A DNA stretch of 64,000 nucleotides from assembly GCA_963716425.1 (NCBI GenBank), contig OY970310.1, forward strand, positions 1,798,807-1,862,806, in the 5' to 3' direction. Positions 1 to 64,000 of the stretch are shown piece after piece (the first letter of the stretch is position 1; every line of letters starts with the position of its first letter). A program made the translations under genes and the position numbers. The stretch comes from Candidatus Babeliales bacterium. GTDB lineage: Bacteria > Babelota > Babeliae > Babelales > JBFXEV01. The notes under the pieces were generated by a model, which ran no database searches, was not told the DNA's origin, and saw only the letters and a program-made list of their open reading frames with translations.

Positions 1-603
1 CTCTATACGGTAAAAGAATTTGATATCAATGATAAAATTAATGGACTCAGCCCAAACCAAATAAAGCAACATAAAACACTTTATGCAGGCTATGTAAAAA
101 GTCGCAATGAAATTGCGCAATCGCTTACCAATGCCGATCGTGTAAATGCAAACAGCAGAACCTATTCGCAATTTAGAGCTCTTAAAGTAGCAGAAACCTA
201 TGCGGTTAATGGTTCAATTTTACATGAATTGTATTTTGAGAATTTGGCAACGCACCCAATGACAATTGGCCCACTTACCGAGCAACTGATTGTGCAAAGC
301 TTTGGCACGCTAGAAGCCTTTAAGCAAGACTTTATGGCAAGTGGCAACAGCGCACGAGGCTGGGTGCTTACCTGCTATTCTCTTGATGATAAACGCGTGC
401 ATAATTTTGTATTAGAAGAACATAACCAACATGTGCCCGTACTTGCATTGCCTCTTTTGGTGCTTGATGTATATGAACATGCATATATGATTGATTTTGG
501 CATACAACGCCCTTCCTACTTAAAAGTATTCTGGGATGCCATTAATTGGGATGTGGTAGAAGAACGCGTTAAAAAATGGGTAACGCCATTTGGTCAGCAC
601 TAA
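1..603 (+). CDS. Fe/Mn superoxide dismutase family protein, 5'-truncated by window edge
   Basis: Frame 1 is open from base 1. 'LDVYEHAYMIDFG...FWDAINWDVV' matches the SOD D-x-W-E-H-A-Y-Y ligand motif region, and 'NGSILHELYFENL' matches the second His-ligand region. Confidence 0.8.
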   Translation, partial: LYTVKEFDINDKINGLSPNQIKQHKTLYAGYVKSRNEIAQSLTNADRVNANSRTYSQFRALKVAETYAVNGSILHELYFENLATHPMTIGPLTEQLIVQSFGTLEAFKQDFMASGNSARGWVLTCYSLDDKRVHNFVLEEHNQHVPVLALPLLVLDVYEHAYMIDFGIQRPSYLKVFWDAINWDVVEERVKKWVTPFGQH

Positions 604-652
604 AGGCAGCACAACCACTTATTTGCCCAAACCAAAAAAATGAATACCATTT

Positions 653-859
653 TTACCGTTGAAGTTGCCCTGGCTCACGGCGCTTGCGTGACTCGGCACT
701 ACTGTTTATGTCTTTTGGATCACGGTCGTCTTGACTCTGGGCAATTGATGCCGTAACTGAAGGTTTTATTTTACCCGCTATGTTGACTGAACGAGTTATT
801 TTTAATGCACAGCAAAATAATGCTAGTAAGGCAAGTAATACTGCTATTTTCTTCTTCAT
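653..859 (-). CDS. small secreted/lipoprotein-like hypothetical protein
   Basis: 68-aa ORF with N-terminal 'MKKKIAVLLALLALFCCAL' signal-like segment. No recognisable domain. Confidence 0.4.
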   Translation of the reverse strand: MKKKIAVLLALLALFCCALKITRSVNIAGKIKPSVTASIAQSQDDRDPKDINSSAESRKRREPGQLQR

Positions 860-977
860 AATACTCTCTCCATTTTTATTTTAACTATACTGCTCACTCT
901 ACTTTCATAGTATCAGAAAGGTGGTAGAATATGCAAGAGTACTCTGATCAGGAGAGGCCAGCATCAGCTCATAGTTC

Positions 978-2012
978 TCAACACTGGCGATTAACTTGTT
1001 CTCTAAGCCATCTAAATGAATCCTGAATAATCTCAGGCCTTAACCGTATACAATGATCCATGTCATCAATACGCACATAGGTAAGAGGAACGCCTACCGT
1101 TTCAGCTTTTAGAACAAATGCATCACACGAAGGAATAATGCTATCTTGGCCACCTGCTACCACCAAAAATGGCGTTTTTATTTTTTCATAATCAGGCAAA
1201 GGATATTGTAATGCATCAGCATGATACTTATGCGTCATTCCCATAAACTCTAACTCCACACAAGGATTCAAGAGTGTCTGCTCCATACACTTATCATAAT
1301 CACGCTTATTTTGCGGGAAATTAAGAGATAATGGCATCCATGGGGGAAGATGATCCAATATTTTAACCCAACAAGGAAACTTGCTTCGCATATCAATCAT
1401 AAAAGCCCATAACTCTTCACGCCAGCTCCAGTCGCCTGCACCACACCAATTAACCGTGGCAAGTGCTATATCGTTGTACCGTGCTGTCAGTGTTGTTACT
1501 AAAGGGCCACCTTCTGAAACACCCAAAAAAATAAGCTTTCCGTTCCACCCGAGTGGAGGATTTGATTTCAGCAATTCAATGACTGCAATATGGTCCTTTA
1601 AGCGTTGTGATCGTGTATAATTGTTTCTATATTCTTGCATATGGATCGTGGATCCATCAACACCCCAGAGTTCTACGGTGAGAACACCTACATGCAAATC
1701 CATGCATTCCTGCAAGAAATAACGATGAAAATGAATTACACTTCTTATATCATCTTTACTTGAAGATCCAGTGCAAAGTATTGCAATTGGGTAATCACTT
1801 GCTTCAGGCTTACTTACATAGTACACAATATCTGGGGCATCAGCATCTAATCTCTCTAGAGTAAATCTTGCAGATGCGGGTATATCATACAAAGGAATAG
1901 TACTTGTATCAGTATATTTATACGGCGTAATTTGATTAGTGAATGACACATGAATATATGCGCAAATCAACAGAAGGAGTAACCCTAATCTAACAGATAA
2001 AAGTCTTATCAT
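978..2012 (-). CDS. alpha/beta-fold hydrolase with N-terminal membrane anchor
   Basis: Nucleophile elbow 'GVSEGG' (GxSxG) plus late 'DDMDH' Asp/His region. Start moved to the internal ATG at 2012 ('MIRLLSVRLGLLLLL') because the longer ORF would overlap the upstream ANK gene. Confidence 0.6.
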   Translation of the reverse strand: MIRLLSVRLGLLLLLICAYIHVSFTNQITPYKYTDTSTIPLYDIPASARFTLERLDADAPDIVYYVSKPEASDYPIAILCTGSSSKDDIRSVIHFHRYFLQECMDLHVGVLTVELWGVDGSTIHMQEYRNNYTRSQRLKDHIAVIELLKSNPPLGWNGKLIFLGVSEGGPLVTTLTARYNDIALATVNWCGAGDWSWREELWAFMIDMRSKFPCWVKILDHLPPWMPLSLNFPQNKRDYDKCMEQTLLNPCVELEFMGMTHKYHADALQYPLPDYEKIKTPFLVVAGGQDSIIPSCDAFVLKAETVGVPLTYVRIDDMDHCIRLRPEIIQDSFRWLREQVNRQC

Positions 2013-2034
2013 AAAAATCAATTTGTTTCTTTGC

Positions 2035-2748
2035 TTACTTATTTTTTTTCTGCTGCCAAGCTTTGTGCGCACTTTGTCTAATACATTCTGCAAGCTCATC
2101 GATATGTGCTCCATCAATCAACCGAGAAAGCACCGATTCATTGCCAGATGAAATGGAACCACATCTTTCTGCATATGCATGAGGATTTTCACCAAACACA
2201 CTTCGCTGGGCAAGAAGTGTACTTGCTGCTGCTAACTTTTTCTGAACAATATCTTCTATAACTTTTTCTTCTAGTGCAGCCTCATTGGCCACTGGTAAAT
2301 CTGCTTGCGTTACATACGTAAGCAAGAGTTGCACAATAGCAGTTCTTTGTTTACCGGCAGCATCATGCACTACTGTATAGCCAAATCCATCAGATACCAA
2401 GGTAGCCCCATGATCTAACAGCATTCTTGCAATATCCTCAGAAGATGCTGCGTGCAATGGGGTGTAATAACCATTCGTATGTGTAGTATTAACGTCTGCA
2501 CGACTTTCTAGGAGTGCAGTAATTACTTCCCTTTTCTCAGGACAAACCAGTATAGCAAATTGCAAAGGCGTACGTCCAAAATGATCTTTAAATTCGAGTG
2601 AATGGCCACTTGATACCAACTCTTGTATCTCTATCGCTCGCCCTCCAGAAATAGCTGCAAACAATAGATTTTCATTGTGCATGCAATGCACCACACAACC
2701 AGTATTCAAAATCAGAACCAAAAACAATATTTTCATGATGAGTTTCAT
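2035..2748 (-). CDS. ankyrin-repeat protein with signal peptide
   Basis: Repeated 'G.TPL(Q/H)FA...V(I/T)..LL..GADVN' ANK consensus. Signal 'MKILFLVLILNTGCVVHC'. The C-terminal 'RLIDGAHIDELAECIRQSAHKAWQQKK' is shared with the 3820-4518 paralog. Confidence 0.85.
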   Translation of the reverse strand: MKLIMKILFLVLILNTGCVVHCMHNENLLFAAISGGRAIEIQELVSSGHSLEFKDHFGRTPLQFAILVCPEKREVITALLESRADVNTTHTNGYYTPLHAASSEDIARMLLDHGATLVSDGFGYTVVHDAAGKQRTAIVQLLLTYVTQADLPVANEAALEEKVIEDIVQKKLAAASTLLAQRSVFGENPHAYAERCGSISSGNESVLSRLIDGAHIDELAECIRQSAHKAWQQKKNK

Positions 2749-2771
2749 TTCTATTTCTTATCCCAAAAGAA

Positions 2772-3143
2772 CTACTCAACAATATGCAGAATGCCAATGT
2801 CTTTTTTTGCCTCTTCATCTAAGCGTGCTTTAAGTTGTTCCTTGATTTCTTGAGTGCCTGCACTAAAACGAGGAACCACGCGCTCATCATAATCAATATA
2901 TTCATCCATAAAGTAAACTTTAAACTGCTTATATTCTCGCTCAAGGCCATACTCAATGTGCTTGGCCCAATAGACAGCATTATGCCTACAAAATAGTAAA
3001 GGCGCAAGTTTAGCACCAGAATTAGATAATTCTTGCGGCCTTGCTTGCAACAATGAACTGCTTAATGCCAATACACATACTGTATACTTGAAAGTTGTTG
3101 TTACCATACTATACAATCCATCATGCTTAAGACTCATAATCAT
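2772..3143 (-). CDS. hypothetical secreted protein
   Basis: ORF with hydrophobic 'YTVCVLALSSSLLQA'. The true start may be the internal Met at 3107. No domain recognised. Confidence 0.4.
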   Translation of the reverse strand: MIMSLKHDGLYSMVTTTFKYTVCVLALSSSLLQARPQELSNSGAKLAPLLFCRHNAVYWAKHIEYGLEREYKQFKVYFMDEYIDYDERVVPRFSAGTQEIKEQLKARLDEEAKKDIGILHIVE

Positions 3144-3204
3144 TCGACTTTAATAGCGACTGCTTAATGTATTCAGGGGCTTTTGATAAACAAGTTAAAG
3201 ATGA

Positions 3205-3810
3205 TTAGGCATTTATTACAGTACCACCAATGACTTGGCCTCTAACCGTTGCGCCCTCGTGCAAGATAACTTGACCCTGAGCACCTTTAAACGTAATGTC
3301 GCCAGAAACGGTTGTGCCTACAAGCTCAACAATCAATGGCTCTTTAACGTTCTCTGGAGCATGCATACCGATAGAAAGTGCGGTGCAATGAGAAAGAACA
3401 ATCTGATTGGATGCGCATTCAATGTCTGCAAATGCTGTACTTTGAGCTTGCAAACTACCAACCACGTGCGTAAGCCCAAAAACTGAAGTATCTGCTAACT
3501 TAGCTGCACCACTCACTTGCATGCTGCCAAAACTACCGCCTTTTGCATTGAGTGACCCGCTCACCTCTGCAACGCCTTGTACAATCACGGTATCAAGTGT
3601 TACTGAACCTGCACCATGCAATGATGCGATTGTTTTATGTGCAAGATGCGCGGCACCTGCAAAAGAAAATCCCTGGCTTGTATCGCGTGAAGTTCCAACA
3701 TATAAATTGTCTATGAAAGCGGTCTTCCTTAATGAAAAAACTCCTAATGCGGCCGCTACTACTAATACCAACAACGCCACTACAAATGTTTTACCTTCTT
3801 TTGCATCCAT
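3205..3810 (-). CDS. membrane-anchored bactofilin-like (polymer-forming cytoskeletal, DUF583-like) protein
   Basis: N-terminal TM 'FVVALLVLVVAAALGVF', then Gly/Val-rich beta-helix-type periodicity ending in 'VSGDITFKGAQGQVILHEGATVRGQVIGG', which resembles the bactofilin C-terminal repeat. Paralog at 5592-6179. Confidence 0.5.
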   Translation of the reverse strand: MDAKEGKTFVVALLVLVVAAALGVFSLRKTAFIDNLYVGTSRDTSQGFSFAGAAHLAHKTIASLHGAGSVTLDTVIVQGVAEVSGSLNAKGGSFGSMQVSGAAKLADTSVFGLTHVVGSLQAQSTAFADIECASNQIVLSHCTALSIGMHAPENVKEPLIVELVGTTVSGDITFKGAQGQVILHEGATVRGQVIGGTVINA

Positions 3811-3819
3811 GATTATCCT

Positions 3820-4518
3820 TTATTGTTTTAATTTCTTCTGTTGCCATGCTTTGTTGACACTTTGGCGAATACATTCCTTGAGTCCATTAATATGTCTTCC
3901 ATCAATCAACCGAGAAAGTTCACACTCTCTTGCAGGCGAAATGGTTCCACGAGATGCTGCGCGCGCATATACGTTTTCTCCCACTATATTACGCATCGCA
4001 AGAATGTTTCGTGCGGCTTCTAACTTGCTTGCAACGATGCTTTCAACAACATCTTGTTTGCTAACTTCATCACCTACAATGAGAATATCAGTTGGCGTAA
4101 CATTGATAAGCAGCACTCGCACAACTGCCGTATGCCCAGATCCTGCAGCATAATGCACAGGAGTATTATGAAAGTCATCGGGTACCAATTGAGCTCCGTG
4201 ATCAAGAAGCAATCTTGCAAGGTCTTCTGATGCAACGAGATGCAATGGGTAATCAGTTTGCCCCCGATAATTAACATCTGCACCACTTTCAAGGAGCGCA
4301 GCAATTACTTCCATGTTCTCAGGGTGAACCCATACTGCAAACTGCAAAGGGGTCCGCAGCTCATCATCCTTATCTTCGAGCGAATGGCCATTTGCTACCA
4401 ACTCTTTTATCCTATCAGCTTGCCCTTTACTAATAGCGCCAAAGAGCGCATTTGGATTGTCCATCGCCAATGCACCAACGCTTGCACTAGAAAGTAATAT
4501 TATTAATAGCATCCTCAT
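3820..4518 (-). CDS. ankyrin-repeat protein with signal peptide
   Basis: ANK consensus ('RTPLQFAVWVHPENMEVIAALLESGADVN'). Paralog of 2035-2748. Its start overlaps the stop of the upstream gene (ATGA). Confidence 0.85.
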   Translation of the reverse strand: MRMLLIILLSSASVGALAMDNPNALFGAISKGQADRIKELVANGHSLEDKDDELRTPLQFAVWVHPENMEVIAALLESGADVNYRGQTDYPLHLVASEDLARLLLDHGAQLVPDDFHNTPVHYAAGSGHTAVVRVLLINVTPTDILIVGDEVSKQDVVESIVASKLEAARNILAMRNIVGENVYARAASRGTISPARECELSRLIDGRHINGLKECIRQSVNKAWQQKKLKQ

Positions 4519-5369
4519 TTGTTATCTCCTTTATTTGGATGGTATGTGCAATTTTTGCAATATGTGTCGTGAACAGTTTGGTCTGATTTAGTTGTACACA
4601 TTTCATCAAAAACATCACTCCTCATCCAAACTGCCAACACGCTGCCTTCAACGTATACTAACACATCGCCCGTCCAAACATCAGTACCTACTTTTCGTGG
4701 ACTATGCGTATGTGCAATTTCTCTAACATGTTCATAATATTCTTGAAGCTTACGCCGAGTCTCATTCCTTGCACGAGTTACTGCAGACGCGCCGCTTTCT
4801 TCTCTTTTTTGTTCACGCACAGCATCACTCTTTTTTCTAAACCGCTCCAACTCAACTTCAGAAAGCCATGAGAGCGTTGGATATTCGCCTTTCTTATTTT
4901 TTATATATGAAGCACCATGATGCACTAGAAGCTGTGCTCCTTTAACATCCTGTTGTTGTCCTGCCAAATGGAGCGGCGTATTACCTTGATTATCTGCACT
5001 GTTTGGGTTAGCTTTAGCTTCCAGAAGCAATGCCATTAATTTAATACACCCCACCGCAAAATGCAATGGTGTGCATCCTTCTGTATCAGATACGTCCACT
5101 CGAGCGCCGGATATATTTAATAACCTAGCTGCACGCATATTACGTACAAAAGCTGCGCAATGCCAGGGAGTTTTACCACCAATAACACTATTTATAAGAC
5201 TGTGGTGAATGCGAGTGCCATTCTCTAAGATGGGTTCAATATCGCTTCCTGAAAGTATTGCTGTATGCAATTGCTGGGCAAGAGCCTCTTTATCAATGAT
5301 GGGCTCCATAGAACAAAGTGGCAGGATAATCATCAATAAAATATTCAGGAAAACAATATGCTTCATCAT
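4515..5369 (-). CDS. ankyrin-repeat protein with signal peptide and non-ANK C-terminal region
   Basis: 'GCTPLHFAVGCIKLMALLLEAKANPNSADNQGNTPLHLAG' ANK units. Signal 'MMKHIVFLNILLMIILPLCS'. Confidence 0.85.
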   Translation of the reverse strand: MMKHIVFLNILLMIILPLCSMEPIIDKEALAQQLHTAILSGSDIEPILENGTRIHHSLINSVIGGKTPWHCAAFVRNMRAARLLNISGARVDVSDTEGCTPLHFAVGCIKLMALLLEAKANPNSADNQGNTPLHLAGQQQDVKGAQLLVHHGASYIKNKKGEYPTLSWLSEVELERFRKKSDAVREQKREESGASAVTRARNETRRKLQEYYEHVREIAHTHSPRKVGTDVWTGDVLVYVEGSVLAVWMRSDVFDEMCTTKSDQTVHDTYCKNCTYHPNKGDNK

Positions 5370-5591
5370 TTCCTATATTCATAAGAACTAACAAACAATT
5401 TTTAAAATTAAAAGAGCGAACTATTCAATTTAAAGAATAGCCCGCTCGGTAATTTAATACAATATATTGCTCAATTTACAAGGAATATATGTTATTTTTC
5501 ATGATCTTGCGCATCACAAAGAGGCACTATAATGTATAATATTTTTTGATAAACAGGAACTGAATGCAATACCATTCAATGTTCTGCATGA

Positions 5592-6179
5592 TTAATTGTT
5601 AATTACAGTACCACCAGTAACCTGGCCTTTGACAACTCCACCATTGCGCAAGATAACTTGACCCTGAGCACCTATAAAAGTAATATCGCCAGAAACTGTT
5701 GTGCTATCTAATTCGATAATCAGTGGTTCTGTAGGTACATTAGGAGCCTTTATGAGAATAGAAGCAACCATGCAATGAGAAAGAGTGCTCTTATTAGTAG
5801 TACACTCAACAGCTGCAAATGTAGTATGTTCACCATGTAAAGACCCTGCGACTTGAGTAAGCCCAAAAACGGCAGTATTTTTAAGTGTTACGGCACCACT
5901 TACTTGTAAGCTGCCAAAGCTGCCACCTTTTGCTTTAAATGAACCACTGTGCTGGGCTGCCCCTTGCACAATAACATTTTTGAGGTTTGCAGATCCCGCG
6001 CCGCTCAATGAAGGTATTGTTTTATCAGCAAGTTTTAGAGCACCTGCAAAAGACAAGGGCTTTCCATTAGTGCATGTGTTACTTGCACCGCAATGAGTGG
6101 TCGTGCTTACGCCGCGTAATGCGCTCACGCCAACTACTACACATAGTGCCAAAATAGCGATACTCATTTTTGAAATCAT
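5592..6179 (-). CDS. membrane-anchored bactofilin-like protein (paralog of 3205-3810)
   Basis: 'VSGDITFIGAQGQVILRNGGVVKGQVTGG' and overall collinearity with 3205-3810. Start uncertain: the ORF extends to 6230, and ATG 6179 gives 'MISKMSIAILALCVVVG'. Confidence 0.5.
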   Translation of the reverse strand: MISKMSIAILALCVVVGVSALRGVSTTTHCGASNTCTNGKPLSFAGALKLADKTIPSLSGAGSANLKNVIVQGAAQHSGSFKAKGGSFGSLQVSGAVTLKNTAVFGLTQVAGSLHGEHTTFAAVECTTNKSTLSHCMVASILIKAPNVPTEPLIIELDSTTVSGDITFIGAQGQVILRNGGVVKGQVTGGTVINN

Positions 6180-6307
6180 AGGAGTCTTTCGAATATATTT
6201 TGAAACTTCCAATATGTTTAAGAATAGCAAAAAAGAGCTAGCTGGTCAAAGCAGCCATATTTCCTACAAAGTTACAAATAGAAATTTTAGCCTATTGTCT
6301 GGCGAGT

Positions 6308-7357
6308 TCATAAATAAGTTTGCTTTGCTTGAACACATGTTTTCCTTTTTTTGCTTGAGCATAGGAACTTTTTATCGCCTTTGGCTCTCAAGTAGAAACT
6401 TGCATATAAGGGATTCTGCATAACCCGCTGAATACTCGCTCTTACTAAATTCTGCAATTCCGCATCTTGCTCTTGAGGAAAATAGTTCCTCGCTTGGGCT
6501 AACTTACGGCTCACAAGATCTTGCACTAGGCCCTTACGCAGTAATTGCCGTATATCCCGAGACAATGCAATATTTAAGTCTCGAGGAAAGCCAAATTTAA
6601 AAACAAGCATTCCAGTTATGATGTGCTGAACTTCTGCAGCGGACACTGATGTTACTAAGGCTTTTAAAGCTTTTACATCTTTCTCTTGTACTGCAGACTG
6701 CACTACTGTTCTGCCTTGATTATCAAGTAGCGTTAAATCTGCACCAGCTTCAATAAGCGTTGCAAGAATTGTATCAGTATCAAGTAATGTTCTTGGCTCT
6801 TTGCTATGCCCTTTATTAATAATTACATGAGCAGGTGTTTCTTTTAAACTATTTTGTGCATTAGGATAAGCACCACTGTTTACTAATAATTTCACCATAG
6901 AGGCAAAGCCTACATTGGCAGCTTCATGCAAAAGAGTCATTCTGGTCTTTTTCTTTGCTTTATTGATATCAGCCTTAGCCTCAACCAATGCCTTAGCTGC
7001 GTCTCCATTATTAAAAGTTACGGCACAATGTAAAGGCACGTTCCCGCACATATCAGTGCCATGCACATGAGCGCCAGCTCTAAGAAGCTCTGTTATTATA
7101 TCAGCTCTATTTTTATAAGCTGCCCTTGTTAATGGTGTCCCACCCAGGCGCCCCTTAATAATCACATTTACATTCGCGCGAGCATCTATTAACTTTTTGA
7201 CGGCATCAACGTCTACACCTTCATCTATTGCATTAAAAAGCGCGTGGTTTAAATCAATTTGTGTTAGGCATGTTTGAACTTCCATGGCACAACAATTGCC
7301 CATTGATAGTAATTCAACTAAAACAAGAAGTAGTAACTGGTGTAACGTTCTTTTCAT
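6308..7357 (-). CDS. ankyrin-repeat protein with signal peptide
   Basis: Multiple ANK units ('GGTPLTRAAYKNRADIITELLRAGAHVHGTDMCGNVPLHCAV'). C-terminal 'SVSAAEVQHII' resembles the tails of 31972-32796 and 33316-33913. Confidence 0.85.
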   Translation of the reverse strand: MKRTLHQLLLLVLVELLSMGNCCAMEVQTCLTQIDLNHALFNAIDEGVDVDAVKKLIDARANVNVIIKGRLGGTPLTRAAYKNRADIITELLRAGAHVHGTDMCGNVPLHCAVTFNNGDAAKALVEAKADINKAKKKTRMTLLHEAANVGFASMVKLLVNSGAYPNAQNSLKETPAHVIINKGHSKEPRTLLDTDTILATLIEAGADLTLLDNQGRTVVQSAVQEKDVKALKALVTSVSAAEVQHIITGMLVFKFGFPRDLNIALSRDIRQLLRKGLVQDLVSRKLAQARNYFPQEQDAELQNLVRASIQRVMQNPLYASFYLRAKGDKKFLCSSKKRKTCVQAKQTYL

Positions 7358-7604
7358 GTAGATATCTCTTATTATGGTAGATTCAAAACTGTATAATATT
7401 AACTTGTCCGGAACTTAGACCTTTTATACTACAGAAAACTTGCCTAATTGCAATATAATTTATTATTGTGCATACTAAACCTAGCCTCTATAACATCACC
7501 TATAATTTCAAGGATCAACTTGTATACAGGTAAGAAACTTATAGTTAATATTGATATGTTATTAGTAAGCATAATGGATATTGCACCAATTTAATCGGAA
7601 ACTT

Positions 7605-7982
7605 ATGAACACAGAGCAGATAATTAAAGAATATTTTAAAGGCCTTGAAGCCGGGTCGTATAACCAAGTCATACAACTTTTTGATGAGCATGCAGTTATT
7701 CATTCTCCATTGTATGGCATTGTTGATGCACAATCTTTTTATCAAGAATTATTCAAAGATACCAATCGCTCAAGAATTACCTTGTTGAATGTCTTTGTGA
7801 GTACTACTGCACCATGTGCTGCTGCACATTTTTTGTATGATTGGGTATTAAAAGATGGTACACCAACAGATTTTGAGTGTGTTGATGTTTTTGAGTTTAA
7901 TCCAAAAACAAATAAGATCACATCGTTAAAAATCATTTATGATACTTTCAAAGTTCGGCCGGTATTTACAGAAGCAAAGTAA
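7605..7982 (+). CDS. NTF2/SnoaL-like small protein
   Basis: About 125 aa. N-terminal 'IIKEYFKGLEAGSYNQVIQLFDEHAVIHSP' is typical of SnoaL/ketosteroid-isomerase-like folds. Start set at ATG 7605. Confidence 0.5.
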   Translation: MNTEQIIKEYFKGLEAGSYNQVIQLFDEHAVIHSPLYGIVDAQSFYQELFKDTNRSRITLLNVFVSTTAPCAAAHFLYDWVLKDGTPTDFECVDVFEFNPKTNKITSLKIIYDTFKVRPVFTEAK

Positions 7983-7987
7983 TACAG

Positions 7988-8128
7988 ACTTGCCAAAACT
8001 ACCGAATACACTATTTTATGTTCCATGAAAAACTCCATGCACGGTACATTAACGTATCTACACCTTAATTATATTTGACGCTGATCAGAGCCACGTCTTT
8101 TACGCGATTCTAGACTTGAATTTACTTT
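7988..8128. repeat. direct repeat copy 1: relic of the 5' end and upstream region of the 8158-9438 ANK gene
   Basis: Aligns by eye with 9388-9524 ('cttgccaaaactaccgaata...ttccatg...aactccatgcacggta...gacgctgatcaga...gattctagacttgaatttactt'). Retains about 14 codons of the signal peptide (MEFFMEHKIVYSVVLAS) and then diverges. Confidence 0.75.
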
Positions 8129-8157
8129 TTTTGTTCTCATATTTTTAAACAATTTAA

Positions 8158-9438
8158 TTACTTGGATTCCATAGAGCTAACCTCAATCATCGTATATCCT
8201 ACAAAATTATTAAGTTCCTGTGCAGCATCTACTATTCCCTTTCCAGGAACATACCTATCAGTTTGTTTCTCTTCAAAAGCTGTAAGAATTTCTTGAGCTT
8301 TTTGTGCCTTCGTTCGAAGCTCAGAAACCCTTGATTTTGTTTTTGTTCGATCAAGACCCCTTGCAAAATCTAATGGACTTTCTCCAGATCGATCCTTGAG
8401 ATTTGGATCAGCATTAAAATCTAATAATAGCCGTACCATTTTTGGATTTCCCAATCGAGCTGCAATATGCAATGCCGTCTCACTATCCTGGGTAGCAACC
8501 GCATTCACTTCTGCCTTATGAAACAAAAGTAAATAAGCACGCATAAGATCTCCTTTTCGCACAACGCAAATCAAAGGGGTGTCACCATTAGAAGCACGAT
8601 AATCAACCGGCGCACCGGCCCTGAGAAGTTCAACTAGTTTACTTATAACGCCTGCTACTACAGCACAATATACTTCTTTACCAGCTTTACACCTTTCAAC
8701 GATCTGTTTTTGCTCTAATTCAGATACAGGAGTCTGTATTTGGTCTGGAGTTGTAGTTTGTTGGCTAGACCCCACTGAAATAACATCAATCATTGTATAT
8801 CCAACTGACTTATTAAGTTCCTCTGCAGCATCAATTATTCCCTTTCCAAGAGCATAGGTACCTGCTTGCTTTGCTTCAAGAATTTTACAAGTTTCCTCAG
8901 CAGCCAATGCTTTTTTTCGTAAAACATTAATCATTGACTTTTTATCATCAGTCTTAAGACCCCTTGCAAAATCTAATGGAGTTTCACCAAATTTAGCCTT
9001 TAAACTAGGATCAGCATTATAATCTAAAAGCAACCGTGCCATTTTAGGATCACCTTTTTGAGCTGCAATATGCAAAGCAGTCTCTCTATCTGGCAAAACT
9101 GCAGTATCAACTGGCGCCTTTGCAGTTAAAAGAAAATAAGCATTTAGCACGTTACCCGATCTGACAGCGCTAATCAAAGGAGTATCCCCATTAGGACCAC
9201 GACAATCAACAGACGCACCAGCACTAATTAACTCAATTAATTTATTTACAGAACCAGATCCTGCAATACGAAATAATTCTGCGCAAGCCCTCATGCGCTG
9301 ATCAACTAGCGCTTTGCGCTCTAATTCAGAAAGTTGACCGCCCACATCAGGGGTAACATCCATTGCTTGTGCCGCAAAGTAAAGCACACTTGCCAAAACT
9401 ACCGAATATACTATTTTATTTTCCATGATGAACTCCAT
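8158..9438 (-). CDS. ankyrin-repeat protein with signal peptide, internally duplicated
   Basis: Two collinear halves of about 200 aa, each with ANK units and ending '(K/P)GKGI(I/V)DAA(E/Q)ELN..VGYTMI(D/E)V'. Confidence 0.85.
   Translation of the reverse strand: MEFIMENKIVYSVVLASVLYFAAQAMDVTPDVGGQLSELERKALVDQRMRACAELFRIAGSGSVNKLIELISAGASVDCRGPNGDTPLISAVRSGNVLNAYFLLTAKAPVDTAVLPDRETALHIAAQKGDPKMARLLLDYNADPSLKAKFGETPLDFARGLKTDDKKSMINVLRKKALAAEETCKILEAKQAGTYALGKGIIDAAEELNKSVGYTMIDVISVGSSQQTTTPDQIQTPVSELEQKQIVERCKAGKEVYCAVVAGVISKLVELLRAGAPVDYRASNGDTPLICVVRKGDLMRAYLLLFHKAEVNAVATQDSETALHIAARLGNPKMVRLLLDFNADPNLKDRSGESPLDFARGLDRTKTKSRVSELRTKAQKAQEILTAFEEKQTDRYVPGKGIVDAAQELNNFVGYTMIEVSSMESK
8192..9397. 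repeat. intragenic tandem duplication, period about 603 bp (201 codons)
   Basis: 'gtatatcctacaaaattattaagttcctgtgcagcatc' at 8192 recurs as 'gtatatccaactgacttattaagttcctctgcagcatc' at 8795. The protein halves align throughout. Confidence 0.7.
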
Positions 9439-9524
9439 GCACGGTAAATTAACTTAACTTTAATTATACTTGACGCTGATCAGAACTACTTCTCTTGCGG
9501 GATTCTAGACTTGAATTTACTTCT
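9388..9524. repeat. direct repeat copy 2 (functional 5' end/upstream region of the 8158-9438 gene)
   Basis: See copy 1 at 7988-8128. Confidence 0.75.
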
Positions 9525-9530
9525 TTAGGA

Positions 9531-9657
9531 TCGCCGGTTTCTTGTAGCATCGATCTGAATTGACACTCACTGGCTTAAAAGCCGGTGATTCTTGCTTCAC
9601 CGAGTTAGCCAATGCTAAGCTCTCCACAAGCTTTGAGGGCGATAAGTCCTGCCGCCC
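9531..9657 (-). ncRNA. candidate structured RNA or long structured 5' leader (unclassified)
   Basis: Locally GC-richer island in an AT-rich spacer. Minus-strand hairpins by eye: GGGCG-n11-CGCCC, TTAGC-attg-GCTAA, GGTGA-n8-TCACC, GGCT-ttta-AGCC, GATCG-n17-CGATC. A sigma70-like promoter lies immediately upstream. Confidence 0.25.
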
Positions 9658-9662
9658 TAATA

Positions 9663-9691
9663 TTTATACTCGCGTTTAAATCTCTATCCAA
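9663..9691 (-). promoter_or_regulatory. sigma70-like promoter candidate (TTGGAT-17 nt-TATAAA on minus strand)
   Basis: Read on the reverse complement. It sits just upstream of the GC-rich island and about 230 nt upstream of the ANK start at 9438. Confidence 0.35.
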
Positions 9692-9739
9692 ATAAAAAAG
9701 AAATAGTTTGGAAAAGAGTGAATTTATGCATCATCTTTT

Positions 9740-10981
9740 CTAGACTGATTTGCGTAATGGTTTTAATTCCTGTGCTTGACTGCTCATAAACGCATTCTCT
9801 TGCGTGTGCTCTTGCTTAAGATTCCTACAAAAAATTACAGCATCATCATAAAAATTCTCGTGTACTAAGTCCGGATCAACCAAACAGCTCATCACATTGC
9901 TTGGCTGGATACACATTACTTTTGTTCCGTGAGCCGTTTCCATGCTTACCACTGCATGAATAGTTTCAAGAAAACATGCAATTAATCCTTCAGTTGAATA
10001 GTCTTCAAGTGGTATACTTTTGACCCGGTTACCAGCTGCAATAAGTAGCATTGAATGCACAAAATTTCTTTTATGCTTACTTAAAATGTCACCAGTATAC
10101 AAGCAATGTAATGGTGTTAATAATGCGCTATTGCTTACCCCAAGTTGCGCCCTATAAAACAATAAAAACGCAATCCATTTTTCTAACCTTTTGTGGGCAG
10201 CATAATGTAAGGCAGTGTTGCCATCACGATCCACTCCGTCTATATCTGCCTCATAGGCGATCAGCATGTGCGCAAGAGTAAATGCCGCCTCATCATCGCT
10301 TGACTTACCGTAAGATGGTGTTATTCCTACAAGATAATGGAGCGGCCTTTTGCCGCCCGCACCCTGCGCATCGGGATCCGCATTATATTGCAATAGTAAC
10401 TTCGCCTTGTTGCAATCTAATGCGAGCATTGCATGGTGTAATGGAAAGCCATTTTTATCACGGGCTCCATTGGGATTTGCACCGTCTTCAAGTAATGCCC
10501 ACATAGCATTCATATCTGCAGTAAGCAATTGACGACATTTCCAGCCATGCACAAAAACATCAAGAATGCTCAAACCTTTATTATCTAGGGCCGTGTCATG
10601 CGCTCCATGTTTGCGCAAACAATCAATAAGGGGTTTTGCATCCAAATATGCAGCTGCGTGAAGCGGCGCACGACCTCTTATATTTTCAGCATTTACTTGA
10701 GCCCCGTGAGCAACTAGTAACTCAACGATAGAAACCACAGATTGTTTTTGCTGCGTCTCATCACAACGCTCAGCACGGCCGACCGCATGATGCAAAAAGC
10801 TATTTTTCTCACTATCAACGTGGTGTACGTTTGCTCCTTGCACTAATGCACGTTGTACGCGGTCAAAGTCTAAACGTGCAATGCCCTCACGCAATTCATC
10901 AGTGTAATCAATAGTTACCTCTTCCATGCCGTTGAGCGTGCAAGAGAATATGGCAAGTAACACATAAAAAAGTAATTTCAT
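9740..10981 (-). CDS. ankyrin-repeat protein with signal peptide
   Basis: 'GRAPLHAAAYLDAKPLIDCLRKHGA', 'GNTALHYAAHKRLEKWIAFLLFYRAQ' ANK units. Signal 'MKLLFYVLLAIFSCTLNG'. Confidence 0.85.
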   Translation of the reverse strand: MKLLFYVLLAIFSCTLNGMEEVTIDYTDELREGIARLDFDRVQRALVQGANVHHVDSEKNSFLHHAVGRAERCDETQQKQSVVSIVELLVAHGAQVNAENIRGRAPLHAAAYLDAKPLIDCLRKHGAHDTALDNKGLSILDVFVHGWKCRQLLTADMNAMWALLEDGANPNGARDKNGFPLHHAMLALDCNKAKLLLQYNADPDAQGAGGKRPLHYLVGITPSYGKSSDDEAAFTLAHMLIAYEADIDGVDRDGNTALHYAAHKRLEKWIAFLLFYRAQLGVSNSALLTPLHCLYTGDILSKHKRNFVHSMLLIAAGNRVKSIPLEDYSTEGLIACFLETIHAVVSMETAHGTKVMCIQPSNVMSCLVDPDLVHENFYDDAVIFCRNLKQEHTQENAFMSSQAQELKPLRKSV

Positions 10982-11015
10982 GATTTAATTCCCAAAAAAT
11001 TTTCTTACTCAAACT

Positions 11016-11891
11016 CTAGAACATGTTAACAAGAAGCATACCACACCCTGAGCCTCCCCCATACCCACCACCTTTTGGTGCAGTTTTTTCCCATTCTTCC
11101 GTTAATTTTTTGATCACCGCTTCGCGCTCCTGTTTTTTTGCTTGTCTATGTACTGGCCCATCAAATTGCGCTTGTTTGCTCTTTTCTTTGCAAGCAAGAA
11201 AATGCTGCAAAACCTTTTGACCCTTTTCTTGCGCACAATCGGCTGGTGTTTCCCCTGAAGAAGTTTTCAGTTCTGGATCAGCACCATATTCAAAAAGCAG
11301 TTCAACCATATTAGGAATAAAAAGCATACAAGCAATATGTAACGGTGTACGTTTAAAGTTGCTTAAACTATCAGGATGAGCGCCATACGCAAGTAATAAG
11401 CGAGCACACTCAACCTTATTACGCTTACATGCTATATACAAAGGAGTTTCACAATTAAAAAATGGATCCTTTAAAGCAGCATCACTATACTCTTTATCTG
11501 GCTCACATCCTGCAGCAAGTAGTTGTTCAACTCCCTTTACGTTACCCTGCAGTATATACTCCTTCAACTTTTCAAGACCAGAGTCTTGCATAATTCTTGG
11601 GCATGTAAGCATCATCTCTATATCATGTTGCTCAATATTCTTACGCAATTTCTCCTCATAGCAACCCCGCGCCCATTTCATCGCATACAAAGGATTTTTG
11701 AATTCAGGGCTTCCTCCTTGCCCTTCTTGTTGGTCCATCCGCCGTTGCTCCTCTGGAGCTTTGGCATGACTGGTATGGTGACCTAGCCCCTGTCCACCGG
11801 AATCTTGATGCAGGCGAGTTGGCAAAGTTGAATCCATCGCCATTGCGCTCATTACACCCGAGACCACTACAACTAATACTAATCTATTCAT
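11016..11891 (-). CDS. ankyrin-repeat protein with signal peptide
   Basis: 'ETPLYIACKRNKVECARLLLAYGAHPDSLSNFKRTPLHIAC'. Start set at 'MNRLVLVVVVSG' (ATG 11891). The 'MMMSENY' extension is read from a relic of a neighbouring paralog's C-terminus. Confidence 0.8.
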   Translation of the reverse strand: MNRLVLVVVVSGVMSAMAMDSTLPTRLHQDSGGQGLGHHTSHAKAPEEQRRMDQQEGQGGSPEFKNPLYAMKWARGCYEEKLRKNIEQHDIEMMLTCPRIMQDSGLEKLKEYILQGNVKGVEQLLAAGCEPDKEYSDAALKDPFFNCETPLYIACKRNKVECARLLLAYGAHPDSLSNFKRTPLHIACMLFIPNMVELLFEYGADPELKTSSGETPADCAQEKGQKVLQHFLACKEKSKQAQFDGPVHRQAKKQEREAVIKKLTEEWEKTAPKGGGYGGGSGCGMLLVNMF

Positions 11892-11960
11892 ATAGTTTTC
11901 ACTCATCATCATAAAGACGTTTTACATCCATATAGCTATCTACCGAAATTTTACCAAAAT

Positions 11961-13409
11961 TTAAAAAACATCATCTCTTCGTCTATTAATTAATTCAAGC
12001 ACAAATCTCTCAAGGCCCTCTTCCTCCAGTAAAAGTTGAGCTCTGGCTGAGCAAGACCAAGTGCTATGGTCACAATCCTTAGTAGTACATATCATATTAA
12101 GAACCGTTTGCCCTTTCTTATTTTCTAGCGCTAATACACGCCTTAATTTTTGCAACGTATGCTGTATGTCTGATTTCTTAAGAATGTGCTTTTTTTTCTC
12201 CCCATTAAGAATATAAGTGTGGAGTTCAGTTTGAGAAAAAATAATTGAGCTTAACACCTTACGGTAAAAACTTCCTCTATATTTTTTCGGCTGATTCCAG
12301 AGCTCACAAATCTTATGAAATATGGTACACCCACCTGTTATTGCGCCACCAAAATGGGTATTACCTCCTTCATTTTGCATATCAAAGATTGCACCGTTAA
12401 GCAACGATAAGTCAAACACATCAAAAAACCTAAAAGTATTCGTGTACTCAGAAGAATCATACGCTGCAAGCATTATTTTAATCAATTCATGCATCAATGG
12501 CTCGCCCACAGAGTCATCTCGCCATTTATCTATCAGCGTCATATTTAATGGAGCACCCATTCTCACCAGCAGTCCAGCAATGGCAAAATGATGAGCTTCT
12601 AATGCAACCTGCAATGGCATTTTCCCTCTAAAATTAAAGTCATCAAATAAACGACCTGTTTGGGGAAAAATCATGGCAACATCTATGCCTGGGCATTCTT
12701 CAAGCGACTTAAGCAAACATATATCACCTTGAGAAATAGTCGTAAAAAGTTTTAACGCCATCTCCGTGGATTGTAATTCTTTCGACTCCGGTCTTTCAAT
12801 GGCCACATCTTCTAATGGTAAAACTGTTTGTGAAGAAAAAATCGATTTAAAAACGGTATCGCAAATGTGTTCTCGAAACAGTGTCCTAAGCTTCCAATTC
12901 TCATATACATCTTTTACTGTTTGTCCACGATTATTCTTCTCATCAAAATCTGCACCATGCCATCTTAAGATCCCAATAAAATCTACACAAGCTGCAACGC
13001 GACTTTTCATGGCATAATCTGTGGTGCTAGATTCAATTTCACCAAGCATCGCTCGCACTACAGTGTGTAATGGCGTATCGCCACTATAATCAGGTTCTCT
13101 TACCCCCTTTACCTGGGCACCTGCCTCTAACAGCATATGAGCCGCAATGATATGTCCACTATCAATTGCTACTTGCAATGGCGTTCTTCTTCTTAGGAAG
13201 GGATCACTCAATGTAGACGTTTGCGTAACTGAGGGATTAACCTTTGCGCCCTCTCTAAGAAACCGTTGCACCAACGAAACATCTCCCCGATGAGCTGCTC
13301 TTAGAAGTTGTTTATCAACCTTGCAAAGTGCAGCTTCTTGTTGGCTTTGATCCATTGCTCCTGCACTCATTACACCTGCGGCCACTATAACCAATACTAA
13401 TCTATTCAT
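11961..13409 (-). CDS. ANK + 'TIFHKIC' module family protein (paralog family A)
   Basis: ANK units ('RRTPLQVAIDSGHIIAAHMLLEAGAQV') plus the family module 'GCTIFHKICELWNQPKKYRGSFYRKVLSSIIFSQTELHTYILNGE...ICTTKDCDHS'. Start set at MNRLVLV (13409). Confidence 0.8.
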   Translation of the reverse strand: MNRLVLVIVAAGVMSAGAMDQSQQEAALCKVDKQLLRAAHRGDVSLVQRFLREGAKVNPSVTQTSTLSDPFLRRRTPLQVAIDSGHIIAAHMLLEAGAQVKGVREPDYSGDTPLHTVVRAMLGEIESSTTDYAMKSRVAACVDFIGILRWHGADFDEKNNRGQTVKDVYENWKLRTLFREHICDTVFKSIFSSQTVLPLEDVAIERPESKELQSTEMALKLFTTISQGDICLLKSLEECPGIDVAMIFPQTGRLFDDFNFRGKMPLQVALEAHHFAIAGLLVRMGAPLNMTLIDKWRDDSVGEPLMHELIKIMLAAYDSSEYTNTFRFFDVFDLSLLNGAIFDMQNEGGNTHFGGAITGGCTIFHKICELWNQPKKYRGSFYRKVLSSIIFSQTELHTYILNGEKKKHILKKSDIQHTLQKLRRVLALENKKGQTVLNMICTTKDCDHSTWSCSARAQLLLEEEGLERFVLELINRRRDDVF

Positions 13410-13416
13410 ATATTTT

Positions 13417-14886
13417 TCACTCATCATCATAAAAACGTCTTACGTACCTATTAATAAATTCTACAACCCTCAGTTTATTATGTTCATTAACACCTATTAA
13501 TAACTCTGCTCTACCATTGCATGCGCTATGGTCACATGCAGGTACTTGACATACAAGGTCAAGAATAGCTTTCCCGTGAAGATCAGTCACAGACATTACT
13601 GCGTGAAGTTTCGCGATCATCTGCTGCATGTTGGTAAGATATATATGCTCCTTTGCTTTACCATCAAGGTAATATTCATGCAATACCGTTTGCGCAGAAA
13701 AAATCTCTTGTAGCAATACAAAATAAAAACGCTGCCTCATCTTCGTTGCATCAGGCCAACCGGAACAGATTTCATGAAAAACAGTTCTGCCCCGCTTGTT
13801 GCGTGCACCCACTTCTGCACCATAATATAACAATAATGACATTATTTCACGATATTTGGCTAGACTTTTTTTAACAGAACCATGGCCTTCAGCAACTTCC
13901 TGATCATGTTCAACAATCATTTTCTTGACCAATGCATGGAGTGAGGTATCGCCTTGGGCATTGCGCGTATTTACTTGAGCACCAGCCTCCAGTAACATTC
14001 CTACTATCATAAAACGACCGGCTTCCAAGGCAACATGCAATGGAATCGGTTTACCCGCTGCATAAGGCATATGATCAAGTATTTTTCTCTCAAGAAATAA
14101 CTGAATCAGTCCTACGTCACCCGTACGAATGGCCCTCAAAAAGGTATTATCATCCCCTTGATAATCCCGGGCAACAATATCAAAACAGCTACAAGGTTCA
14201 TCATGCGCATAATCACCCGCCAAATCTTTTATTGTTTTGCCCTCACCATTTGGTAATGCAAGTATTTGTTTTACAATGGCAATCACCTCTTGAATATCAG
14301 GTTGAAACTCAGCCACTTCAACTTCCCCCTCCACAATATAGTCGTTCAATGGTGATTGTGCAGAAAAAATTGCATGCAACAAACCGCAATGTATATGTCT
14401 TATTGCAATGGGTGATCCTGCGCACACCTCATGGAACACTGTATTACCTTGCAGGTTTTGATTACCACATTGTGCACCATAGTATAAGAGCAAGTTTATA
14501 ACTTCCATATAACTGCCAGCACGGACATTAGTACATATAGTATGATCGTATGCTTTGGCATCCTTAACCATATTTTTGACAACAGTATGTAACGGTGTAT
14601 TACCAAAAATATCTTGTACTTTCACCGGAGCGCCGCTTGCAACGAGCAGCCGTGCTACCCCAAATCGTTGTGCCTCGAGCGCAACCTCAAGAGGAGTCTT
14701 CTCTTGCATTACCGTATCTACTCTCGCACGGCGTTCCAGCAACAGCTTAAGCAAGGGTATTTCACCCTTTTGAGCTGCTTCGTGTAATAGAACGTCATTG
14801 CGTGATAAGGTAGAATCTTTCGGCGATTTCATAGCGTGCACACCACCCACACACAACAACATCACACTCATACTAAGCTTTCTCAT
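13417..14886 (-). CDS. ANK + 'TVFHE(I/V)C' double-module family protein (paralog family A)
   Basis: Two [ANK block + 'G(N/R)TVFHE(V/I)C...IFSAQ...' module] units. Good RBS (GGAGGAG) upstream of ATG 14886. About 60-70% identical by eye to 17543-19036. Confidence 0.85.
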   Translation of the reverse strand: MRKLSMSVMLLCVGGVHAMKSPKDSTLSRNDVLLHEAAQKGEIPLLKLLLERRARVDTVMQEKTPLEVALEAQRFGVARLLVASGAPVKVQDIFGNTPLHTVVKNMVKDAKAYDHTICTNVRAGSYMEVINLLLYYGAQCGNQNLQGNTVFHEVCAGSPIAIRHIHCGLLHAIFSAQSPLNDYIVEGEVEVAEFQPDIQEVIAIVKQILALPNGEGKTIKDLAGDYAHDEPCSCFDIVARDYQGDDNTFLRAIRTGDVGLIQLFLERKILDHMPYAAGKPIPLHVALEAGRFMIVGMLLEAGAQVNTRNAQGDTSLHALVKKMIVEHDQEVAEGHGSVKKSLAKYREIMSLLLYYGAEVGARNKRGRTVFHEICSGWPDATKMRQRFYFVLLQEIFSAQTVLHEYYLDGKAKEHIYLTNMQQMIAKLHAVMSVTDLHGKAILDLVCQVPACDHSACNGRAELLIGVNEHNKLRVVEFINRYVRRFYDDE

Positions 14887-14931
14887 ATTTCTTACTCCTC
14901 CAAAGAAAATAGTAAGCCAGGCTTTGAATCA

Positions 14932-15417
14932 TTAGATTTTATACACCGTCAATGGATTACCCTGGTGCTTGATAAATGCTAACAAATCTTGTGGTGCAAT
15001 AGTAAGTGTTGCGGTATTTCTTAATGGATGAAAGCTCAACAAATCAGCAGAAAGCAAGTTTTCATCAAGAATTATGTGCACAACATGATCGATATCGTTA
15101 ATTAGCCCGAATGGGGTAACTGAACCTGGTTTTAATCCTAAATACTGCTCAAGAAGTTCAGGTTGCGCAAAACGTAATCCTTTGGCATCTAAATCTTTTG
15201 CAATTTTACGCAATTCAACTGGCGCTTTATTGTAGGCTACAATAAGCCAAAATCGTTTTTTATCATCTTTTAAAAAGAGATTTTTACAATGAGTGCCAGG
15301 AACATACCCAGCCACTTTTTCTGATTGCTCTACCGTAAAAAGTGGTTCATGTTCATATGCTTGATATGAAATAGAAAGTTCTTTTAGCAAATCGTATAAT
15401 TTTTGTTCAGCATTCAT
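14932..15417 (-). CDS. YbaK/ProX-type aminoacyl-tRNA deacylase (prolyl-tRNA editing domain protein)
   Basis: 161 aa. 'THCKNLFLKDDKKRFWLIV', 'GLKPGSVTPFGLIND' and 'FHPLRNTATL' are the characteristic ProX/PrdX motifs. Confidence 0.8.
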   Translation of the reverse strand: MNAEQKLYDLLKELSISYQAYEHEPLFTVEQSEKVAGYVPGTHCKNLFLKDDKKRFWLIVAYNKAPVELRKIAKDLDAKGLRFAQPELLEQYLGLKPGSVTPFGLINDIDHVVHIILDENLLSADLLSFHPLRNTATLTIAPQDLLAFIKHQGNPLTVYKI

Positions 15418-15423
15418 AGTTTT

Positions 15424-17442
15424 TCACTTATCTGTTTTAATATCTTCATAAAGCCCAAGAACCCATTTATACGTTTCATGTACTTCTACGGCCTGATCAT
15501 GCCGCAGAAAACCAATAAGGCGATTTTTAAATGTACATGTAGTACCCAACAATAAAGATCCTACACACCAATACTCTTCATGAGTACATGGCTTGCGGTC
15601 ATTACATACCATTTCAAGAGGAGAAACGTACTGATTATCTTTGAGAGCCAGCACCTCATGCAAACGATTACTCATCTCTATAATATCTTGCTGCTGATCG
15701 AGCTCCTCTTGCTTGCCTTCTCTATGATGTGTGGCAAGCTCTGTTTGGGTGGTAAAAATCAATCTAAGCAATTTACGATACAAAATATCTCTTTGTTTTG
15801 CACTGGCAGACCAATCCGCACACAGTTCATGAAATATTGTTTTACCCTGGCTATTTTGCGCTCCAAAATCATACCCTTGCCTTAGCAACGCTTCAATAGT
15901 TTCAAACTCAGTCTTAAAGAATAAAAGACGCTCTTCAAAACTCATTTCTTTAAACGATGGAATAAATTCGGTGAGTCGATCGTGTTTTTGCAATATCATT
16001 TTAACTACCGTATGCAAAGGAGTATCGCCCTCTACTCGCGGATAGGTAATAGCAAAAGCTTTTCGAAAACGCACAAATTGTGCAAACCTTGCATCACTGC
16101 GCTCTTGTGCTTGTAATCGACCAAGTACCAGCGCTGTTGCGGGCAACTGCCATTCTGCGTGAGTTTCTTGTGCAACATCTTGCACGGTTTTTTCAGGCTG
16201 ATGCCAAATCCCATGTCCATGCATGTGTCTACCACGTGCACCACTTTTTAATAATATATCAATAAATTTTTGTAATTTGGACTCATATCCATCAAACCGA
16301 TAACTATGCTGAACAAGAAGATCAAGAGCCGTAAGCCCTTTACCATTTTTTGCTAAAGGATCAACACCGTTCTTCAAGTAAAAATCAATTACATTTGCTT
16401 GCGCTAGACGGCCATGCTTTGCAATATGATGTAACGGAGTATTTCCCTGTTCATCCCTTAAACTCAACATGCCATATTGCTGCAGTAACTGTAACATGGG
16501 AACAGATCGAGCACAGAACGAGTTTCCTATCAAATCCATCCTATGCTGCAACATATATGACACCAAATCATAATCATCTTGCAACAATGCAAACTGAAAA
16601 AGTTTAGTATCTGGATTATTAAAAATTGTTGCAACAATTCTGAAGGTATGCCAATCATTCAACAATGCTTTCCATTTTTTGGCAAGCCTTCTCCCTTGAT
16701 CTTCCGATAATTGTTCTACATTTTGTAACACCCTTTTCCAAGTAGCATATGCAGGATCTTTTTGAAGTTCGCTACATTTCAACACTGCTCCGGCAGGATG
16801 CACTGATAAGACATTTTCCGGCACACAGTCAAGATCTACCACCATCTCACTCATGTGCTCTGATTGCGCATTGGCCAAACAATCACAAAATATCGGTTCA
16901 GGTTTTTGAAGGTCCTGTGGATGTGTCTGCCTTAAGGAAGCACTTCGCGCCACCATATCAGTTGTTGACTCAAAGTAATATAAATATAATAAGTGGCTTG
17001 CAACTTCACCACGCTTAAACTTTCTATAGTTCAAGTAATCACTGCATGTTTTGCCATGAGTATCTTTTTTTTCGGTGCCCTCATTCTTTTTTAATAACCA
17101 TAACATCTGATCAAGTGATTGCTCAAGCGTTTCTGGTGTCACTTTGCGCGCAATGTCATGTAGCAGATACCTGCTGTGGCAAGTTGTATCAAATCTTCTT
17201 GTTTCCAATGGTGCATGTGAATTATCCTTTGCCCCTGCACTCATCATAGCTAAATTATTTGGAAATACTGTATCAACGTTGGCGCCATGTGCAAGCTGAA
17301 ACTTAACCAATGGGATACTTCCCTTTTGAACTTCTGGCAAAAGCAATCTATCTTGTTGAGTGAACCCTGATTTTTGTGAATGGTCCATCCCACACACACT
17401 CATAACACCCATTACTAGCACAACCAACAATAATCTGTTCAT
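15424..17442 (-). CDS. ANK + 'TIFHELC' module family protein, long divergent member (paralog family A)
   Basis: 'GNTPLHHIAKHGRLAQANVIDFYLKNGVDPLAKNGKGLTALD' ANK units. C-terminal 'GKTIFHELCADWSASAKQRDILYRKLLRLIFTTQTELATHHREGK'. Signal 'MNRLLLVVLVMGVMSVCG'. Confidence 0.8.
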   Translation of the reverse strand: MNRLLLVVLVMGVMSVCGMDHSQKSGFTQQDRLLLPEVQKGSIPLVKFQLAHGANVDTVFPNNLAMMSAGAKDNSHAPLETRRFDTTCHSRYLLHDIARKVTPETLEQSLDQMLWLLKKNEGTEKKDTHGKTCSDYLNYRKFKRGEVASHLLYLYYFESTTDMVARSASLRQTHPQDLQKPEPIFCDCLANAQSEHMSEMVVDLDCVPENVLSVHPAGAVLKCSELQKDPAYATWKRVLQNVEQLSEDQGRRLAKKWKALLNDWHTFRIVATIFNNPDTKLFQFALLQDDYDLVSYMLQHRMDLIGNSFCARSVPMLQLLQQYGMLSLRDEQGNTPLHHIAKHGRLAQANVIDFYLKNGVDPLAKNGKGLTALDLLVQHSYRFDGYESKLQKFIDILLKSGARGRHMHGHGIWHQPEKTVQDVAQETHAEWQLPATALVLGRLQAQERSDARFAQFVRFRKAFAITYPRVEGDTPLHTVVKMILQKHDRLTEFIPSFKEMSFEERLLFFKTEFETIEALLRQGYDFGAQNSQGKTIFHELCADWSASAKQRDILYRKLLRLIFTTQTELATHHREGKQEELDQQQDIIEMSNRLHEVLALKDNQYVSPLEMVCNDRKPCTHEEYWCVGSLLLGTTCTFKNRLIGFLRHDQAVEVHETYKWVLGLYEDIKTDK

Positions 17443-17542
17443 AATCTTTCACTTATATTAGTTCACCGTTACAACTCAACCAAACAGTATACGTATTTTA
17501 CACATGATACTCCATACCATGTGCTGAACATATGCAAGCAAG

Positions 17543-19036
17543 CTACTGCATGTCTTCAGTTTCGGTAGCCTCATCCTCATAAAAACGGTCTACATCCATA
17601 CCCTCTATTAAGCGCAGAAACCTATGCGTGCCATCTTGACCAACACCTAGCAACAACTTTGCGCGAGCAGAACATAAAGTATGATCACATTCTTTATTAA
17701 CACATACCAAATGAAGAATGGTTCTTCCACGCTTATCTTGTGCAGCTGTCACTCCATGCAACTTTCTCACTATCCGTTGTATATCTGCCAAATACATAAG
17801 AACATCTGCCTTACTATCAAGATAAAATTTATGCAATCCGGTTTGTGCAGAAAAAATTAATCGTACCAATTCACAATAAAAATATTGCCTCATCTTCTTG
17901 GCCTGAGGCCAATCAGCACAAATTTCATGAAATACTGTTCTGCCCTTCTTATTTTGTGCACCTACATCTGCACCATGACAGAGCAATAATAATAATATTT
18001 CACGATACTTTGCTATAGTATCTTCAACCGAACCACGGCCAAAATATACTTGATGATCAAACTCGCAAACCATATTCCTGACCAGTTTATGAAGCGGCGT
18101 ATCATCTTGAGAATCATGAGCATTCACACACCCAGCTTTAGCTTCCAGCAACATCCCTGCGATGATAAAACGTTCTGCATCTAATGCAGCATGCAATGGA
18201 ATCCCTACTTTATTTGCATACGTAATTTGCTCAAGCACTTTCCTTTCAAGAAACAACTTAACCAAACCCACATCTCCGGTTCTAACCGCTCTAATAAAAG
18301 TGGCATCATCCCCATGGTACTGTCCCGGAAGAACATCAAAGCAGCGACACGCTTCACCGCGTGCATAATCACCTGCCATACGTGCTAGAGTTTTACCGGC
18401 AGCATTTTTTAAAGCGAGTACTTTTTTTACTTTGGTAATCATGCACTGCATTTCAGGCTGCGCTTCAGCCTTAGCAACTTCTCCTTCCACGATATAGTCA
18501 TTCAATACTGATTGTCCTGAGAAAATTGAGCGTAACACGCCACAATACAAATGCTTTATCGCGTGTGGCGACCCTGCACATATTTCATGAAACACTGTAT
18601 TGCCCTGCTTGTTTTGTACACTATAGTCTGCTCCGTGACATGCCAACAAGTTCACCATTTCCATATAACTACCTACCTTTGAATCAGTACAAACATCTCG
18701 TGGATTTGCCTTTGCAGCATTAACCATCTGTCTGACCACCATGTGGAGCGGCGTATCACCAAAACGACCTTGTAAATTTACCTGAGCACCCCCCTTGAGA
18801 AGAATTCTTGCTACACCAAACTGTTTTTCTGCAAGAGCAACTTCAAGTGGCGTCATAATTTGTACTGCGGCGTTAACATTTACTTCGCGCTCAACCAACA
18901 CCTTAACCAAAGGCAGTTCACCATCTTTAACTGCTCTCAATAATGCAATGACATTTCGTGTTGTAGCAGGTTCTTGTGGTAACTTCATAGCACTCAAACC
19001 ACAGACACTCATAAGCAATGGTATACAAAATCTCAT
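17543..19036 (-). CDS. ANK + 'TVFHEIC' double-module family protein (paralog family A)
   Basis: Collinear with 13417-14886. Start set at ATG 19036 (MRFCIPLLMSVCGLSA), which is preceded by GGAGAGG. Confidence 0.85.
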   Translation of the reverse strand: MRFCIPLLMSVCGLSAMKLPQEPATTRNVIALLRAVKDGELPLVKVLVEREVNVNAAVQIMTPLEVALAEKQFGVARILLKGGAQVNLQGRFGDTPLHMVVRQMVNAAKANPRDVCTDSKVGSYMEMVNLLACHGADYSVQNKQGNTVFHEICAGSPHAIKHLYCGVLRSIFSGQSVLNDYIVEGEVAKAEAQPEMQCMITKVKKVLALKNAAGKTLARMAGDYARGEACRCFDVLPGQYHGDDATFIRAVRTGDVGLVKLFLERKVLEQITYANKVGIPLHAALDAERFIIAGMLLEAKAGCVNAHDSQDDTPLHKLVRNMVCEFDHQVYFGRGSVEDTIAKYREILLLLLCHGADVGAQNKKGRTVFHEICADWPQAKKMRQYFYCELVRLIFSAQTGLHKFYLDSKADVLMYLADIQRIVRKLHGVTAAQDKRGRTILHLVCVNKECDHTLCSARAKLLLGVGQDGTHRFLRLIEGMDVDRFYEDEATETEDMQ

Positions 19037-19089
19037 ATTTTTCCTCTCCAGAATATTAGACAATTTTCTAATTTAAATATTAGCAAAGC

Positions 19090-19126
19090 GAGCAATAGAA
19101 TTGTAAGTATTACATTTCTATTGCTC
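19090..19126. promoter_or_regulatory. 11-bp perfect inverted repeat (gagcaatagaa-n15-ttctattgctc) upstream of the ANK gene start
   Basis: Read directly. Lies 55-90 nt upstream of ATG 19036 with no U-tract on either strand, so it could be an operator or a leader hairpin. Confidence 0.25.
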
Positions 19127-19136
19127 TTGCATAAAC

Positions 19137-19179
19137 AAAAAAAATGGCAACGTTCCATGGAATCCATGAAAACGCTGCC
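19137..19179 (-). terminator. rho-independent terminator of nupC
   Basis: Minus strand: GGCAGCGTT-n16-AACGTTGCC (9 bp including one G.U) followed by ATTTTTTTT, 30 nt after the nupC stop. Confidence 0.7.
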
Positions 19180-19208
19180 AAATAATATACATGTATAAAC
19201 AGATAATT

Positions 19209-20480
19209 CTATAAAAGAAGACCTGCAATCATAGCAGAAAGCAAGTTAGAAAGGGCACCGCCAAGCACTGCATATAATCCAAGTTCGCAAAGCAATGCTC
19301 GTTTCTCTGGCACTAATGCACCAATACCACCAACTTGAATACCAATGCATGAAAAATTAGAGAAACCACACAATGCATACGTCATTAATGCTTCTGCGCG
19401 AGTCGATAACCCCATGCCCACCATTTCACTAAAAGCAATAAACTCATTAACCGCTACTTTGGTGCCAAGAAGTTGGCCAGCTTTCAGCGCTTCAGTGCCG
19501 GTGAGGCCAAGTAAATAACCAAACGGGGCAAATAAATAAGAAAAAATAATATTTAAGCTCAGTGGTGGCAGTTGCCATGCAGCTCCCAAAAGACCCAGTA
19601 AACTATTCAAATATCCAGTACCCCAACCAAGCATAAAGTTAATAAGAGCAAGCAATGATAAAAAGGAAATTAACATAGCACCAACGTTAAGCGCCAACTG
19701 CAAGCCATCTGATGTTCCTGCAGATACGGCATCAATAACGTTACTAGTAGTTTTTTCAAACTCAACTTGTGCACCACCCGAAGTTTGTGCTTTTTCAGTT
19801 TCAGGCAATATAATTTTTGCAATTAATAATGATGCAGGAATAGCCATAACACTTGAGGTTAACAAGTGAGTTACAGGCACGTCCATGGATGCAAATACCG
19901 CCAGAAGCGCACCGCTAATGGTTGCCATACCACTGACCATCACCACTAACATTTCTGATTCTGTCATGTTCTTCAAATAAGGGCGCACCAAGAGCGGAGC
20001 TTCCGTTTGACCCAAAAAGCTATTGGATATTGCACACAATGTTTCAGCACCAGACGTACCCAAAATAGGCCTAATGCCATAACTAAGAACACGCACAATT
20101 TGTTGCACAATGCCTAAATGAAAAAGGAGCGACATAAAAGCGCCAAAGAAAATTATTATGGGCAAAATCTTAATGGCAAAGACTACTCCCCATGGGCCCT
20201 CGGCATTTGATAAACTCCCAAATACAAAACCAATACCCGCTCCTGCAAAATGATAGAGCCCTTCAACAACGTGTGCCACATGCCCAACAAATCGTTGCCC
20301 CAATCCTGTTCGCAAAATTACAAAACCGATAGCACACTGCAACAATAATGCGTTTATCACTAACTTATAGTTGATAGCATTACGCTTTTTTGAGAATAAA
20401 AATGCAATGAACAAGATAACGAAAATACCAAGTAAATTCATGTATCGGTTATATTCAAGCAGATACGACATGAGTGACAT
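19209..20480 (-). CDS. nupC: concentrative nucleoside transporter (NupC/CNT family)
   Basis: 423-aa polytopic protein. 'GTSGAETLCAISNSFLGQTEAPLLVRPYL' and 'NEFIAF...GFSNFSCIGIQVGGIG' are hallmark CNT motifs. Confidence 0.85.
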   Translation of the reverse strand: MSLMSYLLEYNRYMNLLGIFVILFIAFLFSKKRNAINYKLVINALLLQCAIGFVILRTGLGQRFVGHVAHVVEGLYHFAGAGIGFVFGSLSNAEGPWGVVFAIKILPIIIFFGAFMSLLFHLGIVQQIVRVLSYGIRPILGTSGAETLCAISNSFLGQTEAPLLVRPYLKNMTESEMLVVMVSGMATISGALLAVFASMDVPVTHLLTSSVMAIPASLLIAKIILPETEKAQTSGGAQVEFEKTTSNVIDAVSAGTSDGLQLALNVGAMLISFLSLLALINFMLGWGTGYLNSLLGLLGAAWQLPPLSLNIIFSYLFAPFGYLLGLTGTEALKAGQLLGTKVAVNEFIAFSEMVGMGLSTRAEALMTYALCGFSNFSCIGIQVGGIGALVPEKRALLCELGLYAVLGGALSNLLSAMIAGLLL

Positions 20481-20487
20481 AAGGACC

Positions 20488-20530
20488 TCTAAGCAGTTTG
20501 GTTAATAATGTTACAATTGAACTGCTTAGA
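20488..20530. promoter_or_regulatory. 11-bp perfect inverted repeat abutting the nupC start codon/RBS
   Basis: tctaagcagtt (20488-20498) and aactgcttaga (20520-20530), 21-nt spacer. The left arm ends 8 nt from the nupC ATG (20480). Confidence 0.35.
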
Positions 20531-20605
20531 AGTATAATTAAAACAAGCTTGTTTGACCAGTTCTTACATAAAAAAAATAATGGCCCCAAAGGTAGTACCC
20601 AGCAT

Positions 20606-20635
20606 TTGACAAACGTGTCACTAATGTAGTATATA
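20606..20635 (+). promoter_or_regulatory. sigma70-like promoter candidate (TTGACA-18 nt-TATATA)
   Basis: Read directly, about 125 nt upstream of the 20761 start. Confidence 0.4.
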
Positions 20636-20760
20636 ATAAAGCATACCGGTGAGAGTTGTACACGTCACAAAAAGGAAAGAGAAACAAACAATCTTAGCAT
20701 TCCCAATGTTTACCCAAAAAAATCACTAATCACTTAAAACATAGTTTTGAAAGATGTAGT

Positions 20761-23319
20761 ATGAAAAGAAATATTATAATGCTCAGCTTACTCGCCTGCT
20801 TGAGCATAACGATCTTAGCAGAAGATGCTTATAAATCAGGCCAAAACAGTTGTTGCAAAAAAAGTAGTTGTACCCCAACCCCAATATCTGGCCCATCCAC
20901 CATTGCCTGTTCAGGCAATTTTTGTTTGGCAAAAGACATTAAAGGCACCATAGTCATTGCAGCCAGTGATGTAGTACTTGATCTTAACTCTCATGAAATT
21001 GATGCAAATGGTGCAGCAAATGCTATCATTGCACATGGCCCTACTGGCATTACTATCAAAAATGGTAGCATCGTAAACTCTTCTGCTGCTGGTATTAATA
21101 TCATTGCATGTGAAGAAGTAACAGTGACCGATATCACCTTCAGAGATAATGCTGACATATCGCTCAGCATGGAAGCGGAATCGGTAGGCGAGTGCCCAGA
21201 TTTTACCGTCACGAACCCTTGCCAAGGCATTGTGGTTGCAAACTTGGACATTAGTCAAGGTAACCGTGCAATGTTATTCTCAGGATGCAACGAACTGAGC
21301 GTTAAAAACTGCTTTGTCTATGACAACACAAACACTATCCCCAACGCGGTAGTTGGCGTGGAGTATTGTAATAATGTGTTCTTGGAAGAAGTGTTTGCGG
21401 ATAATAACACCAAAGATATTCCTGGGCAAGGAAGTTTAACCTTGCCTCTTTTTGGCGCAGAAACTGCCGTAATGCTTGTGCTTGCAAGTAATAATGTGCA
21501 TGTGAAAAACTGTACCACTAATAAAAATCTTTCGACATTGGAAATGACAGGACTCCAAGTGACTGGCATTGATGTGCAAGCCACGGGTACCACTATTGAT
21601 TGTATCCTCTTGGATCTTACAACTGGTATAATTATTGAGGGACATCAAGCTAACGCTAATTCCAATACATATGGCACTTTAATTGGCATAGCTCTATTCC
21701 AAGTTCCGAATCCAGTGGTTCGTGACTCACAAACAAATGGTAACATAATAACACAGAGTACAAACGGTATCGGATTTCCAACGCAAGACTTCTTATTTGG
21801 CCTTGGTTGTGTAGGCTGCCCCGGAGCCCATGTAAGCAATCACCAATCAAATCAAAATGCAGCAAAAAATTCTGTTACATTAAAAGGTGGAGAAGCATAC
21901 GGCATTTTCATGTGTTCTGGATTAGGGCCTGTCCTTTCTAATGGCAGCGTAATTGAAGACAGCCAGGCAAACAATAATGGCGACCCTATTGAGTCGTCTA
22001 AAGGTACAGGCATATGCTTTGGTTTTGGCATACTCGTGGCACCATCAAGTGGTGGTATCATACGACGATGCCAAGCGAATGGTAATCAAGCCGGATCAGC
22101 TGCATTTGGTATTGCCGTGTATTGGGATGATGCTCTTGTTGAAGATTGTCAGGCAGATAACAATAATTCGATTAGCGCTACCGACTTTGGCAATAATACA
22201 GCCTTAGGACTTACCTGTGGTATTTCTGTAACCGCCGGTGTAAAGAATGCTCGAGTCATCTCTTGTAGTGCGTCTGGCAATATCAGTGCGAGCAGTTTTG
22301 GAGTGGGTATTGATATTGCAGGATTTCCGGAAATTAGCCCATTCTTACAACCATCCACACTAGGTCTTGCGCCATCAAATGCTGTAATACAAGATTGTGC
22401 AACCAATAACAATACCTCTACCGGTACTGTGGTAACGGGATCGATTTCGGAAACTACACTCAATGTAACGTCTGTTATATCGGGTAGATTAGCTGTTGGT
22501 CAAGTTCTTTCTGGCAGAGCAGTAGCTGCTGGCACTGTTATTACCGCACTCGGTACGGGAACTGGCGGTGTGGGAACATACTCGGTAAGTATTGTACAAA
22601 CAACCCCAAATACTACCATTACCGCACAACTTGCAGCACAGGTAACTGGATCAATAGCAGGAACAATACTTGCAGTAACCTCAGTCACATCTGGTACTTT
22701 GCTACCCGGTATGGTAATTTCTGGAGTTGGCATAACTCCTGGTACCACCATTGTTAATCAAGAAGCAAATGCACTGGTAACTGGGTCAATAACGGGAACT
22801 ACATTAATAGTAACTGGCGTTACCATTGGTACATTGCTTGTGGGTCAAGTAATTGCGGGAGCTGGAATTGCAGATGGAACAACCATTACTGCTTTAGGTA
22901 CTGGCACTGGTGGCACAGGAAAATACACTGTAAGTATATCGCAAACGGCTGCGAGCACCACCATTGCCGCTGTTGGAGTTGGATTTGGCAGCACTGGTGC
23001 GTATACAGTAAGTATTCCACAATTTGTTGCAAGTACCACCATTACTGCAGTTCTTCCAGCAAGCTTTGGTGTTGGTGTTCGCTTGAATGGCGCAACAACA
23101 TCCCAAGTGGCCAATTGCACCGCTATTGCAAATCAGTATGGATTCTTTAATAATACCGGATTACCTCAGAACGCGTTCTTTGGTAATACTGCAGAAGCTA
23201 ACTCTACTGCAAACTACTCAGCTGGCATTATTAACAATCAATCAACGTTCACCAAATCTACAGGTGTGTTTTTACCAACGCCACCAAGTAGTTGGACGAA
23301 CATAGCGGTTCTTCCTTAA
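20761..23319 (+). CDS. large secreted right-handed parallel beta-helix (pectate-lyase/NosD-like) protein with C-terminal Gly/Thr-rich repeats
   Basis: Signal '[20 protein letters not shown]'. N-terminal '[21 protein letters not shown]...[19 protein letters not shown]' beta-helix-type repeats with many N/G-rich turns. Three C-terminal units of 45-65 aa. Confidence 0.7.
22423..23055 (+). repeat. three (plus one partial) in-frame coding repeats '[41 protein letters not shown]..(S/N)TTI(T/A)A'
   Basis: Units begin near 22423, 22642 and 22777, with a partial unit up to about 23055. Read from the translation. Confidence 0.7.
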
Positions 23320-23335
23320 GCTTCATTTCTAAACA

Positions 23336-23364
23336 GGGCCGTCCAAATTCTGGACGGCCCTTCT
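23336..23364 (+). terminator. rho-independent terminator
   Basis: Perfect 10-bp GC-rich stem gggccgtcca-aattc-tggacggccc followed by a T-rich tail, 17 nt after the stop. Confidence 0.75.
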
Positions 23365-23439
23365 GCTCTTCAAATTGACACACACTCCTTGATATGCCAA
23401 AGTAATAGCGAACTCCCTTAAGCAGCCAAAGGTAACACT

Positions 23440-23973
23440 ATGCATCGCAACATATTACTTTCGCTTCTGAATACATATCATCCATTAGATCAGGATGAAA
23501 TGCATTTTAAAGAACAAATGATACATTTTATTAATGAACATCCTGATTGTTTTGAACGAACTCTTGAAATTGGACATATTACCGGATCCGCATTTATATT
23601 GAACAAAGAACACACACATGCACTCCTTTTGCATCACACAAAGCTAGACAAATGGTTCCAATTAGGTGGCCACTGTGATGGAGATCCTGACGTGTTAGCA
23701 GTTGCTACTCGCGAAGCACAAGAAGAATCTGGCATAATGGCCATTGCGCCGCTAAACACAGAAATCTTTGATATTGATATTCATCGCATTCCAGAAAATA
23801 AGCGTGAAAAAGCGCACGATCATTTTGATGTTCGTTTCTTACTCCATGTCACCAGCAATGAACAATTAGTGCAAAATGTGGAATCAAAAGAATTACGATG
23901 GATTAAATTAGATATGAGTGATTTGCCAACTGATAATAGATCTGTAATACGGATGTTCAAGAAAATTTCTTGA
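23440..23973 (+). CDS. NUDIX hydrolase
   Basis: Nudix box 'GGHCDGDPDVLAVATREAQEESGI'. Confidence 0.8.
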   Translation: MHRNILLSLLNTYHPLDQDEMHFKEQMIHFINEHPDCFERTLEIGHITGSAFILNKEHTHALLLHHTKLDKWFQLGGHCDGDPDVLAVATREAQEESGIMAIAPLNTEIFDIDIHRIPENKREKAHDHFDVRFLLHVTSNEQLVQNVESKELRWIKLDMSDLPTDNRSVIRMFKKIS

Positions 23974-24110
23974 ATAGTAACGAAGCAAATAGAAGAATAG
24001 AAAAAGGGAAACTTCATATAAAATTTATAGTTCTTACAAAAATAACTCCGTTCAGGCTTTAATCTATAAGAACGCTTATACAACGTTTCCCAACTTACTA
24101 AAATAATAGG

Positions 24111-24360
24111 GAGCATTTTACGCTGGTTGGTTTTACCCAATTACTTTCTAACTTTTAAAGGTTAGAAACCTTCACAAAAAACTCCCATTTTTTAAGAGAG
24201 CATTCAATGCTGTTGGTTATTTCCAATTACTTTTTAGCTTTCACTAAAATCCACACAAAACGCTCTCAATTTAATGGAGACATCTATTGTGCTGATTACT
24301 CAATTGCCTTTCAACCGAAGTTGAAAACACCTTACATATCTCCAATTTTTCAATTTTTAG
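24111..24360. repeat. three degenerate tandem units (about 80-87 bp), each with a small hairpin
   Basis: Units start near 24111, 24201 and 24281 and share 'tgctg.ttgg...ccaatt.c'. Hairpins are tttctaac/gttagaaa (24145-24168), ttttag/ctaaaa (24232-24249) and tttcaac/gttgaaa (24309-24326). Confidence 0.5.
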
Positions 24361-24635
24361 GAAGTGTTCTTTAAGGCCTCTCTTTTGGGAGATCTCATAA
24401 CCTTTGGGGTTACTACTCTTTAAGCTCACTTCCTACTTATACTATAACTCATTGGAAGCCTGAATAGCAAGGGTTTTTCATCATTTTTAGAAAAAAACTT
24501 AATTGGCGGGTTCAAAATCATTATTTTCTGAATACATTGATCAAATGCATTAATCGACATATCCCGGCTTGCAAACCTGCAAATAATTATTAAACCAATC
24601 TCAACTAACCCTGCATGAGATTATCTGAGGAGCAA

Positions 24636-25490
24636 TCATACCAAACTTGCTTCCAAAATGCCAAGACTACGCGTTAACTCATTCAACGCTTTTACAAGCC
24701 CGCCATCCCCAGTTGGCTGAACTGGTGGCGTAACAGGTTGCACAGGCGGTTTAACCACTGGTGCAATAGGGACAATAGGTTGACCAATTGGAAATTTTGC
24801 GCTCGCTTGTTCAAGCTGTGCAATAAGAGCCGCATATTCACCCGTCGTCATTTGGCTTCTGATTCTCATTTTACCAACCAATGATAGCTGTTGCTCTAAT
24901 GCCATTTGTAATGGTGTTTTGCCACTCTTATTTATTAAATTTGGATTCGCGCCCTTCTCCAATAATGCAGCAATAATTTCAGGAGATGCCTCATAAAAAA
25001 CTGCTAAGTGAAGCGCAGTATCCTTTTCCTTATTTTCTGCATTCGGGTTTGCTCCTTTTTCTAGCAGCAATGTAACAAACTTTTTATCATTATTTTTTAC
25101 TACAGCTTCTAATAAACGTTCATCAGTTTTACGATTCAGTAATCCATTGGGATCAGCGCCATTTTCAACAAGCATTCGTATAATATCATATTTATGCCAT
25201 GCTCGTTCTACAGGAGTTTCATTATATTGGTCTAATGCATTAGGATTAGCATTATGAGCAAGAAGTTCTCGTACTATTTCACGATTTCCATGTTGTGAAG
25301 CAAGATTTAGTGGTCTATCTCCATTAGGTTGCTGGGCATTAGGATTTGCACCTTTTTTTAATAAATCATTAACTTTATCAACATCAGAATTTTTTACGGC
25401 ATCAAATAGCTCTTCATCTAAACTCATAGCAAAACTTTGTGATACTATAATGAAAAATGACCCTATTAACATAGATTTACAAAATTGCAT
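24636..25490 (-). CDS. ankyrin-repeat protein with signal peptide and Pro-rich C-terminus
   Basis: 'GDRPLNLASQHGNREIVRELLAHNANPNA', 'DTALHLAVFYEASPEIIAALLEKGANPN'. Tail 'PIVPIAPVVKPPVQPVTPPVQP'. Confidence 0.85.
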   Translation of the reverse strand: MQFCKSMLIGSFFIIVSQSFAMSLDEELFDAVKNSDVDKVNDLLKKGANPNAQQPNGDRPLNLASQHGNREIVRELLAHNANPNALDQYNETPVERAWHKYDIIRMLVENGADPNGLLNRKTDERLLEAVVKNNDKKFVTLLLEKGANPNAENKEKDTALHLAVFYEASPEIIAALLEKGANPNLINKSGKTPLQMALEQQLSLVGKMRIRSQMTTGEYAALIAQLEQASAKFPIGQPIVPIAPVVKPPVQPVTPPVQPTGDGGLVKALNELTRSLGILEASLV

Positions 25491-25583
25491 AAAACTATCC
25501 TTTTTTTTTTAAAGTGGAAAATGAAACACATAATGAGCATATACACAAGTTCAACTTCAAGTCAACCGTTGTTTTTTTATTAC

Positions 25584-25875
25584 TTAAAATGATATACGCT
25601 TTACTATATCATAAACATCTTTTCTGTGCCCAACGACAGAGATTAAGATAATCTGCCTATCAACAATAATTGAGAATAGAACTCGATAGTCATTTACTCG
25701 TAAGTGATATATATTTTTATACCCTTGAAGTTTTTTTATATCAAGTTATGGATCTGAAAAGGGTAATCTTTGAATTTTCGATACGATCTTTTCGTAATCA
25801 GCTTTTTTCAAGGTCATCTAAATATTTTTGAGCCTTTTTTTCGATAGCTATCTTAAATGACTCATATGCCTTCAT
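25584..25875 (-). pseudogene. RelE/ParE-family toxin pseudogene (in-frame stop plus frameshifts in the N-terminal third)
   Basis: The ATG overlaps the antitoxin stop (ATGA). Reads 'MKAYESFKIAIEKKAQKYLDDLEKS*', then in another frame 'DIKKLQGYKNIYHLRVNDYRVLFSIIVDRQIILISVVGHRKDVYDIVKRISF*' (classic RelE/ParE 'YRLRVGDYRVIY...VGHRKDVY'). The 292-nt span is not a multiple of 3. Confidence 0.75.
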
Positions 25876-26084
25876 TTTTTTTCTATTTTCTTATTTGCTT
25901 CATTAAAATCAATAAATTCACCCTCTTCAAGAGCTTGTTCTGCTTTGAGACCAAAATACATATCTTCTAAACGCTCAAGCATTCTCTCAGAAGTTGAAAT
26001 CTCAAGAATTACTCCGGTTTTTTTTCCGGTACTATCGACAATGTATGTTGGTGAAATTTCCAATATATCTTTTTTCATATTCAT
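25872..26084 (-). CDS. putative type II antitoxin (family not assigned)
   Basis: 70-aa acidic ORF directly upstream of, and overlapping, the toxin relic. 'YIVDSTGKKTGVILEISTSERMLERLEDMY' resembles antitoxins that pair with RelE/ParE. Confidence 0.55.
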   Translation of the reverse strand: MNMKKDILEISPTYIVDSTGKKTGVILEISTSERMLERLEDMYFGLKAEQALEEGEFIDFNEANKKIEKK

Positions 26085-26107
26085 CTTCTATGATTAAAAT
26101 ATGATAA

Positions 26108-27178
26108 TTAAACTTTTGCAATAGCCTGCTTTTTGCGCTCTTCTCGATCATGCTGCATCAAAGCAGTCACCAGTTCATCAAGCTGACCTTCCATGATCAT
26201 ATCAAGTTTATTCAGCGTCAGCTCTACTTGATGATCACTCACGCGATTCTGTGGATAGTTATAGGTGCGAACTTTTTCAGATCTCATGGCAGAACCAACT
26301 TGATCTTTACGTTGCTTTGCTTCTATTGCATCTTGCTTTTCACGTTCTGCTTGAAGCAAACGAGATTGGAGCATTTTTAATGCTTTTGCTTTATTTTTGT
26401 GTTGAGAGCGTTCTTCTTGACAAGCGACTACCACGCCTGTTGGAATATGCGTAATGCGAATTGCAGAATCAGTTTTATTAACATGCTGACCACCGGCGCC
26501 ACTTGCACGATACGTATCAATACGCAAGTCTGCAGGGTTAATGTCTATATCAACTTCTTTTGCTTCAGGCATAACGGCAACCGTTGCGGTTGAAGTATGC
26601 ACACGGCCTTGTGTTTCTGTTTTAGGAACACGCTGCACGCGATGCACGCCTGCTTCCTTTTTAAGATGCGCGTAGGCACCTTTACCTTGAATGTGTAATG
26701 TTGCTTCACGCACGCCACCAAGTTCTGTATTACTTAAGTCTGCCAAATCTACTTGCCATCCTTTACTGATAGCATAGTTGGTATACATACGCACAAGGTC
26801 TGCAGCAAATAAAGATGCTTCTTTGCCTCCTGCGCCCGCTCGCACTTCCAAGAAGACTGAGCGATCATCCATAACATCAGGTGGCACAATGAGATACTCT
26901 AACTCATCTTGTGCAACCTTTAGTTTATCAGTAAGATCTGCAACTTCTTGCGCAAACAGTTCTTTATATTCTTGATCATCAGTTGCAGCTTCTTGCTCAC
27001 GAGCATCTTGAAGCTGCTTTTCTAGATCTTGAATCACCGTATGCGCATCGAGCAAAGTTTTTAAATGCTTTGCTTCACTTTGCAACCCAGTACGAACCCT
27101 ATTATCAATTTCTCCCGACATTAATTGATCGGTAATGGCTTGATATCGTTCCTTGAGCTTGCTCCATTCAATCTGCAT
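26108..27178 (-). CDS. prfA: peptide chain release factor 1
   Basis: '[23 protein letters not shown]' GGQ motif. '[17 protein letters not shown]' (RF1 PxT position). Full-length collinearity with RF1. Confidence 0.95.
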
Positions 27179-27183
27179 TATGA

Positions 27184-27411
27184 TTATTTTTTCTTTTTCT
27201 TGGGAGCTGCTTCTTGTGGCTTATACCGAGCTTGGAACTTCTCAATACGGCCAGCAGTATCTACAAACTTTTGTTCCCCAGTAAAAAACGGGTGGCATTT
27301 GGAGCAAAGCGTTACCGTAATTTCAGGAAGTGTAGACCGTGTTTTATAAGATGCACCACATGCGCACGTTACGTTAACATCATGTAATTGTGGATGGATA
27401 TCTGGTTTCAT
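27184..27411 (-). CDS. rpmE: 50S ribosomal protein L31 (Cys-containing type A)
   Basis: 'MKPDIHPQ...CACG...[22 protein letters not shown]'. Confidence 0.95.
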
Positions 27412-27616
27412 AGTATTACCCTTTAATTTCCCTATTCCTTTATCAACTCCCCAGGTTTATACCAGGGATAAGAGAAAAGGGTTTGGGAACGGTTATTCAT
27501 ATTATAGTACCCTTAAGTATTGCCCAAAAATTGCCCTTTGTAAAGGCTATTAGGCTCTTTACAGGTTTGCCTCCCTGGCATGGAAGAGGGCTTACAGGTA
27601 AACAAAGCTTATTACA

Positions 27617-27644
27617 TTGACTTATTAATCATTTATTTTATAAT
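27617..27644 (+). promoter_or_regulatory. sigma70-like promoter candidate (TTGACT-16 nt-TATAAT)
   Basis: Read directly, about 80 nt upstream of the 27723 ORF. Confidence 0.45.
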
Positions 27645-27722
27645 AGAAAATATATACCATAGCGCTAAGGACGTATTATTAACCATACATTTAATACACT
27701 AACCCTCATAGTCACAATAAAG

Positions 27723-29447
27723 GTGATAAGCAGCTTTACCTGCCATGCCATGGATGCTCTACCATGCCAAAAACCGGTAAGGCAAACCCGTCATGAAGGT
27801 CAGCAAGCCCTTACATTATTAAAATCAGCACACACAAAGAATGACACTCGAACATTTGAAGATCTCCTCACAAAAAAACTGCAACTTGCAGAGCTTAAGC
27901 CCATTTGGCCAGCCCTTATGAAGATGACCATCTACCATATGCCAATAGATGAAAGCATTCCTTCACACAATCCCAAGTTCTCTCAGCTATTAAACGATTA
28001 CAGCAAACAACATGAGTCACCTATTCATAAATCTGCTCGAAGCGGAGCACTGGCTAAGCTCAACACATTGCTTACCAAAGACACTTTAAATGCACAAAAT
28101 TTAAATGGAGAAACTCCTCTCTTTGCGGCAGTTTTTGCCGAACAATTTGATATCGCACAGATGCTCCTGCAAGCCAAAGCCGATCCGCTTATTGAAATAG
28201 CAATTGGTATGGCACCCTTCAGCATATCAAATAGTGCTGAGATGACACAGCTCTTATATGCGCATGGTGCAAGTGCTCACTTAAACCACCAAGATGTATT
28301 TGGCCAAACACCGCTCTTTCATGCAATACAACGTGGTAATACTGCAGTTGCTGCATTATTGATTGATCTAAAAGCACAAGTAAACCTTGGCAACATGTGC
28401 GGAGAGGTGGTATTACATGGAACAAGTAGCTGTGACGCTCTGAAGTTAAGCGAAGCATGCACATTCAGTAAAAAACTGCTTGAATCTGGAGCAAACGTTA
28501 ACGCACAAAGTAATGACCTTAGAACACCGCTCCATATAGCAGCTCAAGATCGACTTGTTCCACTCATTCATCTTTTTCTTACCCACGGCGCAGATACAAC
28601 ACTCAAAGACAGATGGGACCGCACTCCGGCATCCTTAATACAAGAAGCATGGGGCGTGGCACCTGAAGAATTTATTGCTATTTGTAGTCAACCTAATGGC
28701 AAAGAAATCTTGTCTTGCAGGGCTCGTGCAATCGCACAAAAAAGCTTTGAATATACGCCAGCCACACAAAAAATGGTAAAACCAAAAAATAAAGACGGAA
28801 AAAGTAAGAAAAAGAAAAAACAGAATTTCCCTACCTTTAATCAACGTAAAGGTAATACAGAAGCTGTAACGGCAGTAACTGTTCCCGCCCGTGCAGTTAT
28901 TTCACCATTAGTCATTACTCCATCACCAGTCCCTCTATTCAAACAAGTTGCAACACTCATACTTGCAGACCGCGTAACAAGATGGCAAAACCCAGAATGG
29001 CTGCTGCTTGCAAAGCAAAATGCAAAAAGAGCCGGCGTGTACAAATATTGGCAATTCAAACGTAAGCGACTTTACCACCGTCTTCCCGAAAGAACTCTCT
29101 GCACCCTCCTGGAGCATGGCACACCAGAACTGCGGCCCAACCAAACACATGATGGTCAGATGGATACACAGTATGTGCTTGAGGGTGAAATGCAATTTGA
29201 GAACCTTACTAACCCGTGGAATCCCGGCAAACAACGCCAGCCAGGTTTTTATCATATGACGCGCGGCATTGATGACAAAATATATCATGTCGGCTTTAAG
29301 CCAATACAAAACAGGGGCTTACGGCTTGCTGATTTTATGCCACAAGAAGAAATCCCTGTGCTATGGGCTGATGCTAAAACGGATAGTTATAGCGCAGCGT
29401 ATGACCCCGATGAAGGCGTGCGGCACGTTCTGTATCTTAAAAAATAA
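27723..29447 (+). CDS. ankyrin-repeat protein without signal peptide, Lys-rich linker and unknown C-terminal domain
   Basis: 'GETPLFAAVFAEQFDIAQMLLQAKADP', 'GQTPLFHAIQRGNTAVAALLIDLKAQVN', 'RTPLHIAAQDRLVPLIHLFLTHGAD'. Linker 'KPKNKDGKSKKKKKQ'. Start is ambiguous (GTG 27723 or ATG 27750). Confidence 0.8.
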   Translation: MISSFTCHAMDALPCQKPVRQTRHEGQQALTLLKSAHTKNDTRTFEDLLTKKLQLAELKPIWPALMKMTIYHMPIDESIPSHNPKFSQLLNDYSKQHESPIHKSARSGALAKLNTLLTKDTLNAQNLNGETPLFAAVFAEQFDIAQMLLQAKADPLIEIAIGMAPFSISNSAEMTQLLYAHGASAHLNHQDVFGQTPLFHAIQRGNTAVAALLIDLKAQVNLGNMCGEVVLHGTSSCDALKLSEACTFSKKLLESGANVNAQSNDLRTPLHIAAQDRLVPLIHLFLTHGADTTLKDRWDRTPASLIQEAWGVAPEEFIAICSQPNGKEILSCRARAIAQKSFEYTPATQKMVKPKNKDGKSKKKKKQNFPTFNQRKGNTEAVTAVTVPARAVISPLVITPSPVPLFKQVATLILADRVTRWQNPEWLLLAKQNAKRAGVYKYWQFKRKRLYHRLPERTLCTLLEHGTPELRPNQTHDGQMDTQYVLEGEMQFENLTNPWNPGKQRQPGFYHMTRGIDDKIYHVGFKPIQNRGLRLADFMPQEEIPVLWADAKTDSYSAAYDPDEGVRHVLYLKK

Positions 29448-29453
29448 CATCGA

Positions 29454-29482
29454 TTGACAAATAGAGTTATATTTGCTAGAGT
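29454..29482 (+). promoter_or_regulatory. sigma70-like promoter candidate (TTGACA-17 nt-TAGAGT)
   Basis: Read directly, upstream of the small leader-like ORF and ABC operon 1. Confidence 0.4.
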
Positions 29483-29529
29483 AATAATAGACAGGAATAA
29501 CAGGTACCATTAACAATAAGGATTATCAT

Positions 29530-29640
29530 ATGATACCTACAGAAATCAATAGTATCCCCGTACAACAATCTTCTAGCGCATACTTTGCGTTCACTCTTTC
29601 TATTTCCTCATCCTCTCATCCCCACCATCACTCTCATTAA
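29530..29640 (+). CDS. candidate 36-aa leader peptide, Ser/His-rich C-terminus
   Basis: AAGGA 8 nt upstream of the ATG. 'MIPTEINSIPVQQSSSAYFAFTLSISSSSHPHHHSH*'. Lies between a promoter-like site and the ABC transporter operon. Confidence 0.3.
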   Translation: MIPTEINSIPVQQSSSAYFAFTLSISSSSHPHHHSH

Positions 29641-29679
29641 TGCTTTTACAAGCATAACAATCACCCATTTACTCATTTA

Positions 29680-29708
29680 ATAACCATAACCGGTTATCTG
29701 TATTTTTT
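29680..29708 (+). terminator. weak terminator/attenuator-like hairpin
   Basis: ataacc-ataacc-ggttat: either ataacc copy can pair with ggttat. Followed by ctgta-TTTTTT, 45 nt upstream of the SBP start. Confidence 0.3.
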
Positions 29709-29753
29709 ATTTAATTTGTTTACTTAATAATTATTATTTTTTAGGAATTAACC

Positions 29754-30533
29754 ATGAATTTTAACATTAAAATAATGCTCATTGCCGCAGTAATTACTCT
29801 TGCAGGTTGTTATGGCATATATACTCAACTTCTCACAACGGATGCTGATAACAATATCTTTGTTGTAGGAACGGTACCCGATTATGCTCCCTTTGTAAGT
29901 GTGAATGCACAAGGCGAGTATGAAGGCTTTGATATCGATGTTGCAAAAAATATTGCACAAAAGCTCGGCAAAAAATTAGTGCTCAAAGATTTGGGCTCTA
30001 TGGCGCCACTCTTTATAGCACTTGATCAAGGCAGCATAGACGCCATTATTTGGGGATTATCTATTACCCAAAGCAGGCTCGATAAAGTTGCCATGATCAG
30101 ATATCAAGGAGAAACAGTCACCTCATACCCACTGATATTTTGGAAAGAAATACCGGCAGGTATTAATGGTATTCAAGATATGCAGGGCATGACCGTATGC
30201 GTTGAACCCGCATCCAGCCAAGACACTGCGCTCTCAAGTTACCCATTCATCATCAAGAAATCAACGGAACGCGTTGATGATGCACTTTTGAATATTCAAT
30301 ATGGCAAAGCGGATGCAGCGCTTGTGGAACCTGCAATCGCACGTAAATTCCAAGCAAAATATCCAGAAATCCAAATCCTTGATATGCCACTTGCTCCTCA
30401 AGATCAAGTGCTCGGAATGGGAATTGCGATTAAAAAAGAAAACGTCTCTTTAATTGAACAAGTGCAAACTGCCGTTGATGCTTTACAAAAAGAAGGTGTC
30501 ATAAACATTCTAGAAAAGAAATGGAAAATCTAA
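29754..30533 (+). CDS. polar amino-acid ABC transporter substrate-binding protein (family 3 SBP)
   Basis: 'VVGTVPDYAPFVSVNAQGEYEGFDIDVAKNIAQKLGKKL' is a typical SBP_bac_3 N-terminus. Signal/lipobox-like 'AAVITLAGC'. Confidence 0.85.
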   Translation: MNFNIKIMLIAAVITLAGCYGIYTQLLTTDADNNIFVVGTVPDYAPFVSVNAQGEYEGFDIDVAKNIAQKLGKKLVLKDLGSMAPLFIALDQGSIDAIIWGLSITQSRLDKVAMIRYQGETVTSYPLIFWKEIPAGINGIQDMQGMTVCVEPASSQDTALSSYPFIIKKSTERVDDALLNIQYGKADAALVEPAIARKFQAKYPEIQILDMPLAPQDQVLGMGIAIKKENVSLIEQVQTAVDALQKEGVINILEKKWKI

Positions 30534-31189
30534 TGCAAAGCATAGTACCCTATATTCCATTACTTGCCAAAGGGGCTGCAACCACTCTTGCAGCGTGGCT
30601 TTTTGTAACCACGGTAAGCTTGCTGATTGGCACCACACTGGGCATTTTAAGTTGCAGATATTTGGCATCACGCACCACGCTCACCATCATTAAGATCTAC
30701 ACATTCATTGCAAAAGGCATACCTGCCTATGTGCAAATTCTGATTGCCTACTTTGTAGTGCCTGCAGTATTTGGCATTAATGTCCCCGGATTTTTAGCAG
30801 CATCGTGCGCCCTTGCATTTTGCTCAAGCGGCTATGTAACTGAAATTATCCGTTCCGGCATAAATGCTATTCCTGTGGGACAATGGCAAGCGTGCAAAGT
30901 ACTGGGCTACCCACTACGCGCAACCTTAACCCGCATTATACTGCCGCAAGCACTGCGCAATATAGGGCCTGCACTCATTGGCGAGCTTGAGCAAATTGTA
31001 AAAAGCACTGCGCTTTTTGCAACGATAGGCGTTATGGAATTAACACGCGTGGGCATGAATATTATTTCCCGTGAACTCAATCCATTACCGGTATATCTTA
31101 CTATCGCTTGCATATACCTACTTTTTTCTGCAGTACTGAATGGCATAAGTTTTTACTTAGAACAAAGGGCATCAAATGGTCATCGTTAA
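30521..31189 (+). CDS. polar amino-acid ABC transporter permease (HisM/GlnP type)
   Basis: 'GIPAYVQILIAYF', 'EIIRSGINAIPVGQWQACKVLGY' and 'ILPQALRNIGPALIGE' form the EAA-loop region. The alternative start ATG 30533 overlaps the SBP stop. Confidence 0.85.
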   Translation: MENLMQSIVPYIPLLAKGAATTLAAWLFVTTVSLLIGTTLGILSCRYLASRTTLTIIKIYTFIAKGIPAYVQILIAYFVVPAVFGINVPGFLAASCALAFCSSGYVTEIIRSGINAIPVGQWQACKVLGYPLRATLTRIILPQALRNIGPALIGELEQIVKSTALFATIGVMELTRVGMNIISRELNPLPVYLTIACIYLLFSAVLNGISFYLEQRASNGHR

Positions 31190-31874
31190 TAAACTCACGG
31201 TCGCATTAAACTCACAACCCATTTTGAGTGATATTTCTTGTGAGCTTTTACCTGGACGCATTACAAGCTTTATAGGCAAAAGTGGTGCAGGCAAAACAAC
31301 GCTTTTAAAAGCTCTTTCAGGGCTTGTTCCCATATCTGAAGGGATCGTTACCATCAATGGCAAAGAACTCTCTAGCTTATCTGCACAAGAACAATCGCAA
31401 GAGATTGGCTTTGTGTTTCAGGATTTTAATCTGTTTGCACATCTTACCGTTCTAGAAAATTGCATTGATCCACTCCTGGTGCAAGGCATGCCGTATGATC
31501 AAGCAGAAAAACGCGCCCGTGAAATTTTGCAAGAACTTGGCATACAAGAATTTGAAAAGAAATATCCACAAGAACTTTCTGGCGGCCAACAACAACGCGT
31601 GGCCATTGCGCGTGCATTGTGCTTAAAACCAAAAGCTTTGCTCCTTGATGAGCCCACTGCGTCACTTGATCCAGAAAACACAGATATTTTAGTTGGCATA
31701 TTACAAGAGCTTGCAGCACAAGGCATGACCATTGGGCTTTCAAGCCAAGATATGAGCTTTATACGCAAAATAGTTGATCGCGTATATTATCTAGAAGCAG
31801 GCACCATTACAGAATATTGCGCTACCAAAGAAACTCTTAAAGAATGCTCAAAAATAACACAATTTATTGCATAA
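31176..31874 (+). CDS. polar amino-acid ABC transporter ATP-binding protein
   Basis: Walker A 'GKSGAGKTT', signature 'LSGGQQQRVAIARAL', Walker B 'LLLDEPTASLD'. Confidence 0.9.
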   Translation: MVIVNKLTVALNSQPILSDISCELLPGRITSFIGKSGAGKTTLLKALSGLVPISEGIVTINGKELSSLSAQEQSQEIGFVFQDFNLFAHLTVLENCIDPLLVQGMPYDQAEKRAREILQELGIQEFEKKYPQELSGGQQQRVAIARALCLKPKALLLDEPTASLDPENTDILVGILQELAAQGMTIGLSSQDMSFIRKIVDRVYYLEAGTITEYCATKETLKECSKITQFIA

Positions 31875-31971
31875 ACCATAAGGATCCCAACATGCATCAT
31901 ACCGTTCACATTAACAACAATAAACCAAACAACCCGGTAAACAACTTCATTACTACGAAAATCAATACAAC

Positions 31972-32796
31972 ATGAAACAATATATTTTACTCACTTTCGC
32001 CTTCATAAATCTTATCACTCTTTGCTTAAACGCAACTGATGATGAATTATTTAAGGCAGCTCGTTCAAATGATCGCACAAAAGTCCAAGCTCTTTTAAAA
32101 GAAGGAGCTCGTCCAAGTGCCACAGACTGGTGTGGTGCAACACCTTTACACTATGCATATTATAATGGTCAAGAATTATCATCTGATGCATTGAAATCAC
32201 GACGTAGCCTTGGCGAAGTCGGATCAACCCCTCAATTACTTATAAGCTTTGGGGCCAATCCAAATGCGCAAGACATTCGCCTTAATACGCCACTGCACAC
32301 TGCTGTGAGAGCATTCTCAAAATCTGGTATAGAACAACTGATTGAAGCTGGTGCTCAAGTTGATGTACCAAATGTGCGCGGAGAAACACCACTCTTTTTA
32401 GCTGTCAAAAAGGATGCTTGGCAACTAATACCAACGCTTATTGAAGCTGGCGCTTCATTAGATGTTACTGATACCGTGGGTAATTCATTAATGCAAATCG
32501 CTGCAAACAGAAACGCACGCACAAGAAATGCGCTGGTGACATCTGTATCACCGAAAGATGTTCAGCACATACTACCTGCAATCATTGTATTGACTAATCC
32601 TAAAGATGATCCAAGTAAAAGAACTCTTTTTGGCAAAGATATTGGACCGCTTATTGCTCTACGGTTAATACCAGAGATAATGCGGGAGAAATTAACTTTA
32701 GGAGCTACATTGTTGCCTCAGGCTCGTCAGCAAGAATTGCAAGCAATCATTCTCCAGAATATAACGAGAATGATCGCCAAATCACCTAGAATGTAA
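31972..32796 (+). CDS. ankyrin-repeat protein with signal peptide
   Basis: 'GATPLHYAYYNG', 'NTPLHTAVRAFSKSGIEQLIEAGAQVDVPNVRGETPLFLAV'. Tail 'SVSPKDVQHILPAIIVLTNPKDDPSKRTLFGKDIG'. Confidence 0.85.
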   Translation: MKQYILLTFAFINLITLCLNATDDELFKAARSNDRTKVQALLKEGARPSATDWCGATPLHYAYYNGQELSSDALKSRRSLGEVGSTPQLLISFGANPNAQDIRLNTPLHTAVRAFSKSGIEQLIEAGAQVDVPNVRGETPLFLAVKKDAWQLIPTLIEAGASLDVTDTVGNSLMQIAANRNARTRNALVTSVSPKDVQHILPAIIVLTNPKDDPSKRTLFGKDIGPLIALRLIPEIMREKLTLGATLLPQARQQELQAIILQNITRMIAKSPRM

Positions 32797-32820
32797 TCCT
32801 TAACTTCAAACTATTCTTGC

Positions 32821-32856
32821 AGGGCCCGGTAATCATTGATTGCTGGGCCTTTTTCT
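32821..32856 (+). terminator. rho-independent terminator candidate
   Basis: ggccc (32823-32827) / gggcc (32845-32849) stem followed by TTTTTC. Confidence 0.45.
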
Positions 32857-32876
32857 TATCAATCTACTCTAAAGAG

Positions 32877-32905
32877 TTGACTTTCGTATTAAAATGAATT
32901 ATAAT
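32877..32905 (+). promoter_or_regulatory. near-consensus sigma70 promoter (TTGACT-17 nt-TATAAT)
   Basis: Read directly, 45 nt upstream of the 32950 ORF, which has a GAGG RBS. Confidence 0.6.
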
Positions 32906-32949
32906 TCATAGTAGAGGTTAATATTTATTCATAATACAGAGGTAAACAG

Positions 32950-33213
32950 ATGGAAAACACCGTTTTAATGCCCCTTGCCATAGATTCTCTTTATGAAGAA
33001 GAAGATGGTTTAGATGAGAGCAATTTCGATGAGGACAGTTTAGACGATGAAGAAGGTGAATGTAACATGCGGGTTGCATACCAACAAGTTATCATGGATT
33101 GCGTAAGTGGCAATACGTGCCCTCGCTGCGGACAGCATGAAGTGACTGAGCCTGCGATAAAATTATGCTCACCCTGCCAATGGGTTATTGGCAAGATTGA
33201 AGGTTATACATAA
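32950..33213 (+). CDS. small acidic protein with CxxC...CxxC zinc-ribbon-like C-terminus
   Basis: 'EEEDGLDESNFDEDSLDDEEGE' followed by 'CPRCGQHEV...CSPCQW'. Has its own strong promoter and RBS. Confidence 0.55.
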   Translation: MENTVLMPLAIDSLYEEEDGLDESNFDEDSLDDEEGECNMRVAYQQVIMDCVSGNTCPRCGQHEVTEPAIKLCSPCQWVIGKIEGYT

Positions 33214-33315
33214 ATAAGAACTTATAAAGTAAAGGATAAATATGGGACGTAAACCACAGCGTACAAAACAACTAAAAACAATACATAAACTTATTAAAGT
33301 CAATTGGAATACAAC

Positions 33316-33913
33316 ATGAAAAAACTATTATTAACTATATTAACCATCCTGATCTGCGTAGAGATCAATGGGCTCTATGCAATGCAAGAACCCAAACTTA
33401 CTGACAATAAAACCCAACAAGCTCAAGCAATTTTGGTGCAAGGTACGAATCTAAATGCTCAAAGCGAATCTGGCCATGTACCATTATATGATGCAGTAAA
33501 AGCAAATGCCTACGAAGCAATACCAGTACTTATTGAAGCTGGTGCTATTCTAGATACTACTATTTTAAATAAAGCAAAATGCGTATGCACCCACTTACAT
33601 ACTCGCAAATTATTGGCCACAACGGTGTGTCCCCGCTGATGTACAACATATTATACCTGCCATAATTGCTTTGACCAATCCCTACGATGATCCCGGTAAA
33701 AGAACTATTTTTGGCAAGGATATTGGATCACTTATTGCTTTTCAGTTAATACCAGAGATACTGCAGGAGAAATTATCTTTGGCACAAGGCCTTGAGCTGC
33801 TTCCTGGTCCTTGGTCCGAAGATGTGTTGAGGATAGTGATTTTACAAAATATAACAAAAGCTATTAAAAAATTACCACTATTATCAAACGAACAAGAAGG
33901 AAAAAAACCATGA
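33316..33913 (+). pseudogene. frameshifted, shortened ankyrin gene (paralog of 31972-32796)
   Basis: The first frame ends '...LLATTVCPR*' at 33639. The tail continues in another frame as 'VPADVQHIIPAIIALTNPYDDPGKRTIFGKDIG...ILQNITKAIKK', collinear with the 31972 paralog. The frames meet at a cccc run (33631-33634). Confidence 0.7.
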
Positions 33914-34383
33914 AACGCAATGCTTCATTAACAGCGCGTCAGAAAGCCATACAAGAACTTATAGAAACCTATGAGATTACTGATCAACATAAACTGATTG
34001 AACTCCTTAAGCTCAAATATGGCGTTGAGACCAATCAAACAATTATCTCGCGTGAGTTGCATAAGTTAGGGGTAACCAAAACCCCCATAGAAAATAAGTT
34101 AATCTACGAGTTGCCGGAAGAAAAAGCTGACCCGGCAAAAGAAATCCTGCGCCTTGCAGTAACCCAAGTGGTACATAATGAAACGCTCATTGTAGTACAC
34201 ACCCTTGCAGGACTTGCTGATTTTGTGGGCGATTATCTTGATGCACATAGTGCTACCACCAGTGTACTTGCAACCCTTGCAGGAGAAAATGTAGTTTTTG
34301 TAACACCAAAAAGCATTAAACATATTACACAAACATATGATGAAGTGTGTAAATTATTACTTATTAAACAAAAGAAGGATTAA
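33910..34383 (+). CDS. argR: arginine repressor
   Basis: N-terminal winged helix 'NQTIISRELHKLGV'. C-terminal 'VHTLAGLADFVGDYLD...LATLAGENVVFV' matches the ArgR oligomerisation/Arg-binding domain (GTIAGDDTIF region). Confidence 0.8.
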   Translation: MKRNASLTARQKAIQELIETYEITDQHKLIELLKLKYGVETNQTIISRELHKLGVTKTPIENKLIYELPEEKADPAKEILRLAVTQVVHNETLIVVHTLAGLADFVGDYLDAHSATTSVLATLAGENVVFVTPKSIKHITQTYDEVCKLLLIKQKKD

Positions 34384-34385
34384 CC

Positions 34386-35141
34386 ATGCAACCAAAATAT
34401 GTACTGAGCCTTGTGCTTGCGGCAATGGCTGCAACTTTCATAATGTACTCTATAAAAAAAGAGAAAGTCGCGGCACGCGACGTTCTTATTGTTGGCACCA
34501 ATGCTGAATATCAACCGTTTAGTTTTGTAAAAGATGGCAAGATAACCGGCTTTGATATTGATCTCGTGAATGAACTTGCCCATCGCATGGGTAAAGAGGC
34601 GGTAATAAAAGACATGGCATTCACCACGCTCGTTCCTGAACTTCAGATGGGCAAACTGCATGTCGTTGCCGCAGGCATTTCGCCCACGCCAGAACGAGCA
34701 AAAGCGGTATTATTCTTAGAACCGCATCACATAGGTGATCCGTTATTGCTCATTTCGCCAAAAACCGCACCCATTACTTCGGTACAAGATCTTACCAACA
34801 AAACTGTGATAGTCAATGAAGGATTTACCGCAGACAGTTATATCTCTAAAATCGAAGGCCCTCAGGTAGTACGCTTACCAACAGTTGCGGATGCGTTCTT
34901 AACACTCAAGAGTGGGCGAGCTGATGCCTTTATTTCAGCACAATCAAGCGTGCAACCATTTTTTGCGGCTCATGGCATGGATGCTTGGACAGTTACACAA
35001 ATTCCTGAAACCTCTGATACGTACGCCCTACCAGTGAGTAAAAAACACCCCGAACTGTATAAAGAACTGCAAAAACAACTTCATGATATGATTCAAGATG
35101 GCACCGTTGCTGCGCTTGCAAAAAAATGGGGGCTTCTATGA
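34386..35141 (+). CDS. polar amino-acid (probably arginine) ABC transporter substrate-binding protein
   Basis: 'LIVGTNAEYQPFSFVKDGKITGFDIDLVNELAHRMGK' SBP_bac_3 pattern. Lies directly downstream of argR. Confidence 0.8.
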   Translation: MQPKYVLSLVLAAMAATFIMYSIKKEKVAARDVLIVGTNAEYQPFSFVKDGKITGFDIDLVNELAHRMGKEAVIKDMAFTTLVPELQMGKLHVVAAGISPTPERAKAVLFLEPHHIGDPLLLISPKTAPITSVQDLTNKTVIVNEGFTADSYISKIEGPQVVRLPTVADAFLTLKSGRADAFISAQSSVQPFFAAHGMDAWTVTQIPETSDTYALPVSKKHPELYKELQKQLHDMIQDGTVAALAKKWGLL

Positions 35142-35797
35142 TTGATCTTGCATTACTCAAAACAATCTATCCGCAATTAATTGAAGGCACACTTGCCACC
35201 ATTGAGATTGCAGCACTTTCCACCATATGTGGCTTTATTGGTGGCACAATAGTGGGCTGTTTACACACGCTCCCCAATAAACCGCTCCATGCTGCTATCA
35301 CACTGTACGTTACGTTGTTTCGTGGCACGCCCATGCTGATTCAAATATCATTCATATATTTGTTGCTGCCTGCACTAGGCATTACCTTTTCTGCATTCAC
35401 CTGCGCAGTGCTTGCAATAAGTTTGAATAGCACTGCGTACATTAGCCAAATAATAAAATCTGGCATTCAATCAATTGATACCGGCCAATGGCAAGCAGCA
35501 CACGTGCTGGGTTTAAGCAAATGGCAAACTATGCGTTACATTATTCTTCCACAAGCATTGCGTGTGGTAATTCCAGCGCTCCTGAATGAAAGCATTACGC
35601 TTGTTAAGGATTCAAGCTTGGCCTCAACTATCGGTGTGGTAGAACTGTTCAAAACAAGTTCACGCGTGATTAGCATAACGTACCAACCTATGCCAGTGTA
35701 TATCATTATGGCATGCATCTATTTAACGTTAACAACATTACTTTCACTTGCTGCTCATTATGCTGCAAAAAGGATGCACTATGCTTACCATCAATAA
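35138..35797 (+). CDS. polar amino-acid ABC transporter permease
   Basis: 'FRGTPMLIQISFIY', 'QIIKSGIQSIDTGQWQAAHVLGLS', 'ILPQALRVVIPALLNE'. ATG 35138 overlaps the SBP stop (ATGA); an alternative ATG is at 35126. Confidence 0.85.
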   Translation: MIDLALLKTIYPQLIEGTLATIEIAALSTICGFIGGTIVGCLHTLPNKPLHAAITLYVTLFRGTPMLIQISFIYLLLPALGITFSAFTCAVLAISLNSTAYISQIIKSGIQSIDTGQWQAAHVLGLSKWQTMRYIILPQALRVVIPALLNESITLVKDSSLASTIGVVELFKTSSRVISITYQPMPVYIIMACIYLTLTTLLSLAAHYAAKRMHYAYHQ

Positions 35798-36533
35798 CCT
35801 CTCTAAATCATTTGGACAAAAAAAGATTCTTGATAACATCAGCCTTTCCGTCAAGGAAGGTGAAATTGCAATACTCCTTGGTGCTTCTGGCGTGGGTAAA
35901 TCAACGCTCCTGCGCATCTTAAACAATTTAGAAATGCTAGATACTGGCACGGTGATGCTTGATGGTAAACCTATTGATCTTAAAACAGTAAATAGTACGC
36001 ACACTATTGGCATGGTGTTCCAGCAATTCCATTTGTTTGATCATTTGACCGCGCTTGAAAATATCACGTTAGCTTTAGAAAAAGTACAAAATGTGCCAAA
36101 GAAAGACGCACAGCAACAAGCTACCGCGCTCCTTGCCCATTATGGTTTACAAGACAAAGCTGCTTGTTATCCGCGCGATCTTTCTGGTGGCCAAAAGCAA
36201 CGACTGGCTCTTGCTCGGATGCTTGCGCTCAAGCCACGCATTATCTGCCTTGATGAGCCAACCTCTGCGCTTGATCCGGTGCTTACCGCTCATGTAGCAG
36301 AAACTATTACAAAGCTTGCACAGGAAGGCCTTACCGTGCTTATAACGACACATGATATATCACTTGTGAATCATTTAAAGACAGCCTCTATTCACTTAAT
36401 GGATAAAGGTGCTATCATAGAATCAGCACCACATGGCGCATTTGATCAGCACTCACAGGAATACCCGCATATTGCTCAATTTATTACCGGCGGGCAAACA
36501 CCAATAACAGAAGCCCAAAGTGAAGGTATATGA
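35781..36533 (+). CDS. polar amino-acid ABC transporter ATP-binding protein
   Basis: Walker A 'GASGVGKST', 'LSGGQKQRLALARML', 'ICLDEPTSALD'. Start set at ATG 35781 (MLTINNLSKSFG) with an AAGGA upstream. Confidence 0.9.
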   Translation: MLTINNLSKSFGQKKILDNISLSVKEGEIAILLGASGVGKSTLLRILNNLEMLDTGTVMLDGKPIDLKTVNSTHTIGMVFQQFHLFDHLTALENITLALEKVQNVPKKDAQQQATALLAHYGLQDKAACYPRDLSGGQKQRLALARMLALKPRIICLDEPTSALDPVLTAHVAETITKLAQEGLTVLITTHDISLVNHLKTASIHLMDKGAIIESAPHGAFDQHSQEYPHIAQFITGGQTPITEAQSEGI

Positions 36534-45461: not shown

Positions 45462-46583
45462 ATGGAGGCATTCATGTTTGATTTTTCTCGTATCACCATC
45501 ACTAAATATTTTCTATTAGCAATACTCATATTTCAGTTCTTTGGCCTTACTGCTCAGATGGAACCCATCATAAAAGACGGTCGTTATTTTTATCCAGAAC
45601 AAGCAGATTTAGACCATGAACACATAAATCTTGGCAAAGCGCTCTCATTTCTTGGCGGCAAGCTCCTTTCACCACAAGCATGGGCACAGAAAATTACTAG
45701 TCTATTTTACCCACCAACAGAAGAAAAAATTGACGCAAACGCGGTACTTAACCCAACGCAAACTATCCCAGAAGCACAGTGCACGCAGCCTACTATTACC
45801 TGGATTGGGCATGCAACTTTTCTCATTCAAACAAACGGCTTTAATATTCTGACTGACCCTATTTTTGGCGATGTAAAAATGGGCCCCTTCACGCTCACCA
45901 AACGTGCTATTAAACCAGGTATTGAACTTGATAATCTACCACCCATACATGCAATAGTTATTTCACATAATCACAGCGATCACACTGATACACATAGTTT
46001 GCAAGCACTTGCACAAAAATATGACCCAATTGTGTATGTTCCAGAAGGCAACAAGGAACTGGTTGCAAGCATGGGTTTCACACGAGTGATTGAAAAAACG
46101 TGGTGGCAGCATGATACATTAACGCTCAATAACCAAACAATTACTATCTCATGCCTTCCTGCATACCATTGGTCCGCGCGCTTCTCACTGGGTAGTTATC
46201 GCAAAGCATTGTGGTCAAGCTGGATGATCAGTACTCAAGACACCCAAATATACTTTGCAGGCGATACTGGCTACGGTCCGCACTTTAAAGAAATTGGTGC
46301 GCAGTTTCCTTCAATCGATATAGCATTGCTACCGATTGCTCCAACGCATGTAGATGAAAATGAACATAATCACAGCCATGTGAATGCACGAGAAGCTGTT
46401 GATGCATTTATAGATCTGAATGCACAGTATTTTGTTCCAATGCATTATGGCACGTTCTTTATGAGCAAGAATTCGCTCACCTATCCTCTTGAAACTCTGT
46501 CAAAGTTTTGGCAAAAGAACCAAGAGTTCCTTAAAGATAAGAATGTGCTTATGGCGCAATGCGGCAAAGCGTATACTTTTTAA
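45462..46583 (+). CDS. MBL-fold metallo-hydrolase (Lactamase_B_2 / NAPE-PLD-like) with N-terminal anchor
   Basis: 'ITWIGHATFLIQTNGFNILTDPIF' and 'HAIVISHNHSDHTD' (HxHxDH). Confidence 0.8.
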   Translation: MEAFMFDFSRITITKYFLLAILIFQFFGLTAQMEPIIKDGRYFYPEQADLDHEHINLGKALSFLGGKLLSPQAWAQKITSLFYPPTEEKIDANAVLNPTQTIPEAQCTQPTITWIGHATFLIQTNGFNILTDPIFGDVKMGPFTLTKRAIKPGIELDNLPPIHAIVISHNHSDHTDTHSLQALAQKYDPIVYVPEGNKELVASMGFTRVIEKTWWQHDTLTLNNQTITISCLPAYHWSARFSLGSYRKALWSSWMISTQDTQIYFAGDTGYGPHFKEIGAQFPSIDIALLPIAPTHVDENEHNHSHVNAREAVDAFIDLNAQYFVPMHYGTFFMSKNSLTYPLETLSKFWQKNQEFLKDKNVLMAQCGKAYTF

Positions 46584-46626
46584 TAACTAAAGAGTATGTT
46601 TCTGCTATTTCTATGCAATGTGCAAA

Positions 46627-47220
46627 TTAGTGTTTAACAACTTTGCACATTGGTTTTCCATTGCATATGCTATGTGTTTGCCAATAATCATGGAAGGCTT
46701 TTACACTCGTTTGAACAAATTCAAAATTTTCTGGCGTTATTTCGGGCTTAGATACATCTTCAAGCAAGTGTTTATCCAACTCACCTAGCGCAAAGATTAT
46801 ATCTTCCGCTTCAGTGTGATCTGTGTCAACCCATTCATCGCCAAAGAGCTCAAGACCAAGCCAAAAACCATCTATCCAATCCAAAAACAAATCGGTAATC
46901 TCATCCCCTGGCAACCCCGATTCCTGAATAGCTGTAAAAGCAACCGGCTCATAGTGCTCCTGACTGAGCTCTACTGCCATATTGTTATGTACTAATACAA
47001 GAAGCTTTAGTATTTCCTGGCCATCCTTGTGCGATGTTAAGATTTCATTAAGCTCAAGAAATTCCAACCACTCGTCCTGTGTAACCTCGCGTGGCCCGCT
47101 CTCTATGGCAGTAAAAAATGCCATAAGTTCAAGTAATGAGTAATCAGTATTCTCTAAAAGAAACCCTGAAAGTTGTTCAAGTTGCTCATCCGTCAACTGT
47201 ATAATAAGTAAATGTGCCAT
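46627..47220 (-). CDS. UPF0149 (YgfB/YecA N-domain-like) family protein
   Basis: 'LTDEQLEQLSGFLLEN..YSLLELMAFFTAIESGPREVTQDEWL' resembles the UPF0149 'L..fL.....m.l.eldGflTA..sgP..i.PseWl' pattern. Tandem paralog follows. Confidence 0.5.
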   Translation of the reverse strand: MAHLLIIQLTDEQLEQLSGFLLENTDYSLLELMAFFTAIESGPREVTQDEWLEFLELNEILTSHKDGQEILKLLVLVHNNMAVELSQEHYEPVAFTAIQESGLPGDEITDLFLDWIDGFWLGLELFGDEWVDTDHTEAEDIIFALGELDKHLLEDVSKPEITPENFEFVQTSVKAFHDYWQTHSICNGKPMCKVVKH

Positions 47221-47235
47221 GAGTTCTCCCTTAAT

Positions 47236-47847
47236 TTATTCTGTTTTGGATTTGGGCATATCAATTTTTGCAATCACACAATGAGGCTTGCCTTCACATG
47301 CGCGATGCTTTACCCAATAATCATGGAATGTTTTTACGTTAGCTTGCACTGTTTCGATATCGGCATTGCTCACCGTGCGTGTTTCATCATCATACAAATA
47401 TTTTGCCACTTTAATAATAGAGCCCATCATGATAGCCGATTCCATATGATCAGGCTGTACCCAATCCCGACCCACTAAATCCATGCCCAGCAAAAAACCA
47501 TCTATCCAATCCAAGAAAAGATCGGTCATTTCATCTGCAGGCATGTTGGATTCTTGTATGAGAGTAAGCGCAACCGGCTTATACTTCTTTTCTCTCAATT
47601 CCGCTTGTACATTATTAAATACCTTAGAAAGGCTTGCAATTATTTCTTGCGACTCTTTTTGCGAACTGAATGATTTTGCGATATCAAGTCGCTCCAGCAA
47701 CTGGTTGAATGCAATAGGTCGCGGACTGCTAATAATTGCAGTAAAAAAACCCATCAGCTGCAGCAGAGAATAGTCAGTCCTTTCTACGAGAAAGGTAGTC
47801 AGTCGTTCAACTTGTCTATCAGTTAACGGTAATTGTATATCTGCCAT
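47236..47847 (-). CDS. UPF0149 (YgfB-like) family protein, tandem paralog
   Basis: 'LTDRQVERLTTFLVERTDYSLLQLMGFFTAIISSPRPI', and a shared 'DLFLDWIDGF.LG' motif. Start set at ATG 47847 (MADIQL). Confidence 0.5.
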   Translation of the reverse strand: MADIQLPLTDRQVERLTTFLVERTDYSLLQLMGFFTAIISSPRPIAFNQLLERLDIAKSFSSQKESQEIIASLSKVFNNVQAELREKKYKPVALTLIQESNMPADEMTDLFLDWIDGFLLGMDLVGRDWVQPDHMESAIMMGSIIKVAKYLYDDETRTVSNADIETVQANVKTFHDYWVKHRACEGKPHCVIAKIDMPKSKTE

Positions 47848-47997
47848 GAGTTCCCACATAAGGCTACGTTACGATCGATTCAGCTTTTAGGTATTTTACT
47901 CATTGTACCACGAACAAATCGAGATAGACATAATTCCGTTATCTACCTGTCCATGATAGGCTTAGTGATACTAATTATTTAGCATAAAAGGATCCTT

Positions 47998-49059
47998 ATG
48001 AAGCTGACTGCGCGTTACTTTGCCTCATCACTGAGACTATTTCAGGTAGATACCTACTCTCAATTAGATACTATACATTTTAATAAACCCTGGAGGCACA
48101 CGCTTTGGCATCATAAATGGTCTTTGCTATTCATACTACTTGGCACTATCGCATGGCATTGCTTTTTTACGCTTGTTCCTATTTTGATAGTACATGCTTT
48201 TGATCCTGCTGCCTCTTTTACCTTTGGCTACGTGATACTACTTTGGTTACTTGTAGAAACATTCAAGCACATCACCTTTGCACTCTATGCCTGCACCAGC
48301 ACAATTATTCCCTTGAGCATACAACATGCTGTGTATGCTACGTTACTTGAGAAAAAGCATCCACTTCTCAGCACACCCGGGGCAGTGGTTGCCAAAATAG
48401 AACGCTGCACGCAATCGTATAAAGAATTATTTGAACTTATGGTATTTGAATTAGTGCCCATTTTCACGGGGCTTGTTACTATGATCACTTCTTTTTTTGT
48501 GTTAAACACCAGCCTGGGCATGCTTTCTTTTCTCTGTTTACTGTGCATCTTTAGCATCTCTACTTTCTTGTTTCTCTTAAATCGCTACGCCTTTGAACCG
48601 CACCTTTTACACAAAGATGATCAAGCAAAAGCTGCAGGTCTTGATGGACTTTTAAAAACAACACATACCCATCACAAAGTATCACAGCTTCATAGAGAAT
48701 CATTAACGCTCTCTATCACCTTTTGGTTTGGTTTTTATGGCATCAATTATCTTACCCGCATCCTTTGGGTAGCAAGTGTCTGTATTATTGGCACTTTCTT
48801 GTATGGTCTTGTGCACGATGCGACGCTACACACAATACAAGCAACCACTTTTTTAATCAGCTATATCCATAGCACCAACAAGATCCGCCAAGTAGGAAGA
48901 CGCATAGAACATTTTGTACAGTGCATTATACGAATTAAAGATCTATTTGCATTCATGGAGCAAGTAGATATGCAAAGCTATCTGCCGGCAATTGAAGAAA
49001 AGAGACATGAGAGTGATCAAATACCAGATAAGTCAAAAGAAAAATTACCTGAAACCTAA
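47998..49059 (+). CDS. polytopic membrane protein, ABC-exporter transmembrane-domain-like, no ATPase domain
   Basis: About six hydrophobic segments. The layout and the C-terminal amphipathic 'RRIEHFVQCIIRIKDLFAFMEQ' resemble the end of a type-I exporter TMD. The ORF ends where an NBD would begin. Confidence 0.35.
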   Translation: MKLTARYFASSLRLFQVDTYSQLDTIHFNKPWRHTLWHHKWSLLFILLGTIAWHCFFTLVPILIVHAFDPAASFTFGYVILLWLLVETFKHITFALYACTSTIIPLSIQHAVYATLLEKKHPLLSTPGAVVAKIERCTQSYKELFELMVFELVPIFTGLVTMITSFFVLNTSLGMLSFLCLLCIFSISTFLFLLNRYAFEPHLLHKDDQAKAAGLDGLLKTTHTHHKVSQLHRESLTLSITFWFGFYGINYLTRILWVASVCIIGTFLYGLVHDATLHTIQATTFLISYIHSTNKIRQVGRRIEHFVQCIIRIKDLFAFMEQVDMQSYLPAIEEKRHESDQIPDKSKEKLPET

Positions 49060-49067
49060 ACGTACTA

Positions 49068-50672
49068 TTACTTAACATCAGCCATAAATAATCCATGAAT
49101 CCCAAATGGAATATGGTGCGGCACATATATGCGTGCCACTTCTTTAAAGGTGAAAGCATCAAGCACTAAGAGAAATGATGCTTGTTTTTGTGCATCAAGA
49201 ACAATGGAAAGCACCACCCCATCATCTTCAGATGTTTGCGATGGCGCGCCCACGAATACGGGTTCACCAGGATAACAGTGCTCTTCAAACCATTCTAAAG
49301 CTTGCCCGTTATTCACATTAACTTTTACAAGCCTATCTGCAACAAATAATGGCGCATGCTTTTTGCCATAGGCATAGACATAGGAATATGGCTTTGTATT
49401 GTACCGCTCATAATTAATACGTGGCAATTCAATAAAATCATCATACAATGTACTCATAACTACAGTAGCTTGTGTAAGATCAACCGTTAACCGAGTTAAC
49501 TGGCCTGCTTCAAGAATGTCTGTGTCTGGCTCTCCCGTATATAATCTATTCCGCTCTAAATTACCAGGATTTTTACCAGCAAAAATAGTATCTATCGTTG
49601 CTTTGCCAATTCCTGAACCATCAGGATAGGTAATAATATCCATTATAAGAGAATTACCCTGTTCAAATGCATTTACTGTATGAAAAGCAAAAAATGCATG
49701 AGTACTATATGTCCCCTGAATCTTGTTATTAATTCTATCAATAACCACCAGCTTGGTTTGAAGCTCAGGCTCCCATCTAAAATTATTAATAAATGACTTA
49801 TTATTTGTTAATAAATCACGTGGATTAACCACTAAGGGTAACAATGTGAATATTGCATAATGCTCTGTCAGGAAAAAACTATGCATATATGAAGGCTCTT
49901 GTACTTCCACTGATGCAAGAACTTCTCGAGTAGTAGATCCATCTTTGATGCGAAAAAGATTATGCGTACTTACCCGACCAAATTGAGTAAAATACCCTAA
50001 ATGCTCTTTACGTTCTTTATCATAATGTGGATGAGCAGTATCATGAATACTGCGCTTTGGCAGCTTATCATCATATTGCAAACCGCCTATGGTGTTTAAA
50101 GTTTTTGGATCAAACTCAATGGGTAAAGGCGTTTCAGTAAGTGCCACCATATGATGCCCATAACATGCAATATTAACATTTGCATTGGGCAATGGATACT
50201 CCTTTCTTATTTTCTTTTCTGGAACAAACAAAGAAAATAATTTCTTAAAATATGACTTACACGGATCTTGTGCAAAACCAGCATATGACATGGTCCCCGC
50301 TTTTTCTACAAATTCATAATCATCAGAGCGCAAAAATCTATTGGCATAGGAAACCTTGCCTTCATGAAATGAAAAAGCATGAATCATTGCAAGCCCATCA
50401 AACCAATTTGAAACCCAACTAGAGCCCTGCGTAAATTTAGCAGGCCCATTACGAAACAAAGTACCAGAAAGCCATGCAGGAAAATGTCCGCTAACAGATA
50501 CCTCATCAATAGTTATTTCTTGCTCTAATGTGGTAAAACCAAGGCGATAAGTATGCGGAATTTCATTTTTGTAGAGCTCATATGGTGATTGTCTTGACTG
50601 TTTAAACCAAGCAAAATATATACCAATGCTCAACAAAATTATACTCGTTAAAATAACTTGCAACTTTCTCAT
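49068..50672 (-). CDS. carotenoid cleavage oxygenase (RPE65/CCO) family protein with N-terminal anchor
   Basis: 'WFDGLAMIHAFSFHEGKVSYANRFLRSDDY', 'HDTAHPHYD', 'MHSFFLTEHY', 'AFHTVNAFE' and terminal 'HIPFGIHGLF' cover the four-His iron ligand regions. Confidence 0.8.
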   Translation of the reverse strand: MRKLQVILTSIILLSIGIYFAWFKQSRQSPYELYKNEIPHTYRLGFTTLEQEITIDEVSVSGHFPAWLSGTLFRNGPAKFTQGSSWVSNWFDGLAMIHAFSFHEGKVSYANRFLRSDDYEFVEKAGTMSYAGFAQDPCKSYFKKLFSLFVPEKKIRKEYPLPNANVNIACYGHHMVALTETPLPIEFDPKTLNTIGGLQYDDKLPKRSIHDTAHPHYDKERKEHLGYFTQFGRVSTHNLFRIKDGSTTREVLASVEVQEPSYMHSFFLTEHYAIFTLLPLVVNPRDLLTNNKSFINNFRWEPELQTKLVVIDRINNKIQGTYSTHAFFAFHTVNAFEQGNSLIMDIITYPDGSGIGKATIDTIFAGKNPGNLERNRLYTGEPDTDILEAGQLTRLTVDLTQATVVMSTLYDDFIELPRINYERYNTKPYSYVYAYGKKHAPLFVADRLVKVNVNNGQALEWFEEHCYPGEPVFVGAPSQTSEDDGVVLSIVLDAQKQASFLLVLDAFTFKEVARIYVPHHIPFGIHGLFMADVK

Positions 50673-50877
50673 TCATTTCCCTACATCATGCGATTAATAC
50701 ATATTAAAATATTAGCATATCATATTCCCATTCTTTCTTACACTTGGATTGCATAGAAGCTCTGCATAAAAGCTGTAACTAATTTTTCATTATTAGAAAA
50801 AACGCTATACATAGTCATCTACCTTGATAAACTGGAAACATAAAGATGATGCTCTTAACTGTTTTGGAAAACAGGTC

Positions 50878-51900
50878 ATGAAAAAAACAACTATTTTAAT
50901 ACTATTTGTAGGTTTTCTCTGCCTTCTTGCAGGGCTAATTTATCTCAAGAAAACTCATAAACCTACTCATCTTGAAAATGCAGTTTCTATTTTCTATGAA
51001 CTCATGCCGCAAGTAAAAATTGAAACGATTACACCTCTTACGGGAGGAGCTTCTGGATCAGGCATTTATAAAGTTACTGCTGATAATCGCTCATATATTC
51101 TTCGCATCTTAGATCCCAATAGAGCACAGCAATCTATACAGCGTGAATTGAGTATTAATCAGCTAATGTCTGAGCTTGGTATTGCTCCTACCATCTATGC
51201 AAGTTCCATTGAACAAAAAGCATTCATTATGCAAGAGGTTACAGGTACTTCTTTATGGGGGCTTCATCTTACGCCTCATGAGATTAAAGATCTGGCTGAC
51301 AAACTCAGACTCATTCATCAACCTTACCCTCAGTTGATGCAAAAGCAAGTGACCCCAAGAGAGATTGCCGAACGTATTGTAAAAAAACATACTGAACTGC
51401 CATTAGCTTTTCAGGAAGCTCTTATAAAGCATGAACCGCATTTTAAAATCTTAGAAACCAAAAAATATGTGCTGACTCACACAGATTTAAACCCCGGCAA
51501 TATACTGAGAGATAATACTACAGGCACACTCAAAATCATTGATTGGGAGGATGCAACTTGGACCCATCCCTATTTAGATATTGCTACTCTATTTATTTTC
51601 TATAATTTAAATCCACAAGAGAGGGGCATGTTCCTAAAAGAATATGGAATTGATTCTAGTAATAAAAAAGAATTAGATGCTGCATATAAGATTCAAAATT
51701 TTATCTATGCATTGTCTTTACTGCGCATTTCATACCGTTTATCCCCACAAGGAGAAACCCCAAATCTTTCTCAACTAGAGGTCGTTAAACAGCTGTTTGA
51801 GCAGAAAGACTTTGCAAAAATTATCGCAATGTTTAATAAAGATGTTACCTATGCATTGGCACTACTTTTACTTGAGCAATCATTTGAAGAGTTAGATTAG
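50878..51900 (+). CDS. APH/choline-kinase-like phosphotransferase with N-terminal TM segment
   Basis: Catalytic loop 'LTHTDLNPGNILRD' and 'KIIDWEDA' (HxDxxxxN...D). Start set at ATG 50878. Confidence 0.75.
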   Translation: MKKTTILILFVGFLCLLAGLIYLKKTHKPTHLENAVSIFYELMPQVKIETITPLTGGASGSGIYKVTADNRSYILRILDPNRAQQSIQRELSINQLMSELGIAPTIYASSIEQKAFIMQEVTGTSLWGLHLTPHEIKDLADKLRLIHQPYPQLMQKQVTPREIAERIVKKHTELPLAFQEALIKHEPHFKILETKKYVLTHTDLNPGNILRDNTTGTLKIIDWEDATWTHPYLDIATLFIFYNLNPQERGMFLKEYGIDSSNKKELDAAYKIQNFIYALSLLRISYRLSPQGETPNLSQLEVVKQLFEQKDFAKIIAMFNKDVTYALALLLLEQSFEELD

Positions 51901-51994
51901 AATCTTAAATAGCTATTCTCAATCAATCACAGCAATGATATGCTGTATCTATAAAATTATTAACAAATGTGGATACAACATAGGATAACACAAT

Positions 51995-53122
51995 ATGAAT
52001 ATCAAACGCCTAATGAGCACCTTCACATTATGTTTCTACACAACCTTCATTTATAGCATCCAGACCATGCAAGAATTTCCAACAATCTGCTTGACTCCTC
52101 CAACAATTACTTCCAACAATGTTTATGAATTAGTAACGTGCATTCGTCCAAAGCATAAAAATGGTTTTCAAGTCTATGGTGAAATAAAGAATGGAAAACT
52201 TATCATGCATAATTACGGGCATGGTGGTGCGGGTTGGACACAGCTATTTGGTTCAGTTCAAAAAATGGTACAGGAATTTGAAAAGAAGCTTATTGAACAT
52301 CCAGAGTTTAAAGGTAAATCGATCTGCATCATTGGTGCTGGATGCATGGGACTTTATAGTGCAATTTTACTCACACAAAAAGGATATAAAGTCAAAATCG
52401 TAGCACATGATTTCTATAATCTTACTTCACATAAGGCTGCAGGGATCTTTTTCCCCAGTTCTTTATATAGTACAGCTCAAAATAAAGAAGTAGAAAACCA
52501 AGTCAATGAAGCTACACTCCAAGAATACTGCGCAATTATTAATGGCACGCATCAGCTTTTTACTTCTGAAGTGGCCCGCTTTCTACCGGTATATGTAGAT
52601 CTTGAAACAGACTATTCGGGTCTTGATTTTTGGCGAGAACCAGAGTTTGTAACTATTGATTTTGGCACTGGCAAGAAATATTCGATGAAAGAATATATCA
52701 CTATATATATTAACGCAGTTGCTATAATGCAACAATTGCATAGACACGTACAAGCTCTCAATATTCCAACTCAACAAGAATACATTGCATCATTCGACCA
52801 AATTCCTGATCACATTATTATTAATTGCTCGGGCTTAGGAGCTCAACAGTTAAACAACGATGCAGAACTGTATCCAGTACAGGGACACTTGATCACACTC
52901 AAAAATCAACCCAATGTTGAGGCGCTTAACTATATTCTACATACTAAAGTCATACAAGATGGCAAAGAAGAATGGGTATATTTTGTACCAAAAGGTGAGG
53001 GATTATTAGGCGTAACTTTTTTAGTAGGTGAAGCTTCCCTAGATTCTAATAAACAAGAATTTGATCGCATACTTGAAAGAGCACAAGAATATTTTGGTAG
53101 TTACACTAATAATAAGCGTTAA
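51995..53122 (+). CDS. D-amino-acid-oxidase-like FAD oxidoreductase, motif order permuted, with signal/anchor
   Basis: DAAO signature-like 'IMHNYGHGGAGWTQLFG' at aa 70-86 lies upstream of the Rossmann 'ICIIGAGCMGLYSAILLTQKGYKVKIV' at aa 110-136. 'IIINCSGLGAQQL...PVQGHLI' lies further downstream. Confidence 0.7.
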   Translation: MNIKRLMSTFTLCFYTTFIYSIQTMQEFPTICLTPPTITSNNVYELVTCIRPKHKNGFQVYGEIKNGKLIMHNYGHGGAGWTQLFGSVQKMVQEFEKKLIEHPEFKGKSICIIGAGCMGLYSAILLTQKGYKVKIVAHDFYNLTSHKAAGIFFPSSLYSTAQNKEVENQVNEATLQEYCAIINGTHQLFTSEVARFLPVYVDLETDYSGLDFWREPEFVTIDFGTGKKYSMKEYITIYINAVAIMQQLHRHVQALNIPTQQEYIASFDQIPDHIIINCSGLGAQQLNNDAELYPVQGHLITLKNQPNVEALNYILHTKVIQDGKEEWVYFVPKGEGLLGVTFLVGEASLDSNKQEFDRILERAQEYFGSYTNNKR

Positions 53123-53124
53123 CA

Positions 53125-54180
53125 ATGCCAGATGATCAAATTATCCATTTAACACCGCCCTTACTTTCCCCAGACCATATTCAAGAATTGGTCACCTGTA
53201 TTCGCCCCAAACATAGAGATGGCTATCAACTCTACGGTGAACTAAAAAACAATAAACTGATCATTCATAATTATGGGCACAGTGGCTCTGGATGGACGCT
53301 CCTCTTTGGTGTTATAGAACAGGTGATGGATGAATTTGAGCATCAACTTGCTGAACATCCGCAATTTAAAAATAAACCAATATGCGTGATCGGGGCAGGC
53401 TGCATGGGGCGTCTCGCCGCTATCACCTTGGCGCGTAAGGGATATGCTGTCACCATAGTTGCAGAGCAAGTTGAAAATATTGCATCAGATAAAGCGGTAG
53501 GCTTATTTTTCCCGTACACGGCATTTACTCCGGTATATAATAAGTATCAACGAGCCCAAGAAGTTTCATTACGAGAATATAGTGCAATCATCAATGGCAC
53601 ACACCCATTTATAACAGCATCTGCTGCCGAGCGACTACCACAATATGTTGATCTGACCACCAAATATTCACGACTTAATTTTTGGGGACCTCCACGGCTG
53701 GTAACTCTCGATTTTGGTGCTGGTACAAAGCATGATGTCAGAGAATATAACACACTGTTTATTCATACGTTCAACATGATGCAACAAATGCAAGCATATA
53801 TTACTAAGCTTGGTATTAAAACGCACGCGCGCCATATTGATTCATTTGATGAAATTGAAGAATCTATTATTATCAATTGTACTGGATTGGGAGCAGAATT
53901 ATTAAATAATGATGCTGGCCTTATTCCCGTGCAAGGACATTTAATTAAATTGAAAGACCAGCCTGCAGCATGCTTAAGATACATTATACACGTACGTGTC
54001 ATGCAGCATGGCAAACCCGAATATGTGTACTTTGCACCGAAAGCATCCGGTGTTTTGGGTAGCACATATATAGAAGGCGAACGGCAACTTGATGCGAATG
54101 CGCATGAATTTGAGTTAATGCTTGAACGCGCGCGCGACTATTTTGGTCCCTCAACTCCCCTAAAGGCTCGATCGGGATGA
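53125..54180 (+). CDS. D-amino-acid-oxidase-like FAD oxidoreductase, permuted, tandem paralog
   Basis: 'IIHNYGHSGSGWTLLFG' at aa 46-62 lies upstream of 'ICVIGAGCMGRLAAITLARKGYAVTIV' at aa 86-112. The start is 2 nt after the stop of the preceding paralog. Confidence 0.7.
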   Translation: MPDDQIIHLTPPLLSPDHIQELVTCIRPKHRDGYQLYGELKNNKLIIHNYGHSGSGWTLLFGVIEQVMDEFEHQLAEHPQFKNKPICVIGAGCMGRLAAITLARKGYAVTIVAEQVENIASDKAVGLFFPYTAFTPVYNKYQRAQEVSLREYSAIINGTHPFITASAAERLPQYVDLTTKYSRLNFWGPPRLVTLDFGAGTKHDVREYNTLFIHTFNMMQQMQAYITKLGIKTHARHIDSFDEIEESIIINCTGLGAELLNNDAGLIPVQGHLIKLKDQPAACLRYIIHVRVMQHGKPEYVYFAPKASGVLGSTYIEGERQLDANAHEFELMLERARDYFGPSTPLKARSG

Positions 54181-54197
54181 ACGGAAAGGAATAAGAC

Positions 54198-55325
54198 ATG
54201 CACGAAGCACTCGAAAAACGACCCACCTATATTTCCATTGATCTCAATGCACTGGAGCATAATTACCATACCATCACAGAATTTGTCTCCGGCGCACAGG
54301 TAATGCCTATTGTAAAAGGCAATGCGTATGGCCATGGTATGATTCAATGCGCACAACACTTGCAAAAAATTGCTGCTCCCTGGCTTGGCGTGGCACTTCT
54401 TGAAGAAGGCATTGCACTACGCAAAGCAGGTATTACCGTTCCCATTGTGGTGCTTGGTGGCATCTTGCATCGACAAATTGAACTGTTCTTAGAATATAAT
54501 CTTGATATTAATGCAGCATCAGTGAACAAGCTAGAAGCAATAGAGCTCCATGCAAAGCATGAGCAAAAACGTGCCCGCGTGCATCTTGAAATTGATACAG
54601 GCATTGAACGCACAGGTATTCATTACTACAATGCACACAAACTTATTGAGTATGCTGCAAAAACTGCCTGGTGTGACATCGTGGGCATCTTCTCTCATTT
54701 TGCGACCGGTGAAGACCAAGACCTCAGTTTTGCCCGCACACAACTTGCGCGATTTAAAGAAAGCATTGCAGACATTTCTTGTTTGCAAGACAAACCGCCA
54801 CTGCTCCATATGGCAGCGTCGGGAGCTATCCTACAACTTCCTGAAAGCCATCTTGATATCGTGCGACCTGGGCTTTTAATGTACGGCATTGCTCCTGCAC
54901 AGCACCTGCATGGCATACTGGATCTTAAGCCAGTAATGTCACTAAGTTCTCGTGTTGTCTATTTTAAGATAGTCAAGGAGGGAGCTGGCGTAAGCTATGG
55001 GCTGACGTGGAAGGCACCTCGTGACACACGCGTGATTACCGTGCCACTTGGCTATGGTGATGGATACAATAGACAATTTATGCATGGTGGGCACGTGATC
55101 ATCCGTGGCAAACGCTACCCTATTATCGGTCGTATTTGCATGGATCAATTTATGGTAGATATTGGCCAAGATGAAGTTTATAATGATGAAGAAGTAATTA
55201 TTATTGGAGAGCAAGGCCACGAACGTATTACGCTTGAAGAATTAACCGGCAAACTTGATGATGGCAATGCGCGGGAAATTACCACCATGTTTGGTATACG
55301 GCTACCCCGTAAGTTTTTACAATAA
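54198..55325 (+). CDS. alr: alanine racemase
   Basis: PLP-Lys motif 'MPIVKGNAYGHG'. 'GVSYGLTWKAPRDTRVITVPLGYGDGYNR', 'GRICMDQFMVD'. Confidence 0.9.
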   Translation: MHEALEKRPTYISIDLNALEHNYHTITEFVSGAQVMPIVKGNAYGHGMIQCAQHLQKIAAPWLGVALLEEGIALRKAGITVPIVVLGGILHRQIELFLEYNLDINAASVNKLEAIELHAKHEQKRARVHLEIDTGIERTGIHYYNAHKLIEYAAKTAWCDIVGIFSHFATGEDQDLSFARTQLARFKESIADISCLQDKPPLLHMAASGAILQLPESHLDIVRPGLLMYGIAPAQHLHGILDLKPVMSLSSRVVYFKIVKEGAGVSYGLTWKAPRDTRVITVPLGYGDGYNRQFMHGGHVIIRGKRYPIIGRICMDQFMVDIGQDEVYNDEEVIIIGEQGHERITLEELTGKLDDGNAREITTMFGIRLPRKFLQ

Positions 55326-55331
55326 AGGAAA

Positions 55332-56315
55332 ATGATGAAAAAGTTATATGCAATACTACACATGGTATTGTTAAGCACCATGTTTGTGCCTCTTGTATCT
55401 GCGCAAGAACGACAAAAACTTAATATTCTTTTAACCAATGATGATGGTTATCATACTCTCGAAATACAAACACTCAAACACACACTTAGGAATGCAGGGC
55501 ACAACGTATTTTTAGTAGCACCCTCATCTAACCAAAGCGGTTGCGGCACATCAGTGCAGCTTTCAAGTAAAGAGGTAAAGTTAATTCATCTTGATATTAA
55601 TGAATATGCGGTAGCAAGTGCTGAGATTGGATATACTTCAGGACCGCATGCAGGCAAAGCTTGGCCTGCAACACCAGGGCAATGCGTTCTTGTTGGCGAG
55701 GAATTAATGTACCAAGCCGGGTACACACCTGATATTGTAATTTCAGGACCAAATCGTGGCGAAAATGTGAGCATTCGATGCGTGCATTCTGGCACCGTAG
55801 GAGCTGCTCAAGTGGCGCGCAGCGTGTGCATGGGAAGAAATTCAATTCCAAGTATTGCCGTAAGTATCAATTTAGGTGCAAATGAAATTCGCATACAAGA
55901 AACGGCAGATTTTATCACCGGGCTCGTAGCATCACTGGACGAGCACCGTGATGAAACTAATCAACTGTTGCCTAATGGCATATTATTGAATATTAATGTT
56001 CCTGCATTAAACAAAGACTTAACCGAACAAGTAAAAATCAAAGGCATTGCACTCTGCAAATCAGGCCAGGCGGTCTACGATACGCACCTTAAAGGACATA
56101 CTGTCTTTAGAGCCTATGATGAAGGTGATGATATATTCCGTATTGATTTATGCGTAGTCGATTTCCCAGATACGGCAGAAAGTTCAGATAACCTTGCCCT
56201 CATGGAAGGCTATATTACCATAGTACCCTTCGTATGTGATTTTACTGCGCACAACAACATGCAAGAAGTGTTCACAAAACTAGCACAGTTCTTTGCCAAG
56301 ACAAAAGAACATTAG
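55332..56315 (+). CDS. surE: SurE-family 5'/3'-nucleotidase with signal peptide
   Basis: 'ILLTNDDGYHTLEIQTL...VFLVAPSSNQSGCGTS' and 'SGPNRGENV' SurE motifs. N-terminal 'MMKKLYAILHMVLLSTMFVPLVSA'. Confidence 0.8.
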   Translation: MMKKLYAILHMVLLSTMFVPLVSAQERQKLNILLTNDDGYHTLEIQTLKHTLRNAGHNVFLVAPSSNQSGCGTSVQLSSKEVKLIHLDINEYAVASAEIGYTSGPHAGKAWPATPGQCVLVGEELMYQAGYTPDIVISGPNRGENVSIRCVHSGTVGAAQVARSVCMGRNSIPSIAVSINLGANEIRIQETADFITGLVASLDEHRDETNQLLPNGILLNINVPALNKDLTEQVKIKGIALCKSGQAVYDTHLKGHTVFRAYDEGDDIFRIDLCVVDFPDTAESSDNLALMEGYITIVPFVCDFTAHNNMQEVFTKLAQFFAKTKEH

Positions 56316-56353
56316 ATCATTAAAGCATACAAAAAACCGCAAGGAATACATAC

Positions 56354-57205
56354 ATGTCTCAAAATTCTGGCATCATTGAACGTGATGGTTATCAGCTTGC
56401 CTATAGCATTGAAGGCACAGGCCCAACGGCAATTGTTATTGGTAGTGCTGTCTATTATCCACGCGTGTTCTCGCAGGAATTGCGCAAACAGTTGCGTCTT
56501 GTGTTTATAGACACGAGAGCGTTTGCACATAATGACCGCCAATTTGTACAGCCTGTTACGCTTGATACTATTCTTGATGATATTGAATATATGCGCGAGC
56601 AGCTCAATCTCACCAATTGCATTATTATTGGCCATTCGGGCCATGGTTATATGGCAATCGAATATGCCAAAAAATATCGACAACAAGTCACTCAGGTGGC
56701 GTTAATTGGCATGGGCCCAGATCATAGTGAAGCAACATATAAAGCGGCAAACGCATATTTGGAGCAATCTGTATGCCCAGAACGTAAAAAGTTGCTTGCA
56801 AAGAATCTAGAAACATTACATGAACAGTTTAAAGCAGAACCTGCCCGCAGATTTATTACGTTGTGCTTGGCTCTAGGCCCCAAGAGTTGGTATACGTATG
56901 ATTTTGATGCTCGCCTACTTTGGAAAGATGTTCACGTGAATATGACTCTCATTGACCATTTCTGGGGATTTATATTTAGAGATATTGATATCACCAAAGG
57001 ACTTAGCTCTTTTGATAAACCAATCTTTTTGGGACTCGGCAAATTCGATTATCTTGTGGCACCCTTTTATATGTGGTATCCACTTAAAGACAAGTTCAAC
57101 AATCTGACGATTAAATTGTTTGAGCATAGTAGCCACACGCCCCAATATGAAGAACCTGAACTATTTGATGCAACGTTGCTTGAATGGTTGAAAAGCCAGT
57201 CTTAA
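56354..57205 (+). CDS. alpha/beta-fold hydrolase (proline-iminopeptidase-like)
   Basis: 'IIIGHSGHGYMAIEYA' nucleophile-elbow region (G-H-S-G-H-G, slightly atypical). C-terminal 'FEHSSHTPQYEEPE' catalytic His region. Confidence 0.65.
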   Translation: MSQNSGIIERDGYQLAYSIEGTGPTAIVIGSAVYYPRVFSQELRKQLRLVFIDTRAFAHNDRQFVQPVTLDTILDDIEYMREQLNLTNCIIIGHSGHGYMAIEYAKKYRQQVTQVALIGMGPDHSEATYKAANAYLEQSVCPERKKLLAKNLETLHEQFKAEPARRFITLCLALGPKSWYTYDFDARLLWKDVHVNMTLIDHFWGFIFRDIDITKGLSSFDKPIFLGLGKFDYLVAPFYMWYPLKDKFNNLTIKLFEHSSHTPQYEEPELFDATLLEWLKSQS

Positions 57206-57220
57206 AATTCACATCATGCG

Positions 57221-57267
57221 CTCAAAGTCTATAATTTGAAACTATAGACTTTGAGTTTTTTCTTTTT
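57221..57267 (+). terminator. rho-independent terminator
   Basis: Perfect 13-bp stem ctcaaagtctata-n9-tatagactttgag followed by TTTTTTCTTTTT. Confidence 0.85.
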
Positions 57268-57343
57268 GTACACTTGTAACTAATAAAGATTCTTACAAAA
57301 AGGGAATTAATTATGTGCAGCGTAGGTGATTTGTAATTAATAA

Positions 57344-58408
57344 TTATATGCCAAAAGCATATGCCCTGCTGCCATGCACAATCTCTTCAACTTCTTCCAC
57401 ATCAAGTAATTCTGCATAAATAAGCAATAGTAGTTCTTCGGTGAGCGACGTTCTGAAAATAAGAGGATCATCGGTACAAATTACTATTGGATGATTCTTG
57501 CGATAATATTCAATGCCAGGATGCATAGTATGGTGATCAACCATCATGGTCAGCTCAGAACTGGTCAAACAAACTTCCACGGGCGTTTTATGTGCAATAA
57601 TCCATGCATATGCAGCATCGCACAAATGCACTGCATGACCCACGCGTTCTGGTTTGAGTGTTTCAAGAAGCAACATTTGATCCGTTTCAAGTGGTGATTC
57701 ACCGATATGGAGCGCTATGCCAAGCCCCGCTTGTTTTGCTTCAAGAATAATAGGCAAAATACCGGCTATATCACCTAAGGTTGAATCACCAGAAATATCA
57801 ATGCCTGCAACCCTACGATCACGATATTCTAATGCAAGATCAACCGTCGCACGTGCATAAGCTACCGCTGCATTACGTTGTAAGCTTAAAAGAATGCATG
57901 CTTTAAACCCATCATTGTGTGCGCGCTCAATGCCACGCACAACGGCATCTAAATATGCTTGGTAGCCCTTGCCCAAATTTTTAAGACCAGTACGAATCTC
58001 CACATATTCCACACCATCTTCTTGCAACGCTTTGCACAAAGCAAAGGTGCCATCTTCAATTTTTTGCTCGGTGTTCACAATCTTGCCTGCAAGTCCAAAT
58101 GCAAAAAACGTATCTTGATACATCATGCCCTCTGCAATTTTATCAAGCCCAACTTGTAACGCTGCAAACTGTTCAGGTGTTGCGATAGTCTGCAGATATT
58201 CGATGGGAAATGAACCACCCAGATGTAAATGTAACTCCGCTTTAGCCAATTTTTTTATTCTCTCATTCACTTCGGGCAAAGCTAGGTCGTACAATCGGCG
58301 CTTCAGCTGCCAAAAAGGCGTTTCCTGTTCAAACAAAGTATATGACGACGCAACCGCACAGGAGATAAAACAGTGGAGCAATACCATACATAGTATATTT
58401 CTTTTCAT
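57344..58408 (-). CDS. add: adenosine deaminase family protein with signal peptide
   Basis: 'KAELHLHLGGSFP', 'ERVGHAVHL', 'VCLTSSE', 'ICTDDPLIF' are the canonical metal/catalytic motifs. N-terminal 'MKRNILCMVLLHCFISCAVA'. Confidence 0.85.
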   Translation of the reverse strand: MKRNILCMVLLHCFISCAVASSYTLFEQETPFWQLKRRLYDLALPEVNERIKKLAKAELHLHLGGSFPIEYLQTIATPEQFAALQVGLDKIAEGMMYQDTFFAFGLAGKIVNTEQKIEDGTFALCKALQEDGVEYVEIRTGLKNLGKGYQAYLDAVVRGIERAHNDGFKACILLSLQRNAAVAYARATVDLALEYRDRRVAGIDISGDSTLGDIAGILPIILEAKQAGLGIALHIGESPLETDQMLLLETLKPERVGHAVHLCDAAYAWIIAHKTPVEVCLTSSELTMMVDHHTMHPGIEYYRKNHPIVICTDDPLIFRTSLTEELLLLIYAELLDVEEVEEIVHGSRAYAFGI

Positions 58409-58424
58409 AATAAAACCTTTGGTG

Positions 58425-58760
58425 CTAATCTATATTTACTTGCAAATCCTGCAACTCACGTTCTTTCATTTCTTGATACAAATTTTTTAGAGCCCTATAC
58501 ACTCTATGAGGCTTATCAAGTTCGTGCTCCTCAACTACAAATCTACCACGGCGATCAGATGGTTTTACACAAGTCCAGAAAGCCCGATATACCTTTCTTT
58601 CTCTACAATACGTTGCTGTACGTACTCCATCCTCGGGAAGGATTGCTGAATAAGAGCAGGAACTATCATCTTCTACATATGATACACATGGTAACATAGC
58701 CATTGCATTAAAAACGGTAGTCATACTCATTACTACAATGCACAATATAGTTTTTTTCAT
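58425..58760 (-). CDS. small secreted hypothetical protein
   Basis: Start set at ATG 58760 (MKKTILCIVVMSMTTVFNAMA), 4 nt after the GNAT stop. No domain recognised. Confidence 0.5.
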   Translation of the reverse strand: MKKTILCIVVMSMTTVFNAMAMLPCVSYVEDDSSCSYSAILPEDGVRTATYCRERKVYRAFWTCVKPSDRRGRFVVEEHELDKPHRVYRALKNLYQEMKERELQDLQVNID

Positions 58761-58764
58761 AAGA

Positions 58765-59364
58765 TTACTCATAACCATTAAATCTAGGGTTCATCCAAAC
58801 CAATTGAATATCTGCTTTAAAACCACCATCTTTTGCGCGTATTCTTTTTTCAAATCTGCCCTCTTCTTTAAACCCTAATCTCTTATACAAACTAATGGCA
58901 GGGTTCGATTCACGCGCTAAAATTTCAACTCTTAAGATATCAGGGTAACACTCTTGTATTTCATGCAAAAAAGTTTGGATCAACTGCGTTCCAATGCCCT
59001 TTCCTTGAAAGTCAGGATCAACTAAAATGCTCCCTCCCGTCAATACATGCGCAAATACTTTCGGCTCAATTCTATACTTTGTCATTGCACCAATAAGCCT
59101 GTCTTCAAGCTCAACAACTAAAATCAACCCTCGGGTAACACCATTTGATAACAGGTCATGAATATACTTATCAGTTATCTCATCACGCGTACGTGCCAAT
59201 CCACCGGGAATTGCGGCAACTCGTTGATACAATTGCTTTAAGCTATCTGTATCTTGAAATTCTGCTTTTCTAATAACGTAATTAAAACTACTTTTTGCCA
59301 TACATACATTGCTTAAAAGAGTAAACGTCATCATTAAAAATGCAAAAATATATTTTACGAACAT
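58765..59364 (-). CDS. GNAT-family N-acetyltransferase with N-terminal hydrophobic segment
   Basis: Acetyl-CoA site 'VDPDFQGKGIGTQLIQ' and 'AISLYKRLGFKEEG'. Confidence 0.8.
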   Translation of the reverse strand: MFVKYIFAFLMMTFTLLSNVCMAKSSFNYVIRKAEFQDTDSLKQLYQRVAAIPGGLARTRDEITDKYIHDLLSNGVTRGLILVVELEDRLIGAMTKYRIEPKVFAHVLTGGSILVDPDFQGKGIGTQLIQTFLHEIQECYPDILRVEILARESNPAISLYKRLGFKEEGRFEKRIRAKDGGFKADIQLVWMNPRFNGYE

Positions 59365-59365
59365 A

Positions 59366-59989
59366 TTACGTCCAAATCTTGCTCAAAGCATAAACACCAA
59401 ACGCAAATATTGCAAATCCAGCAACATAATTAATGTACCGTAACATGGTTACTGACACTTTCTTTCTGAATATCCCAACGGCAAAACATAACATAAACCA
59501 CCATGACGCCGATCCCAAAAATACGCCACCCACAAAGTTTAATGATTCTTGATACCCAGAAACATCAATATTTAGTCCGGTAAAAAGTGCCATAAAATCC
59601 AATATGGTGGCGGGGTTAGTTAATGTTAAAAAAAAGGTTGCTACAAATGCCCATAATAAACCTCCAGGAACAGTCTCTTTTGTATCAATAGACTTGGGTT
59701 GAGAGAATATTTTTTTCAAGCCAAGGAAACATAAAAACAGACCTCCCACTAATGTTAATGGCATTTTATATGCGAGCAATACTGTTTGAGTTGCCTTAAG
59801 ACCAAGAGCTACCAAAATGCCATAACACATATCAGCCGTTGCTGCCCCCAGCCCTGATGCTATACCAAGACGAATGCCTCCCCTTAAGGTTTCTTGTATA
59901 CACAGAAAACCTATTGCTCCCACCGGAGCTGCAATGGAAAATCCGACCGCTATTCCTTCTAATAACAAACTCATATAAGATCCTTCCAT
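59366..59989 (-). CDS. LysE/RhtB-family amino-acid exporter
   Basis: Six-TM 200-aa protein. N-terminal 'GFSIAAPVGAIG' and 'NPATILDF' are typical of LysE. The start may be ATG 59974. Confidence 0.75.
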   Translation of the reverse strand: MEGSYMSLLLEGIAVGFSIAAPVGAIGFLCIQETLRGGIRLGIASGLGAATADMCYGILVALGLKATQTVLLAYKMPLTLVGGLFLCFLGLKKIFSQPKSIDTKETVPGGLLWAFVATFFLTLTNPATILDFMALFTGLNIDVSGYQESLNFVGGVFLGSASWWFMLCFAVGIFRKKVSVTMLRYINYVAGFAIFAFGVYALSKIWT

Positions 59990-60076
59990 AAGAATTGGTT
60001 GACTTAATCCTACTTATGCAGTACAATTTACTATATAATCGCTTTTATACAGAATATTATACGGGAAATCATAAAT

Positions 60077-60544
60077 ATGTCAATAGAAACTACACAATTA
60101 GACCAAATCGACCAGAGAATTATAGCTATACTCCAGCGAGACGCTACGCTCACAAATAGTGAAATTGCACAAAAAATAGAGCTCTCTCCGTCCGCAACTC
60201 ATGAAAGAATACGCAAGTTGCACGCACAAGGGGTAATTAAAAAGATTGCGGCTTTTATAGAAGCCTCAGCAATTGATAGGTCTCTTTGCGCATTTATCTA
60301 TGTGTTAATAGACACACCCCAACACAACAAAAAATTTATTAAAGAAGTAACTGACAATCCTGCAGTGCTGGAATGCCATCATGTAACCGGAGAGTATTCA
60401 TATTTACTCAAAGTTCGCGTTAAGAATACACAGGAACTTGAAACTTTTATCACTGAGTCATTAAAGGGTACACTAGGAATAATACAGTCACTTACGCAAA
60501 TAGTGCTTTCATCGCCAAAAGATGGTGGAACTGTTATAGATTGA
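60077..60544 (+). CDS. Lrp/AsnC-family transcriptional regulator
   Basis: 'LDQIDQRIIAILQRDATLTNSEIAQKIELSPSATHERIRKLHAQGVIKK' HTH plus a C-terminal RAM-type domain. Divergent from the LysE operon. Confidence 0.85.
   Translation: MSIETTQLDQIDQRIIAILQRDATLTNSEIAQKIELSPSATHERIRKLHAQGVIKKIAAFIEASAIDRSLCAFIYVLIDTPQHNKKFIKEVTDNPAVLECHHVTGEYSYLLKVRVKNTQELETFITESLKGTLGIIQSLTQIVLSSPKDGGTVID
60487..60542. repeat. direct repeat copy 1 (last 56 nt of the Lrp/AsnC gene)
   Basis: 52/56 identical by eye to 61233-61288. Confidence 0.8.
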
Positions 60545-60659
60545 ACTCATGTATAATGTATCAAGCTTAAATAGAGAAAAAAACATTGAAACTCTGGCAA
60601 AATACTTAATTATTATTTTCTGTTTATTTTGGACCTCTTGCTATACAAGTGAAAATCAC

Positions 60660-61157
60660 ATGATGAACATTTATTTTATTACTGGAACCAGTGGTGCAGG
60701 GAAAAGCACCCTTATTGAACACTTAAAAAAAAGACTTCCAAAGGATCAATTTGAGATTTATGATTTTGATGAAGTTGGCGTCCCGCCAAATGCTGATCAA
60801 GCATGGCGACTCAAAATAACAGATTATTGGTTGCTCAAAGCAAAAGAAAATCAAAAAAAGAAAAAGTCATCAATTATATGTGGCGTCTCAGTACCATCTG
60901 AAGTATTACAGTCCACACAAAATTTTGATATACCTCTATATTTTGGATTTCTTAAAGTTGATGACACAATCATTCGAAAAAGACTTGCAGCTCGAGATTG
61001 GGAGCAAAAATTGATTCAAGATAATATTATTTGGGCTAGCTATTTGGAAAAAGAAGTTAGCAATCAAAAAAATCATTTGATTGTAAATGGCTCGAATACA
61101 CCCGAAGCAATTGCTGAAACATTTATCGACTGGATACTATTGAAATCAACAAACTAA
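60660..61157 (+). CDS. P-loop NTPase / small-molecule or nucleotide kinase-like protein
   Basis: Walker A 'ITGTSGAGKSTL' at the N-terminus when started at ATG 60660. The ORF is open from 60549, but that extension is hydrophobic and unconserved-looking. Confidence 0.6.
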   Translation: MMNIYFITGTSGAGKSTLIEHLKKRLPKDQFEIYDFDEVGVPPNADQAWRLKITDYWLLKAKENQKKKKSSIICGVSVPSEVLQSTQNFDIPLYFGFLKVDDTIIRKRLAARDWEQKLIQDNIIWASYLEKEVSNQKNHLIVNGSNTPEAIAETFIDWILLKSTN

Positions 61158-61232
61158 AAAGTACGCATTAAAATATGCGACGCTGGAAACATTTATTACC
61201 GACATTTTAAAATCAAAATTAGGGATAATATG

Positions 61233-61288
61233 GTCACTCATGCAAATAGTGCTTTCCTCCCCAAAAGATGGTGGAACTGTTATAGATT
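61233..61288. repeat. direct repeat copy 2 (orphan duplicate of the Lrp/AsnC 3' end)
   Basis: Encodes 'SLMQIVLSSPKDGGTVID*' versus the authentic 'SLTQIVLSSPKDGGTVID*'. Confidence 0.8.
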
Positions 61289-61387
61289 AAGCTATACAAG
61301 CAAACAAGGAAAATGTATTATACTTAAGCATAATTAATAGTGCAATATGCAAGAATAGAAGAAACTCAATAAACAATAAGGGATCAT

Positions 61388-62116
61388 ATGAAATTAGTAT
61401 ATTTTCAATACGCATTACTCTGTTTAGTATATATAAATATCTCTTATGCAATGGATGTACATCAACAACCTGATGCGAGCACAAAATACGTACAAGTTCA
61501 AGCTCACGTTCCATTAGGACCAACTGCAACCATAGAAAAACAGGCCAATTTACAAGTACCAAGCAAACTGCTAGCAACAATTCAAAAGCAAAGACAATCT
61601 GAAGAAGAAATACTAACAGCATACATCAAACAGCGAACTCCAGAATTAACAAAAATGCTAGGTGTTTTTGTTGGTCTTATGCAAAATAATTGCACTGGTC
61701 AACCATTGCAATTGGGCACGTATGATGCCACCCTATTTAGTTTGTTAAAAGCACCACAAACCAGCTTCTTTTATTTGTGTGATAATCGCCTTATTATAGA
61801 TTGGCACTTGGGTGACCATGATGGATGGCGTCTTAATCACAATGTTACAATACAGTACGTACCTAACCATCCCCGTAAAGGAACGCGCTCGGACGCAATG
61901 GTAGAATTTGAGAATAGAACAAAGAACAAGCATTTTGCGGTTCCATTCTCACAATTAGTAACGTTATATGAAAAAGCTGGCCAAAAAAGAACTATTAATC
62001 AAAAAACAGTACTTAAATTAATTGAAACAGTAGCATCAGTAGACGAATTCACAAAACTTCACGCGGCGGATATAGTTGCTCTGGCACGGTATTATATTGA
62101 CAATCACGCAAAATAA
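61388..62116 (+). CDS. secreted hypothetical protein
   Basis: Signal 'MKLVYFQYALLCLVYINISYA'. No domain recognised. Confidence 0.55.
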   Translation: MKLVYFQYALLCLVYINISYAMDVHQQPDASTKYVQVQAHVPLGPTATIEKQANLQVPSKLLATIQKQRQSEEEILTAYIKQRTPELTKMLGVFVGLMQNNCTGQPLQLGTYDATLFSLLKAPQTSFFYLCDNRLIIDWHLGDHDGWRLNHNVTIQYVPNHPRKGTRSDAMVEFENRTKNKHFAVPFSQLVTLYEKAGQKRTINQKTVLKLIETVASVDEFTKLHAADIVALARYYIDNHAK

Positions 62117-62154
62117 GCATCAATATAATCAATATTAAACAGTTTGTAATCGTT

Positions 62155-63156
62155 ATGAAACACACCACACTGAGCGCATACATCCTCATCTTTTTAACTA
62201 CAGCAAGCAATAATGCTTTCTGCATGCTCCTTAAGTGCCCACCACCAATCACATCCCAAGAATTGGAACAATTACAAGATGCCAATCTTTCTATGCGTTG
62301 GGTACATCCTCAAGGCATGCTCGAAGTATATTATACCAAGGGCAAAACAAGATTTAATCTGCATCTCAATCCAGAAAATCTTGCACTAGCAGAGTTACAA
62401 AACCAGTTCACAGAAACAATTACTCACCAAGGGAACAAGCAACTCACGTACCGATATAAGCATATTGAAATCGTCCAGCAAGATGTATCTGCCATGCTCG
62501 ACTGCATTCCCACAGACGCACCTCTTGTATATCAAGCAAATCCACTCGTTGCCAACAATACAGAAACTATAGCAGCTCTCATTCAAGACAAGCATATCGT
62601 TTTTTATACGGGCGCAGGAATCTCAGCTAGTGCAGTATTTGTAATGGATGAGTTGATGAATCTACTACAGCTAAATATGCTTAAGAACCGGGAAGCCGCC
62701 AATCCCTGGCATGCGCTTGCCAAAATCATTCTGAATGACCCTAAAGCATACATTGCTCCCATGAAGCAGTTCTTTAATGATTGTGTGAACGCCAAACCAA
62801 CGCCTGCCCATGAGGCTATCACCAATATGGTGATTCACAAAAACTGGGGCTTACTCACTGAGAATGTAGATTTCTTACATGAAGGAACGGGAATACGGCC
62901 ACTTAAATGCTCAACCGCTCACTGGCTGCATGACAATGTAACCCCTGATGATTTACAAAAAATTGATTATGTGATTACCGTTGGTCTTGGCACAGATGAA
63001 TCTAGTTTTTTGAACTGGTACCGGCGCTGTAATAAAAAAGGCACTATCATTGCACTTAATCTAGTGCAACCAAACTACCTTGGCCCTCAAGATATATTTT
63101 TGGCAGGGGATGCACAACTCTTGCTACCCCAGTTATGGAATGAGCTTGGAACTTAA
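62155..63156 (+). CDS. SIR2-like (sirtuin-fold) protein with signal peptide, no zinc ribbon
   Basis: 'IVFYTGAGISASA' (GAGIS), 'KPTPAHEAITNM' (P..aH), 'LLTENVDFLHEGTG' (TQNxDxLH) and 'DYVITVGLGTDES' (iGTS), in sirtuin order. There are only about 25 aa where the Cys4 Zn module normally sits. Confidence 0.55.
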   Translation: MKHTTLSAYILIFLTTASNNAFCMLLKCPPPITSQELEQLQDANLSMRWVHPQGMLEVYYTKGKTRFNLHLNPENLALAELQNQFTETITHQGNKQLTYRYKHIEIVQQDVSAMLDCIPTDAPLVYQANPLVANNTETIAALIQDKHIVFYTGAGISASAVFVMDELMNLLQLNMLKNREAANPWHALAKIILNDPKAYIAPMKQFFNDCVNAKPTPAHEAITNMVIHKNWGLLTENVDFLHEGTGIRPLKCSTAHWLHDNVTPDDLQKIDYVITVGLGTDESSFLNWYRRCNKKGTIIALNLVQPNYLGPQDIFLAGDAQLLLPQLWNELGT

Positions 63157-63161
63157 CAGTC

Positions 63162-63524
63162 CTATTTCTTCTGTGCTTTCCAAAGAGCAAGTACCTGTAC
63201 AGTAATCTCTTTAGTGAGCACATCTTCGGGCACTTCTAACTGCTGCTCTTTTGCACGAGCTAATCTTTGCTCTATAAGCAATGGAATAACTTGTTCTTTC
63301 ACAAGAACATCGTAGTTAACTTCTGCAGTATGTATGTGCCCATCAATAAATTTACCATTCATCGTATACACTCCGAACATTGCTCGTTGATAATCAGCCG
63401 CCTTTTGTTGAACAAGAGCATTAACTTCTTGCGGTGAAACTTTGGTAATAGATGCCAGATCCATACCATGCACTGCCATTGTTTGAAAAGCCAATATACT
63501 ACCTAAAAAAAACATTTTTTGCAT
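63162..63524 (-). CDS. small secreted hypothetical protein
   Basis: Signal 'MQKMFFLGSILAFQTMAVHG'. No domain recognised. Confidence 0.5.
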   Translation of the reverse strand: MQKMFFLGSILAFQTMAVHGMDLASITKVSPQEVNALVQQKAADYQRAMFGVYTMNGKFIDGHIHTAEVNYDVLVKEQVIPLLIEQRLARAKEQQLEVPEDVLTKEITVQVLALWKAQKK

Positions 63525-63547
63525 AATTGATTCCTTATCTTAAAAAC

Positions 63548-63964
63548 TTACAATTCATAAATGCGCCACTGATCATCAGTTTCATCTGGCGCCACAAAAT
63601 AAAACAACTGACAGTTATGCACCGCGTCAAAATGAGTATCAATTGCTCTACACAGCGCTCTAAAAGTTCCTGCATGAGCGACAAACAATACATTGCCATC
63701 TGTCTCTAAGAGCATATTATTTACCGCCGTAAGCACACGCTCATGGAACACTGCATAAGATTCGCCCTGTTGAGGAACAAAATGCATATGCGTATCCTTC
63801 TTAACTTCATCCCATTCTGTGCCTTCCCACTCACCAAAATGGCGTTCTTTAAGAGCATCTAGAGGTATTTTAGGGATATCTAAATGATTACATGCAAGAT
63901 GCATTGTTTCTTGCGCGCGAGAAAGTGTGCTATAGTATACATGCGTAATGTCAAGATTGCTCAA
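63548..63964 (-). CDS. histidine phosphatase (phosphoglycerate-mutase-like) family protein, N-terminus unresolved at window edge
   Basis: 'VYYSTLSRAQETMHLA', 'ERHFGEWEG' and 'LFVAHAGTFRAL' are family motifs. The RHG catalytic region is not in this frame: an in-frame stop lies at 63977-63979, and another frame reads 'KDVVKRLS'. Confidence 0.6.
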   Translation of the reverse strand: MSNLDITHVYYSTLSRAQETMHLACNHLDIPKIPLDALKERHFGEWEGTEWDEVKKDTHMHFVPQQGESYAVFHERVLTAVNNMLLETDGNVLFVAHAGTFRALCRAIDTHFDAVHNCQLFYFVAPDETDDQWRIYEL

Positions 63965-64000
63965 GAGCAGTTCAACTCAAGCGCTTGACTACGTCCTTCA

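Follow-up and report, generated by a model that had tools for sequence, protein, structure and literature searches.

The closest described relatives of the proteins considered here are the canonical DAAO and DDO enzymes (pig and human D-amino acid oxidase, 1KIF, 2DU8 and 5WWV; human DDO, 6RKF; yeast DAAO, 1C0I), two-domain FAD proteins in which the Rossmann element lies at the extreme N-terminus and the DAAO signature, [LIVM]2-H-[NHA]-Y-G-x-[GSA]2-x-G-x5-G-x-A, about 30–40 aa from the C-terminus. Canonical DAAOs are peroxisomal or cytosolic. A second point of comparison is the dadA-dadX pair of Proteobacteria, which encodes a D-amino-acid dehydrogenase and a catabolic alanine racemase. Natural circular permutations are known in DNA methyltransferases, transaldolases, swaposins and beta-glucanases, and are usually explained by a tandem duplication that is fused in frame and then loses its outer parts.

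The window (the whole 64,000-nt stretch of Candidatus Babeliales bacterium DNA that was analysed) contains a tandem pair of intact genes, A and B, whose products are 53% identical and have the two-domain DAAO/DDO fold, and neither of which follows the canonical order of motifs (Table 1). Both share with the canonical enzymes the GxGxxG box, the T/S-S-x-x-A-A-G FAD loop, the HNYGHGG loop, the arginine equivalent to pig R283 and a tyrosine equivalent to Y228, but their order is rotated, with canonical residues ~265 to the end coming first and 1 to ~260 following; the termini are new, the old ones are joined by a linker of ~8 aa, and Tyr224 is not retained. As in other natural permutants the three-dimensional fold is kept while the termini are relocated. 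Unlike in those, the nucleotide-binding beta-alpha-beta unit of a GR2-type flavoprotein has left the N-terminus, and the trait defines a whole subfamily. Scans of the window for tRNAs and Rfam families returned no match, and an exact-sequence look-up of protein A found no database record.

Table 1. Position and character of the gene pair, its internal features and the adjoining genes in the window.
Feature	Position	Strand	Description
APH/choline-kinase-family gene	50824..51900	+	directly upstream of A; Pfam APH
ORF A	51995..53122	+	permuted DAAO-like flavoenzyme, 375 aa, N-terminal leader
A leader, aa 1-24 (MNIKRLMSTFTLCFYTTFIYSIQT)	51995..52066	+	K/R n-region, then hydrophobic stretch; no twin-arginine
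A transplanted segment, aa 25-107	52067..52315	+	homologous to canonical DAAO C-terminus; Pfam DAO and doubled-target alignment
A Arg51	52145-52147	+	within A transplanted segment
A signature IMHNYGHGGAGWTQLFG, aa 70-86	52202-52252	+	within A transplanted segment
A core, aa 108-375	52316..53119	+	Rossmann beta-alpha-beta and substrate-binding domain; N-terminal and middle positions of Pfam DAO profile
A GxGxxG box IIGAGCMG, aa 112-119	52328-52351	+	within A core
A/B junction	53120..53127	+	TAA stop, 2 nt (CA), ATG start; frame switches
ORF B	53125..54180	+	permuted DAAO-like flavoenzyme, 351 aa, leaderless
B transplanted segment, aa 1-83	53125..53373	+	E19-30, E35-41, E44-50, H60-77
B Arg27	53203-53205	+	equivalent to pig DAAO Arg283
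B signature IIHNYGHSGSGWTLLFG, aa 46-62	53260-53310	+	Gly54 equivalent to pig Gly313
B core, aa 84-351	53374..54177	+	Rossmann fold and substrate-binding domain; Tyr302 equivalent to pig Tyr228
B GxGxxG box VIGAGCMG, aa 88-95	53386-53409	+	within B core
Alanine racemase (alr)	54198..55325	+	17 nt downstream of B; TIGR00492 340 bits; Pfam Ala_racemase_N and Ala_racemase_C
SurE-family nucleotidase	55332..56315	+	6 nt after alr; Pfam SurE

Sequence and structure searches place both proteins in the DAAO/DDO family. Pfam DAO (PF01266) is matched at 74.1 bits by A and 85.4 bits by B (gathering score 27.9), with the match of A fragmented into three stretches, more than that of B. The best 17 phmmer matches in the PDB are all DAAO or DDO, as are ranks 1–33 of a Foldseek search with the B model (E ~1e-11 to 1e-9). 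Sarcosine, glycine and opine oxidases first appear in the Foldseek search at E ~1e-6 and lie about five orders of magnitude behind DAAO/DDO by sequence and by structure. The FAD motifs run VIGAGCMG...TIVAEQ...IASDKAVG in B and IIGAGCMG...KIVAHD...LTSHKAAG in A, such that the GxGxxG box, the acidic residue ending beta-2 and the T-S-x-x-A-A-G FAD loop are present in both; across the family alignment G90, G92 and G95 (B numbering) are invariant and S121 nearly so. Every match to an NCBIfam model falls far under its cut-off, including weak matches to MnmC and to the ThiO glycine oxidase model TIGR02352 (42–50 bits for A and B, cut-off 250.8). Because their chain order is rotated, A and B are classified as a permuted form of this family and not as canonical members.

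A sequence-only reading of the two ORFs had placed the DAAO signature ahead of the GxGxxG box in both, at amino acid positions which we re-found, and had proposed that the C-terminus of DAAO was moved to the N-terminus by circular permutation. Profile, doubled-target, de-permutation and secondary-structure comparisons agree with that proposal and support a true circular permutation of the DAAO fold in both A and B. The moved part comprises the C-terminal ~60–80 residues, a strand-strand-strand-helix unit with the carboxylate-binding arginine and the HNYGHGG loop. When N-terminal segments and cores were searched separately, as had been suggested, the segments matched positions 306–346 (A) and 293–346 (B) of the 353 positions in the Pfam DAO profile and the cores positions 2–299. 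In the phmmer search of the PDB, B 88–319 aligns with pig DAAO 5–246 and B 41–76 with DAAO 300–335. Since the parts of B align to separate regions of pig DAAO, and the segments and cores to opposite ends of the Pfam profile, the reversal of motif order is not a matter of chance.

A permutant should align collinearly over the copy junction of a doubled canonical sequence or profile, and doubled canonical DAAOs were therefore used as targets. Both A and B gave single collinear phmmer domains spanning the junction; A 48–364, for example, aligned to residues 271–580 of doubled P0054 as one domain of 75 bits, whereas against single-copy P0054 the match was split (51 and 15 bits). With hhalign, the family profile aligned to the doubled canonical profile from B 10–351 to columns 256–605 (E 3.5e-64, score 494, compared with 343 for the core alone), while the N-terminal segment of B matched the canonical C-terminus at E 7.7e-20 and its core matched canonical 5–263 at E 1e-46. 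De-permuting B in silico yielded an unbroken Pfam DAO match of 87 bits over positions 2–346 of 353.

The AF2 model of B (pLDDT 91.9, pTM 0.91; 92–98 pLDDT in the transplanted segment) shows a secondary-structure order which is an exact rotation of that in the model of canonical P0054. This comparison served as the structural test of permutation; in Foldseek superpositions of B on pig and human DAAO and on DDO, just ~275 columns align. The chain begins at canonical residue ~260–270, building first the three strands and helix that are normally last, after which a linker of ~8 residues joins the old termini and leads directly into Rossmann beta-1, and it stops after the helix that canonically precedes the cut point.

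Pig Arg283, Gly313 and Tyr228 map to R27, G54 and Y302 of B, respectively. R27 and G54 show no variation among 51 family members, and A keeps every one of the 14 residues that are invariant in the family alignment (A1). Conservation does not extend to pig Tyr224, whose counterpart in B is P298. Both proteins fit the DAAO signature except at the last position, where they have G-x-V/I instead of G-x-A. The strict pattern is found in 13/51 permuted and 14/14 canonical sequences, and in 31 of the 51 permuted ones when the last position is disregarded.

The permuted order is not peculiar to this locus. A survey of the best 80 genome loci, drawn from at least 80 species genomes in about ten phyla, found it in single genes at all 80, with single-copy permuted genes in Rickettsiales, Sphingomonadales, Acidobacteriota, Bacteroidota, Verrucomicrobiota, Planctomycetota and others. 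Among representatives of 50%-identity clusters 1,753 score E<=1e-30, and each of the best 150 aligns over the full length of the permuted profile. Many permuted members carry Tat or lipoprotein leaders, unlike the canonical enzymes: an RR motif is present at 58 of the 80 genome loci, 37 of these with a lipobox, and most members outside Dependentiae are predicted Tat lipoproteins. Literature searches on circular permutation in DAAO or flavoenzymes, on Tat or periplasmic DAAO and on Dependentiae alr found no relevant description, and this bacterial enzyme family is apparently undescribed. Beyond one Babeliales subclade the family has no conserved neighbourhood. Around permuted genes of Sphingopyxis, Ekhidna, Bradyrhizobium, Luteolibacter, Pseudoalteromonas, an Acidobacteriota MAG and another Babeliales genome we found no functional clue, the neighbours being unrelated housekeeping genes (HslV, HflX, RF3, HPPD, an RF-1 domain). 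Endozoicomonas members adjoin genes for a sugar aminotransferase and an oxidoreductase.

In the Babeliales subclade, the permuted gene is linked to alr. Close relatives have only the B type, always with alr next: the racemase gene adjoins a single co-oriented DAO gene in L001/L007, L004 and L005, and in the closest relatives this one permuted gene lies between RPE65 and alr. The spacing, 17 nt in the window, is 1 nt in L004 and becomes a 32-nt overlap in L005, and the DAO-alr order, abutting or overlapping, is retained among genomes at dS > 1.5. B is under purifying selection (dN/dS 0.09–0.10 against its orthologues; 0.07 in the transplanted segment; both segments within 0.07–0.11). L004 and L005 also keep the SurE gene downstream, and it probably belongs to the same transcription unit. 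Counts from a promoter and terminator scan of 50.6–56.7 kb equalled the shuffled expectation, so that the scan says nothing on operon boundaries.

The explanation which we favour, and consider quite probable as a whole, is that A and B are paralogous permuted FAD-dependent enzymes of the DAAO/DDO family carrying an old trait, that B and alr form a dadA-dadX-like pair, and that A is a later-retained copy located in the membrane or the periplasm. A leaderless, predicted cytoplasmic B is fixed directly upstream of alr in the Babeliales (Dependentiae) subclade. The two genes, for which we infer substrate, electron acceptor and co-transcription, would act like dadA-dadX, with L-Ala racemised to D-Ala and D-Ala oxidatively deaminated to pyruvate and ammonium; alternatively, imported and cell-wall D-Ala might be consumed directly. 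The likeness to dadA-dadX lies in a DAO-superfamily flavoenzyme gene directly upstream of a same-strand alr in several genomes and, by analogy, in the implied logic of racemising alanine and deaminating D-Ala to pyruvate. Unlike DadA, B is permuted and sits on the DAAO/DDO branch, and it is no DadA orthologue (17–27 bits with DadA models NF001933 and NF009074, cut-offs 383–494; with NF001933 itself, 23–27 bits for a cut-off of 383). Nor is alr a DadX equivalog (NF002970, 171 bits against 600; generic TIGR00492, 340 against 168), and because it scores as a generic alr and not as catabolic DadX, it may be nothing more than the cell-wall racemase. We infer that B and alr work like dadAX by analogy without being members by orthology.

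A wider proposal, which we advance tentatively, is that the proteins belong to an ancient unrecognised permuted DAAO subfamily whose members are typically Tat-exported periplasmic lipoproteins and have become cytoplasmic or Sec-anchored in intracellular lineages (Dependentiae, Rickettsiales). The Babeliales copy with alr would then be a non-orthologous replacement of dadAX, and A and B would be split between compartments, one outside and one inside the membrane. If so, typical members would plausibly oxidise D-amino acids from peptidoglycan or the environment.

It is also conceivable, albeit unlikely in our judgement, that neither D-alanine nor any other D-amino acid is a substrate of these DAAO-fold enzymes, which would instead oxidise amines such as glycine, sarcosine or opines, or serve as dehydrogenases passing electrons to quinone, with the adjacency of alr incidental or regulatory. 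The restriction of that neighbourhood to one Babeliales subclade, the lack of conservation of pig Tyr224, the deviating last position of the signature, the weak ThiO and MnmC matches and the genes beside the Endozoicomonas members are all compatible with such a reading. Set against it are the specifically DAAO/DDO character of the nearest sequences and structures, with sarcosine, glycine and opine oxidases far behind, the invariance of the carboxylate-binding arginine and of the HNYGHGG-loop glycine, the sub-threshold scores of all NCBIfam matches, and the retention of the DAO-alr order over large synonymous distances.

Returning to the favoured explanation, the leader of A sets it apart from B. 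The sequence-only reading had remarked on a signal or anchor sequence, and a hydrophobic N-terminal leader is indeed found both in A and in its sole orthologue, P0009 (65% identical), where it is of similar length; the B clade has none. A contains K4R5 and lacks an RR consensus, and B is leaderless, so neither shows the features of Tat export. The leader of A is probably either a signal of the Sec type or an anchor in the membrane; FAD enzymes would not ordinarily be exported by Sec, and for this reason it may be an anchor. A is probably a membrane or periplasmic paralogue. Together with the APH gene it forms a ~2.3-kb block of low GC (0.33–0.39, compared with 0.41–0.46 in B and alr) that is missing from the RPE65-DAO-alr locus of L001 and L004. 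We regard it as improbable that A is a duplicate in decay or without function, with a leader that is just an over-extended ORF truly starting at Met25. The A-B alignment does begin precisely there (A M25 = B M1), and the lower GC, the single known orthologue and the three-part Pfam match of A point the same way, but the ORF is intact with every invariant family residue present, P0009 carries its own hydrophobic leader, the ATG at 51995 has an SD-like AGGA 11 nt ahead of it while the internal ATG at 52067 (Met25) has none, and leaders are usual throughout the permuted family.

The sequence-only reading was right about the permutation and the leader but went further, taking the tandem pair for the footprint expected of a duplication, fusion and re-partition event, in which a canonical gene was duplicated and re-partitioned at this locus and the A core and B head are its ancestral remnant. 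Reading across the junction does restore the canonical order, A core then B N-terminal segment, but this is the trivial result of two already-permuted genes lying head to tail. The ~8-aa linker, approximately the sum of the canonical terminal tails, fits duplication and fusion somewhere in the history of the family. A footprint would make A and B closest relatives, with the permutation arising at their node from a canonical ancestor. Instead, in a neighbour-joining tree A and P0009 are sister to a multi-species B clade, both nested deep in the permuted family within the Dependentiae branch, and all outgroups of A and B are already permuted. The same order was found when, as that reading had advised, relatives were inspected: close Babeliales, sister genomes among them, hold a single permuted gene at the RPE65-DAO-alr locus. 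None of the best 150 representatives is a fused-duplicate intermediate, and A lies within a lower-GC block alongside a kinase gene. Together with the single-copy permuted genes in so many other lineages, these observations make a local origin very improbable. Five long homologues (P0151, P0181, P0169, P0120 and P0088) were considered as fused-duplicate intermediates and rejected, each having one signature and one GxGxxG, with their length due to a ~130-aa internal insertion or to long leaders. A and B are a late pair of paralogues, and the permutation is an old, probably single-origin trait of a large bacterial family which did not arise at this locus; the bipartition between permuted and canonical sequences has a bootstrap of 68/100, with a small canonical sample.

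The junction itself is as the sequence-only reading described it, the genes lying 2 nt apart in different frames, and is consistent with translational coupling. The small gap and frame difference could suggest an error of assembly or sequencing, in which an overlooked frameshift near 53110–53130 masks a canonical single-frame or single fused gene, but this is vanishingly improbable given that A and B each match the permuted family profile over their full length, that B-type orthologues in L001, L004, L005 and L006 share the M..IHLTPP head after a non-coding gap, that a 3,056-nt contig from another assembly (L087, Logan ERR11748453) is identical over the junction, albeit as weak independent confirmation since it possibly derives from the same sample as the window, and that a frameshift would give a 726-aa double protein and no canonical DAAO.

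The existence of a widespread natural family of this kind means that the DAAO fold tolerates relocated termini, with a Rossmann beta-alpha-beta unit beginning near residue 85 and the new N-terminus providing a catalytic arginine, and it offers protein engineers a ready scaffold with new fusion points. Because of the permuted chain order, domain annotation truncates these proteins. The predicted leaders suggest that common bacteria of soil and sea contain an unstudied pool of periplasmic D-amino-acid oxidases in the form of Tat lipoproteins. In Dependentiae, whose metabolism is very reduced, the conserved DAO-alr pair points to a possible way of converting alanine to pyruvate.

The two ORFs, their spacing and frames, and the position of the DAAO (D-amino-acid oxidase) signature ahead of the GxGxxG box are as the sequence-only reading gave them. 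A and B meet at TAA-CA-ATG in different frames, share 53% identity, are collinear starting at A Met25 (B Met1) and both exceed the Pfam DAO gathering score. The signature occupies residues 70–86 of A and 46–62 of B, and the GxGxxG box residues 112–119 and 88–95. An assembly or sequencing artefact is unlikely: each ORF encodes a whole member of the family, orthologues of B open with the same M..IHLTPP head past intergenic DNA, and B dN/dS is 0.07–0.11 in the transplanted N-terminal segment (residues 1–83) and core (84–351) alike. A second assembly is identical across 3,056 nt, junction included, although it may stem from the same sample.

Features of the window and of related contigs (L001, L004, L005 and L006, Babeliales; L002/L003, Endozoicomonas)
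Feature	Location	Strand	Remarks
Seven tandem paralogous ORFs	window 38067..45377	+	286-370 aa
MBL-fold gene	window 45462..46583		
RPE65-type carotenoid-cleavage oxygenase	window 49068..50672	-	Pfam 400 bits; hydrophobic N-terminus
APH/choline-kinase-like gene + A	window 50824..53122		GC 0.33-0.39
A	window 51995..53122	+	375-aa ORF, DAAO-like
B	window 53125..54180	+	351-aa ORF, DAAO-like
B + alr	window 53125..55325		GC 0.41-0.46
SurE-family nucleotidase	window 55332..56315	+	signal-peptide-like N-terminus MMKKLYAILHMVLLSTMFVPLVSAQE
RPE65-type gene	L001 4247..5872; L004 3141..4733		
UPF0149-family runs	L004 718..1938; L005 528..1698 and 3726..5177; L006 3271..5812		
Oxidoreductase, aminotransferase and permuted gene	L002/L003 3894..7188		same strand

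Six independent tests establish that the A/B family are circular permutants of DAAO, as first proposed from sequence; doubled-target phmmer and hhalign, Pfam de-permutation and predicted secondary-structure rotation all agree. Against PDB sequences, phmmer splits B, matching residues 88–319 to pig DAAO 5–246 and 41–76 to pig DAAO 300–335, while Rasamsonia DAAO 325–384 matches B 24–83. When canonical-order relatives were joined to themselves, single collinear domains crossed the junction, pairing A 48–364 with residues 271–580 of the doubled relative P0054 (75 bits) and B 11–282 with residues 259–531 of a doubled canonical target (80 bits); matches to single-copy targets were broken up and weaker. 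Likewise, when hhalign compared 51 permuted sequences, as a profile, with the doubled columns of a 14-sequence canonical profile, one alignment resulted, B 10–351 to columns 256–605 (E 3.5e-64), with a score of 494 versus 343 for the core only, and the N-segment on its own matched the canonical C-terminus (E 7.7e-20). Searched separately, N-segments match Pfam DAO positions 293–346 and cores 2–299. The native B match ends at profile position 299, and B rotated in silico (84–351 then 1–83) gives one full-length match (2–346 of 353).

The AlphaFold model of B (pLDDT 91.9, pTM 0.91; N-segment pLDDT 92–98) places elements in the order E19-30, E35-41, E44-50, H60-77, E86-89, H93-104, E109-113 ... 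H326-340. In the models, canonical P0054 shows the same order rotated cyclically (E7-11, H15-26, E30-35 ... H244-257, E265-276, E282-284, E290-293, H304-324). The cut falls after the helix matching canonical ~244–257, and a linker of ~8 residues (B 78–85) joins the old termini. Foldseek ranks pig and human DAAO and DDO highest for B in the PDB, with just ~275 columns aligned (TM ~0.6), as a sequential aligner should give for a permuted protein; no solved structure of permuted order ranked above these, and none was among the top PDB matches from phmmer or Foldseek.

The FAD-binding motifs of A and B are unbroken. In alignments B Arg27, Gly54 and Tyr302 correspond to pig Arg283, Gly313 and Tyr228, the first two being invariant in the family; pig Tyr224 is not conserved. 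The strict PROSITE-type DAAO signature, in what we take to be its standard form, is mismatched at its final position alone.

The tandem pair had also been read as the footprint of the permutation event, and this did not hold. A word-indexed search found ~55 cluster representatives with permuted order. Scanning GTDB species genomes gave 522 relatives, and every one of the best 80 is a single gene in the permuted order; their sources are Babeliales/Dependentiae, Rickettsiales (Tisiphia, Cyrtobacter), Endozoicomonas, Sphingomonadales, Caulobacterales, Acidobacteriota, Bacteroidota, Verrucomicrobiota, Planctomycetota, Pseudoalteromonas and Bradyrhizobium. Among 1,753 50%-identity representatives from an exhaustive HMM search (E<=1e-30), each of the best 150 matches the permuted profile over its full length, and canonical order is absent from them. 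An NJ tree places A and one orthologue, P0009, as sister to a multi-species B clade inside a Dependentiae branch of the family. Three close relatives have just one such gene at this locus, of the B type. The pair is accordingly secondary: it brings together two paralogues that were permuted beforehand. De-permuted in silico, permuted and canonical sequences form one bipartition (bootstrap 68/100), compatible with a single old origin of the permutation. Three long permuted homologues (P0151, P0181 and P0169; 457–519 aa) carry a ~130-aa insertion within the substrate-binding domain, past the GHLxxL strand, which may be a lid or oligomerisation module.

Gene order is RPE65(-)/DAO/alr in L001 and L004 and DAO/alr/SurE in L005. 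An alanine racemase gene, alr, invariably comes after the B-type gene (gap 17 nt in the window and 1 nt in L004; overlap 32 nt in L005). Often SurE is next, and its position immediately after alr is conserved in L004 and L005; proteins of the SurE family are normally cytoplasmic. Between RPE65 and B, the window has a lower-GC block of ~2.3 kb comprising the APH-family kinase and A; the absence of this block from the syntenic locus of L001 and L004 suggests insertion here or loss elsewhere. In several Babeliales genomes the DAO-alr unit keeps the RPE65-type gene as a divergently oriented neighbour. UPF0149-family genes form tandem runs of two to four close to the DAO locus in related contigs, a local paralogue expansion. 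Elsewhere in the window, seven tandem ORFs (pairwise identity 28–52%; 3/7 with weak Pfam Peptidase_M48 matches), followed by an MBL-fold gene, are a lineage-specific paralogue expansion. The 64-kb window contains no tRNA genes and no Rfam families at gathering threshold.

Because the B-alr arrangement mirrors the Proteobacterial dadA-dadX operon, in that a B-type DAO gene is followed by an alanine racemase gene, we propose that B would oxidatively deaminate D-alanine made or equilibrated by Alr to pyruvate and ammonium, with H2O2 also released if O2 were the acceptor; neither B nor alr, however, is orthologous to dadA or dadX. Beyond the B-alr Babeliales subclade, no conserved gene context of permuted genes was found. 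In Endozoicomonas, GFO_IDH_MocA oxidoreductase and DegT/DnrJ/EryC1 sugar aminotransferase genes lie directly ahead of the permuted gene; this arrangement hints at another substrate, possibly amino-sugar-related, in that clade.

One review describes what DAAOs do in bacteria as mostly unknown. In the open-access PMC and bioRxiv literature we found no description of natural circular permutation in DAAO or of Tat-lipoprotein DAAOs. No NCBIfam model claims A/B-type proteins, and databases label permuted proteins "FAD-dependent oxidoreductase" or "D-amino-acid oxidase".

Leaders that are hydrophobic but lack RR occur in A, P0009 and the Rickettsiales members, so A is probably membrane-anchored or exported, though Sec export of an FAD enzyme would be unusual; the B clade has no leader. 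Twin-arginine leaders occur at 58 of the 80 best genome loci (of 522), 37 of them with a lipobox, and in most non-Dependentiae members; MLLDRRTFAAGSAALLSGCAT is a Sphingomonadales example (from the DAO ORF N-termini of L008-L086, further genome loci). An annotated D-amino acid oxidase (A0A060QKK3) is catalogued among proteins released by the alphaproteobacterium Asaia bogorensis (PMC12502724). The prevalence of twin-arginine leaders outside Dependentiae implies that these members would be exported folded and FAD-loaded, and, with the lipoboxes, that the permuted proteins would include a seemingly unstudied class of periplasmic lipoprotein flavoenzymes.
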